From positions 67,682 to 131,681 of the forward strand of contig CAZYAF010000010.1 in the NCBI GenBank assembly GCA_964645975.1: DNA of 64,000 nucleotides, given 5' to 3'. This DNA is from an uncultured Acidobacteriota bacterium. GTDB lineage: Bacteria; Acidobacteriota; B3-B38; Guanabaribacteriales; CAZYAF01. A program made the translations under genes and the position numbers. The notes beneath the pieces were generated by a model. The model had not been told where the DNA came from. It worked only from the letters and a program-made list of their open reading frames with translations, and ran no database searches. Below, one piece after another: positions 1 to 64,000 of the stretch (position 1 is its first letter; each line of letters begins with the position of its first letter).

Positions 1-193
1 TTTGACATCTTAGTAAAACTAAAATATAGTTAAAGCCGTGAAATACCAAATGCTGTTAAAAGAACGGTTGATTAACAACAAAATGAAGCAGACACCCATC
101 TTTTCCTCAATAAGATTATTAATGGCTTATAACAATCACCACTAACAAGGCTTACAGCAATGAGAGCAATAATATTATAAAAGGAGGGTGAAA

Positions 194-1717
194 ATGAGCG
201 TTTTGAGAAAAGCTTTTTCCCTATTAATCGCACTCTTATTTTGTATCCTATTAACCCAGAGCCTGTTCGCCGAGAACAAGGGCGTGGAACACGGCAAGCG
301 CTACGACCGCCTGGTGATACGCAATGTCATCATCATTGACGGCAACGGCACACCGGCCAAGGGACCGGCGGACGTCATCGTCGAAGGCAACAAGATAGCC
401 TCCGTCGACGCACCCAAGAAAGAGGCCGACGCTTACAAGGATGAGGAGCACATCATCGACGGCAGCGGCATGTACATTCTTCCCGGCCTCATCAACCTCC
501 ATGCCCATATCCACCACGAGCGAGGGGGTGTGCCCATACCCTTCGATTACATCTATAAGCTCTGGCTGGCTTCCGGCATCACCACTATCCGCGATGTGGG
601 CAGCAATTACGACAAAACCCTAAACGAGCGCAGCAAGAGCCATAAGGGCGAAATCACCGCCCCCCGCATCTTCATCTATATGGTGGTGCGCGGTAATACC
701 CCGGAAGAAGGGCGCAAGAACGTGCAGGAAGCCAAAAAGCGCGGCGCCGACGGCATTAAGCTTTTCCGCATGGACCGCGACATCCTGCAGGCCATTCTGG
801 ACGAAGCGCACAAACAGGGCCTGCGCTCCGCCATCCACGTGGGTGTGGTGGAGACCGACGCCCGGGACTGCGCCGAGTTCGGTATCACCACCATGGAGCA
901 CTGGTACGGCGTGCCCGATGCCGCCCTGCACGGCTCGCAGAACTTCCCTGCGGACTACAACTACTGGATAGAAAACCACCGCTTCCGCTATGCCGGCCGC
1001 CTCTGGCGAGAGACCGACCCGGTCAAGCTCCAAAAGGTGCTCCAGACCATGATTGAAAAAGGAGTGGCCTGGGACCCTACCTTCGCCATCTACGAAGCCA
1101 ACCGCGACCTGATTCGAGCTCAGAATCAGCCCTGGTTCAAGGATTACCTGCATCCCGTGCTGGAGGAGTATTTCAGGCCCAATCCGGCTCACCACGCTTC
1201 CTATTTCTGGAAATGGACCACCACCGATGAGGTTTTCTGGCGAGAGAATTATAAGATATGGATGAATGCAGTCCAGGATTTCGCCAGGATGGGCGGACTG
1301 GTGGGCACCGGCGAAGATGCCGGCTATCTCTACCAGATGTACGGCTTCACCTACATACGAGAACTGGAGCTGCATCACGAAGCCGGTTTCCATCCTATCG
1401 ACGTCATCCAGCACGCCACCGGCAATGGCGCCAAAATCCTGGGCAAGGAAAAAGAGCTGGGCCGAGTTCGTCAGGGTTTCCTGGCCGACCTCATCCTCAT
1501 CGATGCCAATCCGCTGGATAACCTGAAGTACCTCTACCCCACAGGTGTCTATGAACCGGAATTCCAGGAAGGAAAATTAGCTACCGGGGCAGAGTCCTTA
1601 TATAAAGGCGGGGTGGAATGGACTATTAAAGACGGCATCGTCTATCATGCACCGACCCTGCTCTACGACGTGAAAGAGATGGTTTCCACCGCGCGAAAGG
1701 AACTGGCAGGCGAATAA
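194..1717 (+). CDS. Secreted metal-dependent amidohydrolase family protein. The ORF track starts at a GTG at 188; the ATG at 194 with an AAAGGAGGG RBS is more likely.
   Basis: N-terminal signal peptide. Amidohydrolase-like motifs are present: LINLHAHIHH (metal-binding His cluster) and DLILIDANPLDN (typical C-terminal aspartate region). Strong RBS AAAGGAGGGTGAAA precedes the ATG. Confidence 0.7.
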   Translation: MSVLRKAFSLLIALLFCILLTQSLFAENKGVEHGKRYDRLVIRNVIIIDGNGTPAKGPADVIVEGNKIASVDAPKKEADAYKDEEHIIDGSGMYILPGLINLHAHIHHERGGVPIPFDYIYKLWLASGITTIRDVGSNYDKTLNERSKSHKGEITAPRIFIYMVVRGNTPEEGRKNVQEAKKRGADGIKLFRMDRDILQAILDEAHKQGLRSAIHVGVVETDARDCAEFGITTMEHWYGVPDAALHGSQNFPADYNYWIENHRFRYAGRLWRETDPVKLQKVLQTMIEKGVAWDPTFAIYEANRDLIRAQNQPWFKDYLHPVLEEYFRPNPAHHASYFWKWTTTDEVFWRENYKIWMNAVQDFARMGGLVGTGEDAGYLYQMYGFTYIRELELHHEAGFHPIDVIQHATGNGAKILGKEKELGRVRQGFLADLILIDANPLDNLKYLYPTGVYEPEFQEGKLATGAESLYKGGVEWTIKDGIVYHAPTLLYDVKEMVSTARKELAGE

Positions 1718-1863
1718 AGATAACAGAACGATACATCGTCGTTAAAAACAGGTCGAAAAAAACAATCGTTCTGCTCCTTACAGGGGAACCTTTTTCCACT
1801 ACAATCAGTCTATACTATTAAAGACAGCTCAGTATTATTGTGTCTTATTATGGGGGAGTAACA

Positions 1864-3375
1864 ATGAAAAGATTGAGAGCATTTACATTTTTCATTATTT
1901 TAGCTTCACTTATACTTATAACCTTGAGCTGTGCCAGGGAAAAAGCGGAAAAAGAGGAGACCTCTGCTCATGCACTAAAAACCGAGGTGCCCAAGGAAGC
2001 GCTGATAGCCGAACTGGAGCAGCAGATTCCTCAGCTCATGGAGAAAGCCATGATTCCCGGGCTCTCCATCGCTGTTATCCGCGACGGAGAAATCCTCTGG
2101 GCTAAAGGTTTTGGCGTTAAGCATGTCGAAACCCAAGAGCCGGTGGATGAATCCACCGTATTTCAGGCAGCTTCCTTGAGCAAGCCGGTCTTTGCTTATG
2201 CCGTGCTGCAAATGGTGGAGCGCGGGGAGCTGGAGCTGGACAAGCCGCTCATTGAGTATGTACCCGAATCCTACATCGAAAAGGAATTTCTCAAGGGAAA
2301 AATAGAGGATGAGCGCTTGAGGAAAATCACCGCTCGCCATGTGCTCACCCACAGCCCCGGATTCCCCAACTGGAGGCCTCGGGATAAGGCTCTGACCATC
2401 CAGTTCGAGCCGGGGGAGAAGTTCAGCTATTCCGGCGAGGGATTCGTCTATCTGCAAAAGGTGGTGGAGAAGATGACCGGCCTTCCTCTCAATGAGTTTG
2501 CGAATAAGCATGTATTTGAGCCGCTGGGAATGGAAAACAGCAGCTATGGGTGGCAGGACAGATATGATGATGTCTTTGCTGAACACCATAATGCTCTTAT
2601 GAGTACGGGAGAACGCTGGAAATATAAAGAGGCCAATGCAGCCGCCAGCCTGCACACAACTGCCAGCGATTACGCCAGATTCATGAATGCCGTGCTGAAC
2701 CATCAGGGACTCAAAGTAGAGAACATGCGAAACTTTTTGAATCCGCACATCAAAACTTCCTTGGAAAACGACGAAGCGCTATTCTGGGGCCTGGGCATTG
2801 GGCTGCAGCAGTCGGATAATGGCTGGGCCTTCTGGCACTGGGGCGACAATGGAGAATACAAATGCTTTGCCCTCGCCTTCAGAGAGCAGAAGATAGGTGT
2901 GGCATATTTCACCAATAGTTACAACGGACTGACCATCAGCAAGGATATCGTTCAGCTCGCTGTGGGTGGTGAGCATCCGGTTTTTGCTGCCAGCGTGATG
3001 ACCCGTTACGGCACCTACGACTCACAGGAGATGCAGTTCGTAAAGATTTACAAAAATGAGGGATTGAACCCAGCACTGGATTATTACCATGAGCTGAAGG
3101 AAAAGAGCCCGGAGGAGAAGATATTTGATGAAGATGTAGTGAACGGTTTCGGCTATATATTACTGCGAGCGGAGAAAGTGGATGATGCCATTGCCATTTT
3201 TAAAATGAATGCGGAAGCTTATCCCGATTCCTCCAATGTCTACGACAGCCTGGCAGAAGCCTATATGAAAAAAGGCGAGAAAGACCTGGCCATCAAGTAT
3301 TACCAGAAATCCCTGGAGCTCAACCCAGAAAACGCCAACGCCACCGAAAAACTGAAGCAACTCCAACAAAACTAA
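1864..3375 (+). CDS. Serine beta-lactamase-fold hydrolase / penicillin-binding-protein-like lipoprotein with C-terminal TPR repeats
   Basis: S-x-x-K active-site motif in AASLSKPVFAY. Lipobox-like LITLSC signal. The C-terminus has TPR-like repeats (AEAYPDSSNVYDSLAEAYMKKGEKDLAIKYYQKSLELNP). Likely start is MKRLRAF at 1864 (track gives 1840). Confidence 0.7.
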   Translation: MKRLRAFTFFIILASLILITLSCAREKAEKEETSAHALKTEVPKEALIAELEQQIPQLMEKAMIPGLSIAVIRDGEILWAKGFGVKHVETQEPVDESTVFQAASLSKPVFAYAVLQMVERGELELDKPLIEYVPESYIEKEFLKGKIEDERLRKITARHVLTHSPGFPNWRPRDKALTIQFEPGEKFSYSGEGFVYLQKVVEKMTGLPLNEFANKHVFEPLGMENSSYGWQDRYDDVFAEHHNALMSTGERWKYKEANAAASLHTTASDYARFMNAVLNHQGLKVENMRNFLNPHIKTSLENDEALFWGLGIGLQQSDNGWAFWHWGDNGEYKCFALAFREQKIGVAYFTNSYNGLTISKDIVQLAVGGEHPVFAASVMTRYGTYDSQEMQFVKIYKNEGLNPALDYYHELKEKSPEEKIFDEDVVNGFGYILLRAEKVDDAIAIFKMNAEAYPDSSNVYDSLAEAYMKKGEKDLAIKYYQKSLELNPENANATEKLKQLQQN

Positions 3376-3484
3376 CCACTGACAACCGACGACTGACAAC
3401 TGAAAACCGACCACTGACGACCGACAACTGATTACTGACAACCGGCAACTAATAACTGACCACTGATAACCGACCACTGAATTG
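3376..3484. repeat. Tandem heptanucleotide repeat, about 15 units of YGACNAC (TGACAAC/CGACGAC/TGAAAAC and variants), immediately after the stop codon of the upstream gene
   Basis: The 7-nt periodicity is visible by direct reading. The spurious minus-strand ORF 3160-3477 translates it as SVISCRLSVISCRSSVVGFQLSVVGCQ. Confidence 0.8.
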
Positions 3485-3764
3485 TGGCATTATTAATCAA
3501 TAATTTAATAAAAGTTGTGTCCAGAATTTTCTGTAAATTTATCTCCAACATACTTCTTATACCAAGCAATTCATAGAATAATTAGGCTTTCCGATTTGCT
3601 GAAACACTATCATATTCAGATATCGATTTCCATCAATACTACTATTTTTCAAAAAAATCAATTCCCAGAGAATTTGTAGTTTTAACTTTTACAATTTTAT
3701 AGTAGTATTTAGTTAAGGAATGGCCATTATAAACTTTAAACCTAAATATTAAGGGAGGGTGAGA

Positions 3765-6700
3765 ATGAAGTATTATTGTAATCCTTATCAAATTTTTACC
3801 AAAACAGTGAGGAGACGCATTTGTGTTACTGCTCTTCATCTGCTGATAGCCGTTTCGGTGATGCTCTTCATGGTGCATCCCATATCCTTAGCGCAGGAAA
3901 AAGAAGCAGCAAAAATTGACCCTGCCATATTCAAGAACATCACCTGGCGCAGCATCGGACCAGCTATTATGGGCGGTCGGCTGACGGATATCGAAGCGGT
4001 GGCGGATAATCCCGATGTTATCTACTTTGGCACTGCTTCCAGCGGATTGTGGAAGAGCACCAACGGAGCCATCACCTGCAAGCAGGTCTTCGGCAAGCAG
4101 CCGGTTCATTCTATTGGCGACCTGGCTATTGCTCCCTCTAATCCCGGTGTGATTTACGTTGGCACAGGAGAGGATAATCCAAGAAATTCCATCTCTTACG
4201 GCAACGGAGTTTACAAATCCACTGATGGAGGTGAAACCTGGCAGCATATGGGATTGGAAGACAGCCGTCACATCTCGCGCGTGATGGTTCATCCGACGAA
4301 TCCGGATATTGTTTATGTTGCAGCTCTGGGTCATGTATGGGGCACCAACAAAGAGCGCGGTGTATTCATGACCGTTGATGGCGGAAAGAACTGGAAGCAG
4401 GTTCTTTACATAGATGAAAAAACCGGAGCTTCCGACCTTGACATGGACCTATCGAATCCCAACATCCTCTATGCCGGCATGTGGACATTTCAGCGCAATC
4501 CCTGGGATCATACCAGCGGCAGCGAAAAGGGCGGCATCTACAAATCGATAGACGGCGGCTTGACCTGGAAAAAAGTAGAAGAAGGTCTCCCAAAGCTCAT
4601 CGGTCGCATCGGAGTAAAAGTAGCGCAGAGCAATCCGAATGTGGTTTATGCCATTACGGAGGCGAAGGAAGGCACACTCTATCGCTCCGATGACCAAGGC
4701 GAAAGCTGGAAGAAAGTCACTAATGACTTCAATATCGTAAGCAGAGGTTTTTATTATACCGAGCTGCGAGTTGACCCGAAGAACGAGAACCGCCTCTATG
4801 CCATTGCTGGCAGTTTGCAGCTCTCAACAGACGGAGGGCATAACTGGCACCGCATAGCCACCTCGGTGCACGGCGACCACCACACCCTTTGGATTAGTCC
4901 CCATAATCCCAATTTCCTTCTCAATGGAAATGATGGTGCTATTGGTATCTCGAGAGATGGTGGGGAGACCTGGGAAAATCTCAACACACTTCCTACCGGA
5001 CAGTTTTATCAGATAACCGCCGATAATCAGGTTCCCTTCTATAGAGTCTACGGCGGGCTTCAGGATAATGGCTCCTGGGGCGGCCCGGGACGGAGCAGAA
5101 CCGCCAGTGGTATTATCAATGCCGATTGGTTCCGCATTGGTGGTGGGGACGGTTTCTTTGTGGTGGTTCACCCGGAAAAACCGCATCTGGTTCTGTGCGA
5201 ATCTCAGGGAGGATATATCCAGCGAGTTGATACTCGAACCGGCCATACCCAGAGCCTATCACCACAGCCGGAGCCTATGAGCGGAGCGGGAGCGGGAGTC
5301 CACGAGTACCGCTTCGACTGGAATGCTCCCATTGTGCTTTCTCCTCACGATGCTGATACTGTTTATCTGGGGGGAAATGTCCTCTTCAAATCTACCAATT
5401 TTGGAAAACAATGGGAAGCCATCAGCCCTGACCTCAGCACCAATGATCCGAAAAAGCTCGAATCGGCAGGTGGTCCGGTGCGACACGAGAATACGGTAGC
5501 AGAATATCACTGCGTTATCATAAGTGTCTCCGAATCACCTATTCAAGAGGGAGTAATATGGGTAGGCACTGATGATGGGCAGGTGCAATTAACCCAGGAT
5601 GGAGGTGAAAACTGGACAAACCTCACCAAGAATGTCAAAGGTTTACCTCCCGATGGATTCATCAGCCATGTGGAGACCTCTAAGACCGCAGCAGGTGCGG
5701 CTTATATGACCGCTGATCGGCATATGCTTGACGATCTCAATCCCTATGTATTCAGGACCATGAATTCTGGCAAAACCTGGGAAAACATCACCGGTAATCT
5801 GCCGGCTCATGCCTACGTTCATGTAATCCGAGAAGACCCTCGTAATGCAAAAATACTGTATGTTGGAACAGAAATTGGCCCTTTTATTTCCTTCACCGGG
5901 GGAAAAGAATGGTATCCTTTTAAATTGAAGAATCTTCCTACCGCAGCAGTTCACGACATTTATCTCCATCCAAAAACTAATGACTTAATCATTGGCACCC
6001 ATGGTTATAGTATCTGGATTCTTGACGATATGGCCTTCTTGCAGCAGCTTTCTTCCGACGTAACGAATTCTGATGTTTACCTATTTGAGCCTCAAAAGGC
6101 ATGGCGTTATCCGATATGGAGGAAAAAGTCATCGCTGGGCGAAAAGCAATTTAAAGGAACTAATCCAGCATACGGTGCACTTATTACCTATTATCTAAAG
6201 GCTGAACCTGAAAAGAAAACACCCGTCAAAATACAAATCCTCGATTCTCAGGAGAAAATCATTCGTGAAATCAAGGGAACCAAGGATGTCGGTATTAATC
6301 GGGTAGTCTGGCGCCTGCAGCATGAAGCACCGAAATCACGGAGCCCGGAAGAAGCACAGAGAGAGCAGCGTTTCCGGCTCTATGGGCCGCAAGCAGTTCC
6401 TGGTGAATATACTGTAAAATTGATGGTAGGTGATAAGACTCAGAGCAAGAAGCTTCAGGTTGCTCTCGATCCCGCTCTGGAGGTTACTGAAGCTGAGATT
6501 AAGGCTCAATTTGATGCTTCAATGCAATTGCGGGATATGCTCTCTTCCCTGAATTTATCTTTGCGGGCACTGGATGGAATTGAACTCCAGATAAAGAATC
6601 TGAAAGAGACCATTAAGCGAGAAAAAAGCGAGATCCCGCAGGAGGTCAGCGATTCATTTAAGGATATGTTCAATAAGGTAGCTGATCTTAAAAAGATGAT

Positions 6701-6956
6701 GGTAAGGGATAGGGAGGCGAGAATATACCTTGCTCCCAGGTTGTTGGATAAGGTGGGCAGTTTATATGGAACAGTTGAACGTGGAATGGCAGCTCCAACC
6801 AAACATCAGATGGATTATTTAGAAAAATTAAAAGGAGAGTACAAAGAAGCCATCCAGAAAGTTAACTCTTTGATTACAAAAGACTTACCGGCTCTAAATG
6901 ATATGCTCCAGAAGAACAACTTCCCTGCACTTTTTAGGCCACATTTGATCGAGTAA
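3765..6956 (+). CDS. Secreted BNR/Asp-box repeat protein (sortilin/VPS10-like, glycoside-hydrolase-associated beta-propeller) with a C-terminal coiled-coil region
   Basis: Multiple S-x-D-x-G-x-T-W Asp-box repeats are present: STDGGETW, SIDGGLTW, STDGGHNW, SRDGGETW, TQDGGENW, MNSGKTW. Signal peptide. The last ~250 aa are a heptad-like charged coiled coil. RBS AAGGGAGGGTGAGA precedes the ATG at 3765. Confidence 0.7.
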   Translation: MKYYCNPYQIFTKTVRRRICVTALHLLIAVSVMLFMVHPISLAQEKEAAKIDPAIFKNITWRSIGPAIMGGRLTDIEAVADNPDVIYFGTASSGLWKSTNGAITCKQVFGKQPVHSIGDLAIAPSNPGVIYVGTGEDNPRNSISYGNGVYKSTDGGETWQHMGLEDSRHISRVMVHPTNPDIVYVAALGHVWGTNKERGVFMTVDGGKNWKQVLYIDEKTGASDLDMDLSNPNILYAGMWTFQRNPWDHTSGSEKGGIYKSIDGGLTWKKVEEGLPKLIGRIGVKVAQSNPNVVYAITEAKEGTLYRSDDQGESWKKVTNDFNIVSRGFYYTELRVDPKNENRLYAIAGSLQLSTDGGHNWHRIATSVHGDHHTLWISPHNPNFLLNGNDGAIGISRDGGETWENLNTLPTGQFYQITADNQVPFYRVYGGLQDNGSWGGPGRSRTASGIINADWFRIGGGDGFFVVVHPEKPHLVLCESQGGYIQRVDTRTGHTQSLSPQPEPMSGAGAGVHEYRFDWNAPIVLSPHDADTVYLGGNVLFKSTNFGKQWEAISPDLSTNDPKKLESAGGPVRHENTVAEYHCVIISVSESPIQEGVIWVGTDDGQVQLTQDGGENWTNLTKNVKGLPPDGFISHVETSKTAAGAAYMTADRHMLDDLNPYVFRTMNSGKTWENITGNLPAHAYVHVIREDPRNAKILYVGTEIGPFISFTGGKEWYPFKLKNLPTAAVHDIYLHPKTNDLIIGTHGYSIWILDDMAFLQQLSSDVTNSDVYLFEPQKAWRYPIWRKKSSLGEKQFKGTNPAYGALITYYLKAEPEKKTPVKIQILDSQEKIIREIKGTKDVGINRVVWRLQHEAPKSRSPEEAQREQRFRLYGPQAVPGEYTVKLMVGDKTQSKKLQVALDPALEVTEAEIKAQFDASMQLRDMLSSLNLSLRALDGIELQIKNLKETIKREKSEIPQEVSDSFKDMFNKVADLKKMMVRDREARIYLAPRLLDKVGSLYGTVERGMAAPTKHQMDYLEKLKGEYKEAIQKVNSLITKDLPALNDMLQKNNFPALFRPHLIE

Positions 6957-6995
6957 ATTTAGTACAAGATATTTTTTTTAACTATATAATAATGT

Positions 6996-7029
6996 GGAGG
7001 CGGAAAATTTTTCCGTCTCCTTTTTTTTG
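6996..7029 (+). terminator. Rho-independent terminator after the BNR-repeat gene
   Basis: GGAGGCGG-(aaaattttt)-CCGTCTCC is an 8-bp stem with one G-U pair, followed by TTTTTTTT. Confidence 0.6.
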
Positions 7030-7253
7030 TTAAATTCTTAAAATCCAAGCTCAGATAATGGTTTTCTATTTATTATTTTTTGAATGAATATTTAAATGAA
7101 AAGTAAAAATAATATTTAACTTTTTCAAACTGCTTTTATTATTTTATTTTACAAAAATTGGCTATTATGATATAATATAGTGTTAATATTTACTACTTAG
7201 CATTAACACATAATCAATCAAAAAGAGAATTCTATTATCTGTAAGGAGATGAA

Positions 7254-10200
7254 ATGAAAAAGAAGCTTTTTATACTTATTTTAATCATCTGCTTTATCAC
7301 TATCAGCTCATCAGTCACTATTGGATGCAAAAAGAGAGAAGGTACTGAGAAAGAGAGCAAAAAAAGTACGAAACTCGCACAAAAAACAGGAGATACCAAG
7401 GTTACAACTGCCACTCAAACTGAAGAATTAGAGGAAACACAAGAATCAGCTTCTGAAAAGTGGCAATTGATGCTGGCTACTGATATGGAAACGCTGCAAA
7501 CTCAAGAAATAAAAATCGGGAAAGAAAAGGTTTATGTGGTTTCCTATCACCCTCAGGGTCAAACAAGAAATGTTGATGAAGTTGATGAAGTCAACATTAC
7601 CTTCTCAGAACCCGTTGCTCCTCTTGAAAAAATAGAAAAAGACACACCTTCTCTTATTGAGATTGAGCCTTTTGTAAAAGGAGAAGGATACTGGAAAAGC
7701 TCCATTACGTATTGCTATCGAATAGATGAGAAGGTGAAATTATCCACCAGATACACAGTTAAATTTAAAGGATATTCATCATTTAGCGGTAAGGAAATTG
7801 CTGAAAAACAATGGGAATTTATTACCCCAACGATTAAAATAGTAGATTCCATTCCTCGACATAACACAAAGTGGCAAACACTGGACCAGAAGGTTCTGAT
7901 CGAATGCTCGCAACCTGTTAATCCCGGCCAAATTAAGGATTACATAAAAATTCTTTCCTCTGAAGGAAGATATGATTTTGAAATAAGGTATGCCACCAAA
8001 CAAGAAAGAGAGTTAAAGTGGCGCTGGGAAAGATTAAAAGATGACAATAATCGGATAATTACCATTGTTCCCAAAGAAAATTATCCCATAGCTACAGACA
8101 TTACAGCTCAGTTTCTTGCGGGATTACCTTCTTCTGAAGGAAATATTGGACTTTTACACATAAGGGAAATTAGATTCAGAACTTTTGAGATATTCAAGAT
8201 AATTAGTGTCTCTAAACAATTTAGACCGGATGATGGAATTTCTATCAAATTTTCAAACCCTGTTCCTGTTCAAGATTTTGTAAAAAAAGTCGTTTTTGAG
8301 CCTCCAGTCAAATTGGATGAATCCTGGAATCGGAATTCCCACAACTTCTCCATTCATGGAAAATTTAAGCCCAGTGAAACCTATGCGATGATTGTCCCTG
8401 CAGACGTTCAAGACCAATTTGGTAATGAATTGGAAGAAGAAAAGAAATTTACTATCAAAAGCCTGGACTATACTCCTTTCCTTTATCCTCCATCCCATCA
8501 CCATTTTGTCATGGAAGATTATCTAGAGAAGAGCATTCCCGTTCAAGTGAGAAATGTTTTCGAAACAGAAGTGTTATATAGAGAAATGGAGCTGGATGAT
8601 TTTAAACTGCTCAGCAAAACCCACTATCCAAAAAAAGAAGATCTGAATCTAAAAGACTGCGACACTTATTTATGGAAGATTCCCATTAAAAAGAATCTAA
8701 ATTACACCTTGGGTTTTAACCTTGAAAAAATTCAGTTCACAAAACCGGGATTTTACTATATATATTTCAAAAATTTTTCGCGTTCTGCTTATCGCGGTCA
8801 TTTCATTCAACTAACCGACATCGCTCTGGTGGCCAAGTTCAGCCCAACACAAATTTTTCTAATGCCCTTCAATATGAGAAGTGGTGAGCCTGTACCTCAT
8901 TTAGATTTTTCGATTCACGATCCCGAGGGTTCATTTTTTGACTGGAATGGATTTGCAAATGTTAAGGGTGATAAAGATGGCATTGCCGTCTACCAGCCGC
9001 CGCTTAAAGTTCTGGAAAAGCATAAGCTGCGAGATTGTTTTGTCCTCTCCGAATCCCGAAAAAGCTTTGTTTGGGGTAGAAAAAACGATATGTTCGATAT
9101 GTGGGATTACAGGTATCGCTACAATCTGAATTATAACCAGAGACCAGAAAATTACTATAATCATCTTCTACTCTTTACGGATAAATATCTCTATAAAGCA
9201 GGACAGACAGTTAGATTTAAAGGTATTTTAAGGCAGGTGTTTTCAGGGATAATGAGGATACCTACCTTAAAAAATATTAAAGGAAAAGTATTCAACTCCC
9301 GTAATGAAAATATTCATGAATTCGAATTAAAAAGCGATGATTTTACCTCATACGGCACGTTTGCTGGAGAGTTTAAGCTACCGGATGAAGCACCTACTGG
9401 ATTCTACAGAATTGACTTTGAGGTGGAATTAGAGAAATCTTCCTTTTCCAAAAGCCTGAAATTCTCCGTAGAAGAATATAAGCCGGCAAAATTTGAAGTT
9501 AACGTTGCTCTTGACCAGAAAGAACTTATTGCCGGCCAGAAGTTTTCCGGCCATATCAACGCAAAGTATCTTTTCGGCACTCCCATGGTGGATGCAGAAG
9601 GAAACTGTGTGTGGACAATTCAAAATACTTATTTCGCTCCTCAAGGTTGGGATTCATACTCTTTTGGAACTTATGAATCCTCCTATCGGGATACTATTTT
9701 TAAAAAGGAATTCAAACTTGATAATAAAGGTAACTATAAATTCAGTGAAGAAAGAATCTCGCTCCCCGGGAAGAACTCAGGCCGTTTGACTGTTTATGGT
9801 GAAGTCAAGGATAAAGATAACAGTCGTATTGGCAGCAAAAATTCAGTGATTATTCACCGAGGAGAATATTATATCGGTTTAAAAGCAGAGTCGTACTTTT
9901 TCGAAAAGAACAAACCGGGGAAGATTTCCCTCTTGACCGTCTCTCCACAAGGAGACCTATTCAAAAAAACAGCTCTAACAGTCAAAATTAACAGAAATGA
10001 ATGGAAATCCTTCCAGAAAAAGGATGCTTCGGGAGCGTTACGATGGGAATGGAAGCATATAACTGAGGATATTTTAGAAGAAGAGGTCTCGCTTCCCAAC
10101 GGCAAAATTGAAAAGGAATATACCTTCGAAAAAGCAGGATATTATAATATTGTCCTGACAGGCACTGATAGCCTTGGCAATACCATTACCACATCCGGAC

Positions 10201-13016
10201 ACTTCTATGTAACCGGCAGCGGATACGTAAGCTGGGGAGTTAATGAGGGTCGGATAATAGACTTAGTCACTAATAAAGAAGAATACAAACCCGGCGAAAA
10301 AATTGAGCTTCTGATTAAATCACCTTTTGAAACCTCCACAGCCCTCATTACAATTGAAAGAGAGAACGTGATCTGGTCTAAAGTTATACGAATGGAAGGT
10401 AATGCCGATACCGTAAAGATACCGATTACGAAAGCGTTTGTGCCAAATGTCTTTGCAAATGTCATCATTTTGAAGGAGAGAACGGAAGTTAAGTGGGACG
10501 AGTACGGAAACGATATCGGAAAACCTGAGTTTTATTCCGGTTATAAAGAGATAAAGATTGACGCTTCCGAAAACGAATTGAATATCAAAATATCGGCTGA
10601 CAAGAAATCTTACGAACCAGGGGAAAAAGCAACTCTTGATATTAAAGTAACTGATAAAAGAGGTAAACCCGTTGAATCTGAAATTTGCCTGTCTGTTGTT
10701 GATAAGGGAGTCCTGAATCTTGTCGGTTATGAACTTCCCAATCCTCATGACTTTTTCTGGGAAAATAGAGCTCTCGATGTGAAAACTGTCTCTACATTAG
10801 GAGATGTTCTGGGAAGAAAAAAGTTTCAGGAAAAGGGCGAAGAGCCTGGTGGCGGTGTAGGTACCTCTCCTTTCGGAAGTGTTGTTGTGAGAAAAAAATT
10901 TAAGGAGAGCGCATATTACTCCGCCTTCATCAATACAGATAAGAAAGGGCAGGCAAAAATATCCTTTGACTTGCCGGAGAATTTGACCACCTTCAAAGCT
11001 ATGGCAGTTGCAGGAGATACTGACAAAAAATTTGGTAAAGGCACTATTGATATTCTGGTAAAAAAGAACCTTATTTTAAAGCCCGCTCTTCCTGATTTTA
11101 CGAGAATTGGTGACCGCTTTTCCGGAGGAGTAACGGTAACCAATAATTCAGATAAAAAGCTCAATATCTCAGTAAAGGTGGAATATGAAAATATCATAAA
11201 AACCAAAGATGTGCCAGATATACAGAAGATTACCCTCAAACCTGCGGAGACTCAACCCGTGTGGTACACGTTTGAAGTTGATTCCCTCAAGACAGCTAAA
11301 TTAACCTTTAAAGCCGTAGCGGGAAAGTATCAGGATGGCCTCTATCAGGAAATTCCGGTGCGAATGCCTAAATTTATTGAAGCAATAGCTAATTATGGCC
11401 GTGTTGATAAAAAACCCATAAGGGAACAAATAATAGTTCCCAAAGATACATTCAGAGATCTCGATAACTTAGAGGTTACTCTTGCTTCCTCGGCCATGGT
11501 TGGGGTGAAAAGGAATTTTGATATCCTCCAGGAATTCCCTTACGATTGTCTGGAACAAAGACTCTCAAAGCAATATCCCTTATTAGGAGCCGGGGAATTT
11601 CTCCTCACTTATGGTCTGCTCGATATGAGCCGAGATGAAATTAATAGTCGCATTCAGAGTCTTTTAGATCTCATGCCCAAGTATCAGGGGCAAAATGGAG
11701 GATTTAAATATTATCCCGATTCAATCTGGGTGAGTGAGTACCTGAGCTGTTATGCTACTGAGTTCATCCTCGAAGCAAAAAAACGAAAATTCAAAATAGA
11801 CAACAAAATGCTTGAGAGGGCTGAAGAGTACCTGAAAAACGTCGCCGCAAAAAAGATTGACTCCAGATATCCCTATTCGAGAAATGTTTATCTCCTGGTT
11901 CAATCGTATGCAGTATATGTGCTTTCGATGGATAATATACTATTAAAAGACGTGGTGAATAATCTATTTGAAGTAAGAGATCGAATCCCCTTTTCCGGGC
12001 TTGCCTATCTGGTTAAAGCACTTGAGGTTAAAAACGATCTACCGGATTATATGCAGCCTGTCCTGGCAAAAACAATATTAAATAAAATGAAAGTTGAACC
12101 CACTATGGCGCACTTTGAAAATAACCGGGAAGACAGAATTTCCTGGTGGTGGGTGCACGAATCCAATATTAAAACTACCGCCATTGTCCTGGACACCTTT
12201 CTATCTGTCTATCAGAAATTCCCCCAGGCAGAGAAAATTGCCCGCTGGCTAACCTATACCACAAATCAAAAACGATATATGTCAACGCAGGAACACATAA
12301 AACTTTTCATGGCCTTTGAGCAGTATTTCAGAGTTTTTGAGAGTGAGACACCCAATTTTGTTGCTGAGGTTCTCTTTAATGATGAATTGAAAATCAAAGA
12401 AGCATTCCTGGGACGGGAATTAAAAGCCAGAGAACATCACATCCTCCTTAATCAATATTCGCCGGGAGAGAAAATTGATGTCACACTGCGCAAAGATGAT
12501 AAAGGGGAAGGAATGCTTTATTATTTACTGCGGGTCAAATATTTTCCCATGGGAGAGGTTGAAGCAATTGATCGAGGCTTTTCAGTTGAAAAAGTCTTTA
12601 AAACATTAAATGGTGAAGTAGTAACAGCTAATACCTTCAAAGCAGGGGAAAAATACATAGTAGAACTTAAAGTGACCACAAAACAGGAAAGGCCTTTTGT
12701 CATCCTGGATGACCCCGTACCTTCCGGAATGAAGGTTCTAAATCCACGATTTAAAACTACTGCCTCCCTTGATATGGAACAAGCCAGCTATGATAGCAAA
12801 TGGAGAGGTTATTGGGGTAATTTTTATAGAAGTGAATATTATTTCGATAGGGTCGAACTTTTTTCCGATTACTTGAGAAAAGGAACTCACACCTGGACCT
12901 ATTTAGTTGTTGCTACCAATGGAGGTACGTTCACTGTTCCTAATACGGTAGTAATGGAAATGTACAACCCGGAGGTTTTTGGCAGAAATGAAAATAGGAA
13001 AATTGAGATTAAATAA
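7254..13016 (+). CDS. Bacterial alpha-2-macroglobulin family lipoprotein (large periplasmic protease-trap homologue)
   Basis: 1920 aa. Lipobox SSSVTIGCKK. CLEQ thioester motif in EFPYDCLEQRLSK. It sits immediately upstream of a PBP1C gene, the canonical bacterial A2M-PbpC pair. Confidence 0.85.
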   Translation: MKKKLFILILIICFITISSSVTIGCKKREGTEKESKKSTKLAQKTGDTKVTTATQTEELEETQESASEKWQLMLATDMETLQTQEIKIGKEKVYVVSYHPQGQTRNVDEVDEVNITFSEPVAPLEKIEKDTPSLIEIEPFVKGEGYWKSSITYCYRIDEKVKLSTRYTVKFKGYSSFSGKEIAEKQWEFITPTIKIVDSIPRHNTKWQTLDQKVLIECSQPVNPGQIKDYIKILSSEGRYDFEIRYATKQERELKWRWERLKDDNNRIITIVPKENYPIATDITAQFLAGLPSSEGNIGLLHIREIRFRTFEIFKIISVSKQFRPDDGISIKFSNPVPVQDFVKKVVFEPPVKLDESWNRNSHNFSIHGKFKPSETYAMIVPADVQDQFGNELEEEKKFTIKSLDYTPFLYPPSHHHFVMEDYLEKSIPVQVRNVFETEVLYREMELDDFKLLSKTHYPKKEDLNLKDCDTYLWKIPIKKNLNYTLGFNLEKIQFTKPGFYYIYFKNFSRSAYRGHFIQLTDIALVAKFSPTQIFLMPFNMRSGEPVPHLDFSIHDPEGSFFDWNGFANVKGDKDGIAVYQPPLKVLEKHKLRDCFVLSESRKSFVWGRKNDMFDMWDYRYRYNLNYNQRPENYYNHLLLFTDKYLYKAGQTVRFKGILRQVFSGIMRIPTLKNIKGKVFNSRNENIHEFELKSDDFTSYGTFAGEFKLPDEAPTGFYRIDFEVELEKSSFSKSLKFSVEEYKPAKFEVNVALDQKELIAGQKFSGHINAKYLFGTPMVDAEGNCVWTIQNTYFAPQGWDSYSFGTYESSYRDTIFKKEFKLDNKGNYKFSEERISLPGKNSGRLTVYGEVKDKDNSRIGSKNSVIIHRGEYYIGLKAESYFFEKNKPGKISLLTVSPQGDLFKKTALTVKINRNEWKSFQKKDASGALRWEWKHITEDILEEEVSLPNGKIEKEYTFEKAGYYNIVLTGTDSLGNTITTSGHFYVTGSGYVSWGVNEGRIIDLVTNKEEYKPGEKIELLIKSPFETSTALITIERENVIWSKVIRMEGNADTVKIPITKAFVPNVFANVIILKERTEVKWDEYGNDIGKPEFYSGYKEIKIDASENELNIKISADKKSYEPGEKATLDIKVTDKRGKPVESEICLSVVDKGVLNLVGYELPNPHDFFWENRALDVKTVSTLGDVLGRKKFQEKGEEPGGGVGTSPFGSVVVRKKFKESAYYSAFINTDKKGQAKISFDLPENLTTFKAMAVAGDTDKKFGKGTIDILVKKNLILKPALPDFTRIGDRFSGGVTVTNNSDKKLNISVKVEYENIIKTKDVPDIQKITLKPAETQPVWYTFEVDSLKTAKLTFKAVAGKYQDGLYQEIPVRMPKFIEAIANYGRVDKKPIREQIIVPKDTFRDLDNLEVTLASSAMVGVKRNFDILQEFPYDCLEQRLSKQYPLLGAGEFLLTYGLLDMSRDEINSRIQSLLDLMPKYQGQNGGFKYYPDSIWVSEYLSCYATEFILEAKKRKFKIDNKMLERAEEYLKNVAAKKIDSRYPYSRNVYLLVQSYAVYVLSMDNILLKDVVNNLFEVRDRIPFSGLAYLVKALEVKNDLPDYMQPVLAKTILNKMKVEPTMAHFENNREDRISWWWVHESNIKTTAIVLDTFLSVYQKFPQAEKIARWLTYTTNQKRYMSTQEHIKLFMAFEQYFRVFESETPNFVAEVLFNDELKIKEAFLGRELKAREHHILLNQYSPGEKIDVTLRKDDKGEGMLYYLLRVKYFPMGEVEAIDRGFSVEKVFKTLNGEVVTANTFKAGEKYIVELKVTTKQERPFVILDDPVPSGMKVLNPRFKTTASLDMEQASYDSKWRGYWGNFYRSEYYFDRVELFSDYLRKGTHTWTYLVVATNGGTFTVPNTVVMEMYNPEVFGRNENRKIEIK

Positions 13017-15237
13017 AAAGCATCTGGTAATAATCATTTTAATTGTTATCGTTATTTCATGCTTCTCCCTATATTTCTGCTCTTTTGATGAAGAGGTCTT
13101 CAAGAACCGTTCCTGTTCAACTGAATTCTATGATCGAGATGGGCAATTGCTCAGAACCTTTTTATCAGAAAAAGAGACCTACTCGGAATGGTGCCGCCTG
13201 GCAGAAATCTCTCCTCATTTCTTAAGAGCCATTGTTCTCATAGAAGACAGAAAATTTTATTCTCATCATGGAATTGTTGCGAGTTCGCTCTTCCGTGCTC
13301 TTTTACAAAATCTCCAGGAAGAGAGAATCGTGTCTGGTGGTTCCACCATTACCATGCAACTTGCCAAGCTGGTGTATGGTCATAAAAAAAGAACTATAAT
13401 AAATAAAGTCCTTGAAATCTTTGCTGCGTTGAAGTTTGATCTGCATATTTCAAAGACAGAAATTCTGGAAGAATATGTCAACCGATTGCCTTTTGGGAAT
13501 ATGATTTACGGTATCAAAGAAGCCTCTCATTTTTATTTTGACAAGGACCCCTCTCAATTATCTTTAAATCAGGCAATTCATCTGGCTCTGCTTCCAAAAT
13601 CACCTTCAAGATATAATCCCAAAAAACATATGGATACCTTACATAGAAGGTGGAAAATAGTTCTTGAAATATTTAAAGAAAATCATTACATCAACCCGGA
13701 TGAATACCAGAGAGCTGTAAACGAGGGGATTACATTTCAGATGAAAGATTATCCATTTTTAGGTCCTCATTTTATTGACCTTATCAAAGAGAAATATTTT
13801 CAAAAAGAGCTGCCGGAAAAGGTTCATACTACTTTGGACTACTCTGTACAGAAAGAGTTGGAAGGCATTATTCGAGGACATCTTGTCCGTCTAGCAAACT
13901 ACAATGTTAGATCAGCCGCAGCTATTATTATCGATAATCATACACATGAAGTTATCGGATTTATGGGCTCGCCAGATTATTTCGACCATAATATTTCAGG
14001 ATTTGTTAATCTGGCAACTTCCCTTCGGCAACCGGGATCGAGTTTGAAGCCCTTTGTTTATGCTCTGGCTTTGGAAAATGGCTATACACCTGCCACAATA
14101 ATACCGGATATTAAATTTCCCGCTAAAGGTGGATTTTTCCCTAAAAATCATGATGGGAAGGAGCACGGCCCCCTGCGATTAAGAATTGCCCTGGCATGTT
14201 CATACAATATTCCTGCTTTCTACCTGGCTATGAAATTAAAGCCGCAACAAGTAATTAAAAAGCTGAGACAAGCTGGATTTTCTTATATACGCAATGATCC
14301 GGGATTTTATGGAGAAACTATCGCCCTGGGCTCCGGTGAAGTAACCCTGCTTGATCTGGTTACTGCATATTCAGCTTTTGTTAACAAAGGGAGCCTCTAT
14401 TTACCTGTTTTTATAAAAAGCCAACCTATTAAAAGCCAACCATTATTTGATGAGAAAGTTGCCTTTTTAATCTGGGATATTCTGGCCGATCCGTCGGCAA
14501 GATTTGCCAGTTTCGGCTATAATTCCTCCATGAATCTTCCATTTCCTCTGGCCATAAAAACCGGCACATCTAAAGGATTCAGAGATAATTGGGCTATTGG
14601 AGTCAATTCCGAATACACAATTGGTGTATGGATTGGGAATCCCAATGGTGACAATATGAAAAACATAATACAGGTAGGAAATGCATCAACAATCCTGAGG
14701 GACATTTTTCTTGCAGTGCAAAAAGATTGGACAAAAGGCGATATTGAAATACCTGCTGGAATTGTCAAAAGAACCGTATGTCCACTATCGGGAGAATTGG
14801 TTACAGATAGATGCCCGGATGCTGTGGAAGAGTTTTTTGGCGAATATAATGTGCCGGTGAAACAATGTTCCTATCATATAAAAGAAAATGGAGAACTTAA
14901 AATAAAATACCCGGAGCTGTTTAAGCAATGGGCTTTAAGGAATAATCCTGAGATTAATATCACCATCAAGAAAGACAGAAAAAAATGGATTTCCTTCCCC
15001 CAAAACGGTGACTTTTTTTACATATCTGATGCTATTTCAATGAAAGACCAGCAAATTACTTTCGAAGTCATGGGGTATCGGCCTGGAGAATCTGTAGATT
15101 TTTTCCTTGACAATACACTATATGCAAGCATTATTTATCCTGAAACCATTCTTTGGACATTGCAAAGAGGGGAGCATACTCTCGCCCTAAAATCAAATGG
15201 GAAAGATATAGATAACATTAAATTCTTTGTTAGATAA
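12979..15237 (+). CDS. pbpC: Penicillin-binding protein 1C (bifunctional glycosyltransferase/transpeptidase)
   Basis: GT51 transglycosylase motifs EDRKFYSHHG and GGSTITMQLAK. Transpeptidase motifs SSLKPF (SxxK) and KTGTS. N-terminal TM anchor. Overlaps the A2M gene by 38 nt. Confidence 0.85.
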   Translation: MAEMKIGKLRLNKKHLVIIILIVIVISCFSLYFCSFDEEVFKNRSCSTEFYDRDGQLLRTFLSEKETYSEWCRLAEISPHFLRAIVLIEDRKFYSHHGIVASSLFRALLQNLQEERIVSGGSTITMQLAKLVYGHKKRTIINKVLEIFAALKFDLHISKTEILEEYVNRLPFGNMIYGIKEASHFYFDKDPSQLSLNQAIHLALLPKSPSRYNPKKHMDTLHRRWKIVLEIFKENHYINPDEYQRAVNEGITFQMKDYPFLGPHFIDLIKEKYFQKELPEKVHTTLDYSVQKELEGIIRGHLVRLANYNVRSAAAIIIDNHTHEVIGFMGSPDYFDHNISGFVNLATSLRQPGSSLKPFVYALALENGYTPATIIPDIKFPAKGGFFPKNHDGKEHGPLRLRIALACSYNIPAFYLAMKLKPQQVIKKLRQAGFSYIRNDPGFYGETIALGSGEVTLLDLVTAYSAFVNKGSLYLPVFIKSQPIKSQPLFDEKVAFLIWDILADPSARFASFGYNSSMNLPFPLAIKTGTSKGFRDNWAIGVNSEYTIGVWIGNPNGDNMKNIIQVGNASTILRDIFLAVQKDWTKGDIEIPAGIVKRTVCPLSGELVTDRCPDAVEEFFGEYNVPVKQCSYHIKENGELKIKYPELFKQWALRNNPEINITIKKDRKKWISFPQNGDFFYISDAISMKDQQITFEVMGYRPGESVDFFLDNTLYASIIYPETILWTLQRGEHTLALKSNGKDIDNIKFFVR

Positions 15238-15474
15238 ACCATCCAGGAGGGGATTTTAAAAAATTGGAAATAAGATAGCTTTTTCTTCGACTGGCATAAA
15301 AATTTTATGCAATCTTGTTATTATCAAACTTTGAATTATGATTGCACCATTTAATTTAACTCTGCTATACTATTTTTCAAGATATTTCCTCGTACACTAC
15401 TAACAAGGATTTGCTATTAATGTTAATAGAGGAAAGGGTTAAATCATTAGGAAGCATATGCGGTACGGATTAAA

Positions 15475-16161
15475 ATGCCTAATCAAGATTTAAAAATTAC
15501 TGTTGTTATCCCCGCTATGAATGAAGAGAAAACAATTGGGGAAATTATAAAGAGATGCCAGTCTTCTGCCGATGAAATTATAGTAGTAGATGGACACTCC
15601 ACTGATAAAACCAGAGAGATTGCGGAGCAATTGGGCTCAAAAATAATATTAGACCACAAAAAAGGCAAAGGCGAAGCCATGCGCAGCAGCATTCCACATA
15701 TTAACGGTGAAATTACGGTCTTCCTCGATGCCGATGGCTCCCATGATCCCAATGATATTGCGCGTCTTATAGAACCAATTTTAAAAGATGAAGCTGACCA
15801 TGTTACCGGCTCTCGCCTTACCGGAGGCTCCAGCGAACTCCATGGCGGATTCGATGAATGTTTTCGATTAATGGGGAGTTCTTTTATCACTGCTTGCATC
15901 AATTGGCGATACAAAGTACGGTTGAGCGATAGTCAAAACGGATTTCGAGCGATAAAAACCCCCGTGCTAAAAGCGCTTGACTTGAAGGAGAATAAGACTA
16001 CAATTGAGCAAGAGATGATAATGAAGACTTTAAAGAAAGGTTATCGGATAACGGAAGTGCCTACACATGAATACAAACGGAAACATGGAGATTCTCATAT
16101 AAAGCTGTGGAAGCATTCCTTGAGATATATTTATTCATTAATAAAATATCTGTTTTTTTAA
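15475..16161 (+). CDS. GT2 glycosyltransferase, Dpm1/ArnC-like polyprenyl-phosphate sugar synthase
   Basis: 228 aa GT-A protein with VVIPAMNEEKTIGEII and a DADGSHDP DxD-type motif. Size and motifs fit polyprenol-phosphate hexose synthases. Confidence 0.7.
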   Translation: MPNQDLKITVVIPAMNEEKTIGEIIKRCQSSADEIIVVDGHSTDKTREIAEQLGSKIILDHKKGKGEAMRSSIPHINGEITVFLDADGSHDPNDIARLIEPILKDEADHVTGSRLTGGSSELHGGFDECFRLMGSSFITACINWRYKVRLSDSQNGFRAIKTPVLKALDLKENKTTIEQEMIMKTLKKGYRITEVPTHEYKRKHGDSHIKLWKHSLRYIYSLIKYLFF

Positions 16162-16224
16162 TGTGCATATTCGATATGGATTCAAAATACCTCTATAATA
16201 TAGTGTCAAAATAGCATTAATAAA

Positions 16225-17661
16225 ATGAAAATTTTACTTCTAAACCCCCCCAGCAAAGATAACAAAAAATTCATCCGAGAAGGAAGATGCACGCAGGAAA
16301 GTAGTTTATGGACTACTGTATGGCCCCCCATATCATTGGCTACCATAGCTGCATTACTGGAAAATGATGGGCATATCGTAAAGGTCAACGATTGTTCTGC
16401 TGAAGCAATCAATCATTCTTCATTAAAAAAGATAATATATGCTTTCTCTCCTCATATAATTATCTGGAGCTCAGGCACACCTTCGATTCAAAGCGATTTG
16501 GAATTATCAAGCTTTATCAAGGCTCTTGACAGCTCAATAAAAACAGCCACTTTTGGCACCCATGTAACTGTGTTCGCGGAGGATTGTTTGCAAGAACATC
16601 CTGATCTGGATTTTATTATTAGAAACGAACCGGAATATACCATAAGGGAATTGGTCTTTGCATTGGAAAAAAGCAGAGGATACAGAACGATTAATGGACT
16701 TAGCTATAGGGATTCTGATAATCATATTATCCACAATCCGGATAGAGCGTTCATAGAAAATATAGATAAGCTTCCCATGCCAGCATGGCATCTTGTCAAC
16801 CTGGATTGCTATAGAATGCCGCTTAAAGGGCATCGTTTTTTAATCGTCTCTCCTCTACGGGGATGTCCTTATGAATGCACGTTTTGCACTACCCAGACAT
16901 ATTATGGGAATAAGGTGCGGAAACGTTCGCCTGAGCGAGTTGTGGAGGAAATAGAATATAATGTTGAGAACTATAATATTAAAAATTTCTTCTTCTGGGC
17001 GGATACGTTTACCCTGGACAAAAAATATGTTAAGAATCTCTGCAGATTGATTATGGATAGGGAATTAAACATTTCGTGGGTATGCAACAGCAGGGTTGAC
17101 ACCGTGGACGAAGAAATGTTAAAAAATATGGCTGATGCCGGCTGCTGGATGATTAGCTATGGCATAGAATCAGGCTGTCAAAAGATACTCGACATTTGTA
17201 AGAAAAAAATTACTGTGGAACAAACAAAAAAAGCAGTTGAATTAGCCAGAAATATGGGGATTAAAACAGTAGGCCATTTTATTATCGGTCTACCAGGCGA
17301 AACAATTGAAACAGCTCAAGAAACTATCAACTTTGCTCATTCCTTACCTTTAGATTTTGCTCAATTTTATTCAGCAGTACCATTTCCCGGTTCAAAGTTG
17401 TATGAGATGGCAAAACAGAATCAATGGATTGAAAATGATAACTGGGAAAAATTTAATCAAACCAGAGTGATAATGAATCTGTCAGATTTAAAACCTCATG
17501 AAGCAGATAAACTTATCAAAAAGGCTTACAAATCTTTCTATTATAGACCCCAAAAAATCTCTGCTGCACTTAAGATGATTCGATTCTCCACCATATGGAA
17601 TTCATTGGTGCAAGCTAATCATTTTATTAAATCTCTCTTAACAAAACAGGAAAGAAGCTAA
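16225..17661 (+). CDS. B12-binding domain radical SAM enzyme (class B radical SAM; candidate methyltransferase)
   Basis: CPYECTFCTT is a CxxxCxxC radical SAM cluster. The N-terminal Rossmann-like B12-binding domain begins MKILLLNPP. A paralogous N-terminus is present at 63894. Confidence 0.8.
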   Translation: MKILLLNPPSKDNKKFIREGRCTQESSLWTTVWPPISLATIAALLENDGHIVKVNDCSAEAINHSSLKKIIYAFSPHIIIWSSGTPSIQSDLELSSFIKALDSSIKTATFGTHVTVFAEDCLQEHPDLDFIIRNEPEYTIRELVFALEKSRGYRTINGLSYRDSDNHIIHNPDRAFIENIDKLPMPAWHLVNLDCYRMPLKGHRFLIVSPLRGCPYECTFCTTQTYYGNKVRKRSPERVVEEIEYNVENYNIKNFFFWADTFTLDKKYVKNLCRLIMDRELNISWVCNSRVDTVDEEMLKNMADAGCWMISYGIESGCQKILDICKKKITVEQTKKAVELARNMGIKTVGHFIIGLPGETIETAQETINFAHSLPLDFAQFYSAVPFPGSKLYEMAKQNQWIENDNWEKFNQTRVIMNLSDLKPHEADKLIKKAYKSFYYRPQKISAALKMIRFSTIWNSLVQANHFIKSLLTKQERS

Positions 17662-17666
17662 AATCA

Positions 17667-19361
17667 ATGTATACATTAGGCATTTGGGATGGCCACGATT
17701 CTGGTGCTGCTCTGCTTAAGGGAGATAAAATTCTGTTTGCCATTAATGAAGAGAGATTAACCCGAAGAAAGTTGGAGGTAGCTTTCCCCCAGAACTCAAT
17801 TGAAGCATGCTTGACCTATTGCAATTTAGCTCCTGAAGATATCAATCACATTGCCATTTCCACGTACGATTTTGCCAAAACCTTAGCCAGGCTTTTCCCC
17901 TCATTTAAAGAGGAATACTATTTGATTCGACGAAGAAAAAAAATGCCAAAAGGATTTACCTATCTCAAGAAGAAGGTGAAATATAAATTAACCGAATATA
18001 AACCGAATGGTTTTTATGAATTCATCAGCAAGCTTGTGGTAGCAAAAAAGTTAAAACAATTAGGATTTGGCGACTTTCAATTACTTTTCCTCAATCACCA
18101 TCTGTGCCACGCAGCAAGCGCTGCCTTCTGCAGCGGTTTTGACGAATGTATTGTGCTCACAATAGATGGCATTGGTGACGGTTTATCAGGAACCATCAGC
18201 ACTTTTCGAGATAATAAACTCAATCTCATTTCATCCATTTCCGGGAAGGATTCCTTCGGAATATTCTTTGAGCATGTCACCAATTTGATGAACATGAGGG
18301 AGCTTGAAGATGAAGGAAAGGTTATGGCTCTGGCCAATTACGCCTATCCCATCGATGATGAAGACAATCCTTTGATGGATTTTTTCCGCGTTGAAGGTTT
18401 AAATATTAAAGCCAAATACAGCACGTTGCAGATATACGACAGGCTCAAGAAAATCCTCTGGAAATATCCTTCTGAACAGTTTGCCTATATGGCGCAGAGA
18501 GTGTTAGAAGCGAAGATAGTTGAGTTAGTTGAAAATATAACCAAAGATACCGCCCTCCGAAAGATAGCGCTTTCCGGTGGAGTCTTTTCAAATATTAAGG
18601 TTAATATGAAAATAAAGGACCATCCACAGATTGAAGATTGCTTTGTCTTTCCGCATATGGGTGATGGTGGCTTGGCGCTGGGTGCCGCTATGTTGGCGAA
18701 TTACGAGCTTAATAGTATTTCTTCCTATAATCTTAGCGATTTATATCTCGGCCTGGAATATACTGACGAGGAAATCAAAAATACATTGGAAAAGCACACT
18801 CTTCATTTTACGCAGGTAAAAGATATCTGGAAGGAGGTTGCACAATTAATAACTCAGGGGAGCATAGTGCTGTGGTTTCAGGGAAGGATGGAAGCTGGAC
18901 CGCGAGCCTTGGGTGCTCGAAGTATTGTAGCAATGTCCGACTCTGAGAAAATCAAGGATAACTTAAATCTTAAGCTTAAAAAAAGAGTGTGGTATCAACC
19001 CTTTTGTCCCACTATGTTGGATAAAGATGCACGAGATTTGCTGCAAAATTATAATAGCAGATCGAATAAATTCATGACTATGGCTTATACGGTCAGAGAA
19101 GATATGCGAGAAGTGGTTAAAGGTGTTATAAACATAGATGGTTCCTGCCGTCCGCAGATTCTTGATAGTAATGAGACATCCTATGAAAAACTTTTGCATG
19201 AAATAAAGAAGCTAACTGGTCACGGAGTCATACTTAATACCAGTTTTAATATTCACGGTGACCCCATTGTTTGTTCCCCAGAGGATGCAGTCAAAACATT
19301 GATTAAATCGAAAGCCGATTATCTGGCAATAGGTAACTATATTGTTAAGGGGGTGGAATGA
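17667..19361 (+). CDS. NodU/CmcH family carbamoyltransferase
   Basis: N-terminus MYTLGIWDGHDSGAALLKGDKILFAINEERLTRRK is characteristic of the Carbam_trans_N family. About 560 aa, typical for O-carbamoyltransferases. Confidence 0.8.
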   Translation: MYTLGIWDGHDSGAALLKGDKILFAINEERLTRRKLEVAFPQNSIEACLTYCNLAPEDINHIAISTYDFAKTLARLFPSFKEEYYLIRRRKKMPKGFTYLKKKVKYKLTEYKPNGFYEFISKLVVAKKLKQLGFGDFQLLFLNHHLCHAASAAFCSGFDECIVLTIDGIGDGLSGTISTFRDNKLNLISSISGKDSFGIFFEHVTNLMNMRELEDEGKVMALANYAYPIDDEDNPLMDFFRVEGLNIKAKYSTLQIYDRLKKILWKYPSEQFAYMAQRVLEAKIVELVENITKDTALRKIALSGGVFSNIKVNMKIKDHPQIEDCFVFPHMGDGGLALGAAMLANYELNSISSYNLSDLYLGLEYTDEEIKNTLEKHTLHFTQVKDIWKEVAQLITQGSIVLWFQGRMEAGPRALGARSIVAMSDSEKIKDNLNLKLKKRVWYQPFCPTMLDKDARDLLQNYNSRSNKFMTMAYTVREDMREVVKGVINIDGSCRPQILDSNETSYEKLLHEIKKLTGHGVILNTSFNIHGDPIVCSPEDAVKTLIKSKADYLAIGNYIVKGVE

Positions 19362-21055
19362 AAGAAAAAGGAAAATACAAAACCAAATTAGTCATCATTT
19401 TTAGCTGTATTCTTTGGCTTGCTATTTTGTATTTATGGATTACGCATTATGAGAATTGGCAGCTCAAAGAACAGCTAAAGTTTATCTCTCCTTTATTTCT
19501 GGCAATAAATTTTTTTCTTATACTATTTTTGGCAATTCTAAATTATAAATCTATCAAAGAACTCTTCACCAATCTTCCCAGGCACATACGTATCATCGTT
19601 ATTGTAATAGCTGTTTTGGGAGCTTTAATGTCAGGGCTAATTCCTGCAAGGACCCACCGCATCTACTATGACGAAACCATCTATCAACATATCGGTCAAA
19701 ACATAGCATATCTGAATAAAGCTCAGATGTGCAATTATGGGGATATAGATTACGATGAGTTCTACTGCCACCAGAGCGAGTATAACAAAGAACCCAATGG
19801 ATACCCCTTTCTATTGAGCATTGCTTACAGGCTGTTTGGCTGCCATGAGAGTGTCTCCTATATAATGAACAATTTGATTTATGGTTTATCTCTACTAACA
19901 ATCTTCTTTATTGCATCAATCTTATTCGAAAGCCACATCGCCGGCATCTACGCATCTCTTATCTTCTGTTTCATCCCGGTAAACCTGATCTGGTCGAACA
20001 ACACCTCAGCCGAGCTGTGCTCCTCGTGCTTCGCCGGGCTCGCCCTTTTAACTATGCTTCTATTTATAAAGAAATCCAAAGTTTTGCTGTTTGTATTAGC
20101 CATCGCAATGCTCGCATTTGCCATTCAGTTCCGCCCCGAATCACCAATGATTATATTTATTGTATTTCTCTCTTTACTCCTGTTTAAAAAAGATATTTTA
20201 AAAGATGAAAAATATTTTCTCTACACTATCATCTCCCTTGTTCTGGTACTACCAGTTGCAGTGCATTTTTATGCCATGAGTGGCGAAGCCTGGGGGGCTA
20301 CTACCAGTAGTAAATTAGCCCTGAAGTATTTTTCGCATAACATCAAAACCAACGGTCTTTTTTATCTCGATAACGTAAAATTTCCCTTGTTATTTTCCAT
20401 TCTCTTTTTCATTGGCATATTCTTTCCTAAAAAATGGAAGGAGAAGTCCGTTATATTCCTGTGGTTCTTTCTATTTTGGGGAATATTCGTCATCTTCTAT
20501 GCTGGAAGCTACGAATATGGAGCGGATGTCCGCTTTTCCCTGGTATCTTATATGCCTCTGGCATTATTAGCAGGCTTTGGACTCAAGCATATGGAGGATA
20601 TCACTTCGAAATTAACCAAGCCCTTTTATCTGAGAACACTGATTGTACTTATATTAATCATAACCTTGCTTAACTTTCTTCCCTATGTCCGTGCTGTGGG
20701 TCAGGAAGCCTGGGGAGCGCGGGCGGATTATGATTATGCAAAAGAGATGGATGAATTGCTGCCTGTGGATTCCTTGATTGTGTCTCATAATCCCAATATG
20801 TTTTTCTTATGGGGAAAAAATGCTGCACAGGCATCCATGGCGACCTATGATAAGCCCCTTTTAGACAGTCTCTTTAATAGATATACCGGAGGGATTTATT
20901 TTCATTACAGCTTCTGGTGCAATGTTCCCGATAAGGTGCAAAATGAATTCTGCGAGAATATCATATGTAATTACAAAACCACCCTGATCAAGGAATATAA
21001 AGAGAAATATTACAGATATGCCCTCTATAAAATCGAAAAGAAAGAAAATGGATGA
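19358..21055 (+). CDS. GT-C fold membrane glycosyltransferase, GT39/PMT_2 (ArnT/protein O-mannosyltransferase-like)
   Basis: Polytopic membrane protein with a YYDE acidic motif in the first extracytoplasmic loop (RTHRIYYDETIYQHIG). Its start overlaps the stop of the upstream gene by 4 nt. Confidence 0.65.
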   Translation: MKEKGKYKTKLVIIFSCILWLAILYLWITHYENWQLKEQLKFISPLFLAINFFLILFLAILNYKSIKELFTNLPRHIRIIVIVIAVLGALMSGLIPARTHRIYYDETIYQHIGQNIAYLNKAQMCNYGDIDYDEFYCHQSEYNKEPNGYPFLLSIAYRLFGCHESVSYIMNNLIYGLSLLTIFFIASILFESHIAGIYASLIFCFIPVNLIWSNNTSAELCSSCFAGLALLTMLLFIKKSKVLLFVLAIAMLAFAIQFRPESPMIIFIVFLSLLLFKKDILKDEKYFLYTIISLVLVLPVAVHFYAMSGEAWGATTSSKLALKYFSHNIKTNGLFYLDNVKFPLLFSILFFIGIFFPKKWKEKSVIFLWFFLFWGIFVIFYAGSYEYGADVRFSLVSYMPLALLAGFGLKHMEDITSKLTKPFYLRTLIVLILIITLLNFLPYVRAVGQEAWGARADYDYAKEMDELLPVDSLIVSHNPNMFFLWGKNAAQASMATYDKPLLDSLFNRYTGGIYFHYSFWCNVPDKVQNEFCENIICNYKTTLIKEYKEKYYRYALYKIEKKENG

Positions 21056-21283
21056 AAGTCCGGACAAACAGCCAGATAGGCTGCGCATATATCGCTAAAA
21101 TAAGGCAATATTATTCTGATAAATAAACACAACCGGAGAATGTTGTTTCTATAATTTCAGGATTAATAAGAAATACCAATAAGCTTTTTTTACATAATTT
21201 CTATTATTTTTGATCCTGGATTAAATGGTGGACGAGCGAGAATTAAAAAAAATTAATTTTTTTGTGAAAGATACCTGAAATAA

Positions 21284-21292
21284 TGGTATAAT
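21284..21292 (+). promoter_or_regulatory. Extended -10 promoter element TGGTATAAT upstream of paralog 1
   Basis: TGnTATAAT consensus lies about 80 nt upstream of the ATG at 21370. Equivalent elements sit upstream of paralog 2 (TGATATAAT, 22899-22907) and paralog 3 (TGGTATAAT, 23928-23936). Confidence 0.5.
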
Positions 21293-21369
21293 GCAAATAT
21301 TATCTTGTTACCATCATTTATTAGAAGAAGTTTATGATGTTTTGTTAATCATTTAAAGGGTAAGACTAT

Positions 21370-22212
21370 ATGAAAATATTATTTTTTCGTAAAGTCAAAG
21401 CTTATAGAGTTTTTATCGTCGGTTTCATCATTCTATTAGGAGCCGTAGCTTTTTATTTGAGCTGCCAGTCGAAATCTCCTACCGATGCTGCCGTACCTTC
21501 GACGGAATCCCTTGCAGCCAGGGATGCGAAAGGTACCACTCAAACAACTACTTCCTCAAGCACAACGACGACGATAAAGCCATTGAGCTCAGCTTCTATC
21601 TCCACGACCATCATCACTTCGCGTAACCTGACCACTACCTCTACCACATCTACTACTACATCAACAACTTCAATTCCAGGTGCCACTACCTCAATAATTC
21701 ACCCGGCTAATGTGAAATTTTGCTATATTATTGGAGTTTATAAACTCATGTGGGATGGTGTTGGCACGCAGCGCGCAAAAGGAGTGTCAAAGGTACCAAA
21801 ACAGATAACCATTTACAATGGCGATACTGTGCACATTCCCTGGGAATATTGCTTGAGCTTAAATTTCTACGTTCATAATGTTGGTGGTTCTCCGGCAGAA
21901 AATGTTAAGATTATTCCTCTATCCGGGCTAGCAACTTCTCAAAATATTTACAGAGGAGTATCTGGTGATCCTACAATTCCTATGCCTGTACTTCCTGAGA
22001 TAGCATTTCTTGCAAATGATGGCGTATGTGTAAAGCATCCACTTAGTTCTTTTTATCAATGCAAGAAAATTCAACTAAATACAGTAACCTCTCAAACTAC
22101 TATTGCCTGTGTGGTGAACAAATTTAAGTTGGACTGGAAAGATGCGAGATGGGATTCAGAATTCAGTTTTACTCAGTGTTATGGATATCCGAATAATTCC
22201 GTTCCCCATTAG
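21370..22212 (+). CDS. Secreted/membrane-anchored mucin-like protein, paralog 1: signal-anchor, Ser/Thr-rich linker, Cys-containing CARDB-like C-terminal domain
   Basis: YLSCQSKSPTDA lipobox-like N-terminus. The TTQTTTSSSTTTTIKPL low-complexity S/T tract is conserved at the nucleotide level with paralog 2. C-terminal NVGGSPAENVKIIP motif. Confidence 0.7.
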   Translation: MKILFFRKVKAYRVFIVGFIILLGAVAFYLSCQSKSPTDAAVPSTESLAARDAKGTTQTTTSSSTTTTIKPLSSASISTTIITSRNLTTTSTTSTTTSTTSIPGATTSIIHPANVKFCYIIGVYKLMWDGVGTQRAKGVSKVPKQITIYNGDTVHIPWEYCLSLNFYVHNVGGSPAENVKIIPLSGLATSQNIYRGVSGDPTIPMPVLPEIAFLANDGVCVKHPLSSFYQCKKIQLNTVTSQTTIACVVNKFKLDWKDARWDSEFSFTQCYGYPNNSVPH

Positions 22213-22424
22213 TATTATCCTTTCTCAAGTGCAAAGGGCTCGATAGTTTGCTAAAACTTGAACAGAAACTATGAATAGTTATTCATAGCAAGCGGATATA
22301 TTCTGTTTAACTTCCGTGCGTTTTTAATGAGAAAGATGTGCTATTTTATTAGTGCATTTTAGAATAGCTTCCATCAGCAATAAAGTTTAAAATCTCCTTT
22401 TATTCATTCAAGTAACTAAGTTAG

Positions 22425-22690
22425 ATTGTGAAAAAGGGATGTTTGTGAACAGGGAAAATTTCTATAAATTTTTTCCTTCCTTGTATTATTCTTCTCTTAG
22501 GTAAGTGTAGTAGCCATCTATTTAAGCTGTACATCCAAATCTCCTGCAGATGCTACTGCACCTTGAAGTGAGACTTTGGCAGCCAAGGGTGCAAATAATA
22601 CAACACAAACAACCTCCTTAATCATCAAAACGACCACCGCACGGCCATCGAGCTCAGCAGCTACTTCCAGTTTACAATTTGTGTTCAGGT
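22425..22690 (+). pseudogene. Decayed fourth copy of the mucin-like paralog family. Start codons are mutated to GTG, there is an in-frame TGA, and the C-terminal domain is lost.
   Basis: Nucleotide similarity to the 5' regions of paralogs 2 and 3. Translation VAIYLSCTSKSPADATAP*SETLAAKGANNTTQTT matches the family. The upstream region is also paralogous. Confidence 0.65.
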
Positions 22691-22979
22691 GGTAGATTAA
22701 TCTTATCTTTGCGGTTGCTAAAATTTTATGAGCTCCAAAAAGAAAAAATATATTCATATAAATATCTTAGACACGATCTTGTTTTCGACTCAGAAGAAAG
22801 ACGCTCGGTATTATTTATTCCTGAACATTGCGAATTTATTTGTTGCAAAATATTTTTGGTACGTTCTCATATTTTTTTATGAAAAAAATATGTTATGGTG
22901 ATATAATATATTTTATATATAAATAGATTTTTAAAAAAGTGAGATAAACATTTTCAACCTTCAAGTAGGAGGGTATATT

Positions 22980-23792
22980 ATGAAGGATAATATTATTATA
23001 GGAAAGAAAAATTACAGCTATTGTATTTTATGTTTTATTCTTCTTATAGGAATTTTAGTTTTTTATTTAAGTTGTGAATCCAAATCTCCCACTGATGCTA
23101 CTGCAGCTTCAACTGAAACCCTGGCAGCCAGAGGTACGAAAGGCACTACTCAAACAACTACCTCCTCCAGCACAACGACGACGATAAAACCCTTGAACCC
23201 GGCTGCTACCGCCAGTACTATCGTCACCTCTCGAAACCTTACTACCACCACTATTGGCGTGCTACCGACGACTACTACAACAATAAGCCAATTACCTGAT
23301 GTGCAGTTTTGCGATATTATGGTACTTTATGAAAGGCGGAATTTTCCAATTCTTAATTCAAAGGGAGTTGTGCCACCAGAAGATCTGCCACATAAATTGT
23401 TTATTAAAAATGGTGGCACCATTAGGATTCCTATCCAGGGGTACTGCGTGAAAATATATGTCCGGGTTAAAAATGTTGGTGGTGCTCCGGCAAATAATGT
23501 TAAGGTTATTCCTGAAAACCTAATTAGTACAAAATATTTTGACAGGCGAGCTATGAATCATTTTGAACCTCCTGTGATTCACACCCTCCCAAATGATAGT
23601 TATTGTAGAGAGCATCCTGTTAGTAATATATTTTGGTATGGCTGTTGGGCTCGGGACGCTGGGCAAATTATAAAATCAACTATATTTTTACCAGAGTGCA
23701 TTGATATTTATTTGAAGCTGCAATGGCAGGGTGCAACGCATGAGCCAAAATTCCAATTTAAAATTTGTTTTTATTGGCCGTATGATGATTAA
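22980..23792 (+). CDS. Mucin-like secreted protein, paralog 2
   Basis: Same N-terminus and S/T linker as paralog 1 (FYLSCESKSPTDATAASTETLAARGTKGTTQTTTSSSTTTTIKPL). The C-terminal domain is diverged and retains KNVGGAPANNVKVIP. Confidence 0.7.
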   Translation: MKDNIIIGKKNYSYCILCFILLIGILVFYLSCESKSPTDATAASTETLAARGTKGTTQTTTSSSTTTTIKPLNPAATASTIVTSRNLTTTTIGVLPTTTTTISQLPDVQFCDIMVLYERRNFPILNSKGVVPPEDLPHKLFIKNGGTIRIPIQGYCVKIYVRVKNVGGAPANNVKVIPENLISTKYFDRRAMNHFEPPVIHTLPNDSYCREHPVSNIFWYGCWARDAGQIIKSTIFLPECIDIYLKLQWQGATHEPKFQFKICFYWPYDD

Positions 23793-24016
23793 TATCATCA
23801 TTTCCCAGTTGCAAAAGATTCGATAAAAAGCTAAAGCTTGAATAAGAGCCATAAATAGCTTTTCGCAGCTATTAAATATATTCTGCTTAGTTCATGTACA
23901 TTATTTAATGAAAAAAATGTGCTAACGTGGTATAATATATATTGCATCTAAGAATTGCCAACCGAAGAAATAGAAAAAAAGCCACTTTTTACTCCTCTAA
24001 GTAGTCAAATTAGATT

Positions 24017-24739
24017 ATGAAAGAGGAATATATGAACAGGCAAAATTTCCACTGGTATTTTATTCTTTGTTTTATTCTTATCTTGGCTGTTGTAGCTTTT
24101 TATGTAAGTTGTAAATCGAAGTCTCCTACAGAATCCACATCAGCATTGAATGGGCAGGTCGCAGGACAGAATGCGAATAGCACCACTCAGACCACCACCT
24201 CTTCCAGCACCACAACTACTGTCAAACCGGAAAGTTCACCTACCAACACCACCACTCTCATTACTTCCAGAAACCTGACAACTACCTCCACTTCTACATC
24301 CACCACAACCTCTATACCAACAACCACTACAACCACAAAAAGACCAACCACTACATCAATAGGAAATCCCTTGTTGAAATGGTGCTCTGTTACGATTAAT
24401 GGAATACCAAGAGGAGAAGTTTATGATATACCACCTAATTCAAAGAAATTAACTATTGGTATTTCCATTAAAAATGTTGGAACAGCTCCTGCAAAAAAAG
24501 TAGCTGCTAACCTATATATTGAAGATCCCTCGGATAATATATTTCCAGTATCTGATGGTTATGAATATCTGGGAACGATTCCGGCTGATAATAAGTGTTA
24601 TGGTTCATCATCAGCTTTTTATATGGAAGTCGTCGGCACTCCTTCGGATGACTGGTGCTGGATTCATATAGTAATAAACGTCCCCGGTTGTAAAAACTGC
24701 TCCATCGATTATTATATTTATATTGATGTAATATACTGA
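24017..24739 (+). CDS. Mucin-like secreted protein, paralog 3
   Basis: FYVSCKSKSPTES followed by an S/T tract and TSRNLTTTS. The C-terminal domain is diverged and Cys-rich, with KNVGTAPAKKVAANLYI. Confidence 0.7.
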   Translation: MKEEYMNRQNFHWYFILCFILILAVVAFYVSCKSKSPTESTSALNGQVAGQNANSTTQTTTSSSTTTTVKPESSPTNTTTLITSRNLTTTSTSTSTTTSIPTTTTTTKRPTTTSIGNPLLKWCSVTINGIPRGEVYDIPPNSKKLTIGISIKNVGTAPAKKVAANLYIEDPSDNIFPVSDGYEYLGTIPADNKCYGSSSAFYMEVVGTPSDDWCWIHIVINVPGCKNCSIDYYIYIDVIY

Positions 24740-25126
24740 TGCAGATTAAATTAATTGAGAAATAGCTTTAACTCTCCAGCGGAACTTTTCGCATCAATTT
24801 AACAACAAAGGAAAGGAAAATAATCTTTAATATATCTTTTTATTAAAACTCAATAATCAGGAGTCTGCTTTAACTAACCGCGTGATTTTAAAGCGTATTT
24901 TTCTTGTCCTCCCCAAACCTGCATAAGAATTTATACTTTCGCCAAAAATGAATCTTCAATATCTATAAGATTTTTTTTATTTAAGGTTATGCGAAATTGC
25001 AAATAGAAAGCAAAAATTGGGTGAACTTTTTTTAAGTATAAAATGGAAGCTATTTCTGGTCATATAAAGTAGGGACAGGCGGCAAAGCCACTTCATTATA
25101 TCAAGCACACAAAGGGCATCCGTGTA

Positions 25127-25164
25127 GGGACAGGGCTTGTCCCTGTCCGAAGCAGCTTTTCGGA
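25127..25164. other. GC-rich pair of overlapping, mutually exclusive hairpins in an AT-rich intergenic region
   Basis: GGACAGGG-cttgt-CCCTGTCC is an 8-bp stem. GTCCGAA-gcagctt-TTCGGAC is a 7-bp stem. The two share the 4 nt GTCC. Confidence 0.4.
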
Positions 25165-25386
25165 CAACCACGAGGGCTGTCTCTACAAAGTATTCCTTCG
25201 TAGAGAAAGAGCTTGATCTTAATGCACAGCAATCTCAAGGCTTGCCATTTTTAGAGGAACCGCAGCATAAGAAATCCTTTACATGAAGAATCTTTTGCGG
25301 TAATTTATAAGTTGTGAATTCAGGTATTTTTCATTTCAAGGTAGTCCCATTATTCTTAGTAATATTAAGGACGACTATTAAGTAAA

Positions 25387-27441
25387 TTGAAGCAAAATAT
25401 TAGAAGCCGTTTTTCTGGTTTTACCCTCCAGGGGAAGCAGCTTCGATTTAGTCAGCACATAGGTATAATTATCTGTTTGCTCCTTGTGGGAGTTATGATT
25501 CGCCTTTATTTTTTCTCCGGCTTTGTGCTGGGGGATGATCCCACCTATGCGCAGTACGTGTCCCTTATCCTGAAGGGAAATTATCCTAAGATTGATGAGT
25601 TTGCCGTTTTTGCCTGTCGCCCAGTGCTTCTTTTTGTTACTGCCATCCCTGTTTATCTGTTCGGCTGGCAGGAGTGGAGCTTCGTGCTCCCCATATTAAT
25701 AGCCTCTCTGCTCAATATTGTAATAATCTATTTAGCAGGCAACAGGTTCCACAGCCCACTGGCCGGAATCCTGGGAGCTCTGGCGTATCTCATCTTTCCC
25801 CTGGATGCGGTTAACGCAACAACATATAGCAATGATATTCTGCTCTCCACCTTTGTCTGGGGTGGGGGGCTTTTGCTTCTTTTCTCTTATAAGAAATTTC
25901 ATCAAAAAAAATATCTCATTTTTACTTTTTTATTAGGCTTCATTGTTGGTGCATCCGTAGGGATTAAGCTCAACGCTCTCGTAGCAGTTGTGCTCTTTTC
26001 AGGAGTTTTGGCTTTCACTTTATGGAAACAATTAAGAAAAGGAGCTTATAAGTCTCTCGTTGCCTGGAGTGTCGGATGGCTTGGAGCCAATCTTTTGCTG
26101 TGCCTTTTCTTTTTCTATCAAAGCGGGAGTTTTCTCGCACATTACCACATTGAAAAAAGGTTCAATTTAGTCCATAAGCCTTCCGGATTTATTCCCGAAG
26201 CAAGCAGCTTAAAATCATTTCTCCTGGTCTATCCAAAATTGATGCTGGGCATAGGGAAAGAAGGTCATTCAGGCTATTTCTTTCTTCCCTATGGCTACTT
26301 TTTTCTATTTTTCCTCTGCTGCTTACCCTTCGCCTTTTCCAAACGTTTCAAAGCATCCAGGTTGCCCATAGTTCTCAGCCTATTCTACTTATTCGTCATG
26401 GAATTTGCCCCCTTACAGTTGCTTCCGCATTATATTCCCATCCATCGGCTGCCGCGTTTTCTGCATATCGCCTCGATGCCCGCAGCAATGGCTATTGGCA
26501 TTACCTTTGCCGTGTTAATAAGGTTTCGCAGCAAAGTTATAAAAATATCTTCCGGGATAATTTTTCTATTCTTAATTATTTCGTCAGTTTATTGGGTTTG
26601 GACGAAAGCTTATTTTTATCAGGATTGCGCTCAGGATAGAAGATGGACCTGGGACACTATCAAGTATCTCTCAGGGAGAGAAATAATAATAGACCCGGAG
26701 ATGTTGAGCTATCTGGAGTTTCGTTCCGGTTATCAACCGGTCATACCTATAAGATTTTTGGAGCAGATGCCCAGGGCATTTTCAAAAGCTACTATAGTAA
26801 TTCTGGATGGGGCCAGGAGACCGGACCTGTATCCCGGGTATGCCAAGGCCTGGAGAAAAGACAAGTATCCTGAGGAAAAGTATATTATCGCCGAAGCGCG
26901 CTTTCCGCTCAAATCCTGGAGACAATCAAATGTGAAAATTTATTATTTGCCTCCTAATATCTCGAATGCATATCATCATACGTCAATAAAGGATATGGAA
27001 AAAATTGGCGAGCTCGATATTGGAAATCCTGACTCTGAAAGGGAGTTTGATTATACCATTGACTTGCAGACCTGGCAGGGATCCAGGGAATTTTCTTATC
27101 CGGGTAGCATTCTTTGCGAGGATGATGGAAGAGCATTCCGTGGAAAAGAAGAATTCACGCTGAACCAGCTATTTCCCAATCGATCACTCATTATTTTAAA
27201 ACGTTATGATCCTGCGGTTCGAAACCAGGAGGTAAAGGTATATTTTAATGATCAATTTATTGGCAGGTGGAAATTTGAAGAAACTCCTCTACACGGAAAG
27301 TGGAGAGAAAGTACGTTTATCATCCCTTCAGATCAGATAAAACACAAAAAAGGTACTCTCAGCTTCTTTTTTCTAAAAAGCGCTTTTGATATTAACAGTT
27401 TTTACTACTGGTTTTACCAGCCAAAGATATCTTCTCAGTGA
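25387..27441 (+). CDS. Second GT-C-type polytopic membrane glycosyltransferase-like protein (GT39/GT83-like), with a C-terminal soluble domain
   Basis: About 12 predicted TM helices. Acidic loop-1 motif FSGFVLGDDPTYAQY. C-terminal ~250-aa periplasmic-type domain. The start is uncertain: a TTG at 25387 in the track, with the first ATG at 25495 falling inside TM1. Confidence 0.5.
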   Translation: MKQNIRSRFSGFTLQGKQLRFSQHIGIIICLLLVGVMIRLYFFSGFVLGDDPTYAQYVSLILKGNYPKIDEFAVFACRPVLLFVTAIPVYLFGWQEWSFVLPILIASLLNIVIIYLAGNRFHSPLAGILGALAYLIFPLDAVNATTYSNDILLSTFVWGGGLLLLFSYKKFHQKKYLIFTFLLGFIVGASVGIKLNALVAVVLFSGVLAFTLWKQLRKGAYKSLVAWSVGWLGANLLLCLFFFYQSGSFLAHYHIEKRFNLVHKPSGFIPEASSLKSFLLVYPKLMLGIGKEGHSGYFFLPYGYFFLFFLCCLPFAFSKRFKASRLPIVLSLFYLFVMEFAPLQLLPHYIPIHRLPRFLHIASMPAAMAIGITFAVLIRFRSKVIKISSGIIFLFLIISSVYWVWTKAYFYQDCAQDRRWTWDTIKYLSGREIIIDPEMLSYLEFRSGYQPVIPIRFLEQMPRAFSKATIVILDGARRPDLYPGYAKAWRKDKYPEEKYIIAEARFPLKSWRQSNVKIYYLPPNISNAYHHTSIKDMEKIGELDIGNPDSEREFDYTIDLQTWQGSREFSYPGSILCEDDGRAFRGKEEFTLNQLFPNRSLIILKRYDPAVRNQEVKVYFNDQFIGRWKFEETPLHGKWRESTFIIPSDQIKHKKGTLSFFFLKSAFDINSFYYWFYQPKISSQ

Positions 27442-27480
27442 GCACAGAATAATTTATTGATTCTGTAATAATTTGGAAAA

Positions 27481-28311
27481 CTACTTGAGTTTCCTGCGCA
27501 TCAGATTAAGTAAGTCAATTCTATTCTTGCTGTTAATTGTTGGTGCATTAAGGATTTGCATTTCATCAAATGCAGCGGGGATTACCTGTTCATCACTTAC
27601 CTTCTGGATAACAAATGTTTGCCCGGTAAAGCCACTTTGATAGAATCTTCCATCAATTCTATCAAATAACTTATTCGGCTCCGCTTCAATAATAACCGCT
27701 GTATACATTCTCCTTTTATCAGCCCACATCATGTCAATAGTATCGTCAGTTTTATATCTACCGGTAATCTCATCATTATAGATTGTGTGACCTTTATATT
27801 TCCAGATTACTTCGCCGCTCAGGTCTCTGTCCTGCTGAAGCAAATATAACTTCAACGCAACGTCTTCTCCATCCCAATTGAGCCAACCAGTCCAGCCTCC
27901 AGTTAACGCTCTTACAGTAATCGTTTTTGATGAGCTGGTTTCTGTTCCATTATTATCAGTAACGGTTAACGTTGCCTGGAATGCTCCAGCGGACCTATAG
28001 ATGTGGTTTACTATTTTGCCCTGTTTGGAATTCCCGTCTCCAAAATCCCATTTATAGCTGGCGATGGATTTGCTGCTCAACGATTGGCTTTTAAGAGTGC
28101 CACTGGTGTCGCTGGAGCCGCTGGCATCGAATTGTACTTTAAAAGGACAATTGCCTTTTGCAGCACTAACAGCGAAGGTGGATGTTGGGGGTGTATTGGG
28201 TTGTGTAGGGCTTGCAGGAGATGATTCTTTATCATCACAAGCAATGAAGGCAAGCAGTGAAAGGAGACAAATTAATAATAGCTTAATATACCTCATGTCC
28301 CTCCCTTTCAT
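27481..28311 (-). CDS. PKD-domain lipoprotein
   Basis: Lipobox LAFIACDD. PKD signature YKWDFGDGNSKQG...ATLTVTDNNG. AAGGGAGGG RBS near the internal ATG at 28296. Confidence 0.7.
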   Translation of the reverse strand: MKGRDMRYIKLLLICLLSLLAFIACDDKESSPASPTQPNTPPTSTFAVSAAKGNCPFKVQFDASGSSDTSGTLKSQSLSSKSIASYKWDFGDGNSKQGKIVNHIYRSAGAFQATLTVTDNNGTETSSSKTITVRALTGGWTGWLNWDGEDVALKLYLLQQDRDLSGEVIWKYKGHTIYNDEITGRYKTDDTIDMMWADKRRMYTAVIIEAEPNKLFDRIDGRFYQSGFTGQTFVIQKVSDEQVIPAAFDEMQILNAPTINSKNRIDLLNLMRRKLK

Positions 28312-28622
28312 ACGTTAAAAATGGATACTGTTTTTATTATATATACCAATTTGAAAATCGAAAAAAAACCTAACATAAATGCCTTGCTGCTTGGCATTAT
28401 TTAATACACACCGTGTTGAATTATTCCAATGATACTATTTAATTTTAGTCTATGTTAAAATTAAATTTTATAAAAGTCAAGATTTTAAATTTAAAAATAA
28501 TGATTTGATGAATTGAAGATTTACCCAGAGATATTAACGAGATTATAATAACTGCTTGATTTGACAATTAATAGCTACCAAGATAATTTGCAGGTTGATA
28601 GGAAGTAAGTTGTTAAAAACAA

Positions 28623-28672
28623 TGGCACGCCCAGAGGGATTCGAACCCCCGACCTTCTGATCCGTAGTCAGA
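28623..28672 (-). tRNA. Partial tRNA-Arg(ACG), 3' half only: anticodon arm, variable loop, T-arm, 3' acceptor strand and CCA. The D-arm and 5' acceptor strand are absent.
   Basis: Minus-strand sense reads TCTGA-CTACGGA-TCAGA (anticodon arm, anticodon ACG), AGGTC, GGGGG-TTCGAAT-CCCTC (T-arm), TGGGCGT-G-CCA. No complementary ACGCCCA strand or D-arm is found in the next 50 nt. Confidence 0.7.
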
Positions 28673-28998
28673 ACAAGGGATTTTTTAAGATATCTGTAAA
28701 CTATTGAAAAATAAGCTAACTCTCTTATCACGCAACTATTTACAAGGATTTTAGATTCTCTCACTTTTCCTCATTTTTCCTCACTTTTCATTTCAATTAC
28801 CACACTTTTACCACACTCAGTAAATGCATAGGTTTTAATATTAATATTATTGTCTATAAATTATGTTATATAGAATAGATATCTCTAATTAAAAAATAAT
28901 TACAGGAAGGCAATGTTTGATGTTATGGTAAAAAACCACTTGCTGATAGAATATATATTAATATATCTGGAAAGGAATTTTTGAATATTAGATGCTCA

Positions 28999-30825
28999 TT
29001 ATTTTAGGTTCATTTTATTGAGCAATGAAGTGAAGCGAGGATCCGAGCGCAAGCTATCGAAACTTGGACTTGTTTTGATCATAAGTAGTCTTGGATCACG
29101 CTCTCTGTATGCTTTTTCTAACCATTCAAAAGCAAGGTCCTTTTTATTTAGCCCAGTATAAATTAATGCTATTGAAACCGGAGGGAGATATTTAACCTTA
29201 GATAACTCTAATGATTCGTTAAGCAGCTTTTTAGCTTCAGCTTGCTTTCCTGCAAAGGCATATCTGATTGCCAGAAGTGGTTTTAAAGAAAAATTCGATT
29301 TTTCTGTTAATTGCTGTGCTTTCTGTATCTCTACAATAGCTGTCTCTTCTTTTCCCAACTTTGAATAAATAATCCCTAAATACCAATAAGCTACCCAAAA
29401 ATGAGGATCAAGTGAAAGAACCTCCTGCAATTTTTCTATTGCTTGGTCATATTTACGTGCATAATAAAAAAGAATAGCAGCATCTGCTCCTATAATGAGA
29501 GACAAAGGATCGAGCATTTGGGCATATTCAATTTCTTCAATGGCTTCCTCGATTCTTCCCATATTTGTTAAATACCATGCATACCAATGATGAGCAAAAG
29601 AATAATTTGGATTTAATTCAATTGCTCGTTTAAATTCTCTCTCAGCCTTTGGAAAGTTCCAATCATAATTTTTGTAAACAAATGCCAAGGAAGCATGAGC
29701 TTCAGCAATCCGGCTATCAATTTCTAAAGCTTTTATTGCTGCAGATTTTGCCTTGGGAAAAACTTGCTTCGGTGATTGAAAAGCATAATCTGCAAGCAAA
29801 TTATAGCTATCTGCTATTCCTACGTAAGCAAGTGCAAATTTTTTTTCTTTTTCAAGTGCCTTTTTGTAATATTCTATGCTGTTATTTATTCCTGCTTCTG
29901 TTCTTTTGTTCCAGAAATAGCGTCCTTTTAGATAGAGATTATAAGCTTCTGTATTACGAGGGCAATTATTTACTAATAAATCTCTCTGTTCTTTTTTAAG
30001 TTCTATATTCAACTCACGAGCAATTTCCTGCGCAATTTCATCTTGAATAATAAAAATACCTTTAAGCTCCTTATCATAAGTTTTTGACCAGATTTGCGAA
30101 GCATCTTTTGTATTAATTAGATGCACAATAACACGAATGTCATTGTTTTCTTTTTGAATACTGCCTGTGAGAATTGTTTCTACTCCAAGTTCTTTGCCCA
30201 TTTCTTCAATGTTTTTATCAGTTTCTTTATAATGTATTACTGATGTCAGAGAAATCACTTTAAGCTCTTGTATTCTTGCAAGCTTACTAATAATTGTCTC
30301 AGCTATTCCATTACAGAAATACTCCTGATTTTTTTGAGGGCTTAAATCTTTAAAGGGTAATACAGCGATAGATGTTTTATCTTTTCCTAGTATTGATATG
30401 TTAGTTGCTTTTTCTGTCATAAAAATACGATAAATAATGATAGCTAATACTATTACGCATATTGATGTTAGAGCAACAAATAGTTTCTTACGTATTTTCA
30501 AATATTTTTTTGGAGAAGTTAATTTCATCTTTTCTTTTGTTTTGCTTAAATCCTTCTCTTTTTGTCTTCTTTTTTCTGGCTCTTTTTCAGGTTGAATTTT
30601 GGAGGTTTCTTCGCTCCTGGTTTTTAGATAAGGTTCTCCTTCCCCTGTTAGCAGCCAATTAATATTTATATTTTTAGCTTTAGATAGTTTATCTAAAAAG
30701 TCTGCTTTGGGAATTCTACCCTTAAGATAATTGTCTAAGGTCTGACGATGTATACCTAATTCGCGAGCAAACTGGGCAACATTCTCTCCTACAATTTCTT
30801 TTAATCTATCAGCGATATTTGACAT
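28999..30825 (-). CDS. Membrane-anchored one-component regulator: N-terminal XRE-type HTH, a basic linker, one TM helix, a TolB_N-like domain and C-terminal TPR repeats
   Basis: HTH QFARELGIHRQTLDNYLKG. TM LFVALTSICVIVLAIIIY. IAVLPFKDLSPQKNQEYFCNGIAETIISKLARI is a TolB-N-like motif. Multiple TPR-like repeats run to the C-terminus. Confidence 0.65.
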   Translation of the reverse strand: MSNIADRLKEIVGENVAQFARELGIHRQTLDNYLKGRIPKADFLDKLSKAKNININWLLTGEGEPYLKTRSEETSKIQPEKEPEKRRQKEKDLSKTKEKMKLTSPKKYLKIRKKLFVALTSICVIVLAIIIYRIFMTEKATNISILGKDKTSIAVLPFKDLSPQKNQEYFCNGIAETIISKLARIQELKVISLTSVIHYKETDKNIEEMGKELGVETILTGSIQKENNDIRVIVHLINTKDASQIWSKTYDKELKGIFIIQDEIAQEIARELNIELKKEQRDLLVNNCPRNTEAYNLYLKGRYFWNKRTEAGINNSIEYYKKALEKEKKFALAYVGIADSYNLLADYAFQSPKQVFPKAKSAAIKALEIDSRIAEAHASLAFVYKNYDWNFPKAEREFKRAIELNPNYSFAHHWYAWYLTNMGRIEEAIEEIEYAQMLDPLSLIIGADAAILFYYARKYDQAIEKLQEVLSLDPHFWVAYWYLGIIYSKLGKEETAIVEIQKAQQLTEKSNFSLKPLLAIRYAFAGKQAEAKKLLNESLELSKVKYLPPVSIALIYTGLNKKDLAFEWLEKAYRERDPRLLMIKTSPSFDSLRSDPRFTSLLNKMNLK

Positions 30826-30843
30826 AATTTATTTACCCATATT

Positions 30844-30898
30844 AAAAGCAACAAATAGTTGATTTACTCTTGACAAAGCAACAAACAGTTTATATAAT
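30844..30898 (+). promoter_or_regulatory. Consensus sigma70-type promoter (TTGACA-N17-TATAAT) flanked and interrupted by a 15-16 nt direct repeat AAGCAACAAAYAGTT, a candidate operator
   Basis: TTGACA is at 30870-30875 and TATAAT at 30893-30898. Repeat copies are at 30845-30860 and 30876-30891. The site lies between the divergent regulator gene and the downstream genes. Confidence 0.55.
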
Positions 30899-30986
30899 TA
30901 AAATTCTTAGCCGTCAATTTAAATTCGTTGAGGAAAAGAACTAGTGAATAATTATAAAGAACATTGCGAGATCTTTTTTTAAATAA

Positions 30987-31070
30987 AGGAGGCTGCGAGC
31001 TTAGATCAAAAAACGTTGGCTAACCAATAAGCAAACGAATTTAACTTCTAAAGTACACAGCCTCCTTTTG
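30987..31070 (+). ncRNA. Candidate structured leader or small RNA ending in a terminator-like hairpin
   Basis: AGGAGGCTG at 30987-30995 pairs with CAGCCTCCT at 31058-31066 and is followed by TTTT. It lies downstream of the consensus promoter. No ATG follows the AAGGAGG within a usable distance. Confidence 0.3.
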
Positions 31071-31165
31071 TATATTATTATAAATTTCATAATATTTCAA
31101 TAAAAAAATCACATGTAAATAAATAATTAATTTTTGTTAACTAAAGCTTAATTTAAGGAGCTGAT

Positions 31166-31663
31166 ATGAATTTGCAACAAAAAATTTATGTGAAACTGCT
31201 GGCAACTTTTTTATCGGTTTCTATGATCTTAATGACAGTTTCAATTCCCCAAATATCAGCAGATCCAAATGTTGGTTCAGTTGTTGGAATGGTTGTTGCG
31301 GAAAATTTTTCTACTCCAATAAAGGGAGCTGTGGTTAAGCTTTATGATCCAGTAACAGAGAAGTTCTATTCCAGTCGACCAACTGATGAATATGGTCTTT
31401 ATGCCATAAATAATGTTCCAGTGGGAGAATATAACATAGTTGTAATTACTAAAGAGGGTGATATCCAAAGCGATATGATGGTTACAGTCAGGGCTGATCT
31501 TCCAACACCTCTTTCACTATCTTTAAAGCCAGACAAAGTATCGCCTGAGGATCCTGATAAGAAAAAGAAAAAGAGGCGTTGGTTGGCAGTGATAATTATT
31601 GGTGCGGCTGCTGGTGCAGGATATGGAATTTATAAGGCAGTTGCCAGTCCAGAAAAGTCTTAA
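31166..31663 (+). CDS. Small secreted protein with a carboxypeptidase-regulatory-like (beta-sandwich) domain and a C-terminal basic patch plus TM anchor
   Basis: Signal peptide. GAVVKLYDPVTEKFYSSRPTDEYGLYAINNVPVGEYNIVV resembles CarbopepD_reg-like folds. C-terminal KKKKKRRWLAVIIIGAAAGAGYGIY anchor. Confidence 0.5.
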   Translation: MNLQQKIYVKLLATFLSVSMILMTVSIPQISADPNVGSVVGMVVAENFSTPIKGAVVKLYDPVTEKFYSSRPTDEYGLYAINNVPVGEYNIVVITKEGDIQSDMMVTVRADLPTPLSLSLKPDKVSPEDPDKKKKKRRWLAVIIIGAAAGAGYGIYKAVASPEKS

Positions 31664-31827
31664 AATAAAGATTTTTAACTAATTATTTAAAAAGGGATGG
31701 TAATAGGGAAGCGACCTTGTATGTTTGTTTACTCCTTCTACTATTAAAAAGATAGAAGCATTTTTTTCTATTCTATGATTAATAGATAGAATTGCAATCT
31801 TTGCTATCGCATTTATTATTAATAAAA

Positions 31828-33081
31828 ATGAAAAGCAAAAGCATTTTCTTGTTATTTTATTTGTTAGTAATACTATTAGCTTTTAGCATTTACTCTACTC
31901 ATGCATTGGTCTTAGAAAATAAGAAGCAAAAAAAGAAGTCAAAGCAGAATGATTTGCCTCTAGGTGCCTATTCCGCTGATTTGAAGATTGGGCCCTTCAG
32001 AATACAGCCATTTTTTTCCATAAAGAATGTGGGTTACGATAGTAATATTTTCTATTCTCCTACCGAACCTGTTGCAGACTTTACAGCTACACCTACAGGG
32101 GGACTAAGGTCAATTGTCCTGCTTGGAAGAAGAGGTTTTCTCAGCTTTGGAGGTGAATTAGGTTACCTTTGGTTTCGCCGAACTAGCTCTCAGAATTTTC
32201 TTAATAGATATGCTGATGCCCATCTCGAAATCGATTTTTCGCGCTTCTCTCTATTTATAGAGGAAGGTTTCGCTCATGTTAGAGATCGATATGGTTGGGA
32301 AATTGATATAAGAACACGCCATACAACAAACAGCGCAGCTTTTGGCATTAAATATGAACCTTCAAAGAAAACTTCGCTGAACCTAGTATTATCGCAAGAG
32401 TTGTTAAAGTATGATTCAGAAGCTATTTTCAGGGGATATAAATTAGGGGAAATTTTGAACCATCAAGAGACTTCAGGGAAGCTTACATTTGATTTCCAAA
32501 TGCTTCCGAAAACAAGAGCTCTTTTAGAAATCAATTATACAGATAATAGTTTTGATAATCCTACATCTGATTTAAACTCCACTTCTTATAAGGCTTTATT
32601 CGGCGCAGAGTTTGATTCCAGCGCTTTAATTCAAGGAACTTTTAAGATTGGCTATAAATATTTATTGTTTACTTCACCTGAGATTGAAAATTTTTGGGGC
32701 TTAGCCGGCTCTGCATCGTTAGGATATAAATTTATAGATCGTTTTTCTATTATATTTGACTACGAACGAGATACTAATTTTTCCTATTTTGCTCATTACT
32801 ATATTACTGATTTATACAGGAGTATGCTTAATTTTTATTTGACCTATAAATTTGGAATTGATTTAGGAGCTACTGTTATTAACAATAAGTACCCATTGAA
32901 AGAAGCAGAAGGAGATGAGATCATGCTCCAGCGCATTAATATATATCAATTAGGTTTTAGATATAAGTTGCTGGAGGGGTTGAGTACTGGAATCGGGGGA
33001 GCATACCGGGTCAGGACTACGAACATAGGTTACGATATGGACGGATTTACTATCTATAGTAACTTAAGTTATGAATACTAA
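31828..33081 (+). CDS. Putative outer-membrane beta-barrel protein of the polysaccharide locus, possibly a Wzp-like partner of the export machinery
   Basis: Signal peptide MKSKSIFLLFYLLVILLAFSIYS. Alternating amphipathic beta-strand pattern. C-terminal aromatic terminus SNLSYEY typical of OM barrels. Confidence 0.5.
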   Translation: MKSKSIFLLFYLLVILLAFSIYSTHALVLENKKQKKKSKQNDLPLGAYSADLKIGPFRIQPFFSIKNVGYDSNIFYSPTEPVADFTATPTGGLRSIVLLGRRGFLSFGGELGYLWFRRTSSQNFLNRYADAHLEIDFSRFSLFIEEGFAHVRDRYGWEIDIRTRHTTNSAAFGIKYEPSKKTSLNLVLSQELLKYDSEAIFRGYKLGEILNHQETSGKLTFDFQMLPKTRALLEINYTDNSFDNPTSDLNSTSYKALFGAEFDSSALIQGTFKIGYKYLLFTSPEIENFWGLAGSASLGYKFIDRFSIIFDYERDTNFSYFAHYYITDLYRSMLNFYLTYKFGIDLGATVINNKYPLKEAEGDEIMLQRINIYQLGFRYKLLEGLSTGIGGAYRVRTTNIGYDMDGFTIYSNLSYEY

Positions 33082-33084
33082 TCC

Positions 33085-33264
33085 ATGCATAATTTTGAGA
33101 TAAATGTACCTATTGGCAAAGAGATTAAGCAATGGGAGCAACTTACAATCCTTCAAGCTGTTGCTCAAGCTGGTGGCTTTTCTGAACAAGTAGCTAAGAC
33201 AAAGGTGAATGTGGTCCGCCAGACCAGGATAAGGAGGAAAAAAGCCTTCAAGATAAATATGTAA
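33085..33264 (+). pseudogene. 3' remnant (59 codons) of a Wza/OPX-family polysaccharide export protein
   Basis: Translation MHNFEINVPIGKEIKQWEQLTILQAVAQAGGFSEQVAKTKVNVVRQTRIRRKKAFKINM matches the C-terminal SLBB-domain region of OPX proteins (TLLQAIAQAGG...V.V.R). It is not in the ORF track, being shorter than the cutoff. Confidence 0.55.
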
Positions 33265-33388
33265 AGATATTATCAAAGGAAAAACAAACAATATAGCATT
33301 GCAAAAAGAAGCTGTAATTGTGGAGTCAGAAGCATTTCTTTAATAGCTATAAGAAAAATTCAGATTCTTTTGGCTTGAGGTAATCCTG

Positions 33389-35623
33389 ATGGAAGATACA
33401 GAAAAGAGGGAAATAGATATTCGAGAATACTGGCATGTCATTAAAAAGGGGCGCTGGACTATTATTAGCGTTTTAATAATTTTAGTTTCAATAGTAACTT
33501 TAGCTTCCTTTTTTATTGAACCAACTTATAGGGCTACTGCAAGGGTACAAGTCAAAAGAGAGAATCCCAAGATATTATCATTCGAGGAAATATATTCCAT
33601 TGATGCCTCTCAGCAGACCTTTTACCAAACTCAAGTAGAGCTTATAAAAAGCAGGTCTTTAGCCAGGGAAGTAATTGATAGCCTTAGTTTGAATAAGCAT
33701 CCTGAATTTTCTGGAGCCGGGAAAAATAATTGGAAGAAAAGGATAAAAAAAATATTCAACTTAGGTTCCACTAATAAAAGTAAATCAGAAATTGACCCTC
33801 TTTTAATAAACGCATTTTTAAAAAGATTAGTTGTGGAGCCGGATAGGAATAGTCAAATAATAAACATTTCTTTTATATCCCATAATGCTGAGATGGCTGC
33901 TTATGTAGCTAATGAGGTGGCTAATCATTTTATTGAGTCTCGATTAGAAGCAAAATATGTTTCTGCAAAGCGGGCTTATAGTTTTTTAAATAAGCAGATC
34001 AAGGAGCTCATGAATGATATTGCAGACAAAGAGCGTGAAATGCAGAAATATGCTCAAGACAAGGAAATATTTGCCTTGAAGGATGACGAGGATATAGTTG
34101 TTAAACAATTAACAGACATCAACACAGAATATACCAGGGTAAAAGCAAAACGCATAGAAAAAGAAGCCATGTATAGAAGCGTAATGAATGTGTCAGTTGA
34201 TTCCATTCCAGAGGTTATCAGGAACCCACTGATCCAACGGCTAAAGGAAGAGTACGCTGGGTTAGAAAGGGAGTATGCAGAGAAATCAAAAAAGTTTAAA
34301 GAGGAATATCCTGAAATGATTCAGCTCAATTCAAAACTTGCCCAGGCAAAGCAGCGATTGGATAAGGAGGTAAAAGATATTATTAATAAAGTCAGAAACT
34401 CCGCCATGGCTGAATATCAAGCAGCTTTAAAGCAGGAACAATCGATAAAAGAGATGCTTAACCAACAAAAAGAGAAAGCTGTAATACTATATAAAGATGG
34501 AATTATTTATAATAATTTAAAGGTAGAGTTAGATAATAAAAGAGCTCTGCTGCAGGAATTAACCAAAAGACAGAATGAGGTTGGGGTATCTGCTGATATA
34601 AAAGAATTAGGCAGCACCTATGTCCATATTGTTGATAAAGCTGATATACCCCAAAACATATATAAGCCCAATAAAAAGATAAATATCCTCCTGAGCATTG
34701 TAGTTGGTTTAATACTGGGAATAGTATTAGCTTTTTTCTTTGATTATTTGGATAACAGTCTCAAGAATAGAGATGATGTGGAAAGGTATATTAATTTACC
34801 TACTATAGGAATTATTCCAGCATTAGATGGAATAAATAGGAGCGCTCCTTATGCATATGATTCTACAAAGCATTTGGGAAACAGAAGGGAAATATTACCT
34901 AAATCTATAGAAAAAATCGTTCATACCCACACTAAATCTATCATCTCTGAAGCCTATGGAGCTTTGAGAACATCAATTTTACTTTCTTCAGCTAATTCGC
35001 CTCCAAAGACTATCTTAGTAACCAGCAGCCAGCCAGAAGAGGGCAAAACAGCAACTGCTATAAATATTGCTATAACTTTAGCTCAATTGGGTGAAAAGGT
35101 CCTTCTCCTTGAAACAGATCTCAGAAGACCAAGGATTGCAAAAATTTTCAAAATATATAATAAATTTGGCATCTCAAATTTCTTAGCAGGTAATACAGAT
35201 GATAGAGAAGCTATCTTTAGTACAGAAATTCCAAATCTGTCTGTCATGCCAAGCGGTCCTATCCCGCCAAATCCAGCGGTACTTTTAACTACAACTAAAC
35301 TGGATAAACTATTAGAAGACTGGAAGAAATCTTTCAGCTTTATAATAATGGATTCTCCTCCCATGCTATCAGTCACGGATGCCCAACTCTTAGCTAGCAA
35401 AGTTGATGCAGTAATGATCGTAGTTCGTGGGGGAACGACCCCCAGGGATCTGGTGAAGTTATGCAAGGAAAGGCTAAGAGGTTCTAACATAATTGGAGTT
35501 GTTTTAAATCGAATCAATTTGGATAAGCATGATTATTATTATAAGCATTATTACTATTATTATAGTAAGAAGAGCCGAATGCACGATAAGAAGTTAGCCA
35601 TTCGGATTGGAAATAAGAGGTAA
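33389..35623 (+). CDS. Polysaccharide co-polymerase / BY-kinase (Wzc/GumC family) with a C-terminal tyrosine-rich tail
   Basis: N-terminal Wzz-like domain with two TM helices. Walker A SQPEEGKT, Walker A' LLLETDLRRP, Walker B IIMDSPP. Poly-Tyr cluster HDYYYKHYYYYYSKK. Confidence 0.85.
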   Translation: MEDTEKREIDIREYWHVIKKGRWTIISVLIILVSIVTLASFFIEPTYRATARVQVKRENPKILSFEEIYSIDASQQTFYQTQVELIKSRSLAREVIDSLSLNKHPEFSGAGKNNWKKRIKKIFNLGSTNKSKSEIDPLLINAFLKRLVVEPDRNSQIINISFISHNAEMAAYVANEVANHFIESRLEAKYVSAKRAYSFLNKQIKELMNDIADKEREMQKYAQDKEIFALKDDEDIVVKQLTDINTEYTRVKAKRIEKEAMYRSVMNVSVDSIPEVIRNPLIQRLKEEYAGLEREYAEKSKKFKEEYPEMIQLNSKLAQAKQRLDKEVKDIINKVRNSAMAEYQAALKQEQSIKEMLNQQKEKAVILYKDGIIYNNLKVELDNKRALLQELTKRQNEVGVSADIKELGSTYVHIVDKADIPQNIYKPNKKINILLSIVVGLILGIVLAFFFDYLDNSLKNRDDVERYINLPTIGIIPALDGINRSAPYAYDSTKHLGNRREILPKSIEKIVHTHTKSIISEAYGALRTSILLSSANSPPKTILVTSSQPEEGKTATAINIAITLAQLGEKVLLLETDLRRPRIAKIFKIYNKFGISNFLAGNTDDREAIFSTEIPNLSVMPSGPIPPNPAVLLTTTKLDKLLEDWKKSFSFIIMDSPPMLSVTDAQLLASKVDAVMIVVRGGTTPRDLVKLCKERLRGSNIIGVVLNRINLDKHDYYYKHYYYYYSKKSRMHDKKLAIRIGNKR

Positions 35624-35631
35624 AATAATTA

Positions 35632-36420
35632 ATGATAGATATCCATTCTCACATTCTTGCTGGATTTGATGACGGCGCATCGTCTTTAGAAGAATCTATG
35701 GAGATGTGCCGTATTGCAAAAGCGGACGGAATTGAAGCTATTGTAGCTACACCTCATATCTTAAAAGGAATCTATAGAAACGAAGATCCGCAGATTATCC
35801 TGAAAGAAATTGAAGAGTTAAAAGCCAAATCACCTGATGGGATTAAAATCTTTCCAGGAAGCGATGTGCATTTTCAGCACGATATTATTCATCGGATAAT
35901 TGATCAGAAATCAATAATTCCACTGAATAATGAATGCTATTTTCTTATTGAATTCCCCTTTAATTTTATACCTTTGGGCACAAAAGAAGTTTTTCGCAGG
36001 TTATTATCCAATGGTTACAAACCTATAATAACTCATCCGGAAAGGAATCTTGAGTTTATGCAAAGCCCTAAACTGCTGTTTGAGCTAATACAAGCAGGCG
36101 CTTTAGCTCAGATCACAGCTATGAGCATAATCGGAGAATTTGGTGCTGATATCAAGGAAGTTTCCCATCTTTTTCTTAAACATAACTTAGTTCATGTTAT
36201 TGCATCGGATGCTCATGATGCTTATTGGAGAACTCCAACCTTAAGGGAAGCAGTTGCAGAAGCAGCCAAGATAGTTGGAACTGAAAAAGCAGAGGCCATG
36301 GTTGAGGATAATCCAAGAGCAATTTTAAAGGGAGAGGAGCTCCCCTTTTTTGAAAATCCGATATTTCCAAAAACTAATAAAGCATGTATGCCTTTAGGTA
36401 GCAAGATAAAAATCTTTTAG
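35632..36420 (+). CDS. PHP-family protein-tyrosine phosphatase (CpsB/YwqE type)
   Basis: MIDIHSHILAGFDDGASSLEES...ATPH are the metal-binding His/Asp motifs of CpsB-like phosphatases. It is adjacent to the BY-kinase. Confidence 0.85.
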   Translation: MIDIHSHILAGFDDGASSLEESMEMCRIAKADGIEAIVATPHILKGIYRNEDPQIILKEIEELKAKSPDGIKIFPGSDVHFQHDIIHRIIDQKSIIPLNNECYFLIEFPFNFIPLGTKEVFRRLLSNGYKPIITHPERNLEFMQSPKLLFELIQAGALAQITAMSIIGEFGADIKEVSHLFLKHNLVHVIASDAHDAYWRTPTLREAVAEAAKIVGTEKAEAMVEDNPRAILKGEELPFFENPIFPKTNKACMPLGSKIKIF

Positions 36421-36423
36421 TTT

Positions 36424-36783
36424 ATGAAAATGATTGAAAGAATTGATAATTACTGGGGTTTGGAATTTATATTTGAGAAAAATGAACTATATCAAGCTAG
36501 CATACTTCATCTCTTGAAAAACCAAAAATATGATTGCAATAACAGCGAAAATGAGGTGAGGACTATTTTCGTAAACAAAGGAATTTTGAAATTAAAAATA
36601 AATAAAAGGGGAAAAATTATTGAAAAAACATTAAAGCCTGGGATGACTTTTAGAGCAGATTTTGAAGCTAATTATAATGTATTTACCCTTGATGAATGCG
36701 AATTAATTGTATTAACCGCTTTCGCTAATAGTCAAAAAAATATAGGAGCAAGGAATTTAGAAGATTATCAAGCGGATTATTAA
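36424..36783 (+). CDS. Hypothetical small protein
   Basis: 119-aa ORF, operonic with its neighbours. No recognisable motif. Confidence 0.35.
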   Translation: MKMIERIDNYWGLEFIFEKNELYQASILHLLKNQKYDCNNSENEVRTIFVNKGILKLKINKRGKIIEKTLKPGMTFRADFEANYNVFTLDECELIVLTAFANSQKNIGARNLEDYQADY

Positions 36784-36827
36784 TTTTTGCACGAGCACTT
36801 AAGATAGTTCTTATTTCTTTAAAGTAG

Positions 36828-38255
36828 ATGGTTATGGAAACAAAATCTATAAAAGTTTGCAATCATATTATTGAAAAGGGGCTGATATCTTTAATAATAT
36901 TTGCTCCCTTAGCCTTTGGTTCAGTAGAAGTTTGGGGCTATTCCATTATTATCCTAAGTGCTGTTGCTTTGACTTTAGTTTGGCTCATAAAAGTATGGCT
37001 AAAAAATAGATTGAAATTCACTATATTTAAAAAAGAGCCCATTGCTTTCAAGCTCGGATATCTTAAAACACCGCTGAATTTACCAATCATCATTTTTATT
37101 GTTTTGATTATCATCCAATTAATTCCTTTACCTGAGAGTGTAGTTCGATTTATCTCACCTAATACTTGTAATATCTATGCTGAAAGCTACAAAGCATTAG
37201 AAGCATCAGTAATAGCCAAAAATCCCTTAAACACTTCTTATTCCCTTTCTCTTTGTCCCAATGCCACTAAAGATGAGCTTTTTAAAATCATAGGGTACGC
37301 TCTTATTTTCTTCCTGGTAATTAACAATATCAAAAGCAAGGTTCAATTGAAAAAGCTAATACTCACCATCGTAATAGTAGCGTTTTGTCTTTCTATTTTT
37401 GGAATAATTCAAAAGGCATTCTGGAATGGAAAGATTTATTGGTTTAGGGAACTAAGATATGGAGGAACTCCTTTTGGCTCCTATGTTAATCGGAATCATT
37501 ATGCTGGATTTATGGTGATGGCTATTCCTCTTGCACTTAGTGCTATCGCTATTACCAAGAGTATAAATAAAAAAATAATATTAAGCTATATGGCATTGAT
37601 TATGGCTTCGACTATATTTATTTCTTTATCTCGAGGAGGGATGCTGGCTTTTCTTGGTTCTTTCTTATTTATTTTATTGAGCTTTTTATTTCATAAAACT
37701 TTAAAGAAACATATATCCTTTATTATCATGCTATTAATGGGCATTGTTATATTCATCCTCTATCTACAGCTCTTTTCTGTAGTAGCTGACAGGTTATTGA
37801 CTGTAATAGACCCTGATGAACTCCTTTCTCAAAAGCGCTTCTTAGTTTGGAAAGATAGTTTAAATATTGTATCAGATTTTCCTTTATTAGGATCAGGTCT
37901 TGGAACATTCAGGTATATTTTTCCAAAATATAAGACCTTTTATAATCGGCTTATTTTTCAATATCCAGAAAATGACTATTTACAATTGTTAACTGAAACA
38001 GGCATTATCGGGTTTTTGATAATTATATGGGGATTATTAGCTTTTTTGATAGCATCTTTTAAACTTATGGCAAAGAATAAAATTTTAATTTTCTTCATTG
38101 GAAGTATTTTTGCAATATTAATTCATAGCTTTTGTGACTTTAATCTTCATATCCCAGCTAATGCTTTAATATTTTCGATTATATTGGCGTTGACTATCAG
38201 GTTTGGATACGAAGTGCAAGGTATTGAAAGAGGAGAAGACGCTGTAAATATATGA
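36828..38255 (+). CDS. O-antigen ligase/polymerase family membrane protein (Wzy_C domain)
   Basis: About 10-12 TM helices with a periplasmic loop containing SLSRGGMLAFLG, the Wzy_C signature region. Confidence 0.7.
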   Translation: MVMETKSIKVCNHIIEKGLISLIIFAPLAFGSVEVWGYSIIILSAVALTLVWLIKVWLKNRLKFTIFKKEPIAFKLGYLKTPLNLPIIIFIVLIIIQLIPLPESVVRFISPNTCNIYAESYKALEASVIAKNPLNTSYSLSLCPNATKDELFKIIGYALIFFLVINNIKSKVQLKKLILTIVIVAFCLSIFGIIQKAFWNGKIYWFRELRYGGTPFGSYVNRNHYAGFMVMAIPLALSAIAITKSINKKIILSYMALIMASTIFISLSRGGMLAFLGSFLFILLSFLFHKTLKKHISFIIMLLMGIVIFILYLQLFSVVADRLLTVIDPDELLSQKRFLVWKDSLNIVSDFPLLGSGLGTFRYIFPKYKTFYNRLIFQYPENDYLQLLTETGIIGFLIIIWGLLAFLIASFKLMAKNKILIFFIGSIFAILIHSFCDFNLHIPANALIFSIILALTIRFGYEVQGIERGEDAVNI

Positions 38256-38273
38256 TTTAATGGAAATAAGTAA

Positions 38274-39635
38274 TTGAGCTATATAGAGGCGAGTAATTAC
38301 TTGAATATATTAATTGTTAAAAAAAGAGTTATTATAAAAAATAGATTGTGCTTGTTTGTTCTCTGCATAGCAGCTGTGTTATTATCATCAATTTTTGTTT
38401 CATCAATTTTTCGAAATTTTATAGCAGACTTTTATTATCAAAAATACATAAATACTATATATAATTCAACCATCGATCAGCAATTTGAATATATCAGTAA
38501 AATGGTATCATTGAATGAGACGAATCCAGAATATCTTTATGAATTTGGGAAATTATTTTATGAAGCCAATTGGGAAAAATATCTCTATGCTAATGTTGAT
38601 TCCAGTTTAATAGGAGATAGGGATGAAAATAGATTACTCCTTCAATCCTTCCTGAAGGTGGCAGATGGCAATCCTAAATTAATACCAATTGTAGCATTAA
38701 AGGAATCAATACGCCATAATCCTCTTAATTCTGAAGTATATCTTGAATTAGCATTAATGTATGCGACTTTAGAGCATACGGAAAATATTGATCTCCTATT
38801 TAAAAGGGCAATCATAATGGACCCCTCAAATATTTTTCTCCATTACTATATTGGAATTTATTCTCTTGGGAACCAAAATTTAGAAAAAGCCTTAGATGAA
38901 TTTAGAAAGGTTTTTGTAATATCAAACTCTTCAGGCATTTTCTTGAGTAATCTATTTCTTAATATAGTAGAACGAGTGTATTTATTCAATTCTGGATATT
39001 ATACTTTAGCGAAAATAAATCCATCATCTTATAAAGCTCTTTCATCATTAGCAAACTTTTTAAGGAATAAAAACCGTTGGGGTGATAGCAAAAAAGCTTT
39101 TTATAGGAGCATCAAATTAGCTCCTACAGATAAGAAAGTTGACATAATTTATAAATTTGCAGCAGCATCGGCTTCCAACAAGGATTGGCAGGAGCTTAAT
39201 AAAATCAATGAGAAATTTAATAATTGCATCTCCGCAAATAAGGAAGTTAATAAATCATTTAATCTACTGCTTATTAGAAGTTCCTATTCTCAAAAGGATT
39301 ATGTTGAGGTATTAAAAAGAGCAGAATTATTAATTGAATCTTGTCCTTATGATTATCAACCTTATTATTATAAAGGCCTATCCTTGTTAAGGTTGGGAAG
39401 GAAAGGGGAAGGATTCTACAATTTAGAGAAAGCAGCTAAGCTTTCTCCAGAAAATATTGGTCTCCATAGAACGCTTGCTTTCTCATATGAATCAGTAAAA
39501 CAGTATGATGGAGCACTGGCTAAATGGAAGCTCGTCTTAGAATTAGCAAAAGCTAATGGGAAAAATGAAAAACAATATTCCGATGCTCTTGATAACATCG
39601 TAAGAATAAAGACAAAATTAGAAATGTCTAATTAA
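38274..39635 (+). CDS. TPR-repeat protein with N-terminal TM anchor
   Basis: TM LCLFVLCIAAVLLSSIFVSSIF. Repeated TPR-like helices with conserved Y/A/L spacing. Start uncertain. Confidence 0.5.
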   Translation: MSYIEASNYLNILIVKKRVIIKNRLCLFVLCIAAVLLSSIFVSSIFRNFIADFYYQKYINTIYNSTIDQQFEYISKMVSLNETNPEYLYEFGKLFYEANWEKYLYANVDSSLIGDRDENRLLLQSFLKVADGNPKLIPIVALKESIRHNPLNSEVYLELALMYATLEHTENIDLLFKRAIIMDPSNIFLHYYIGIYSLGNQNLEKALDEFRKVFVISNSSGIFLSNLFLNIVERVYLFNSGYYTLAKINPSSYKALSSLANFLRNKNRWGDSKKAFYRSIKLAPTDKKVDIIYKFAAASASNKDWQELNKINEKFNNCISANKEVNKSFNLLLIRSSYSQKDYVEVLKRAELLIESCPYDYQPYYYKGLSLLRLGRKGEGFYNLEKAAKLSPENIGLHRTLAFSYESVKQYDGALAKWKLVLELAKANGKNEKQYSDALDNIVRIKTKLEMSN

Positions 39636-39671
39636 ATTTAATTAAGGTATTTAAACAGTGACAGGCTCAAA

Positions 39672-40202
39672 ATGAACCAAATAGTTGACATAAAAAAGGA
39701 TGAAAATAATTTTAAATGGTATGCCATTTATACACGGAGCCGACATGAGTTTAAAGTCAACAAAGAATTATCTCGAAAGCAATTTGACACATTCCTTCCC
39801 GTAGCTAATTCTTTACGGCGCTGGAAAGATAGAAAAAAGTATATAGAAACTCCCTTATTTCCCGGTTATTTATTCATAAATTGTCAGATGGATAATTATA
39901 AACATTTAGAGATTCTGAAGACTAAAGGTGTGGTGCGAGTTTTGGGGATAAATAAAAAGGAGTTATCTACCATCCCGCATGAAGAGATAGAATCGATCAG
40001 GATATTAACCGAGAATAACGCCACCATTAACTCCCATCCCTATGTGAAAGAGGGGAGTAGCGTAGAGATAATAAGCGGACCTTTAGCTGGCGCTAAGGGG
40101 ATTTTGATCGAAAAGGACGTGTATAAATCCACCATAGTTGTATCTATTCACCTTTTAGGAAGAAGCATCTCGGTGGAAGTAGATAGCTGTGATATCAGGT
40201 AA
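39672..40202 (+). CDS. NusG-family specialised paralog (UpxY/LoaP-like transcription antiterminator), copy 1
   Basis: NGN domain KWYAIYTRSRHEFKVNKEL...FPGYLFIN. C-terminal KOW-like segment GSSVEIISGPLAGAKGILIEK. Confidence 0.75.
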   Translation: MNQIVDIKKDENNFKWYAIYTRSRHEFKVNKELSRKQFDTFLPVANSLRRWKDRKKYIETPLFPGYLFINCQMDNYKHLEILKTKGVVRVLGINKKELSTIPHEEIESIRILTENNATINSHPYVKEGSSVEIISGPLAGAKGILIEKDVYKSTIVVSIHLLGRSISVEVDSCDIR

Positions 40203-40565
40203 TAGTGTGCTAATTGCAAGGGAAATAATCCCTTTTTGATATAGTAAAGTTTGATTGAGAGATTTGTTAATTTTAGATATGAAAGAGGCCAATGTAACTA
40301 AGAGTGCGAAGCTGTGTATATTTTAAATAGAAAATAATAATTGCAGTTAAAAATTTATCTTAAAAGTAACTTAGAATGTAATTAAGTCAATTAGAACCAG
40401 ATATAAAAATTGTTGAATTTGCTCAAGAATTTGGCAAAAAATATTCTTTATACACTCTTGAAAAAAATCCAGAAGAACAACACCCCATCAATAATTTTAA
40501 TAAGAGCTTGATCTTATCCATGAAAACATCAGTAATATGCACTAATAGACTATGAGAAGACCCCA

Positions 40566-41102
40566 ATGAATTCCACGATATGCAATCAAGAATTAGATAA
40601 ATCTCTTAAATGGTATGCTATATATACCCGAAGTAGACATGAATTTAAGGTAAATCAGGAATTAGCTCGAAAGCAATTTGACACCTTTCTGCCGGCAGTT
40701 AAATCTCTGCGACGTTGGAAAGATAGAAAAAAATACATAAATATCCCTTTGTTCCCCGGATACTTATTCCTCCATTGTCAAATGGATGATCATAAATATC
40801 TAGAGATTCAGAAGACTAATGGTGTGGTAAAAGTTCTAGGGAAAAATAAAAGGGAATTGTTCTCTATTCCAGATGAAGAGATAGAATCGGTCAGGATATT
40901 AACCGAGAATAAAACAACCATTAAGCATCATCCCTATGTGAAAGAGGAAAATAGTATAGAGATAGTAAATGGTCCTTTAGCTGGAACAAAGGGAATTCTA
41001 ACAGAGAAGGACTCGCATAAATCCACCATAGTTGTAACTATACACCTTATAGTAAAAAGCATCTCATGTGAAGTTGATAATAGCGATATTGAACCTTGTT
41101 GA
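40566..41102 (+). CDS. NusG-family specialised paralog (UpxY/LoaP-like), copy 2, a tandem duplicate
   Basis: About 70% aa and about 80% nt identity to copy 1 over the NGN and KOW regions. Confidence 0.75.
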   Translation: MNSTICNQELDKSLKWYAIYTRSRHEFKVNQELARKQFDTFLPAVKSLRRWKDRKKYINIPLFPGYLFLHCQMDDHKYLEIQKTNGVVKVLGKNKRELFSIPDEEIESVRILTENKTTIKHHPYVKEENSIEIVNGPLAGTKGILTEKDSHKSTIVVTIHLIVKSISCEVDNSDIEPC

Positions 41103-41307
41103 AATGCTTATAAATAAGGTCTGTTCTGGCTGCAGAGCCAGAAGTTGATTAAACATTAAATAATATGGCTATGAAAAGGAGTTAATGCATCAGATAGGGG
41201 GAAGAGGTAAATTGATATTAAAAAGAGCGATATTCATTTGATCTCTTTTATAAACCTAAGCTTACTAATGGTAAGTTAAATATTTTAAATCTAAAGGAGA
41301 AACATAA

Positions 41308-42477
41308 ATGCTCGATGCTTTAATTGTCGGTTCAGGACCTGCTGGAAGTCATGCTGCATATCTATTAGCTAACATGGGATACGAGGTAATGCTATTAGAG
41401 GGTAAAAAGACTCCAAAGAAATTCATAAACTGCACCGGCATACTCGGCTTCGAAGCCTTTCAGAAATTCAACCTCTGGGATGTTCCTATTCTAAATCGCA
41501 TTAATAAAGTCAAATTTATATCACCACGCGGCAAAACCTTTGCCTATCATTCCGATTCAGATTTAGCTTATGTGGTAGAACGCATAGGATTTGATTCTTA
41601 TCTAATAGATAGAGCGATAAATGCAGGAGCTTCTTTTATGGACAACAGCTGGGTTAATAAGATATCAATAAATGGAGACGGAGTGAGAGCTGAAATATCC
41701 TCCAAAGACCAATCAATAAAATTAGATGCGAAGGTAGCGATTATCGCTGCCGGATTTGGTTCCCATTTAATCGAGATAGCGGGTCTTAAGAATCCTCCCG
41801 GATTCATCGAGGCTGCTCAAGCAGATGTCTATGGTTCAGGCTTTGATACAACCGAAGTATATCTTGGAAGTGAAGTTGCCCCCGGTTCTTTTGCCTGGTT
41901 TGTGCCTTTAGGAGAGGAAAGAGCCTTAGTGGGACTTACCACAAAAAAGGAGTGCACAAAGTATCTGAAGAAATTGCTAAATAAGATAAAAACTGAAAAA
42001 GATATTACAGAGACAAAAAATTTGCAATGCAGCCATCTTCCATTAGCTGTAATTCCTAAAGGATATTCTGAAAGAGTCCTTGTCGTAGGAGAAGCAGCCG
42101 GTCAGGTAAAAACCACCACTAACGGTGGTATCTACTATGGGATGATCGGTGCAGACTTTGCCGCTCAAGTTTTGCATAAAACCTTTCAGCAGAACCGCTT
42201 CGATGAAGAAATCTTAAGTAAATACGATCAACTATGGAAAGCTAAGCTTGCTCCAGAGATTAATACCGGTCTAAGACTAAGGGAATTATATTCCGGTCTA
42301 TCGGATTCTAAGATAAATCTTCTCTTAAGCATTATAAGTATGAACGGAATCATGCCGCTCATAAGGAAAAACCTCAACTTCGATTGGCACCAAGGATTAA
42401 TTTCATCCCTGATAACTAATCCTTTAATCGATCGGTTTTTTAGCTCCAAAATGCAAAGTGAAAATGTAAAACACTAA
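41308..42477 (+). CDS. FAD-dependent oxidoreductase, geranylgeranyl reductase family
   Basis: GxGxxG motif in LIVGSGPAGSHAAYLLANMGYEVMLLE. About 390 aa, typical of the GGR/FixC-like family. Confidence 0.7.
   Translation: MLDALIVGSGPAGSHAAYLLANMGYEVMLLEGKKTPKKFINCTGILGFEAFQKFNLWDVPILNRINKVKFISPRGKTFAYHSDSDLAYVVERIGFDSYLIDRAINAGASFMDNSWVNKISINGDGVRAEISSKDQSIKLDAKVAIIAAGFGSHLIEIAGLKNPPGFIEAAQADVYGSGFDTTEVYLGSEVAPGSFAWFVPLGEERALVGLTTKKECTKYLKKLLNKIKTEKDITETKNLQCSHLPLAVIPKGYSERVLVVGEAAGQVKTTTNGGIYYGMIGADFAAQVLHKTFQQNRFDEEILSKYDQLWKAKLAPEINTGLRLRELYSGLSDSKINLLLSIISMNGIMPLIRKNLNFDWHQGLISSLITNPLIDRFFSSKMQSENVKH
42266..42420 (+). repeat. Direct repeat copy A: last ~155 bp of the geranylgeranyl-reductase-family gene
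   Basis: About 80% identical to 43415-43562 (CCGGTCTAAGACTAAGGGAATTATATTCC...AACCTCAACTTCGA...TCATCCCT). Confidence 0.8.
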
Positions 42478-42573
42478 TTCACTTTACATCAATTTCAAAC
42501 ATCGATGAAGAAAACAAGAGATTTATTAGCATATAAGCAATCGTTTTCTATAGAATAATAAAGATATCGCCAA

Positions 42574-42759
42574 ATGAAGAAATTGAAGATTTTAATAATT
42601 ACTGGAATTTTTCCCCCAAATATTGATAGACCAGCAACATATGTCTCTCAGATAGTAAATTTCTTAGCAAAACATGGCCATAAAATCACTATTTTTGCTC
42701 TGAGTGAAAGTTTAGACTATGCTCATAATAGAAAAAACCGAGAAAGTGCTGTGGAATAG
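42574..42759 (+). pseudogene. N-terminal fragment (61 codons) of a GT4-family glycosyltransferase
   Basis: MKKLKILIITGIFPPNIDRPATYVSQIVNFLAKHGHKITIF is a typical GT4 N-terminal domain start. The ORF terminates after 61 aa. Confidence 0.55.
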
Positions 42760-42767
42760 CTCCAATC

Positions 42768-43394
42768 TTGCAAGAGGCAAAGATGAGTTATAATCCTGAT
42801 GTAATCCTTGAAGTTATCCCCAGCGGAACTGGATATGTTCTTGAATTAGGAGGAGCAAAAGGGATACTGCGACCATACCTTCAGGAACGCGGCTACAACT
42901 ATATTAACGTAGATATTAAATGTTTCGAGAATGGAGAACCAACGCTTATTGGTGATGCGCAAAATCTTCCTTTCAAAGATAGTGTTTTTGATATAATAGT
43001 AGGCAAGGATACCTTGGAGCATTTCATAGAACCATGGACGGTTGCCGAAGAAGCTTTTCGTATTCTGAAGCCAGGTGGATTATTCATTATATATGTGTCA
43101 TTTATGTATGGCTTTCCTGGGAACGATTTTTATCGGTATAGCTCTTTAGGTTTTCAGCACCTGTTGAAAGATTTTGAAATAGTTTTGTTAGATGGTTGCC
43201 AATGGATATTTACATTGATTGGTCAGATAGTTATTGGAGGACTTAAACAGCTTCATCTTGGATTTTTAGAACCATCTATCAAGAAGCCATGCTATTGGTT
43301 GGACAAGCTCTTTACTCGGAACCGTAAGCGTCCTGCAAATTTTGCAGCAGCTTATCGAGTTGTGGCCCGTAAACCAAGCAAGCAATCCGCATAA
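42768..43394 (+). CDS. Class I SAM-dependent methyltransferase
   Basis: Motif I VLELGGAKG. Post-I acidic residue. LKPGGLFIIYV motif. Confidence 0.7.
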   Translation: MQEAKMSYNPDVILEVIPSGTGYVLELGGAKGILRPYLQERGYNYINVDIKCFENGEPTLIGDAQNLPFKDSVFDIIVGKDTLEHFIEPWTVAEEAFRILKPGGLFIIYVSFMYGFPGNDFYRYSSLGFQHLLKDFEIVLLDGCQWIFTLIGQIVIGGLKQLHLGFLEPSIKKPCYWLDKLFTRNRKRPANFAAAYRVVARKPSKQSA

Positions 43395-43414
43395 ATATGG
43401 GAATGCTGCTCAAA

Positions 43415-43562
43415 CAGGTCTAAGGTTAAGGGAATTATATTCCCATCTAACCGATTACAAAATAAATCTCCTCTTCAGCATAATAAATATGAACGGAATT
43501 ATACCACTTATAAAGAAAACCTCAACTTCGACTGACATAGAGGATTAATATCATCCCTAATA
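43415..43562 (+). repeat. Direct repeat copy B: a degenerate duplicate of the 3' end of the geranylgeranyl-reductase-family gene
   Basis: Translation TGLRLRELYSHLTDYKINLLFSIINMNGIIPLIKK matches residues TGLRLRELYSGLSDSKINLLLSIISMNGIMPLIRK of the gene at 41308-42477. Confidence 0.8.
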
Positions 43563-43721
43563 AAAAAGCACGCTATTCAAAAATTTTTAGGTATTAAGTT
43601 TTAAAGCTTAAATAAGACCATTTGTGCTTGATTTTTTTTATTTCACAATATAGAAAGAAAAATTAAAACTTTTAATATAGAAGTGTTGGAAACTAAAGAG
43701 AGTAGATAAGGAGGCTATGAA

Positions 43722-44705
43722 ATGTCATTTTGGACAAATAAGGAAGTATTAGTAACCGGAGGAGCTGGTTTTATTGGTTCACATCTGGTTGAATTTTTAT
43801 TAGAAGAAGGGGTAAAAGTTAGCATTGCGGATAATCTGGAAAGAGGTAAATTTGAAAATTTGAGAAATGTAGAAAAAGATATTAACTTTATTAATATTGA
43901 TTTACGAGAGTTTGATAATTGTAAGAAAGCTTGCAAGGGACAAGAGGTTGTATTTAATTTAGCAGCTAAAGTTACTGGAATTGAGTATAACAGAACCCAT
44001 CAAAGGGAAATGTTTGAAAATAATATGTTACTCCAGCAGTATCCCCTAAAAGCTGCCACTGAAATGGGTGTAAATAGGTTTTGCCAGGTAAGCACTGCCT
44101 GTATCTATCCTCATGATGCCATTGTTCCAACCCCGGAAAGTGAAGGCACTCGAGGCGAACCAGAGCCGACAAATGGTGGCTATGGATGGGCAAAAAGGAT
44201 GGGCGAGAGACTAGCAGAATATTATGCGCAAGAAACAGATATGGAAATTGTAATAGTCAGACCCTTTAATGCCTATGGTTCACGAGATTATTATGATGAA
44301 AAAACCTCCCATGTAATTCCAGCACTAATAAAGAAGGTAATGGATGGAAATAACCCAGTTGTTGTGTGGGGAAGCGGAAATCAAAGTCGAGTGTTTATTA
44401 ATGCAAAGGATATTGCCAGAGGAATGATGTTGGTTACGGAAAAATATTCAAAAGTAGATCCAGTAAATTTAGGTCATAATGAAGAGATAAAAATTAAGGA
44501 TTTATTGAAAATAATTCAGGAGATGACTGGAATTCATAATGAAGTATTCTATGATACATCAAAGCCCGAGGGATACCCAAGGAGAGCTGCAGACACATCA
44601 AAATTAAAAAAGGTAACAAATGGCTTTATACCTTCCATATCATTAGAAGAAGGTATAAAAGAAATGATCAAATGGTATGAGAACCAGAAAAGCATTGGTA
44701 ACTAA
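43722..44705 (+). CDS. NAD-dependent nucleotide-sugar epimerase/dehydratase (SDR family)
   Basis: VLVTGGAGFIGSHLVEFL Rossmann motif. YxxxK catalytic region GGYGWAKRMGE. Confidence 0.75.
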   Translation: MSFWTNKEVLVTGGAGFIGSHLVEFLLEEGVKVSIADNLERGKFENLRNVEKDINFINIDLREFDNCKKACKGQEVVFNLAAKVTGIEYNRTHQREMFENNMLLQQYPLKAATEMGVNRFCQVSTACIYPHDAIVPTPESEGTRGEPEPTNGGYGWAKRMGERLAEYYAQETDMEIVIVRPFNAYGSRDYYDEKTSHVIPALIKKVMDGNNPVVVWGSGNQSRVFINAKDIARGMMLVTEKYSKVDPVNLGHNEEIKIKDLLKIIQEMTGIHNEVFYDTSKPEGYPRRAADTSKLKKVTNGFIPSISLEEGIKEMIKWYENQKSIGN

Positions 44706-44718
44706 AATAGCAGATTTT
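44583..44718 (+). repeat. Direct repeat copy A: last ~135 bp of the epimerase gene
   Basis: About 88% identical to 45982-46116. Confidence 0.8.
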
Positions 44719-44895
44719 TGTGGGTTCAAAGGAAAAATAATTCAGGATACCAGCAAGCCTGATGGGCAACCGAGAAGAGGGCTTGATACTTATTGAGCCG
44801 AAAAGGAATTCGGCTTTAGATCCGGGATAAATTTTGATGAAGGTCTAAAAAAGACAATTAATTGGTGCAGAAAATATAGAAATCAACTAAGTTAA
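44711..44895 (+). pseudogene. 3' remnant of a GDP-L-fucose-synthase-like (fcl-type) epimerase/reductase with an in-frame TGA
   Basis: Translation [57 protein letters not shown] matches fcl C-termini (DTSKPDGTPRKLLD...LGW...EGL). Confidence 0.55.
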
Positions 44896-44975
44896 TCTAA
44901 GAAAGTTTCATTCCATCTTTTAACAGTTAGTATTATTCCTTCTGTTTAATTGAATGAGGAAAAGCTTTCAATTGT

Positions 44976-45962
44976 ATGAGTTCAAAAGATCAGAGACTTA
45001 AGCTAATATGCCCAAATTGCCATGCTGACTTAAGCGAGCAGAAAGGTTTATTTTTATTTTGTAATACATGCATGAATAAATATCCTATTATAAAAAGAAT
45101 TCCTTCATTTATAGAAAAAGAAAAAACTTACGGCGGAGGTCAGGGACAATTTAATCAACTTTTTAAAGGAAAACTTGTAGAAGAAAAAAATTTAATAATA
45201 AAATTATATAACAAAATTTCGTGTTCCCAAAATAGAATTGCTTTCATTAAAAAACATTTAAAGAAATATTCTGGTTCAAAAATATTAGATATAGGATGTG
45301 GGGGAGGGGGATTAGCCTTTTTATATAAAAAGTACTCAAATATATTAATAGGATTAGATGTTAGTTTAGATTCGTTAATGCAGGCGAGAAAATTTGATAT
45401 ATATGATTTATTAATTCATTCCTCAATTGAAAGCAATCCATTTCCTGAAAATTATTTTGATGTAATTGTTAGTTCAGATGTATTAGGGCATACTTTTTTA
45501 AAAACAAAAGAAGAAGCATATCATGAAATGTGGAGAATTCTAAAACCCCAAGGTGCGATGATTCATGTTATCGAAACAGATAGCACAAACTTTTGGATTA
45601 GAATTGCTAAGAAAAACCCACAATTATATAAAACAAACCATATAGATAAACATGGCCATATAGGAATGGAATTGCCTAGCATTATTATAAAAAGATGCAA
45701 AAAAATCGGTTTTAAAATTATTGATACTTCTAAAATACATGCTATTATTCTGCCGCCAGAAGTTATAATTTCTTGGTTTGATGGAGATTTTGATCGACCT
45801 TTTTTTATAGATTTTTTTCTATATTTTTCAAAAATTACCTGTTCAAGCAAATATTTTAATTTCTTAATAAATTTTATTCTTGGCATGATTGAAAAACCTC
45901 TAAATAAAATTATACCTATCGACTGGACCACAGGGCTTTTGCTTTGTGCTCAAAAAAAGTAA
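44976..45962 (+). CDS. SAM-dependent methyltransferase with an N-terminal Trm112-like zinc-ribbon
   Basis: CPNCHADL...CNTC four-Cys ribbon. Motif I LDIGCGGGGLAF. Confidence 0.65.
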   Translation: MSSKDQRLKLICPNCHADLSEQKGLFLFCNTCMNKYPIIKRIPSFIEKEKTYGGGQGQFNQLFKGKLVEEKNLIIKLYNKISCSQNRIAFIKKHLKKYSGSKILDIGCGGGGLAFLYKKYSNILIGLDVSLDSLMQARKFDIYDLLIHSSIESNPFPENYFDVIVSSDVLGHTFLKTKEEAYHEMWRILKPQGAMIHVIETDSTNFWIRIAKKNPQLYKTNHIDKHGHIGMELPSIIIKRCKKIGFKIIDTSKIHAIILPPEVIISWFDGDFDRPFFIDFFLYFSKITCSSKYFNFLINFILGMIEKPLNKIIPIDWTTGLLLCAQKK

Positions 45963-45981
45963 TCCTGAAAGCTATCTCATA

Positions 45982-46116
45982 AGAGCTGCTGATACATCAA
46001 AATTAAAGAAAGTAACAAATGGTTTTATTCCTTCCATAGCTTTAGAAGAAGGTCTAAAAGAAATGATCAAATGGTATGAAAACCAGAAAAGCATTGGTAA
46101 TCAAAATAGCTGATTT
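45982..46116 (+). repeat. Direct repeat copy B: duplicate of the epimerase 3' end
   Basis: Translation SKLKKVTNGFIPSIALEEGLKEMIKWYENQKSIGN matches the C-terminus of the gene at 43722-44705. Confidence 0.8.
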
Positions 46117-46171
46117 ATATAAATTAAAATTAAAAATTTTCAGTATTAGAATTTTATGCCATTGGTTTTAA

Positions 46172-47755
46172 ATGAATAAAGCAGGTGAAGGACATAAGGT
46201 ATTAGTATTAAATGACAAAGAGCCTAAGGAAACTTTAGAACAGCTAACTAAACAAATTGCCAAAGGAGGGAGTATTGCTTCTATTGGCAGCATGATCGGA
46301 AAAGCTCTTGGCTTTGGATTGCATATTCTATTGGGAAGGATACTGGGACCTGCACAATATGGGCTTTATGCGTTGGGGCGTAGCGTGATGGGTATTACCC
46401 AATCTATAGCTACTTTAGGTTTGAACCAAGGAGTCGTTCGATATGGAGCAATATACCGTGGTGAGAGGGATAATGCTCGAGTGAAAGGAACAATTCTTTC
46501 CGCACTTGGGATTTCTATGGTCTTCAGCATTCTTATTAGCGCTTTATTGGTCCTCTTCTCCAGTTTCATCGCTCAGAGGATCTTTAAAGAGCCTGAACTT
46601 ATAAAGGTGCTTCAGGTCCTTGCTTTAGCGCTTCCCTTCTATGTGCTTATGGGTATAACAACCTCATTTGCGCAGTCGTTCCGAAGAATTTGGTATCAGC
46701 AAGGAGTTCTAAAAATCTTTAACCCAATAGTCCACTTTCTCTTGGTTGGAATAGCCTTCCTACTTGGTTTTCGACTTGCTGGCGCAGTCTATGGATTTTT
46801 GATTTCTGGAGTACTTAGTGCCGGTTTGGGATTTTATTTCTTATGGAAGATCTTTCCCGAGGTTAAGTCGCTTCTTGCACCATCATATAATATTAGGCAG
46901 TTGCTTTTCTTTTCCCTTCCGACTTTTTTCATTGGCATTTCATATTTATTACTGAATTATACTGATCGAATAATGCTGGGATATTTTAGAGCAGCCAGCG
47001 ATGTAGGTATTTATAGCGCCGCATCTACTACATCTTTACAAATGGCTATATTTTTAGCTGCTTTTATCACAATTTTCTCACCCATAGTATCTAATTTATA
47101 CAATCAAGCAAAACGTAAAGAATTGGAAAATTTGTTCAAGGTTGTAACCAGATGGGTATTTACCTTAACACTACCACTATTTATTATAATAGCGATATTC
47201 TCAAAAAGCATTATGCTCATATTCGGTTCAGAGTTTGTAGCAGGTTGGATAGTATTAATTATTCTTGCCTTTGCTCAGCTGGTCAATGTTGGGACAGGCC
47301 CAGTTGGTATGCTGCTGCAAATGACAGGTAAACAATATATTGATTTCGCCAATGGATGGGGACTTTTTCTTTGCAACATTGGCTTAAATTTGTGGTTAAT
47401 CCCAATTTATGGTGCTTTAGGAGCAGCATTAGCAACTGGAATATCCTTGATGCTCATTCATATAGCAAGGTTGGTGGAAGTTTTAAAAATCTTATATATA
47501 ACTCCTTATGATAAGCGCTTTATTAAGCCAATTTTAGCCGGACTTATTATGGCAATAGGAGCCATATTTTTTAAATTAATTATTCGAAGCTTTACAAGCT
47601 GGATTTGGATTTTTTTAGGTTTAAGTCTTTTGGTGATTGTTTACATTGCAATCCTTTATGCAATAGGCTTAGATCAGGAGGATAAGATTGTATTGTCGGC
47701 AGTTAAGAGAAAGCTTTTAAAGACAAATTTTAGTTTATTTCGACAAAAGCTTTAG
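46172..47755 (+). CDS. Oligosaccharide flippase (Wzx, MOP superfamily polysaccharide biosynthesis protein)
   Basis: About 12-14 TM helices. Typical polysacc_synt N-terminal region. Size fits the family. Confidence 0.7.
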   Translation: MNKAGEGHKVLVLNDKEPKETLEQLTKQIAKGGSIASIGSMIGKALGFGLHILLGRILGPAQYGLYALGRSVMGITQSIATLGLNQGVVRYGAIYRGERDNARVKGTILSALGISMVFSILISALLVLFSSFIAQRIFKEPELIKVLQVLALALPFYVLMGITTSFAQSFRRIWYQQGVLKIFNPIVHFLLVGIAFLLGFRLAGAVYGFLISGVLSAGLGFYFLWKIFPEVKSLLAPSYNIRQLLFFSLPTFFIGISYLLLNYTDRIMLGYFRAASDVGIYSAASTTSLQMAIFLAAFITIFSPIVSNLYNQAKRKELENLFKVVTRWVFTLTLPLFIIIAIFSKSIMLIFGSEFVAGWIVLIILAFAQLVNVGTGPVGMLLQMTGKQYIDFANGWGLFLCNIGLNLWLIPIYGALGAALATGISLMLIHIARLVEVLKILYITPYDKRFIKPILAGLIMAIGAIFFKLIIRSFTSWIWIFLGLSLLVIVYIAILYAIGLDQEDKIVLSAVKRKLLKTNFSLFRQKL

Positions 47756-47873
47756 CTATTAACTTAGATGTAGAAGATTGGCGTGCGGTAATACTGCTAA
47801 TTCATCAAAGTTTGTGCAGTGTTAAATGGGATTTGTTTGAAACTTAAACATTTATTTTTTTCATTGAATAAAA

Positions 47874-48845
47874 ATGAAAAATATTATTTTCATTTTTTCT
47901 TTACCAAGATCTGGTTCTACTTTACTACAAAAAATATTAATGTCTCATAGCAAGATTGATTCTGTATCAGAACCTTGGATTCTTCTACCATTCCTTTATA
48001 CATTAAAACCCGAAGGAGTTTTTACAGAATATGATGCTGGAACTTGCTATCGAGCAATTCAGGATTTTATTAGTAACATGCCTAACAAAGAGCAAGATTA
48101 TATAAATGCGATAAGATCCTTTGCAATTTCTTTGTATGATAAAATATGTGATCCTAATGCGAGGTATTTTCTTGACAAAACCCCTCGCTACTATTTGATC
48201 ATTCAATTAATAGCTGATCTATTTCCCAATGCAAAATTTATATTTTTATTTCGCAACCCTTTGGAAGTATTGGCATCAATTATCAAAACCTGGGGAAAGG
48301 GAAAATTTAAAATTTATCATAGCTATTTGGATCTTTACGAAGGACCGAAGCTCTTAGCACAAGGGTATCGTCAATTTAAAGAAAGAAGCCTTAAAATAAG
48401 ATACAACGATTTAGTAATTTCGCCGGAGGCCACACTTCGTAAAATATTCGAATATTTAGAATTAGAATACAAAGTGGATGTTATAAATTATTTTAGCAAA
48501 ATAAAATTAAAGGGAAGAATGGGTGATCCTTATAATTATAGATACATTAAAATTGAAAAAAAAAGCTTAGAAAATTGGAAGAAGATTTTATGTTTTAGAT
48601 TTAGACGATTTTTTGCTAAAAGGTATCTAAAATATTTAGGTGAATCCATACATAATACCTTTGGATTTGATATTAATGATTTACTCAGTCAATTAAAATC
48701 CCTAAAAGTTTCCAATAGGCATATATTTTCAGACATTTTGAACTATTATGGGGGTGCTCTCAGTCGCATTTTGGAATTGCCCATGCAAAAAAAAAGGCTC
48801 AGAAATTTGATTACAAGAAATGAAAGATTATATCTGCATTCTTGA
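47874..48845 (+). CDS. Sulfotransferase family protein (PAPS-dependent)
   Basis: 5'-PSB-like P-loop FIFSLPRSGSTLLQKIL. 3'-PB-like region FIFLFRNPLEVLAS. Confidence 0.7.
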   Translation: MKNIIFIFSLPRSGSTLLQKILMSHSKIDSVSEPWILLPFLYTLKPEGVFTEYDAGTCYRAIQDFISNMPNKEQDYINAIRSFAISLYDKICDPNARYFLDKTPRYYLIIQLIADLFPNAKFIFLFRNPLEVLASIIKTWGKGKFKIYHSYLDLYEGPKLLAQGYRQFKERSLKIRYNDLVISPEATLRKIFEYLELEYKVDVINYFSKIKLKGRMGDPYNYRYIKIEKKSLENWKKILCFRFRRFFAKRYLKYLGESIHNTFGFDINDLLSQLKSLKVSNRHIFSDILNYYGGALSRILELPMQKKRLRNLITRNERLYLHS

Positions 48846-49035
48846 TTCCACGGACTTTGACGAGAAGATTTTTTAAGGTGCTACTTCATTAAAAGTAATC
48901 ATATTAAATTGCCAGCATATTACATAGTGTAAAAAATTATTGAATATATAGGCAGAATGTACTTTATTAATATTTTTGTATAAAAAAACTGAATAAATTT
49001 TAAATCAATAATATTTATATATAGTAAAGATAGTT

Positions 49036-50328
49036 ATGCAGTCAAAGAGACAGATTTCTACAATTATATTCATTTGGCTTTGTTTAATAATTTTCCTTTT
49101 ACCTATATTTACTACTGGAACGTTCAGAGTTCCATTTTTTTCTAAATTTAAAACTGACTTTTTAATTTTGTTATCTGTGTATTTAATACCTGTTACTATA
49201 TTAATTGAAAAATCAAAAATCCCTTATTCATTCTCTGATTTATTTATTTATTCGCTTTTTATTTTAATCCTATCATTATTTTATATTGCATCTTTTTGGA
49301 TATCAAAATCTACTGATATCTCAATTCAATATTGGAAAGCATTAATAATTCATTGTTTATTTTCAATAATGATATTATTAACATTAAGAAATTATTATCG
49401 ATATAAAACAATTTGTAATTTAATGGTATTAGGTAGCATAATTGTAAGTCTTGTCTCATTAGCAAAATTAGTTGGTATCATCCCCCTAGAATACCCAGTA
49501 CCAGAAAAACAATATCTTGATCTTAATATTTATATTCAAAGCAATATAATGTATGGCATAAAAACAAATTATGGTACATTTTTTACTTCAGGACGATTTT
49601 CAATGTGGCAGAGTTTTGGTTTATGTTTTCTTTCTTATATTTTAATATTTGAAAAAAGACATTATTTAAAAAAGTTTTTGTGTTTAATAGGGTGTGTTAT
49701 GATTATTAGTTCAATCATAATTGCACTTTCTAGAAATGCAATATTAGTATCATCTGTAGGGATAATTATTTTATTATTTATAAAGATCCATAGCAGTTGG
49801 AAAAGAAGCAGCTTATATGGCAGAGTTTTAATTAGTTGTCTTTTTTCAATTTTTCTATTTTTATGCATTTTATATGGAATCAAAATATTCTATTTTGCTG
49901 AAAGCGTAAGAGGTTTCGAAGGACGCTTTGATCAATGGAGGCTAGCTTTCTTTTTGCTGCAGGACCATTGGTTTTTTGGGATAGGTCCAGGTGTTTTCTC
50001 TTTATTTGCGGTTCTCAATCCATTTATGCATAATACTTATTTACAGATTTGGCTTGCTTCTGGATTTATCAGCCTTATTTTATTCATATTTCTATTTCTG
50101 TTTCCTATCATTCATATTTTCAAATTTTTAAAAATTAATTATAGTATAAAAAATTTGTCTTCTCCTGGTGTTTATTCATTAACAATTTGCATGATAGTTG
50201 TGAATGCTTGTTGGATGTTAGCATTGCTGTTCTTTCCAGGATTGCACATTCATGAAGTTTGGCTAGCAATTGGGTTAATTTCCTCTTTGCCTAATCTGAT
50301 TAGAAATGAAAAGCTTTTGACCTCGTAA
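49036..50328 (+). CDS. O-antigen polymerase-like polytopic membrane protein (second Wzy-type candidate)
   Basis: Very hydrophobic with about 10-12 TM helices. Large loop with LSRNAILVSS similar to the Wzy_C loop. Confidence 0.5.
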   Translation: MQSKRQISTIIFIWLCLIIFLLPIFTTGTFRVPFFSKFKTDFLILLSVYLIPVTILIEKSKIPYSFSDLFIYSLFILILSLFYIASFWISKSTDISIQYWKALIIHCLFSIMILLTLRNYYRYKTICNLMVLGSIIVSLVSLAKLVGIIPLEYPVPEKQYLDLNIYIQSNIMYGIKTNYGTFFTSGRFSMWQSFGLCFLSYILIFEKRHYLKKFLCLIGCVMIISSIIIALSRNAILVSSVGIIILLFIKIHSSWKRSSLYGRVLISCLFSIFLFLCILYGIKIFYFAESVRGFEGRFDQWRLAFFLLQDHWFFGIGPGVFSLFAVLNPFMHNTYLQIWLASGFISLILFIFLFLFPIIHIFKFLKINYSIKNLSSPGVYSLTICMIVVNACWMLALLFFPGLHIHEVWLAIGLISSLPNLIRNEKLLTS

Positions 50329-50335
50329 ATATGGG

Positions 50336-51214
50336 ATGAAAATGAATATTAAAGCAAATAATGATAAATCATTATTATATAAAGATATGCTGTCTCAGAA
50401 AGATCAATATTGGCCAAAAATGTCAATTATTACTCCTTCTTTTAATCAGGGAGGATTTATCGAAAAGACCATTTTAAGTGTTTTGAATCAGGATTATCCC
50501 TATATTGAGTATATTGTGATGGATGGCGGCTCAACGGATAATACATTATTAATACTGAAGGAATATGAAGACAGAATTATTTGGAAATCAGAGGCGGACA
50601 AAGGGCAATCAGATGCTGTCAACAAGGGCTTTGAGCTGGCGACTGGAGAGATTTTAGCCTGGCTTAATTCGGATGATACTTATAAGCCAGGATGCATAAG
50701 AACAGTAGCGAATCACTTTCTTAATAATACTAAATTAGATGTTTTGTTTGGGGATTGTAATCTTATCGATGAGTTTGATGAGCAAATTGGCATATATAAA
50801 GCTGGGCCCATCAATTTTAATAAATGGTTATATCGTGGAGAAATTTATGTGGCTCAACCAAGTGTTTTTTTTCGAAAATCAATTATAGAGAAAATTGGCA
50901 GACTTGATAAAGCTTTGCATATTAATATGGATCATGATTTTTGGATTCGTATGGCAAAAGCCGGATTGAATATGAAATATATTAATGTAACACTTTCTAA
51001 TTTTCGCTTTCATAAAAGCTCGAAAACTACACAAGCCATCAGTAAACATAGAATTTATCATTTGCGTCTCTTAAAAAAATATGGAATTGGACCGTATCTC
51101 TTTTATTTTATTCGATACATTTTTCTTCTAAAAATAAAGAAAATTCTATTTGGGGAGAAAAAGATTTTAAAGAGAAAACCGCAAAAGCTTGGTAATATTT
51201 TTTGGGAGAGATAA
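50336..51214 (+). CDS. GT2 family glycosyltransferase
   Basis: MSIITPSFNQGGFIEKTILSVLNQ...MDGGSTDNT are GT-A motifs. Confidence 0.75.
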   Translation: MKMNIKANNDKSLLYKDMLSQKDQYWPKMSIITPSFNQGGFIEKTILSVLNQDYPYIEYIVMDGGSTDNTLLILKEYEDRIIWKSEADKGQSDAVNKGFELATGEILAWLNSDDTYKPGCIRTVANHFLNNTKLDVLFGDCNLIDEFDEQIGIYKAGPINFNKWLYRGEIYVAQPSVFFRKSIIEKIGRLDKALHINMDHDFWIRMAKAGLNMKYINVTLSNFRFHKSSKTTQAISKHRIYHLRLLKKYGIGPYLFYFIRYIFLLKIKKILFGEKKILKRKPQKLGNIFWER

Positions 51215-52368
51215 AAAACATACTATTTATTCATAATACGGCTCAACTTGGAGGAGCTTCAAATGCCTTGTTGGATATATTATCCTATTTGGAAAAAAAA
51301 GAGTTTAATCCAGTTGTCCTTTTAAATAGACGAGGTCCATTAGGAAAAATTCTTAAAGAAAGAGATATTAAAACATATGAATCAAGATTCTCTGTATTGG
51401 CCTGCTATGAATATGCTCCGCTTAATTTTTCTATCTTCACTATCAAGAAATTGTTGACTTTCTTTATTTTTCTCCCAAAGACATTAATCACACTACTCAT
51501 TATTTTAAAACGAGAAAACATTAACCTTTTATATTTAAATACAAGCGGCCTTATTGGATGCGTTTTTCCTGCTCGAATTTTTAGTGTACCGATTATCACT
51601 CACATCCGTGAAATGCCATATCATAACTGGATAGGCAAGATAATATTTAAGACGTTAAGAATTTTTTCCAAAGAAATTTTTTGTAATTCATTAGAAACTA
51701 AAAAAGCAGCTGATATGATGGTAAAGAACAGCAAACTAGTTTATGATTGGGTGGATGCTGATAAATTTTCTCCTTTATCCCCTGAAGAAGCTAAAAAATC
51801 CTTAAATATTTCAAATAATCAAATTTGTATAGGAATGGCAAATCAGCTTCTAAAAGAGAAAGGGATATTTGTATTCTTTAAGGCAGCAGAAACTATTTTA
51901 TCTAAAAATTATCAGTGTAAATTTTTTTATATTGGGAAATTTACCCGAAATAAAGATCGAGTATGTTTAATGCAAATGATAGAAAAATCAGGTTTCAGCG
52001 AAAAATTCGTATTTACTGGCATGCTCAAGGATATAAGTAAACATTTAGCAGCTATGGATATTGTCATTTCACCAAATATAAGAGCAGAAGGCTTTGGTAA
52101 GACAATTATTGAGGCTCAAGCTATGGAAAGGTGTTTGATAGCTTCTGACATAGGCCCAACTGATGAGTTAGTTAGATCTGGAATTACATCAGAACTAATT
52201 GAGCCAAACAATCCAAAAGCATTAGCAGATTCTATTGAATATTTTCTTAATAATCCTTTAAAAAGAGAGCAATTTGGAAAGAATGGAAGACAGTTTGTAA
52301 TAGAAAAATTCAGCCACATAAAATGGATTGATGAGATATTTACTACTATAGATTGTATTTTAAATTGA
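51202..52368 (+). CDS. GT4 family glycosyltransferase (GT-B)
   Basis: EGFGKTIIEAQAMERCLIASDIGPTDELV is the EX7E region. Confidence 0.7.
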   Translation: MGEIKNILFIHNTAQLGGASNALLDILSYLEKKEFNPVVLLNRRGPLGKILKERDIKTYESRFSVLACYEYAPLNFSIFTIKKLLTFFIFLPKTLITLLIILKRENINLLYLNTSGLIGCVFPARIFSVPIITHIREMPYHNWIGKIIFKTLRIFSKEIFCNSLETKKAADMMVKNSKLVYDWVDADKFSPLSPEEAKKSLNISNNQICIGMANQLLKEKGIFVFFKAAETILSKNYQCKFFYIGKFTRNKDRVCLMQMIEKSGFSEKFVFTGMLKDISKHLAAMDIVISPNIRAEGFGKTIIEAQAMERCLIASDIGPTDELVRSGITSELIEPNNPKALADSIEYFLNNPLKREQFGKNGRQFVIEKFSHIKWIDEIFTTIDCILN

Positions 52369-52545
52369 TAAAATTGAAAAAAGTATGCGAAATACTTAAA
52401 AATGCTTGATAGAAATTCTATTTCTCATAAATGTTTATAGCATTATTATTTTCCAAAATATTTCGTACTTTTTGAAGTATAAGCTACTATATTGGTTATT
52501 TATGATGATGCTTACATTAAAGAATATAGGAAAAATAGTGAAAAG

Positions 52546-53496
52546 ATGAAAATACTAGTAGTTGGTGGAGCTGGTTATATTGGTGGTAATGTAACGGATG
52601 TTTTATTAAAAAGGAGGATTCCTTTTACCGTATATGATAACCTCCTTTATGAATACCATTATTTGAAGCCTGTGGAATTTATCTGGGGAGATGTTAGAGA
52701 TACAAAAAAGTTGAAAAAATTATTACCAGATTATACACACATAATATGGTTAGCTGCAATAGTAGGTGATGGAGCATGTCAGATAAAGCCAGAATTAACT
52801 ATTAATGTCAATCAAGAATCAATTAGATGGCTTGCGCAAAATTATTATGGCAGAATTATATTTGCATCCACTTGTTCTGTATATGGTAAAGCTGAAAGTG
52901 AGGTGTATGAATCCTCACCTTTAAATCCTATATCGCTCTATGCTCAAACAAAGGCGGAAGCGGAGAAAATTCTTATAGAAAAAGATAGTTTGATTTTTCG
53001 TCTAGGAACAGTTTTTGGAATTTCAGATAAATACTCTCGATTGAGAATGGATTTAGTTGTCAATTATATGACAGCTAATGCCATTGTTTACGGTAAATTA
53101 TCAGTTTATGGAGGAACTCAATGGCGACCTTTAATTCATGTGCATAATATCGCAGAAGCAATTGTAAATAGCTTAGATCAGGATGTTAGAGGAATATATA
53201 ACCTCGCAACTTTTAATTATCAAATCAAAGATTTAGCTAAAGAGATTAGTGAATATATAGGCTGTAAAATAATGTTTGTCAAGCAAAAATTTCAAGATCA
53301 GCGCAATTATCATGTAAATGTTAACAAGGCTAAAAATGAAGGATTATTAAATTTCGAAAAAATTTATACTATTTCTGATGGAGTGAAAGAGCTGTCTAAT
53401 CTAATAAATTCTGAAAGAATAAAATATACAGAAAATGATATTTATTTTAATGAAAGACACATTTCTAATTTAAATAATCATGGAAAATTTATCTAA
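52546..53496 (+). CDS. NAD-dependent epimerase/dehydratase family protein
   Basis: MKILVVGGAGYIGGNV Rossmann motif. YAQTK catalytic YxxxK. Confidence 0.7.
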   Translation: MKILVVGGAGYIGGNVTDVLLKRRIPFTVYDNLLYEYHYLKPVEFIWGDVRDTKKLKKLLPDYTHIIWLAAIVGDGACQIKPELTINVNQESIRWLAQNYYGRIIFASTCSVYGKAESEVYESSPLNPISLYAQTKAEAEKILIEKDSLIFRLGTVFGISDKYSRLRMDLVVNYMTANAIVYGKLSVYGGTQWRPLIHVHNIAEAIVNSLDQDVRGIYNLATFNYQIKDLAKEISEYIGCKIMFVKQKFQDQRNYHVNVNKAKNEGLLNFEKIYTISDGVKELSNLINSERIKYTENDIYFNERHISNLNNHGKFI

Positions 53497-53938
53497 CAAG
53501 CCAGTATTGATCGAAGGCGGCATTGCCATCGATGATAGGGGACGGCTAATATTTGTTAACGATTTTGATTTTAAAGGTGTCAAACGTTTTTATATGATAG
53601 AAAATCTTTCAACAGATGTAATCCGAGCGTTTCACGGGCATCGTAAAGACGCGAAATATATATTAGTTATATCCGGATCAGCCATTGTTGCTGCTGTAGA
53701 AATGAATGATTGTCGTCACCCCAACAAAAACAATAAGGTTTACCGATTTGTTCTCTCATCAAGAAAGCCATGCATTTTATATATTCCTTCATCTTATGCT
53801 AATGGTTTCAAAGCCCTAGAACAAAATACGAAAATAATATTTTTTTCTACTTCATCCTTAGAAGAATCAGAAAATGATGACTTCCGTTTTCCATATGATT
53901 ATTGGGGGAAAGCTATTTGGGAAGTTGATAATCGTTGA
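53480..53938 (+). CDS. WxcM/FdtA-like cupin (dTDP-sugar 3,4-ketoisomerase-like)
   Basis: FVNDFDFKGVKRFYMIENLSTDVIRAFHGHRK resembles the FdtA/QdtA/WxcM domain core. Confidence 0.5.
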   Translation: MENLSNKPVLIEGGIAIDDRGRLIFVNDFDFKGVKRFYMIENLSTDVIRAFHGHRKDAKYILVISGSAIVAAVEMNDCRHPNKNNKVYRFVLSSRKPCILYIPSSYANGFKALEQNTKIIFFSTSSLEESENDDFRFPYDYWGKAIWEVDNR

Positions 53939-53963
53939 ATATCAATAAAGGACAAAAGGAATA

Positions 53964-54842
53964 ATGAAGAAGGTTTTAATATTTGGTGCGACAGGAATGC
54001 TTGGGAATGCAGTTTACGGAGTTTTAAAGGATAAGTATAATCTGGTTTTAACAGTAAGAGACTTGGATAAAATCAAGCTTTTAGAGAAAGCTTATGGGAG
54101 AATAAAAAATCATTTAGTAGTTACGTTTGATGTCTGCAATATTTATCAAGATTTTTTAAATAAAAAGGGCCATCCAGGGATTTATCTTCAATCTTTCTTA
54201 GATAAATTTGAGAATGTTGATTATGTTATTAATGCTATTGGCATTACTATCCCCTTTTCTTTGCAAGATTCAGCTATGACTTTTTTCATTAATAGTGCAT
54301 TTCCGCATATATTAGCAAAGCTTTTTGGTGACAAGCTAATTCACATTGCGACAGATTGTGTATTTAATGGTAAAGAAGGATTTCCCTACCATGAAAATTC
54401 TCCTAAAACTCCAGTAGATATATATGGTTTATCAAAAAGTTTAGGAGAACCAGAAAATTGTCTAACTTTAAGAACCTCGATAATTGGCAGAGAGTTAGAA
54501 GATTATACCGGTCTTTTGGAATGGTTTCTTCAGCAAGATAGAAAGCAAATCAATGGATTTGTTGAGCATTATTGGAATGGTATTACAACAAAACAGTTTG
54601 GAATAATATGTGATAAGATTTTTGAACAGCCCCAAAAATATTATAAACCGGGAGTTTATCATATATTTTCCAATATAGTTACAAAGTATGAAATGTTAAT
54701 GAAATTCAAAAAGAAATACAGGATAAACTGTAATATAAAATCTGATCATGAAAACAAATTGAATAGAACTCTTTCGACAGTTTTTAATTTAAATAAAAAG
54801 TTACAAATTCCTTCTTTTGACGAAATGTTGGAGGAACTATAA
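53964..54842 (+). CDS. RmlD-like SDR (dTDP-4-dehydro-6-deoxyhexose reductase family)
   Basis: MKKVLIFGATGMLGNAV Rossmann start. YGLSK catalytic motif. Confidence 0.6.
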   Translation: MKKVLIFGATGMLGNAVYGVLKDKYNLVLTVRDLDKIKLLEKAYGRIKNHLVVTFDVCNIYQDFLNKKGHPGIYLQSFLDKFENVDYVINAIGITIPFSLQDSAMTFFINSAFPHILAKLFGDKLIHIATDCVFNGKEGFPYHENSPKTPVDIYGLSKSLGEPENCLTLRTSIIGRELEDYTGLLEWFLQQDRKQINGFVEHYWNGITTKQFGIICDKIFEQPQKYYKPGVYHIFSNIVTKYEMLMKFKKKYRINCNIKSDHENKLNRTLSTVFNLNKKLQIPSFDEMLEEL

Positions 54843-54848
54843 GTTTAT

Positions 54849-56063
54849 ATGAGAAAATTTAAGCTTATTACATTGCTTGGAATTCGACCTGATTATATTC
54901 GGTTGTTTAAGTTAATTCAGCTTTTAGATAATAGCAAAAATGATTTAGAACACTTGTTAGTTCATTCTGGACAGCATTATAATGAGGAACTTTTTGGCAT
55001 TTTCTTGAAAGAACTTGGCATACGTTATCCAGATATTGATTTAGGGATTGGAAAGACTCTCAGAAATTATGATAAAAACAACCATGCCTCACAACTGGCT
55101 TTACTTTCAGAACGGATATCTGAGCTGATTGAAAAAGAAAAACCTGATGCTGTTATGTATTTAGGCGATACCAATACAGTCCTGTCCTCCGTAGTTGTAG
55201 CAAGAAGTCGTGTGCCGGTCATTCATGTTGAGGCAGGAGGAAGAAGTTTTGATTGGCGAATGCCTGAAGAAAAAAATAGAATTATTATTGATCACCTTTC
55301 TGATGTTCTCTATGCATATTTAGATCGTTATAAAGAAATTCTTATTTCTGAGGGAATTGAGTCCTTTAGAATTAAAGTTATTGGCAATATTATCTATGAT
55401 GCCATTAATAATTTTATATCCAGAGCTGATGAAAGTAAGATTCTTCAAAAACTTGGCTTATCTGAAAAGAATTTTATGCTCTTTACCCTTCATAGAGAAG
55501 AAAATGCCAGCCAGGACAAAAATATCTTAGCCAACAAAATTTTGGATGTCCTTAAATTTGCTAAAGAAAAAGACATGCCTGTAGTTTTTCCAGTTATGCC
55601 TCGGACTAAAGATGCTATTACACGATTTAATTTAAACGACGTCTTGGATGACTCCTTGTTTATTCAAACTAAACCTCTTGGATTTTTCGAATTCTTAAAA
55701 CTGGAAAAATATGCCAGATTAATTGTATCTGACAGCGGAACAGTTCAAGAGGAAGCATTGATCTTAGGTGTGCCTTGTGTTGTAGCTCGTCGATCTACTG
55801 AAAGACCGGAGACAATTTGGGCTGGCGCAACGATCTTAGAGAAACATGAAGGAAAAAACACACTGTATAATGGCATGGTGGAAGCTTTTGACATGAAAGT
55901 AAATTGGGATAGAGATGTTTTAAATCCTGATGGCGGTAGCCCCAGTGAAAAAGTATACTATGATTTAATTGCGCGAATAGAAATTGATTTTTTTAGTAAA
56001 TCAAGAAGCTTTAAAGTAATTAAAAATAATCCTTTCGCTAAACAAGCTTATGATGAGAAATAA
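54849..56063 (+). CDS. wecB: UDP-N-acetylglucosamine 2-epimerase (non-hydrolysing, WecB family)
   Basis: LITLLGIRPDYIRL...HSGQHY...GDTN...HVEAG are conserved epimerase_2 motifs. Confidence 0.75.
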   Translation: MRKFKLITLLGIRPDYIRLFKLIQLLDNSKNDLEHLLVHSGQHYNEELFGIFLKELGIRYPDIDLGIGKTLRNYDKNNHASQLALLSERISELIEKEKPDAVMYLGDTNTVLSSVVVARSRVPVIHVEAGGRSFDWRMPEEKNRIIIDHLSDVLYAYLDRYKEILISEGIESFRIKVIGNIIYDAINNFISRADESKILQKLGLSEKNFMLFTLHREENASQDKNILANKILDVLKFAKEKDMPVVFPVMPRTKDAITRFNLNDVLDDSLFIQTKPLGFFEFLKLEKYARLIVSDSGTVQEEALILGVPCVVARRSTERPETIWAGATILEKHEGKNTLYNGMVEAFDMKVNWDRDVLNPDGGSPSEKVYYDLIARIEIDFFSKSRSFKVIKNNPFAKQAYDEK

Positions 56064-56116
56064 TATGATTATAGATTAGTTAACTGATAAGTCAGCAAAA
56101 AAAGTGGTATTTCTCA

Positions 56117-57412
56117 ATGAGTAATAACAGCAATTTGGTCAAAGAAAATAATCCTCATAGATCTAAGAAAGAGATGATTGTCTTCATTTCTGTATTAGAC
56201 TTTCCAAATGGATTAGGTAATACCATGCGGATAAAAATGCTGGGAAAGGCCTTTCATAATATAGGTTATAACGTTAAGCTTCTCATACCATACGCACAAG
56301 GCTTAGTAAGCAAAGGATTGAATAAGCTTTCAGAGGGTGATTATGACGGTATTTCATTCAAGTTTTGCAATGGCAGTCCTGAGCCTCTCAAAGGAGTCTT
56401 ATCTTTGTTATATTACAATATTGTGGGACCATTGCTCGTGATTAAAGAAATAGTGCGATTAAATAGAAATACAAAAATAAAGTATTTATATCTTTACGCC
56501 ATACATGGTACTACCATCTATGATGATATACTTTATTTTCTTTTAGCCAAATGGATTAAAGCGCGGATAATAATTGATGTCAATGATACGCTACAGAGAA
56601 GTCTTGCAGAAAGAACAGATTTATCGCTTAAAAGATTTATTTTTAGAAGAGTAAAAGGATTTTTCATAAAAATTAAAGGCTCATTTATCATTTCACACTG
56701 TAATTATATATTTTATGTTTCCCCTTATCTAAAAAACCAAATTGAAAAAATTAAAAAACCTTCAATCCGAATGCTATTTGTGCCAATATTAATCGACTCT
56801 AAAATGATTCAGGGACTTAAGCGAGATGAGCAGAACGAAAGAAAGGTAATTACATATATTGGCAATTTTAGGGAATATGAAGGATTAGATTTTCTATTAG
56901 AATCTATAAAAGAATTAGTATTATTATATCCCAACTTTAACTGCTATCTGTATGGAGAAACTTTAAAAAACAAATACCAGGCACAAAATCTTAAAAGAAC
57001 GATTAATGAGTTAACACTCCAGGAACAAGTATTTGTTAAAAAGTCCGTTCCTCATGATAAATTATTTAAAATTTTGATAAATTCTGATGTCTTAGTAGTG
57101 CCTCGAAAATCAAGTGTTGTTACATTATCAGGATTTTCTCAAAAATTTGGTGATTATTTGCTATCGGGTGTTCCTGTTGTATCTACGAGAGTAGGTGAGA
57201 TCACGAACCTATTGCAAGATGAAGAACATATATTTTTTGTGGATGAAGGTAATCCGGAGGAATTTGCTCAGGCAATCTATAAGGTACTCAAAGAGAAAAA
57301 ACTAGCCCAGAAAGTAGGTCGTAAAGGGCAAAAATATGCGGTGGAAAATTTTGATTACAAAGTAATAGGAGCAAGGATTAAAAACTTTTTAGAGTTAAAA
57401 CATGCAGAATAA
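56117..57412 (+). CDS. GT4 family glycosyltransferase
   Basis: GT-B architecture. C-terminal GFSQKFGDYLLSGVPVVSTRVGE region. Confidence 0.65.
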   Translation: MSNNSNLVKENNPHRSKKEMIVFISVLDFPNGLGNTMRIKMLGKAFHNIGYNVKLLIPYAQGLVSKGLNKLSEGDYDGISFKFCNGSPEPLKGVLSLLYYNIVGPLLVIKEIVRLNRNTKIKYLYLYAIHGTTIYDDILYFLLAKWIKARIIIDVNDTLQRSLAERTDLSLKRFIFRRVKGFFIKIKGSFIISHCNYIFYVSPYLKNQIEKIKKPSIRMLFVPILIDSKMIQGLKRDEQNERKVITYIGNFREYEGLDFLLESIKELVLLYPNFNCYLYGETLKNKYQAQNLKRTINELTLQEQVFVKKSVPHDKLFKILINSDVLVVPRKSSVVTLSGFSQKFGDYLLSGVPVVSTRVGEITNLLQDEEHIFFVDEGNPEEFAQAIYKVLKEKKLAQKVGRKGQKYAVENFDYKVIGARIKNFLELKHAE

Positions 57413-58172
57413 AATTATCTGAGCAGTATATCTTATGACCGAAATAGTGGAAATTCTATCAAGTTGCTTTGTCTAAGCATATAGAGAATTAAGTTATATA
57501 AAAATATAGTTCATTTGATAAATGAGGATCGTAATCGCGTTATAGAAGTTTTATTTCAATAATTGGTTGCTAAAGATTACCTGAAAAAGTAAGCAAATAC
57601 TGATCCAGGGAAATTCTTATGAATTTTCTTAATTAATTGAACTTTTAAGCTCATCAGAATATGAGTTAAATTGAAATATATAAATCGAGCAATTCAATGA
57701 ATTGCATGTCTAATTATTATAAAAATTAGAAAGATATTTAGCATAATATTTTTTGTGCTGCTAATCTTGGGTAAGCAGGAAAAGTGCATAAAGACCTTGT
57801 TAGCAAAAAAGGAATTTTAAAAAAAGCCCCAGATGTGAGGCTTCGCCACTGGATTTTGAAAATATTACCGATAATTTTGCCCAGTGTTTTATGGCAATAT
57901 CGTGCACCCAAAATATTTTTGGCGGAAGAAATTCAAAGAATATGGCTTTGGGTATTTAGGCAACCTCAACTCTTTCATCAAAAGGACTTGTATTGAACTA
58001 GACCCCCAAGATAGGTGGTTTTTTCGATTACTTCTTAAGTTTGAGTATTTAGGAAGAATAGCATATCGCTTTTTAGCTGTAAAACTACTGGGAACTTTAA
58101 TATTTAAAAGAGTTAAATCTACAAGCAATGATAAATTAAAAAATTATTAATTTATATGTTTATAAGGTCCTA

Positions 58173-59168
58173 ATGAAGATTTGCATGATTGGAAAATATT
58201 CTGGCAACCGAGAAGATGAAGGTGTGCGGAATAGCATATATACTTTATATAATCGGTTATCAAACAGGCATGAAATATTGATGTTAAATTTACATGATAG
58301 GAAGAATTTCTATAGGAATTGCTGGAGTCAAATTAGAGCATTTAATCCGCAGATAATTCATTATTTTCATGGACCAACCCTCAGAAGTTTCATACTATCA
58401 AAGTTATTAAGTCTATTTGCAGATAATACGAAAACAATACTGTCAGCTATGAATCCTCGGATAAATAGCTATTCCAAATATGTCGTTCCATTATTTAAAC
58501 CTGATATTATTTTGACCCAGTCATTGAAGACGAGAAGGCTGTTTGAGCAAATGGGCTTAAAAACTGATTTCTTATCTTCTGGTGTTGATTTAAAACAATT
58601 TAGCCCGGTGTCTAATGATGATAAAGAAAAATTAAGAAGAAAATATGGGATCAATAGTAATCAGTTTATAGTATTGCATGTAGGAGCGATTAGAAAAAAG
58701 AGAAATGTAGAAATATTTTCAGAAATACAAAAGATTAAAGAATATCAGGTTATTATAGTAGGGAGTGCTTCATTATCGGCGGAGAAAAATATTATAAAAA
58801 GGCTTGCTCAAAGCGGTTGTATTATATGGAAGAGAATGTTTGATCGCATTGATGAGATATATAAATTATCAGATTGCTATGTTTTCCCAACAAAAGGAAG
58901 CAGAGGCAGTATTGAGATTCCATTGAGTGTTTTAGAAGCGATGGCATGTAATATTCCAGTTATATCAACAAGATATGGAGCTTTGGAGGAAATTATCACC
59001 GAAGGTGATGGATTCTTCTTTGCTGAAACTTTTGATGATATAAAAAAGCATTTAGAAAGCATTTATAATGGTATTAAAGTGAATACAAGAAAAAAGGTGC
59101 TAAATTACTCATGGGAGAACATAGGAAAGGATTTGCTAAGTAAATATGAATCTCTCATTATTCAATAA
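58173..59168 (+). CDS. GT4 family glycosyltransferase
   Basis: EAMACNIPVISTRYGALEEII is the GT-B C-terminal donor-binding region. Confidence 0.65.
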   Translation: MKICMIGKYSGNREDEGVRNSIYTLYNRLSNRHEILMLNLHDRKNFYRNCWSQIRAFNPQIIHYFHGPTLRSFILSKLLSLFADNTKTILSAMNPRINSYSKYVVPLFKPDIILTQSLKTRRLFEQMGLKTDFLSSGVDLKQFSPVSNDDKEKLRRKYGINSNQFIVLHVGAIRKKRNVEIFSEIQKIKEYQVIIVGSASLSAEKNIIKRLAQSGCIIWKRMFDRIDEIYKLSDCYVFPTKGSRGSIEIPLSVLEAMACNIPVISTRYGALEEIITEGDGFFFAETFDDIKKHLESIYNGIKVNTRKKVLNYSWENIGKDLLSKYESLIIQ

Positions 59169-59203
59169 TATTTAGTTTAATGGATAAGGGATAAAAGCAA
59201 TTA

Positions 59204-59881
59204 ATGAAGAAGAGAGGTTATTTTATTTGTTTTTCAGGTATAGATGGTTCTGGTAAGACCACGCTTGCTAAAAGATTAGAAAATACTATGCAGAATGTTT
59301 GTATTGATTTTAAATATAAGTATAGTAATTATGAGCCATTCATTATTAAACTCTTTAAGATAATCGGAAAGTTATTATTTCTAAAAGAAAGGGATTCTGC
59401 TAAGAATTATCAGCAATATTGTAATGGGAAAAGAAAAAGTTTTAAAAAACATTCCTTTCTTACCTGGTTATATAGAAGCATTCATTTTATAGATTATTTT
59501 TTGCAGATACTTTTTAAAATATCTATCCCATTAACCATAGGCAGAAATATCATAAGCGATAGGTATTTCTATGATGTTATCATTAACTACTCATTTAATT
59601 ATAATTACACTTTTGAGAAAATAGATGAAACGATTAAAAGCTATCTCAGATTTTTCCCGAAACCCGATCTACTTTTTTTTATAGAAGTACCAGAAGACGT
59701 TGCGTTTAAAAGGAAGGATGATACTCCTACTCTTGAGTATTTAAAAGATCGTAAAGCAATTTATAGAGAATTAAGCAAAAAATATAGCATCCCTATGTTA
59801 GATGGAACAACTAATTTGGACAATTTATTGAATAAAATAGGTGAACAAGCAATAAAAAACTATAAACACTTGCGGGAGTAA
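59204..59881 (+). CDS. Thymidylate-kinase-like P-loop nucleotide kinase
   Basis: P-loop FSGIDGSGKTTLAKRL. DRYFYDV is a DRY-type motif. Confidence 0.5.
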   Translation: MKKRGYFICFSGIDGSGKTTLAKRLENTMQNVCIDFKYKYSNYEPFIIKLFKIIGKLLFLKERDSAKNYQQYCNGKRKSFKKHSFLTWLYRSIHFIDYFLQILFKISIPLTIGRNIISDRYFYDVIINYSFNYNYTFEKIDETIKSYLRFFPKPDLLFFIEVPEDVAFKRKDDTPTLEYLKDRKAIYRELSKKYSIPMLDGTTNLDNLLNKIGEQAIKNYKHLRE

Positions 59882-59885
59882 ATAA

Positions 59886-61544
59886 TTGTCTTCAAAAGCA
59901 GACAAACTGAAATTATTAGTTATAGGTCTTGATGGAGCCACGTTCAATATTATAAATCCGCTTATTAATAAAGGTGTGCTACCAAACCTCAAGTATCTTA
60001 TTGATAATGGTTGTTCGGGAGTACTAAAATCAACTATCCCGCCTCTTTCTCCTCCAGCATGGATTACCTTTCTCACCGGGAGCAATCCAGCAAAACATGG
60101 AATCTTTGGTTTTAGAACCTATGACCTTTCAAAATATACTTGTTTTGCAGAAAAATTCATCACATCAAAAAGTTATGCTGGAAACACTATAGTAGATATT
60201 TTAGGAAATGCTTATAGAATAGCATCACTCTCTGTCCCCATGACATTCCCACCATGGGAAATTAATGGACATATGATTTCAGGATTTCCAGCACCTGATT
60301 TTAAAATTTATTCCTATCCTCCAGAATTAAATCGTGAATTAGGTATAAAAGTGTTAAGTGCCTCTGGGAACTATCACACCAAGAGTACATCAAAAAAAAT
60401 GAGATTAACATTCGAAATATTAAAGAATAGAAAAGAATTAGCCTTAAAGTATTTAAAAAGCAATGAATATGATGTCATCTTTATCGTGTTTAACAATACT
60501 GACGATGTTAATCATCATTTCTTGCGTTTTATTGATAAGACTAATCCTCATTATACAGATTCAGAACACAAACGATATGGTAATACTGTAGAACAAATCT
60601 ATATGAAATGTGATGAAGCAATCGGTGAATTTTTTGAATACCTATCAGACGATTGTATCATCATGATTATGTCTGATCATGGGGGAGAACCTACTCCTAA
60701 AAAATACTTTAATACTAATAGATGGTTAAAAGAAATAAAACTTTTAGAAATGAAAGAAGATGCTTTTTCTTCATTTCATTCTTTCAGGCGAAAGACCGTT
60801 TTTTATTTGAAAGATCATATCCCATTTAAGGAGAATATAAGAAGAATATTACCTGAAAAGATGCTTGCTAAGATGAGCGCATCCATACAAAATACAAATT
60901 TGATTAATTGGAATAAAACATATGCTTATAGAGTTCCCATGATCTATCCTTTTGATGGTATAAATATAAATCTTTTGGGTAGACAATCCTTGGGTATAGT
61001 AAAAGATGAAAAAGAATACGAGGAAACAAGGGCATTTATCATAAAAAAGATTGAATCTCTGAATCAGCTTAATGATTTTAAAATAGTCGATAAGGTATAT
61101 AAAAAAGAAGAGATTTATAATGGTCAATACCTGAATAATGCTCCCGATTTAGTATTGCACCTTTGTGATGGAATCATGGGCGGTAATTATTTGGATAAAG
61201 AAATTATAAGCCTGGTGGAAAGTTCTTATCTAAAAGTATGGGGTGGTATTCATAATATGAATGGTATTTTTATTTCCACAGGATCATCCATAAAGCAAGG
61301 AGTTGAGATAAAAGATGCAAAAATTGCCGATATTGCACCAACCATATTATATTCTTTAAAAATGTCTATACCTGACTATATGGATGGGAATGTTTTAAAA
61401 GGCATCTTTACAAAAGAATTTACTCAAAACAACCCTATCATTAGGAAAAAAGCTGAATATATCTCAAAAGATAAATCTTATGCTCTAGCCGAAGAAGAAG
61501 AAAAGAAGATGAAAGAAAACTTGAAGGGTATGGGATATCTATGA
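59886..61544 (+). CDS. Alkaline-phosphatase-superfamily protein (type I phosphodiesterase/nucleotide pyrophosphatase-like)
   Basis: LLVIGLDGATFNIINP N-terminal metal-site motif. MSDHGG later. Confidence 0.6.
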   Translation: MSSKADKLKLLVIGLDGATFNIINPLINKGVLPNLKYLIDNGCSGVLKSTIPPLSPPAWITFLTGSNPAKHGIFGFRTYDLSKYTCFAEKFITSKSYAGNTIVDILGNAYRIASLSVPMTFPPWEINGHMISGFPAPDFKIYSYPPELNRELGIKVLSASGNYHTKSTSKKMRLTFEILKNRKELALKYLKSNEYDVIFIVFNNTDDVNHHFLRFIDKTNPHYTDSEHKRYGNTVEQIYMKCDEAIGEFFEYLSDDCIIMIMSDHGGEPTPKKYFNTNRWLKEIKLLEMKEDAFSSFHSFRRKTVFYLKDHIPFKENIRRILPEKMLAKMSASIQNTNLINWNKTYAYRVPMIYPFDGININLLGRQSLGIVKDEKEYEETRAFIIKKIESLNQLNDFKIVDKVYKKEEIYNGQYLNNAPDLVLHLCDGIMGGNYLDKEIISLVESSYLKVWGGIHNMNGIFISTGSSIKQGVEIKDAKIADIAPTILYSLKMSIPDYMDGNVLKGIFTKEFTQNNPIIRKKAEYISKDKSYALAEEEEKKMKENLKGMGYL

Positions 61545-61556
61545 ACCTGAGGAGTT

Positions 61557-62648
61557 ATGTCCGAGAAATCTTTTAAGAATGATTTACTTCTATTAATCAG
61601 GATTATTGGATCACCATTTTTTTTTCGTTCAAATCGAGAAAAATTTACAGAAGCCAAAGAACTTTATAATCTTGCCTTTAAAAATAGAGTCGCTCTTCTT
61701 TACCTGTATACACTCAAAAAAAATAGAAAGTTAAATAAATTACAACCACAATATGAGCAGCTTGAATATCGATCACAAGAAACTTTAGCCACTGCAGCAC
61801 GAATAGCAAAAGTACTTAACGAGGCTCAGATAGAATATGCAATCCTTAAAACTATTCGTCCTTACCCAGCAACTCCCAATGATACGGACATAATTTGCTT
61901 AGAACCAAATGACAAATATAAAGATGCTCTGGTTTTATTAATGAAGTCAGGTTATAGTAAATTGGGCGAAACAGCAATGCAAGTTCTTTTATCAGATCCA
62001 AGAGGAGCAGGAATTGCTAAAGGAGATAAAAGTGGAGGGATTTATTATATAGATTTTTATAAACAATTGGCAGTAGATTATATTATCTATGTAAGCAAAA
62101 AGAAGCTAAGCAAGCATCTTATCTCGATTGAGGTCGCTGGTTATAATAAGGTAAAGGTGTTGCGTCCTGAAGCTGAGTTAGCTGTTATACTTATGCATTC
62201 TGTTTTTCCTGAAATGACCTATGCATTAGAAAATTTTTTCACCACACTGCACTATTTTAGAGATTGGGAAGAGATGAATTTTGAATGGTTTGTTAAGTTT
62301 ATCAAGAATAATTATATTACATTACCTTTAAGAGCAAACCTTTCTGTAACGGCATTTTTGCATATGGAAGCATTTGGTAATATCCCAGAAAAATTGCTTC
62401 ATATTCTTGATAGATTGGGAGGTATATACTGGTCTGAGATTAAAAGAATTAAGAAAAAACAATTTAGTTTACCATTTAAATTTTCCTTTACAACATTTCT
62501 AAAATCATTTTCATGTAAACTAGTTGAGCTCAGTACTTTTAATAGTTTAATAGTACAATTTTTGCATATGTTAAACCCATTTTTCACATTGGATGTATTG
62601 AAAAGTCTCCATAACCGATTAAAAAAAGAAACCTATAAACATATGTAG
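61557..62648 (+). CDS. Hypothetical protein
   Basis: 363-aa ORF inside the glycosyltransferase block with no recognisable motif. Possibly a nucleotidyltransferase-fold protein (weak). Confidence 0.35.
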   Translation: MSEKSFKNDLLLLIRIIGSPFFFRSNREKFTEAKELYNLAFKNRVALLYLYTLKKNRKLNKLQPQYEQLEYRSQETLATAARIAKVLNEAQIEYAILKTIRPYPATPNDTDIICLEPNDKYKDALVLLMKSGYSKLGETAMQVLLSDPRGAGIAKGDKSGGIYYIDFYKQLAVDYIIYVSKKKLSKHLISIEVAGYNKVKVLRPEAELAVILMHSVFPEMTYALENFFTTLHYFRDWEEMNFEWFVKFIKNNYITLPLRANLSVTAFLHMEAFGNIPEKLLHILDRLGGIYWSEIKRIKKKQFSLPFKFSFTTFLKSFSCKLVELSTFNSLIVQFLHMLNPFFTLDVLKSLHNRLKKETYKHM

Positions 62649-62654
62649 TTTGCT

Positions 62655-63854
62655 GTGAACGTTCTTTTTCTTGACTATATCAAAGAAGAAATTGGTGGGG
62701 GACACTTTGTATTAGCTCGACTTGCCAACTATTTTCAGAAAAATCCCTACTTAGAAGTAACGCCCATTGTGTTTTTAAATAATTATAATAGATTTATTGA
62801 TAGATTTATAGATGGCAAAGTTGCTATTTATGAATATAAAATACCTAATAAAATTCTCAGCCTCGATAGAAATATTACTAAATTTAAGGCATTTATGCAT
62901 AGTTGGTTTCTTATAGTATTTTGGTTTCGGTTTAGCAAAATACTTATTCAATATTGTAAGAAAAATGAGATTGATATTATTCATGTCAATAGTATGAGAG
63001 TTTTTATATTATCCTCTATTTCCTCTATATTTTTTAAAAAAACTAAAGTTGTTTTTCATCTACATGATGCTCTTATCTCCCAAGAAAAAGGCGGGAATGT
63101 TAACCAGCTCGCGTCGAAGCTAGTTGTATTCTGTATTAAATATTTTGCAGATAAAGTTATAGCAGTTTCCAAATTCGTCAAAGATTCAGTATTAGAAAGA
63201 GGCATAAAGAAACATTTAGAAAAAAAAGTACATGTTATCCATAATGGAGTAGAACTATGTTTTTCAAAAAATAGTGATTCATCAATAGATAAGAAGAGAA
63301 TAAAAAACGAAATAAAGCTATTAAGCTTCGGTGTCCTTAGCGAAAGGAAAGGATTTCATCTTAGTATTGAGGCAGTACATTTGCTCAAGCAGCATTATTC
63401 TATGAACATAGAATATAAAATATTAGGCGATGGTCATTACAAACCAAAACTGATTGATTTAACAAAAAAGTTTGGTCTTCAAAAAGAAGTAGAATTTTTA
63501 GGGTTTAAAAAAGATGTTCATCCTTATATCAAACAGGCTGATCTCATAATTATACCATCAGTGTGGCAAGATCCTTTACCATTAACAGTGATCGAATCAA
63601 TGCAAGACCAAAAAGTAGTTATTGCTACAAATGTAGGTGGAATTCCAGAAATGATAGATGACGGTATTAATGGCTTTTTAGTTCCACTAGAAAATGCGCC
63701 AGAAGAAATTGCAAAAAAGGTGGCCCATTTTGCAGCACATCCTGAATTAATGGAAAAAGTAGCTAAAAAGGCTGCTCAACGGGTTAAAGAGTATTTTAAT
63801 ATTGAAAGGATGGCTCGAGAGATCGCTCAAATATATTTATCAGTAATATGTTGA
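62655..63854 (+). CDS. GT4 family glycosyltransferase
   Basis: VIATNVGGIPEMIDDGINGFLV is the EX7E-type motif region. Confidence 0.7.
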   Translation: MNVLFLDYIKEEIGGGHFVLARLANYFQKNPYLEVTPIVFLNNYNRFIDRFIDGKVAIYEYKIPNKILSLDRNITKFKAFMHSWFLIVFWFRFSKILIQYCKKNEIDIIHVNSMRVFILSSISSIFFKKTKVVFHLHDALISQEKGGNVNQLASKLVVFCIKYFADKVIAVSKFVKDSVLERGIKKHLEKKVHVIHNGVELCFSKNSDSSIDKKRIKNEIKLLSFGVLSERKGFHLSIEAVHLLKQHYSMNIEYKILGDGHYKPKLIDLTKKFGLQKEVEFLGFKKDVHPYIKQADLIIIPSVWQDPLPLTVIESMQDQKVVIATNVGGIPEMIDDGINGFLVPLENAPEEIAKKVAHFAAHPELMEKVAKKAAQRVKEYFNIERMAREIAQIYLSVIC

Positions 63855-63893
63855 AATCAGTTTTTCCATAAATACTTTCATGAGAGATTCATC

Positions 63894-64000
63894 ATGAAGG
63901 TTCTTCTATTAAATCCCCCCTTTAAAACAGAATATGGTCGTTTCTCTAGGACTTCAAGAAGTCCAGCTATTTCTAAGGGCGGTACTATATATTATCCCTT
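63894..64000 (+). CDS. B12-binding radical SAM protein, 5' partial (truncated by the window edge)
   Basis: N-terminus MKVLLLNPPFKTEYGRFSRTSRSPAISKGG parallels MKILLLNPPSKDNKKFIREGRC of the gene at 16225. Confidence 0.5.
   Translation, partial: MKVLLLNPPFKTEYGRFSRTSRSPAISKGGTIYYP

What the first reader, a model, noticed from the sequence alone, without database searches (positions are those of the whole stretch)
42266..43562. Methyltransferase cassette 1 bracketed by direct repeats of the 3' end of the upstream gene
The last ~155 bp of the geranylgeranyl-reductase-family gene (42266-42420) recur at 43415-43562 at about 80% identity. The duplicate even translates to the same peptide, TGLRLRELYS(G/H)L(S/T)D(S/Y)KINLL(L/F)SII(S/N)MNGI(M/I)PLI(R/K)K. 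Between the two copies sit a truncated GT4 N-terminal fragment (42574-42759) and an intact SAM methyltransferase (42768-43394). This looks like a gene cassette swapped into the polysaccharide locus by recombination that left a duplicated gene-end scar. The divergence between the copies argues for allelic or homeologous donor DNA rather than a recent tandem duplication.
Basis: seen in the sequence. Interest (0 to 1): 0.7.

Follow-up and report, generated by a model that had tools for sequence, protein, structure and literature searches.

The report
Recombination scar around a methyltransferase gene
A small methyltransferase gene was spliced into a sugar-coat (polysaccharide) gene cluster of an uncultured sediment bacterium by recombination with a related but different strain, leaving a dead copy of the neighbouring gene's end; this is a real but fairly ordinary footprint of how such clusters are reshuffled.

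Summary
The repeat is real: 42265-42415 recurs at 43414-43563, 82% identical, BLAST E 2e-35. Copy B is a dead 3' end of a second allele of the GGR-family oxidoreductase gene. It holds about 62 codons and its own stop, plus a 1-nt deletion and a TGG-to-TGA change. Between the copies lie a GT4 glycosyltransferase stub and an intact class I SAM methyltransferase. Six independent assemblies carry the identical arrangement.

Two relatives (L023, L024; epimerase 92% identical) show the empty site, with an intact GGR end followed after about 50 nt by the epimerase. Differences between the copies sit mostly at third codon positions (5/5/17; dN/dS 0.12), as between functional orthologues. So the copies come from two diverged alleles, not from a local duplication that decayed.

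The same scar type recurs. It brackets the second methyltransferase in this window (44583-44748 and 45982-46146) and appears in relatives L009, L020 and L023. Sequences downstream of the remnants differ between lineages, and identity breaks inside the remnants, which implies later crossovers there.

The best reading is one-sided homologous recombination, either homology-facilitated illegitimate recombination or single-crossover insertion of a circle. No recombinase or shared boundary motif was found. This is a new member of a known kind, of modest interest.

The parts
39672..40202 (+). NusG-like gene 1, resident-type copy
   Evidence: Pfam NusG E 4.9e-23. Window 38643-40313 is 86.5% identical to L016, which carries the TPR gene and this NusG type.
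40566..41102 (+). NusG-like gene 2, an intact homeologous duplicate of gene 1
   Evidence: 78.9% identical to NusG1 over 474 nt. Its 3' end is 91.7% identical to L014 against 80.8% for NusG1. It therefore belongs to the same lineage block as GGR copy A.
41194..41238 (+). Stub of an initiating sugar transferase gene (Bac_transf), first ~14 codons
   Evidence: tblastn with the full L014 gene gives 15 aa at 67% identity (weak on its own, E 0.066); window/L014 homology stops at 41228 and resumes at 41287.
41308..42477 (+). Intact GGR-family FAD-dependent oxidoreductase gene (389 aa)
   Evidence: Pfam FAD_binding_3 5.3e-10 and GGR_cat 29.1 bits against a cut-off of 27. Homologues at 83, 77 and 76% aa identity.
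42265..42415 (+). Repeat copy A, codons 320-370 of the intact GGR gene
42574..42759 (+). N-terminal stub (61 aa) of a GT4 glycosyltransferase gene
   Evidence: Matches residues 1-50 of 360-400-aa proteins; the five tested carry Glyco_transf_4 plus Glycos_transf_1. Same 61-aa ORF in L014 (82% aa). Mostly deleted in L016.
42783..43394 (+). Intact class I SAM-dependent methyltransferase 1 (203 aa; alternative TTG start at 42768)
   Evidence: Pfam Methyltransf_11 2.4e-14. Full-length alignment with homologues, including a native C-terminus. 97-100% nt identity to L016.
43414..43604 (+). Remnant B, the dead 3' end (~62 codons plus stop) of a second GGR allele; repeat copy B is 43414-43563
   Evidence: 82% identical to copy A. 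Carries a 1-nt deletion and an in-frame TGA. tblastn matches GGR homologues to their last residue. dN/dS 0.12 against copy A. It starts at most about 15-19 nt after the methyltransferase stop.
43722..44705 (+). Intact NAD-dependent sugar epimerase/dehydratase gene (327 aa)
   Evidence: Pfam Epimerase 1.3e-58. In L023 and L024 it directly follows GGR.
44583..44748 (+). Repeat copy C, the last 123 nt of the epimerase gene plus 43 nt downstream
   Evidence: 85.5% identical to 45982-46146, E 5.8e-48 (alignment).
44689..44895 (+). Remnant E, an older and more diverged 3' remnant of an epimerase-family gene with an in-frame stop; it abuts the epimerase stop codon
   Evidence: tblastn aligns epimerase residues 259-324 at 40.6% aa, E 1e-8. 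Translation. Also present after the epimerase in L023 and L024. Best match is the remnant in L020.
44976..45962 (+). Intact class I SAM-dependent methyltransferase 2 (328 aa), 27.9% GC
   Evidence: Pfam Methyltransf_11 5.8e-17. 84% aa homologue at the same place in L023. GC content.
45958..46146 (+). Remnant D, the 3' end (48 codons) of a second epimerase allele plus the first ~43 nt of remnant E; it abuts the methyltransferase 2 stop
   Evidence: 87.5% aa identity to epimerase residues 280-327. Differences by codon position are 2/0/9, dN/dS 0.04. The stop codon is changed to CAA.
46172..47755 (+). Wzx-type polysaccharide flippase gene, first gene downstream of the second scar
   Evidence: Pfam Polysacc_synt 1.6e-29.

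Best explanation
The repeat is a recombination scar in a mosaic polysaccharide-biosynthesis locus of an uncultured bacterium. Its nearest genome-resolved relatives are candidate division B38 and Aminicenantes.

Shown: relatives exist in which the GGR-family oxidoreductase gene is directly followed by the epimerase gene. In the window that junction is split by about 1 kb, made of a GT4 stub and methyltransferase 1. The intact GGR gene sits on the left. A truncated, inactivated GGR 3' end from a different allele sits on the right, starting at most about 19 nt behind the methyltransferase stop codon.

Inferred mechanism: DNA from a homeologous locus that carried GGR, the GT4 stub and the methyltransferase recombined with a locus that carried GGR followed by the epimerase. 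One crossover was homologous, inside or upstream of GGR. The other join was non-homologous, linking the end of the methyltransferase gene to a point about 62 codons before the end of the resident GGR gene. This is homology-facilitated illegitimate recombination. An equivalent route is a single crossover by a small circle carrying a GGR-end fragment plus the cargo. Either route keeps a complete GGR gene, adds the cargo, and shunts the other GGR end downstream as a silent remnant.

The same process explains three further features: the methyltransferase 2 scar (epimerase-end copies C and D), the intact NusG-like duplicate, and the analogous scars in relatives.

Also inferred: once formed, the remnants served as homology patches. 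Later homologous crossovers with other strains' intact GGR or epimerase genes exchanged everything downstream while trapping the methyltransferase. That would also explain why the remnants still look like recently functional sequence. The copies share perfect matches of only 17 and 25 nt, so they are poor substrates for deletion, and the insert is stable.
For: - Repeat significance: 82% over 151 nt, E 2e-35.
- Real arrangement: six assemblies are 100% identical across both junctions.
- Empty site: L024 and L023 have an intact GGR end, about 50 nt of spacer, then the epimerase (92% aa).
- Donor-like arrangement: L014 is collinear with window 40976-41228 (92%) and 41287-43324 (88%), covering NusG, GGR, the GT4 stub and methyltransferase 1.
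- Homeologous origin: A/B differences by codon position are 5/5/17 (p 0.005), dN/dS 0.12. C/D differences are 2/0/9 (p 0.002), dN/dS 0.04. Functional orthologue pairs give 0.08-0.23. Copy B is as far from copy A (83%) as GGR genes of separate lineages are from each other (79-85%).
- Crossover inside remnant B: window 42777-43470 is 97-100% identical to L016, although the two GGR genes are only about 80% identical. Identity then falls to 55% within the remnant. Downstream genes differ: epimerase in the window, a phosphodiesterase-type gene in L018.
- Second scar behaves the same way: window 43665-45964 is collinear with L023 (86%) up to about 8 nt past the methyltransferase 2 stop. Both then carry an epimerase-family 3' remnant that starts at the same homologous position. 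The remnants are of different sequence, and different genes follow them.
- Recurrence in relatives: L009 has a GGR 5' remnant, then a 324-aa methyltransferase, then full GGR (160-nt repeat, 80.6%). L020 has the epimerase, a DegT aminotransferase, a 66-aa ORF, then an epimerase 3' remnant (repeat 86%).
- No site-specific machinery: no recombinase domain in the neighbourhood, no motif shared by the two inserts, no Rfam match.
- Published precedents for both mechanisms exist: PMC5361080 and PMC2935791.
Against: - The non-homologous junction cannot be checked for microhomology. No relative shows the native sequence downstream of methyltransferase 1, and L014 becomes a probable chimera 70 nt before the gene's end.
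- The position of the homologous crossover inside GGR copy A cannot be pinned down, because GGR is itself mosaic among lineages.
- Polarity is unresolved. The empty site in L023 and L024 could be a secondary loss through recombination between the repeats.
- Most remnants are 150-200 nt long, and three of them start within about 20 nt of the preceding stop codon. Random illegitimate joins do not predict that regularity. Some of these cases probably share one ancestral junction, so the number of independent events is smaller than the number of scars.
- All relatives are metagenome contigs, several of them short.
Confidence: 0.7

Rival explanations
1. Campbell-type insertion of a small, recombinase-independent circular cassette. 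Recombination between the two repeat copies would excise a circle of 1.1-1.4 kb, carrying one gene-end fragment plus the methyltransferase. After transfer, that circle would re-insert by a single homologous crossover into any related GGR or epimerase gene and recreate the bracketed structure. Under this view the gene-end fragment is a targeting arm that travels with the cargo.
For: - The structure is exactly what a single crossover with a circle produces. Repeat periods are similar: 1149 nt, 1399 nt, and 1216 nt in L009.
- Remnants have a similar length of 150-200 nt and abut the cargo gene's stop codon.
- Methyltransferase 1 plus the first half of remnant B is nearly identical in the window and L016, although their GGR genes are about 80% identical.
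- The same model was proposed for Rhs tips (PMC2935791).
Against: - No circular form and no second insertion site of the same cassette was seen.
- Methyltransferase 1 is always found next to GGR, with the same junction, in every lineage sampled. That fits one ancient event followed by ordinary recombination.
- The repeats share perfect matches of only 17 and 25 nt, so excision should be very rare.
- The near-identical tract ends in the middle of the remnant rather than at its edge.
Confidence: 0.15
2. In-situ partial tandem duplication of the GGR 3' region, or decay of a full second paralogue. The spare copy would then diverge neutrally and be eroded by deletions. The methyltransferase would simply lie between the two copies.
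For: - The repeats are direct and close together.
- Copy B carries a frameshift and a stop codon, so it is decaying now.
- An intact tandem duplicate of the NusG-like gene lies just upstream.
Against: - Substitutions between the copies are concentrated at third codon positions. dN/dS is 0.12 for A/B and 0.04 for C/D, the same as between functional orthologues. Almost all of the divergence therefore arose while both copies were under purifying selection.
- Copy B is no closer to copy A than to GGR genes of other lineages.
- NusG1 and NusG2 each match a different relative best: L016 at 86.5% and L014 at 91.7%.
- No relative has a full-length second GGR.
Confidence: 0.07
3. Footprint of a degraded integrative element that targeted the 3' end of GGR by site-specific recombination and supplied a replacement gene end, as phage 21 and e14 do at icd. 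Remnant B would be the displaced original end (attR).
For: - A replacement gene end plus a displaced original end of about 150-190 nt at moderate identity is the classic signature of such elements (from general knowledge, not tested here).
- Methyltransferase 2 has a deviant GC content of 27.9%.
Against: - No integrase, transposase or other recombinase domain occurs in any gene from about 31 kb to 64 kb of the window, or in the related loci.
- The insert is only about 1 kb.
- Four different targets are involved: the GGR 3' end, the GGR 5' end, and epimerase 3' ends at two positions. No boundary motif is shared.
- The longest identical core is 17 nt and lies in the middle of the repeat rather than at its edge.
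Confidence: 0.05
4. Assembly artefact: a chimeric or collapsed metagenome contig that joins reads from two co-occurring strains.
For: - The copies differ by an amount typical of co-occurring strains.
- One related contig, L014, does look chimeric.
Against: - Two JGI assemblies and four Logan assemblies of separate runs give 100% identical sequence across both junctions.
- The L016, L018 and L019 lineage, from three further samples, carries the same methyltransferase-remnant junction.
Confidence: 0.02

Closest known systems
Homology-facilitated illegitimate recombination, as invoked for sequential displacement of effector genes in Vibrio cholerae type VI secretion clusters (Kirchberger et al. 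2017, PMC5361080)
   Same: - A conserved upstream gene serves as the homologous anchor.
- New genes are added without homology at the other end.
- The former occupant is shifted downstream rather than deleted. That paper notes a shifted-back 3' end of an effector gene.
- Once formed, the arrays are passed around by ordinary homologous recombination.
   Different: - Here the locus makes a polysaccharide, not toxins.
- The cargo is a decorating enzyme rather than an effector-immunity pair.
- The retained downstream piece is a non-functional gene end, not a selected immunity gene.
- The microhomology expected at the illegitimate junction could not be examined.
C-terminal displacement in rhs genes through a circular intermediate (Jackson et al. 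2009, PMC2935791)
   Same: - An intact gene is followed by dissociated 3' fragments of the same gene.
- The fragments begin with conserved sequence of variable length.
- The proposed route is excision as a circle and re-insertion by a single homologous crossover.
- Exchange is limited to related sequences.
   Different: - In rhs the incoming piece is a new C-terminal toxin domain of the same protein, and core fragments within a locus are identical.
- Here the protein end is merely a diverged allele of the same sequence (82-86% nt).
- The novelty lies in a separate gene carried behind that end.
Gene remnants at segment junctions in mosaic O-antigen and capsule gene clusters of Enterobacteriaceae and other bacteria (reviewed for E. 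coli in PMC7685785 and for Salmonella in PMC3715488; found, not read in detail)
   Same: - Conserved flanking genes and a variable centre.
- Low-GC variable genes.
- Exchange of blocks between strains.
- Leftover gene fragments at junctions.
   Different: - These loci belong to an uncultured sediment lineage with a different conserved core (NusG-like, sugar transferase, GGR-family reductase, Wzy_C, TPR).
- The scars are repeatedly short gene ends that bracket one- or two-gene inserts.
Integrative elements that insert into the 3' end of a protein-coding gene and bring a replacement end (for example phage 21 and e14 at icd; recalled from general knowledge, not tested here)
   Same: - A complete gene is kept by a substitute 3' end.
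- The displaced original end, of roughly 150-200 nt at moderate identity, lies at the far side of the insert.
   Different: - No integrase is present.
- The insert is only about 1 kb.
- No shared core or boundary motif was found.
- Several different target positions are used.

Membership tests
Product of homology-facilitated illegitimate recombination | Gain of DNA that is absent from an otherwise collinear relative (the empty site) | tested here: met
   L024 and L023 have GGR directly followed by the epimerase. The window has about 1 kb more plus the remnant.
Product of homology-facilitated illegitimate recombination | One end of the incoming DNA joined within homologous (anchor) sequence | tested here: inconclusive
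   GGR copy A and the insert are collinear with L014 (88-92%). GGR is mosaic among lineages, and no single breakpoint could be fixed.
Product of homology-facilitated illegitimate recombination | Other end joined without homology, typically at a microhomology of a few bases | not testable with these tools
   The parental sequence downstream of methyltransferase 1 is not available, because L014 turns chimeric at 43324. The junction lies at 43395-43413.
Rhs-type C-terminal displacement | Intact gene followed downstream by a dissociated 3' fragment of the same gene, in the same orientation | tested here: met
   Remnant B follows GGR. Remnants E and D follow the epimerase.
Rhs-type C-terminal displacement | Attached and displaced ends encode different, non-homologous C-terminal domains, each with a cognate downstream gene | tested here: not met
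   Copies A and B encode the same sequence with 8 amino-acid differences in 48 codons. The cargo is an unrelated methyltransferase gene.
Integrase-mediated island inserted in a gene's 3' end | Tyrosine or serine recombinase gene within or next to the insert | tested here: not met
   No such Pfam domain occurs in any neighbouring gene of the window or of loci L001-L024.
Integrase-mediated island inserted in a gene's 3' end | Identical core sequence at the inner edge of both repeats | tested here: not met
   The longest perfect match is 17 nt and lies inside the repeat. The repeat edges are not identical.
Integron gene cassette | attC recombination site at the cassette end and an intI gene with attI nearby | tested here: not met
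   There is no shared motif or inverted repeat at the two insert ends, no Rfam match, and no integrase.
In-situ tandem duplication with neutral decay | Substitutions between the copies spread evenly over codon positions (dN/dS near 0.5-1 on the spare copy) | tested here: not met
   A/B counts are 5/5/17 with dN/dS 0.12. C/D counts are 2/0/9 with dN/dS 0.04. Chi-square p is 0.005 and 0.002.
Class I SAM-dependent methyltransferase (cargo gene 42783-43394) | Methyltransf_11-type Rossmann domain above the Pfam threshold, at full length relative to homologues | tested here: met
   54.1 bits against a cut-off of 21.2. It aligns end to end with homologues of 200-216 aa. Substrate and activity are not testable here.
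Geranylgeranyl reductase family (gene 41308-42477) | FAD-binding Rossmann domain plus the GGR catalytic domain | tested here: met
   FAD_binding_3 at 39.5 bits (cut-off 22) and GGR_cat at 29.1 bits (cut-off 27). The substrate is unknown.

The most novel reading that the evidence does not exclude
The 150-200-nt gene-end fragments may be more than passive scars. They could be the targeting arms of recombinase-independent, homology-guided gene cassettes. Each would consist of one arm plus one decorating-enzyme gene. It would excise as a circle of about 1.1-1.4 kb and re-insert by a single crossover behind any related GGR or epimerase gene. That would give this uncultured clade a general, integron-like way to add and shuffle polysaccharide-modifying genes inside operons without disrupting the conserved genes.
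Probability: 0.1. Interest if true: 0.6.

Novelty: new member of a known kind. Interest (0 to 1): 0.3.

Why it matters
The window gives a clean, multiply documented example of how single decorating-enzyme genes are added to a polysaccharide operon without breaking the conserved genes. The gene end is duplicated in homeologous form, and the spare copy stays behind.

The spare copy then seems to act as a landing pad for later exchanges of the downstream block. This extends a process described for toxin loci (rhs, type VI effector-immunity arrays) to ordinary biosynthetic genes in an uncultured sediment lineage.

In practice, such remnants are useful markers of segment boundaries and recombination history in metagenome-assembled surface-polysaccharide loci. 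They also warn annotators against calling the 55-68-aa ORFs at these sites as genes. The finding does not reveal a new molecular machine.

Tried and rejected
- A scan of metagenome contigs with the epimerase found nothing. A second scan with the flippase found only 54% relatives, which say nothing about an epimerase-flippase empty site.
- The genome-contig scan with GGR gave only 66-68% relatives with a different gene order. These were useful for the L009 scar but not for the empty site.
- An exact look-up of the 208-aa TTG-start methyltransferase found nothing, because the called gene starts at the ATG.
- I suspected a Bac_transf remnant downstream of NusG1. tblastn found none there, only the 14-codon stub upstream of GGR.
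- tblastn extended the GGR match back to 43336, over the methyltransferase's last codons. I judged this a spurious gapped extension, because only 'LW' is shared.
- L014 was considered as the donor parent for a microhomology analysis. It was rejected because its sequence beyond 2884 jumps to 52% GC and gives the methyltransferase an aberrant C-terminus.
- The promoter and terminator scan showed nothing notable in the remnants. Promoter-like sites were fewer than in shuffles, so the idea that remnants persist because they hold the downstream gene's promoter has no support.
- A search for motifs shared by the two inserts and an Rfam scan were both negative.
- The listing of cluster members gave no organism names.
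Full report
**1. The observation**

A self-comparison of the window finds 42265-42415 matching 43414-43563 at 82.1% identity over 151 nt, E 1.8e-35. Copy A lies inside the intact 389-aa GGR-family FAD oxidoreductase gene (41308-42477). Pfam gives FAD_binding_3 and GGR_cat above threshold. Copy A covers codons 320-370.

Copy B is a pseudogene fragment. It has a 1-nt deletion near 43515 and a TGG-to-TGA change at 43533-43535. After frame correction it reads on to its own stop at 43602-43604 (..HRGLISSLIKKHAIQKFLGIKF*). That tail resembles the C-termini of GGR homologues. Remnant B is therefore the whole last ~62 codons of a second GGR gene, followed by its own intergenic region and the epimerase gene (43722-44705).

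Between the copies lie two features:
- a 61-aa ORF that matches residues 1-50 of 360-400-aa proteins, of which the five tested by Pfam are GT4 glycosyltransferases;
- an intact class I SAM methyltransferase (42783-43394; Pfam Methyltransf_11), whose C-terminus aligns with nine homologues.

Two JGI assemblies and four Logan assemblies are 100% identical to the window across both junctions. The arrangement is not an assembly artefact.

**2. The same kind of scar occurs again in the window**

- The last 123 nt of the epimerase gene plus 43 nt downstream (44583-44748) recur at 45982-46146 (85.5%, E 6e-48). This pair brackets a second, unrelated methyltransferase (44976-45962).
- At protein level remnant D begins at about 45958 and so abuts the methyltransferase 2 stop codon.
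- Directly behind the epimerase stop lies a third, older epimerase-family 3' remnant, E (44689-44895). It is 40% aa identical to epimerase residues 259-324 and has an in-frame stop.
- Upstream, two intact NusG-like genes are 79% identical.
- A 14-codon stub of an initiating sugar transferase gene lies before GGR.

**3. Relatives**

| Locus | Relation to window | Arrangement |
|---|---|---|
| L014 | GGR 83% aa | Collinear with window 40976-41228 (92%) and 41287-43324 (88%): NusG, full sugar transferase, GGR, the same 61-aa GT4 stub, methyltransferase 1. Beyond that point it jumps from 37.5% to 52% GC and gives the methyltransferase an aberrant end, so it is probably chimeric. |
| L016, L018, L019 | three further samples; GGR 77% aa | TPR, NusG of the NusG1 type (86.5%), GGR (about 80% nt), methyltransferase 1, GGR remnant, then a phosphodiesterase-type gene instead of the epimerase. 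|
| L023, L024 | epimerase 92% aa | Empty site: an in-frame, intact GGR 3' end, about 50 nt of spacer, then the epimerase. |
| L010, L017, L015, L007-L009 | more distant | No methyltransferase 1 and a different gene order. |

Window 42777-43470 is 97-100% identical to L016, and identity then decays to about 55% inside the remnant. L016's remnant is still in frame, and its 3' half resembles L017's GGR. L016 lacks most of the GT4 stub through a 240-nt deletion between imperfect short repeats.

**4. Origin of the second copy**

Differences between copies A and B fall at codon positions 1/2/3 as 5/5/17 (chi-square p 0.005), with dN/dS 0.12. For copies C and D the counts are 2/0/9 (p 0.002), with dN/dS 0.04. 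Functional GGR orthologue pairs over the same segment give 0.08-0.23.

Copy B is as distant from copy A (83%) as GGR genes of separate lineages are from each other (79-85%). The remnants therefore diverged from the intact copies while both were functional genes, that is, as alleles in different lineages. They were truncated only recently relative to that divergence. This argues against in-situ duplication followed by neutral decay.

**5. Recurrence and behaviour of the remnants**

- L009 (an Aminicenantes genome) has the mirror image. A sugar-transferase-end plus GGR 5' remnant is followed by a 324-aa methyltransferase and then the full GGR gene. The repeat is 160 nt at 80.6%.
- L020 has the epimerase, a DegT aminotransferase, a 66-aa ORF, and then an epimerase 3' remnant (repeat 86%).
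- L023 shares epimerase, remnant E and methyltransferase 2 with the window (86%) up to about 8 nt past the stop codon. It then carries an epimerase-family remnant that starts at the same homologous position. That remnant has a different sequence and is followed by different genes.

Two points follow. The methyltransferase-remnant junctions look like single old events. Sequences to the right of each remnant have since been exchanged, with breakpoints inside the remnants. The remnants thus appear to act as homology patches for later crossovers with other strains' intact genes.

**6. Mechanism**

The structure is an intact gene with one allele's end, then cargo, then the truncated end of another allele, then the latter's native downstream DNA. 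Two routes produce exactly this:
- one homologous crossover plus one non-homologous join, as proposed for type VI effector-immunity arrays (PMC5361080);
- a single crossover with a small circle carrying a gene-end fragment plus cargo, as proposed for rhs tips (PMC2935791).

The NusG duplicate fits a mirror-image event anchored on the right. NusG1 and the TPR gene match L016 best, whereas NusG2 and GGR copy A match L014 best. Identity to L016 jumps to 97-100% from about 42777.

I could not distinguish the two routes. The parental sequence needed to look for microhomology at 43395-43413 is missing. The regular remnant length (150-200 nt) and their abutment to the preceding stop codon remain only partly explained. 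Some cases probably share ancestry.

Nothing points to site-specific recombination. No recombinase domain occurs in the window's locus or in related loci (and the locus tables). The two inserts share no motif, and there is no Rfam hit. The longest perfect matches between copies are 17 and 25 nt. By general knowledge of RecA-dependent recombination, that makes deletion of the inserts inefficient.

**7. Verdict**

- the insert is part of a larger homeologous block rather than an autonomous cassette;
- the event is old and shared with another lineage;
- the remnants have been reused as crossover sites.

This is a new member of a known kind, namely recombination scars and gene-end displacement in mosaic surface-polysaccharide loci. 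It is of modest interest, mainly because the pattern recurs with one- or two-gene inserts of sugar-modifying enzymes (mostly methyltransferases) across an uncultured clade.

Noticed in passing
window 44583-44748 and 45982-46146 (cargo 44976-45962): A second methyltransferase is bracketed in the same way, by an 85.5% repeat of the epimerase gene's 3' end plus 43 nt downstream. Remnant D abuts the methyltransferase stop, and its own stop codon is changed to CAA.
   Followed up: yes
window 44689-44895: An older, more diverged epimerase-family 3' remnant with an in-frame stop sits directly behind the intact epimerase stop codon. It is also present in L023 and L024, and its best match is the remnant in L020. 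How a remnant came to lie tandem to the intact end with no cargo between them is not explained.
   Followed up: partly
window 39672-40202 and 40566-41102: Two intact NusG-like genes are 79% identical in DNA. Each is closest to a different relative: NusG1 to L016 and NusG2 to L014. Relatives whose contigs cover this region have only one copy. This probably reflects a whole-gene overlap scar of the same recombination process.
   Followed up: partly
window 41194-41238: Only the first ~14 codons of the initiating sugar transferase gene (Bac_transf) remain between NusG2 and GGR. L014 has the full gene there and L010 a 67-aa stub. No Bac_transf domain was found among the window's ORFs that were scanned.
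   Followed up: partly
L009 3926-5301: This is the mirror-image case in an Aminicenantes genome. A remnant of the sugar-transferase end plus the GGR 5' end is followed by a 324-aa methyltransferase and then the full GGR gene. The direct repeat is 160 nt at 80.6%.
   Followed up: yes
L020 2274-4502: A DegT-type aminotransferase and a 66-aa ORF are bracketed by the epimerase 3' end and an 86% remnant of it (residues 258-325).
   Followed up: partly
L014 2884-3491: The contig switches from 37.5% to 51.7% GC inside the methyltransferase's 3' end and gives it an aberrant Cys/Arg/His-rich C-terminus. It is probably a chimeric assembly.
   Followed up: partly
L016 2940-2960, against window 42478-42717: L016 lacks 240 nt, including most of the GT4 stub. 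The deletion lies between imperfect short repeats, AGTGAAAATGTAAAACACTA and AGTGAAAGTTTAGACTA.
   Followed up: partly
window 21370-24739: Three tandem paralogous genes of 240-280 aa sit here, with an N-terminal remnant of the same family at 22471-22671. They are unrelated to the finding.
   Followed up: no
window 41308-42477 and loci L007-L018: A GGR-family FAD oxidoreductase is a conserved core gene of this locus type, next to the NusG-like gene, the sugar transferase, Wzy_C and TPR genes. This holds across Aminicenantes, candidate division B38 and the window's lineage. It may act on the polyprenyl carrier lipid, but that was not tested.
   Followed up: no
window 44976-46146: Methyltransferase 2 and remnant D have 27-28% GC, against 36-40% for the neighbouring genes.
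   Followed up: no

Follow-up and report, generated by a model that had tools for sequence, protein, structure and literature searches.

Gene-end repeats in a surface-polysaccharide locus of an uncultured Acidobacteriota bacterium: candidate seams of splicing between related loci

Two methyltransferase genes in a polysaccharide locus of an uncultured Acidobacteriota bacterium are each bracketed by an intact gene and a diverged second copy of that gene's 3' end. On balance we favor, with some reserve, the view that these repeats are seams from repeated splicing of related, non-identical versions of the locus, each splice leaving behind the 3' end of the gene it displaced. On alignment, the block to the left of the second repeat (epimerase, Fcl stub and methyltransferase 2) is common to a sister genome, and the right-hand modules differ. 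At least three successive splices can apparently be read from the stacked gene ends. Positions given here refer to "the window", the whole stretch of 64,000 nucleotides that was analyzed (GCA_964645975.1, CAZYAF010000010.1:67682-131681), counted from its first letter.

The locus and its setting

The genes of the region are those of a polysaccharide biosynthesis cluster, with Wzz/tyrosine kinase, CpsB, Wzy_C, UpxY, Wzx, sulfotransferase, glycosyltransferase and Rml genes all found. The shuffled region is headed by a pair of antiterminator genes (Table 1) whose UpxY assignment rests on an NCBIfam score of 130.9 bits (cutoff 100); the paralogues share 70% amino acid identity, and 79% nucleotide identity across 300 nt. 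To the right of the seam lie wzx, and then a sulfotransferase gene and wzy. Assemblies of other samples (JGI, ENA and Logan) yielded contigs 100% identical to the window, from 5 distinct source records (L001-L006); both repeats and their junctions are contained in two of these contigs. The source samples are JGI 3300005782 and 3300008517, SRR3085435 and SRR3085416. With three pipelines, several samples and 5 distinct source records in complete agreement, an assembly artefact is ruled out.

Table 1. Features of the shuffled region, in window coordinates
Feature	Position	Strand	Basis or remark
Two tandem UpxY-family (NusG-like) antiterminator paralogues	39672-40202, 40566-41102	+	Head of shuffled region
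Geranylgeranyl-reductase-family flavoprotein, intact	41308-42477	+	TIGR02032, 192 bits (cutoff 158.8)
GT4-like glycosyltransferase N-terminal fragment, 61 codons (gene-start stub)	42574-42759	+	Weak Pfam Glyco_transf_4, E 0.044
Methyltransferase 1, class I SAM methyltransferase	42768-43394	+	Pfam Methyltransf_11, E 2e-14
Reductase 3'-end stub	43414-43575	+	Frameshift and stops; alignments
Intact SDR epimerase/reductase, Fcl/GME-like clade (allele W)	43722-44705	+	Pfam Epimerase, E 1e-58; PDB matches
Fcl-like 3'-end stub, about last 63 codons	44707-44897	+	In-frame TGA at 44794-44796
Methyltransferase 2, class I SAM methyltransferase	44976-45962	+	Pfam Methyltransf_11, E 6e-17; N-terminal CxxC...CxxC motif
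Short, strongly diverged SDR-like piece	45963-45981	+	Abuts methyltransferase stop; in register with epimerase codons KPEGYPR
Epimerase 3'-end stub (allele R)	45982-46104	+	40 codons plus former stop, TAA to CAA
Decayed copy of start of Fcl-like stub	46105-46150	+	31/43 against 44706-44748; three-way alignment with sister
Wzx-type flippase	46172-47755	+	Opens right-hand module; Pfam Polysacc_synt, E 2e-29

The epimerase 3'-end repeat

The first-pass annotation had described a recurrence of 44583-44718 at 45982-46116 with about 88% identity, and the repeat is real. A repeat search returned 44562-44738 against 45961-46137 (82% over 177 nt), and alignment of 44540-44740 with 45940-46140 gave a mean column identity of about 88% over 202 columns. 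Counted in register, the upstream copy, which is the last 41 codons of the epimerase (44583-44705), matches 45982-46104 at 111 of 123 positions (90%); random in-register 21-mers of the region agree at only about 27%. The translation reported for the downstream copy was also reproduced, ending ...SKLKKVTNGFIPSIALEEGLKEMIKWYENQKSIGN with the stop TAA turned into CAA, and a Methyltransf_11 gene does lie between the two copies, as had been stated. The intact upstream gene has GDP-L-fucose synthase as its best NCBIfam match, at 194 bits and thus under the 500 cutoff. The downstream stub, 280 codons short and with its stop lost, is non-functional.

The borders of the repeat are uneven. At 45982 identity steps from 52% to 90% with no indel and still in register (Fisher p 1e-4); to the left of this point, 44562-44582 and 45961-45981 agree at 11 of 21 positions (chance of at least 11/21, 0.025). 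Beyond the epimerase stop, similarity continues for about 43 nt, with 31 of 43 positions identical and one gap. The post-stop sequence AAATAGCWGATTT... is common to the window epimerase (W), the sister epimerase (S) and the stub (R), and the junction between epimerase and Fcl stub therefore predates the proposed splice. The short diverged piece between the methyltransferase 2 stop and 45982 would be an older stub, already in place behind the methyltransferase before the splice. The case for it is a thin one, made up of the same 21 nt and about 9 nt common to one sister genome.

Three alleles of the epimerase end

The downstream copy had been taken as a duplicate of the neighboring gene end; comparison of W, S and R points instead to a third, diverged allele. 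Over the 40-codon core, R and W differ at 9 synonymous and 2 non-synonymous positions (pS 0.38, pN 0.021, dN/dS 0.04), and neutral decay of one copy is rejected both by a binomial test (p 0.0012) and by simulations with transition and AT bias (p 0.003-0.008). Pairwise differences number 8 for W-S, 11 for W-R and 16 for S-R, so that W is nearer to the allele of the sister than to the stub in its own locus. Nine sites have the pattern WS|R and only one has SR|W; at 6 of the 9 WS|R sites R agrees with one or both of the outgroups L007 and L009. The states diagnostic of R are T at 44591, T at 44594, G at 44609, A at 44612, T at 44624, T at 44630, and Ala for Ser at 44640-44642. On these site patterns R branches outside the window/sister pair. 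The synonymous bias and the outgroup states together indicate that R is the tail of a third, formerly functional allele, and its divergence under purifying selection, with its position outside the W/S pair, places it in a working gene of another lineage until recently.

One feature might seem to speak for local copying: W and R both end in WYENQKSIGN, a tail absent from homologues that are 83-85% identical. The same type of tail, WYENQKNIGN, is present in a close allele of another genome, so it is lineage-wide and is not evidence of local copying.

The sister genome

The closest comparison is with locus L022 (equivalent to L011 plus L023), termed here the sister genome, whose data are SRR11637895 and JGI 3300034982. 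Positions 92-2364 of L022 align to window 43665-45964 at 85.9% nucleotide identity, collinear from the epimerase, and the homology stops 2 nt beyond the methyltransferase 2 stop, where the stub begins. Beyond that point the sister carries an Fcl-type stub, two methyltransferase genes (MTb and MTc) and a different Wzx. Its stub contains internal stops and starts at the identical SDR codon, directly behind the same methyltransferase stop, but its SDR type differs from that in the window; stub R is absent from the sister at this place. The window stub thus sits where window/sister homology ends, and the borders of the upstream cassette coincide with an empty site in the sister.

Methyltransferase 2 is the last gene of the shared left block (88.8% nucleotide identity to L011). 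The first-pass annotation had cast the methyltransferase as the unit that moved; for cassette 2 it instead belongs to the part in common with the sister, and all that lies rightward differs. A comparison with related assemblies had been suggested in search of alternative cassettes between the same anchors, and it was borne out in part: the sister does lack cassette 1 and has another right-hand module, but methyltransferase 2 itself is present in both.

The gene is low in G+C (24-31%), and its native C-terminus, IPIDWTTGLLLCAQKK, is kept throughout the family. It had been labeled a "Trm112-ribbon" enzyme. The CxxC...CxxC motif is there, but matches to zinc-ribbon families in Pfam are sub-threshold (best E 0.0015, 18 bits against a cutoff of 25.5) and Trm112p (PF03966) gives no match at E up to 10, so that the label could not be confirmed. 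For one distant homologue (P0136) the precomputed annotations do include PF03966. An inherent tie of this family to gene-end brackets was considered and rejected, as homologues of 41-63% identity (loci L012, L013, L014 and L018-L021) lie in ordinary operons with no SDR fragments alongside.

Cassette 1 and an older scar

A second block of matching form had been noted, and it lies 2 kb upstream: a reductase end, a glycosyltransferase fragment, a methyltransferase and a copy of the reductase end. The 3' end of the intact reductase (about 42265-42457) is the upstream copy, of which 42265-42415 recurs at 43414-43563 with 82-85% identity. A longer reductase stub, reaching into the 3' end of the methyltransferase 1 gene, was also considered; tblastn points to 43336, but the DNA alignment there is unconvincing and the longer stub was therefore not adopted.

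In the sister a 1.2 kb block (42458-43664) that includes methyltransferase 1 is missing, as is the GT4-like fragment. L023 1-322 aligns to window 42136-42457, and L023 320-1547 to window 43665-44890; on these alignments the reductase of the sister runs straight into the epimerase, which presents the empty site for cassette 1. The flank downstream of the reductase stub is 87% identical to the sister in a three-way alignment, and it is to this stub, not to the intact reductase, that the region upstream of the epimerase is attached, matching the order in the sister. Site patterns for the reductase are SW|R at 29 sites, SR|W at 14 and WR|S at 5; the asymmetry of 14 to 5 has by our calculation a binomial p of about 0.06 and is suggestive only as evidence on the direction of the cassette 1 change. 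The window may have gained the cassette by insertion, or the sister may have lost it by loop-out deletion, and the data fit either course. The right junction of cassette 1 (43395-43413) shows no clear homology; that of cassette 2 is in register with SDR coding sequence.

Between the epimerase and methyltransferase 2 lies a further fragment, described at first pass as resembling the C-terminus of GDP-fucose synthase with an in-frame TGA; translation and structure matches bear this out. Its best solved-structure match is E. coli GDP-fucose synthetase, residues 260-314 (PDB, E 1e-6), and it has 66% amino acid identity to an Fcl-like protein adjoining wzx in locus L015. The sister has the same stub with a stop at the identical codon, and on this evidence the fragment is an older scar common to both genomes.

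Other relatives and searches

Comparable arrangements occur elsewhere. In locus L007 the epimerase and a chimeric epimerase/Fcl 3' stub are separated by a DegT-containing segment; the stub extends over the start of the flippase gene and contains its AGGAG, and in the same locus a reductase fragment abuts an SDR fragment with the look of a deletion product. Locus L017 has an intact Fcl gene, then further SDR 3' fragments, then wzx; L015 has the unscarred order fcl-wzx, and L024 an unrelated region upstream of its Wzx homologue. Among Wzx homologues the nearest have 63-67% identity, with an Fcl-like gene in front of two of them. The order proposed below as parental, epimerase-A directly before this wzx, was found neither in a scan of genome contigs (which returned one distant Sumerlaeota locus), nor in a first metagenome scan (which returned nothing), nor in the contexts of the Wzx homologues; both collection scans are uninformative on this point.

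The identity switch at 45982 and the L007 chimera make "gene ends as homology anchors", with exchange as at capsule loci, a fair description of what the first-pass annotation proposed, and the crossovers do seem to fall inside gene ends. The recurrent shuffling that it also proposed holds as to architecture, which recurs and is tied to differences in gene content between relatives, but no ongoing process is visible. Neither population heterogeneity nor circle junctions were seen in the available assemblies, which have one fixed arrangement throughout; since all are identical, they give no direct sign of continuing exchange.

Signs of a dedicated recombination system were also sought. Pfam named no recombinase, integrase or transposase on ten ORFs in 39672-50328, and there was none among the precomputed Pfam families for window 33722-57412 (by way of L001/L004). 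The repeat search found no inverted repeats at cassette borders or ends. The two cassettes have no short, identical, att-like core in common, the repeats being 120-190 nt long and 82-90% identical. For structured RNA, Rfam at E<=1 gave a single, spurious snoRNA match that lies outside the repeat.

A proposed splicing history

In the history that we favor, a locus with the order epimerase-A, short Fcl stub, wzx and onward would have recombined with a locus carrying, further along, epimerase-B, an Fcl stub, the methyltransferase and an old SDR stub. The two would have crossed over in register with the old stub, somewhere within the final ~45 codons of epimerase-A, by RecA-type homologous or homeologous recombination with DNA that came from a related strain. 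Like events could account for cassette 1 and for the Fcl stub. In these the upstream crossover would be homologous, and the junction to the right, lying in the resident gene, could be of either kind, homologous or illegitimate, the latter as in homology-facilitated illegitimate recombination. The stubs may later have been shortened by deletions. A linear double crossover, a Campbell-type circle integration, and fusion followed by deletion all predict an identical end structure.

Once formed, a gene-plus-stub pair could act as homology arms, bringing the enclosed genes into relatives that have the anchor gene, or letting them loop out. A broader proposal, which we hold to be rather unlikely and offer as speculation, is that Fcl/GME-like SDR genes, and the reductase gene too, provide in their last ~50 codons a general, recombinase-free docking system in this uncultured group. 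Were it correct, any block of modification genes with such a bracket would be portable by homologous recombination alone and excisable by loop-out, and successive swaps could be read off the stacks of stubs before wzx.

Alternative readings

Fusion followed by trimming is improbable in our estimation, but it accounts for a diverged, formerly functional allele equally well. Here the complete left block would have been joined before a complete second epimerase; deletions reaching as far as the methyltransferase stop would then have removed the 5' 280 codons of that gene, and the stub would be what they left, not the site of a crossover. O-antigen clusters are known to lose remnants by serial deletion (PMC3715488), and the abutting reductase and SDR fragments of L007 resemble just such a product. 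Against it stand the stub of the sister, which is of another SDR type and yet starts at the same SDR codon after the same stop, and the 21 low-identity nucleotides that are in register with the high-identity core. A crossover in a stub that already existed explains both observations more readily than would two deletions arising independently.

We give a similarly low probability to mobile cassettes that travel with no recombinase, by which a loop-out circle carrying one gene-end copy would re-integrate, Campbell-style, at a homologous gene end elsewhere. Single-crossover integration is expected to leave a direct-repeat bracket, the presence of cassette 1 in the window and its absence from the sister fit excision or integration, and the constant junction of methyltransferase stop and stub in window and sister would be the joint of circle closure. 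For cassette 2, however, the left block is shared with the sister and it is the whole downstream module that differs, not the presence of the methyltransferase; nor is the upstream copy a hybrid of two SDR types. The lack of circle junctions and heterogeneity in the assemblies, and the distant methyltransferase homologues that have no such bracket, likewise tell against it.

That the stub is kept by present selection, as a small protein or as expression signals for wzx, seems very unlikely. Gene callers do predict a 55-codon ORF at 45946-46113, selection on a peptide might explain the bias toward synonymous differences, the L007 stub overlaps a flippase start and carries its AGGAG, and a weak promoter-like site lies at 46124-46152. 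But the stub has lost its original stop and its frame continues into junk, the strongly diverged piece makes up the N-terminal third of the ORF, and the stub of the sister contains internal stops. Apart from that one site, a promoter/terminator scan found the stubs not above shuffled expectation, and promoter-like sites were fewer than in shuffled sequence (11 against a mean of 21.6). Such a reading would also leave the origin of the copy unexplained.

In-place segmental duplication of the epimerase 3' end, whether by tandem duplication and deletion or of a target-site type on methyltransferase insertion, with decay of the extra copy, is rejected by the dN/dS and the allele tree, and we regard it as highly improbable. 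The unusual tail in W and R and the direct repeat around a low-GC, inserted-looking gene would suit it; it is contradicted by the dN/dS of 0.04 with neutral decay rejected, by the outgroup position of R with ancestral states at 6 sites, by the missing stub in the sister, and by the WYENQKNIGN tail in another genome.

The least credible reading of all is site-specific insertion, in which an integrase, or an integron-like or transposon-like system, would target the 3' ends of genes and furnish a new end for each (attL/attR-type). The order of gene, cargo and 3'-end copy is in its favor. Against it are 120-190 nt of diverged coding sequence in place of a short identical core, no core common to the borders of both cassettes, no border inverted repeats, no Rfam element, and no family of recombinase, integrase or transposase in the ORFs and gene calls covered (window 33722-57412).

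Comparison with known systems

The splicing history favored here, if correct, affords a nucleotide-level view of how the surface-polysaccharide locus of an environmental bacterium was pieced together, in which the sister genome supplies both the empty site and an alternative right-hand module. It is also a worked example of how synonymous-site patterns and a three-allele comparison separate a recombination seam from a local duplication. For annotation, small ORFs such as 45946-46113 are better treated as scars than as genes. Portability of a bracket by homologous recombination alone, if true, would be a modest conceptual addition on how glycan diversity spreads without mobile-element machinery.

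Integrative elements that enter the 3' end of a gene leave an intact gene, the cargo and a copy of the gene's 3' end, bounded by attL and attR. The present arrangement of intact gene, cargo and diverged 3'-end copy is alike in outline, but among the ORFs and gene calls examined (33722-57412) there is no integrase, there is no short identical core, and the cargo is one or two biosynthetic genes with stubs of other genes. Nor does it resemble an integron gene cassette, having no inverted repeats at the cassette ends, no Rfam element and no integrase within 33722-57412.

Homology-facilitated illegitimate recombination was reportedly described in naturally transformable bacteria by de Vries and Wackernagel and by Prudhomme and colleagues, in both cases in 2002. 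There one homologous anchor admits foreign DNA and the other end joins nearby at little or no homology; a like event could have yielded here an incoming gene with its cargo and then the leftover of the resident gene. The right junction of cassette 2, by contrast, looks homology-guided, being in register, and the classic experiments reportedly gave mostly insertion-deletions and not retained duplicate ends. Serotype switching by way of conserved flanking genes (dexB and aliA in pneumococcus, galF and gnd in E. coli) is alike in that conserved genes serve as homology arms for swapping polysaccharide-specific blocks between strains. It differs in that the present anchors are inside the locus, in pathway genes, with crossovers in the last tens of codons, and in that scars remain, whereas flank-anchored switches are not known to leave any such scars.

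Transformation-driven merodiploidy arises by alternative pairing of repeats, giving tandem duplications of 100-900 kb between IS copies (Johnston et al. 2013, PMC3784515). In both settings a donor repeat would pair with a non-allelic copy to give hybrid repeats and rearranged junctions by RecA-dependent recombination alone; here, however, the repeats are gene ends of ~150 nt and the outcome is the swap of a block.

The nearest parallel in kind is with O-antigen clusters, in which gene remnants at junctions are a recognized trait, as with wzy remnants and block junctions in the Gal-initiated clusters of Salmonella (PMC3715488). In both cases non-functional gene pieces lie between functional genes at the borders of blocks of differing history, serial deletions trim the remnants, and related strains differ in the block on each side. 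The locus described here shares the marks of that class: its fragments are non-functional, they lie at a block boundary in a polysaccharide cluster, and the donor allele was functional in another lineage. There is thus no new mechanism in it, since block-junction remnants are well known in O-antigen and capsule loci. The differences from Salmonella are that the host is not an enteric pathogen but a low-GC bacterium of sediment, as yet uncultured; that the remnants are 3' ends of gene families (Fcl/GME-like SDRs and the reductase) also intact just upstream, for which reason they read as direct repeats; and that one of them has an in-register identity switch, pointing to a crossover inside an older remnant.

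Locus architecture

Both gene-end repeats lie within a long polysaccharide locus with all of its genes on one strand (see table). The arrangement is genuine, since the window is matched at 100% identity by JGI, ENA and Logan contigs from other samples (L001-L006; five distinct source records). No alternative arrangement occurs among these contigs, and the shuffling of modification genes proposed in the first-pass annotation finds no sign of current heterogeneity to support it.

Main features of the locus and of one array outside it (window positions)
Feature	Position	Description
5' part of locus		Wzz/tyrosine kinase, CpsB, Wzy_C protein, TPR protein, in that order
Next in locus		two UpxY-family antiterminators, then geranylgeranyl-reductase-family flavoprotein, SDR epimerase
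After epimerase		Wzx flippase, sulfotransferase, second Wzy_C protein
End of locus		glycosyltransferases, Rml genes, 2-epimerase
UpxY-family genes	39672-40202; 40566-41102	complete tandem pair, 70% aa, 79% nt over 300 nt
Epimerase 3'-end direct repeat	44562-44738; 45961-46137	82% over 177 nt (repeat search)
Core of repeat	44583-44705; 45982-46104	111/123 identical, counted in register
Fcl stub	44707-44897	63 codons, in-frame TGA
Methyltransferase 2	44976-45962	class I SAM methyltransferase
55-codon ORF	45946-46113	annotated publicly as a gene on the window's contig (L001 12225-12392)
Three tandem paralogues	21370-22212; 22980-23792; 24017-24739	34-41% aa identity; outside polysaccharide region
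N-terminal fragment, same family	22471-22671	about 50% aa, E about 1e-11

The UpxY pair sits mid-locus, 3' of the Wzz, Wzy and TPR genes, and may represent the joined heads of two operons, or another splice. In a relative, L007, the epimerase directly follows the TPR gene with neither UpxY genes nor a reductase between them. Elsewhere in the window, the fragment lying in a gap between the three tandem paralogues is another gene stub within a repeated array.

A third epimerase allele at the downstream end

The reported repeat of the epimerase 3' end is confirmed, as is the translation given earlier for its downstream copy, stub R. The former stop codon of R has changed from TAA to CAA, and the 55-codon ORF is this stub reading through the lost stop.

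R had been taken for a duplicate of the neighbouring gene end. Over a 40-codon core, it differs from the intact epimerase of the window (allele W) by 9 synonymous and 2 non-synonymous changes (pS 0.38, pN 0.021, dN/dS 0.04). Local duplication followed by free decay of one copy, which predicts about two thirds non-synonymous differences, is rejected on this synonymous excess (p about 0.001, or 0.003-0.008 when transition and AT bias are simulated). A second allele, S, was found in the same 90% protein cluster (P0257) and comes from a sister genome whose locus L022 is identical to L011 and L023 in overlapping parts. Core differences number 8 for W-S, 11 for W-R and 16 for S-R; 9 sites unite W and S against R, and at 6 of these R has the state of at least one more distant homologue (L007, L009). 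R, lying outside the W/S pair, thus branched off before W and S separated, with hardly any decay since. Given that early split and scarce decay, R is not a local duplicate and must have belonged until recently to a working epimerase gene of another lineage, here called epimerase-A.

A seam to the right of methyltransferase 2

Comparison with the sister genome also changes the standing of the methyltransferase, which had been seen as the moving unit. L022 is collinear with window positions 43665-45964 at 85.9% identity, from just upstream of the epimerase through methyltransferase 2, including the Fcl stub, with its in-frame stop at the same codon, and the spacer. The alignment ends 2 nt 3' of the methyltransferase stop codon. 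Beyond that point the window has the epimerase-type stub and then its own wzx, sulfotransferase and wzy; in the sister, an Fcl-type stub that contains an internal stop and has lost about 10-12 nt (three to four codons) is followed by two more methyltransferases and a different flippase. With a shared left side and a differing right side, the idea of methyltransferase 2 as a cassette inserted between gene-end copies falls away. The gene closes a left-hand block common to both genomes, and the repeat lies at the seam with a different right-hand block.

The Fcl-like gene-end fragment behind the epimerase was correctly recognized: its best solved-structure matches are to residues 260-314 of E. coli GDP-fucose synthetase (E 1e-6). 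It is markedly better preserved in the window than in the sister. The "Trm112-ribbon" label of methyltransferase 2 is not confirmed, as its N-terminal CxxC...CxxC motif gave no significant match to Trm112 or other zinc-ribbon families in a profile search. Seven loci with more distant homologues of the enzyme (41-63% identity) are ordinary operons, none with SDR fragments alongside, so the bracket belongs to the locus lineage and not to the enzyme family. Across 44900-46100, G+C is 24-31% in methyltransferase 2 versus 36-44% in the flanking epimerase and wzx, consistent with a different origin of the gene.

The seam at nucleotide level

The epimerase copies are 29% identical up to 44561, 52% over 44562-44582 and 90% from 44583. 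The jump at 44583 (Fisher p 1e-4) involves no indel, and the weak and strong parts therefore share one reading register. The sister's Fcl-type stub likewise starts with the SDR codon for the P of KP[DE]G, directly after the same stop codon. This gives a thin indication, from 21 nt (chance probability 0.025) and about 9 nt shared with one genome, that an SDR stub already lay 3' of the methyltransferase before window and sister diverged. A crossover inside that older stub would then have joined it, in the window lineage, to the 3' end of epimerase-A.

On the right, the copies remain homologous for about 43 nt beyond the old stop (31/43 matches). The first Fcl-stub bases, AAATAGCWGATTT..., are common to W, S and R, so that the epimerase/Fcl-stub junction predates the splice; the parental right-hand locus would have been [epimerase-A][shortened Fcl stub][wzx]. 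The gene neighbourhoods around the nearest Wzx homologues are consistent with this. In L015 an intact Fcl-like gene ends 20 nt before wzx; in L017 an intact Fcl gene is followed by more SDR 3' fragments (at 693-749 and 865-921; one E 1e-3, one weak) and then wzx; L024 has neither Fcl gene nor SDR fragments before wzx. The L017 interval (540-930) also holds a CTATCTCACTTTCTTAC-like unit in a short tandem array. In L015, the GDP-mannose dehydratase 5' of fcl is in two ORFs (1879-2915; 201 and 112 aa) and is apparently disrupted, in a relative with an otherwise unscarred fcl-wzx arrangement.

In the opening bases of the Fcl stub (window 44706-44722, aligned with 46105-46121 and L022 1137-1155), several positions unite the sister with the window's stub copy and set both apart from the window's upstream copy. 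The coding core immediately to the left groups the other way, with window and sister together and the stub apart. This reversal hints at one more recombination breakpoint close to the stop codon of the epimerase.

Recurrence at cassette 1 and in relatives

The block about 2 kb upstream, cassette 1, has the same outline: reductase, a 61-codon glycosyltransferase start fragment, a methyltransferase and a frameshifted copy of the last ~50 reductase codons. The sister has an empty site. In L023, the intact reductase 3' end (window 42136-42457) adjoins the epimerase upstream region (window 43665 onward), without the 1.2 kb holding the glycosyltransferase fragment, methyltransferase 1 and reductase stub. 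In the window, the reductase end that adjoins the epimerase upstream region, the arrangement seen in the sister, belongs to the stub and not to the intact gene (flank 87% identity), and the stub's variable sites are shared with the sister at 14 positions versus 5 with the window's intact copy. Cassette 1 is a further splice event, or else was reversed in the sister.

L007, with the closest epimerase outside the cluster (85%), has the order epimerase, DegT aminotransferase, small ORF, short reductase-like fragment, 64-codon SDR stub and flippase. Its SDR stub is at first epimerase-like (85% nt to window 44493-44572) and Fcl-like from a switch between KP and DGQPRR onward; this chimera provides direct evidence for recombination between different SDR gene ends at the conserved motif. 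The stop of the stub and the flippase's TTG start overlap just after AGGAG, so the stub carries the flippase's ribosome-binding site. Within L007 4231-4508, the reductase-like fragment (E 0.008) adjoins the stub. Recurrent events with gene ends as crossover points, as had been proposed, are thus upheld by cassette 1, the L007 chimera and the in-register seam.

Mechanism and known systems

The simplest account is serial splicing of related loci. In each splice, conserved pathway genes would have anchored homologous recombination, and the right-hand junction would have fallen within the 3' part of the resident homologue; deletions would later have trimmed the leftovers. That junction would be homology-guided at cassette 2 and, at cassette 1, without visible homology, as in homology-facilitated illegitimate recombination, reportedly likewise a recombination-only route to rearranged junctions in transformable bacteria. 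Nearest wzx, the Fcl stub copy would be a trace of an original [fcl][wzx] neighbourhood; leftwards, the epimerase-A tail would derive from an epimerase that replaced most of fcl, and the left block ending in methyltransferase 2 would have replaced most of epimerase-A in turn. The structure does not discriminate between three routes to it: a double crossover of linear DNA, a looped-out circle that integrated Campbell-style, and a fusion that later underwent deletion. No recombinase family appeared in a Pfam search of ten ORFs (39672-50328) or in precomputed Pfam results for 33722-57412 (via L001/L004), and searches for an att-like core, inverted repeats at the borders or a structured RNA gave nothing.

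O-antigen clusters are known to carry gene remnants where blocks meet, cut down by successive deletions (PMC3715488), and rearranged junctions arising by recombination alone are established in transformable bacteria (PMC3784515). The window's stubs share the defining features of the O-antigen junction remnants and lack those of integrase, integron and tandem-duplication products. They are a clear, fresh example of a known scar type, in an uncultured low-GC lineage, and are slightly unusual in that the scars are ends of gene families intact just upstream and that one seam appears to show an in-register crossover inside an older scar.
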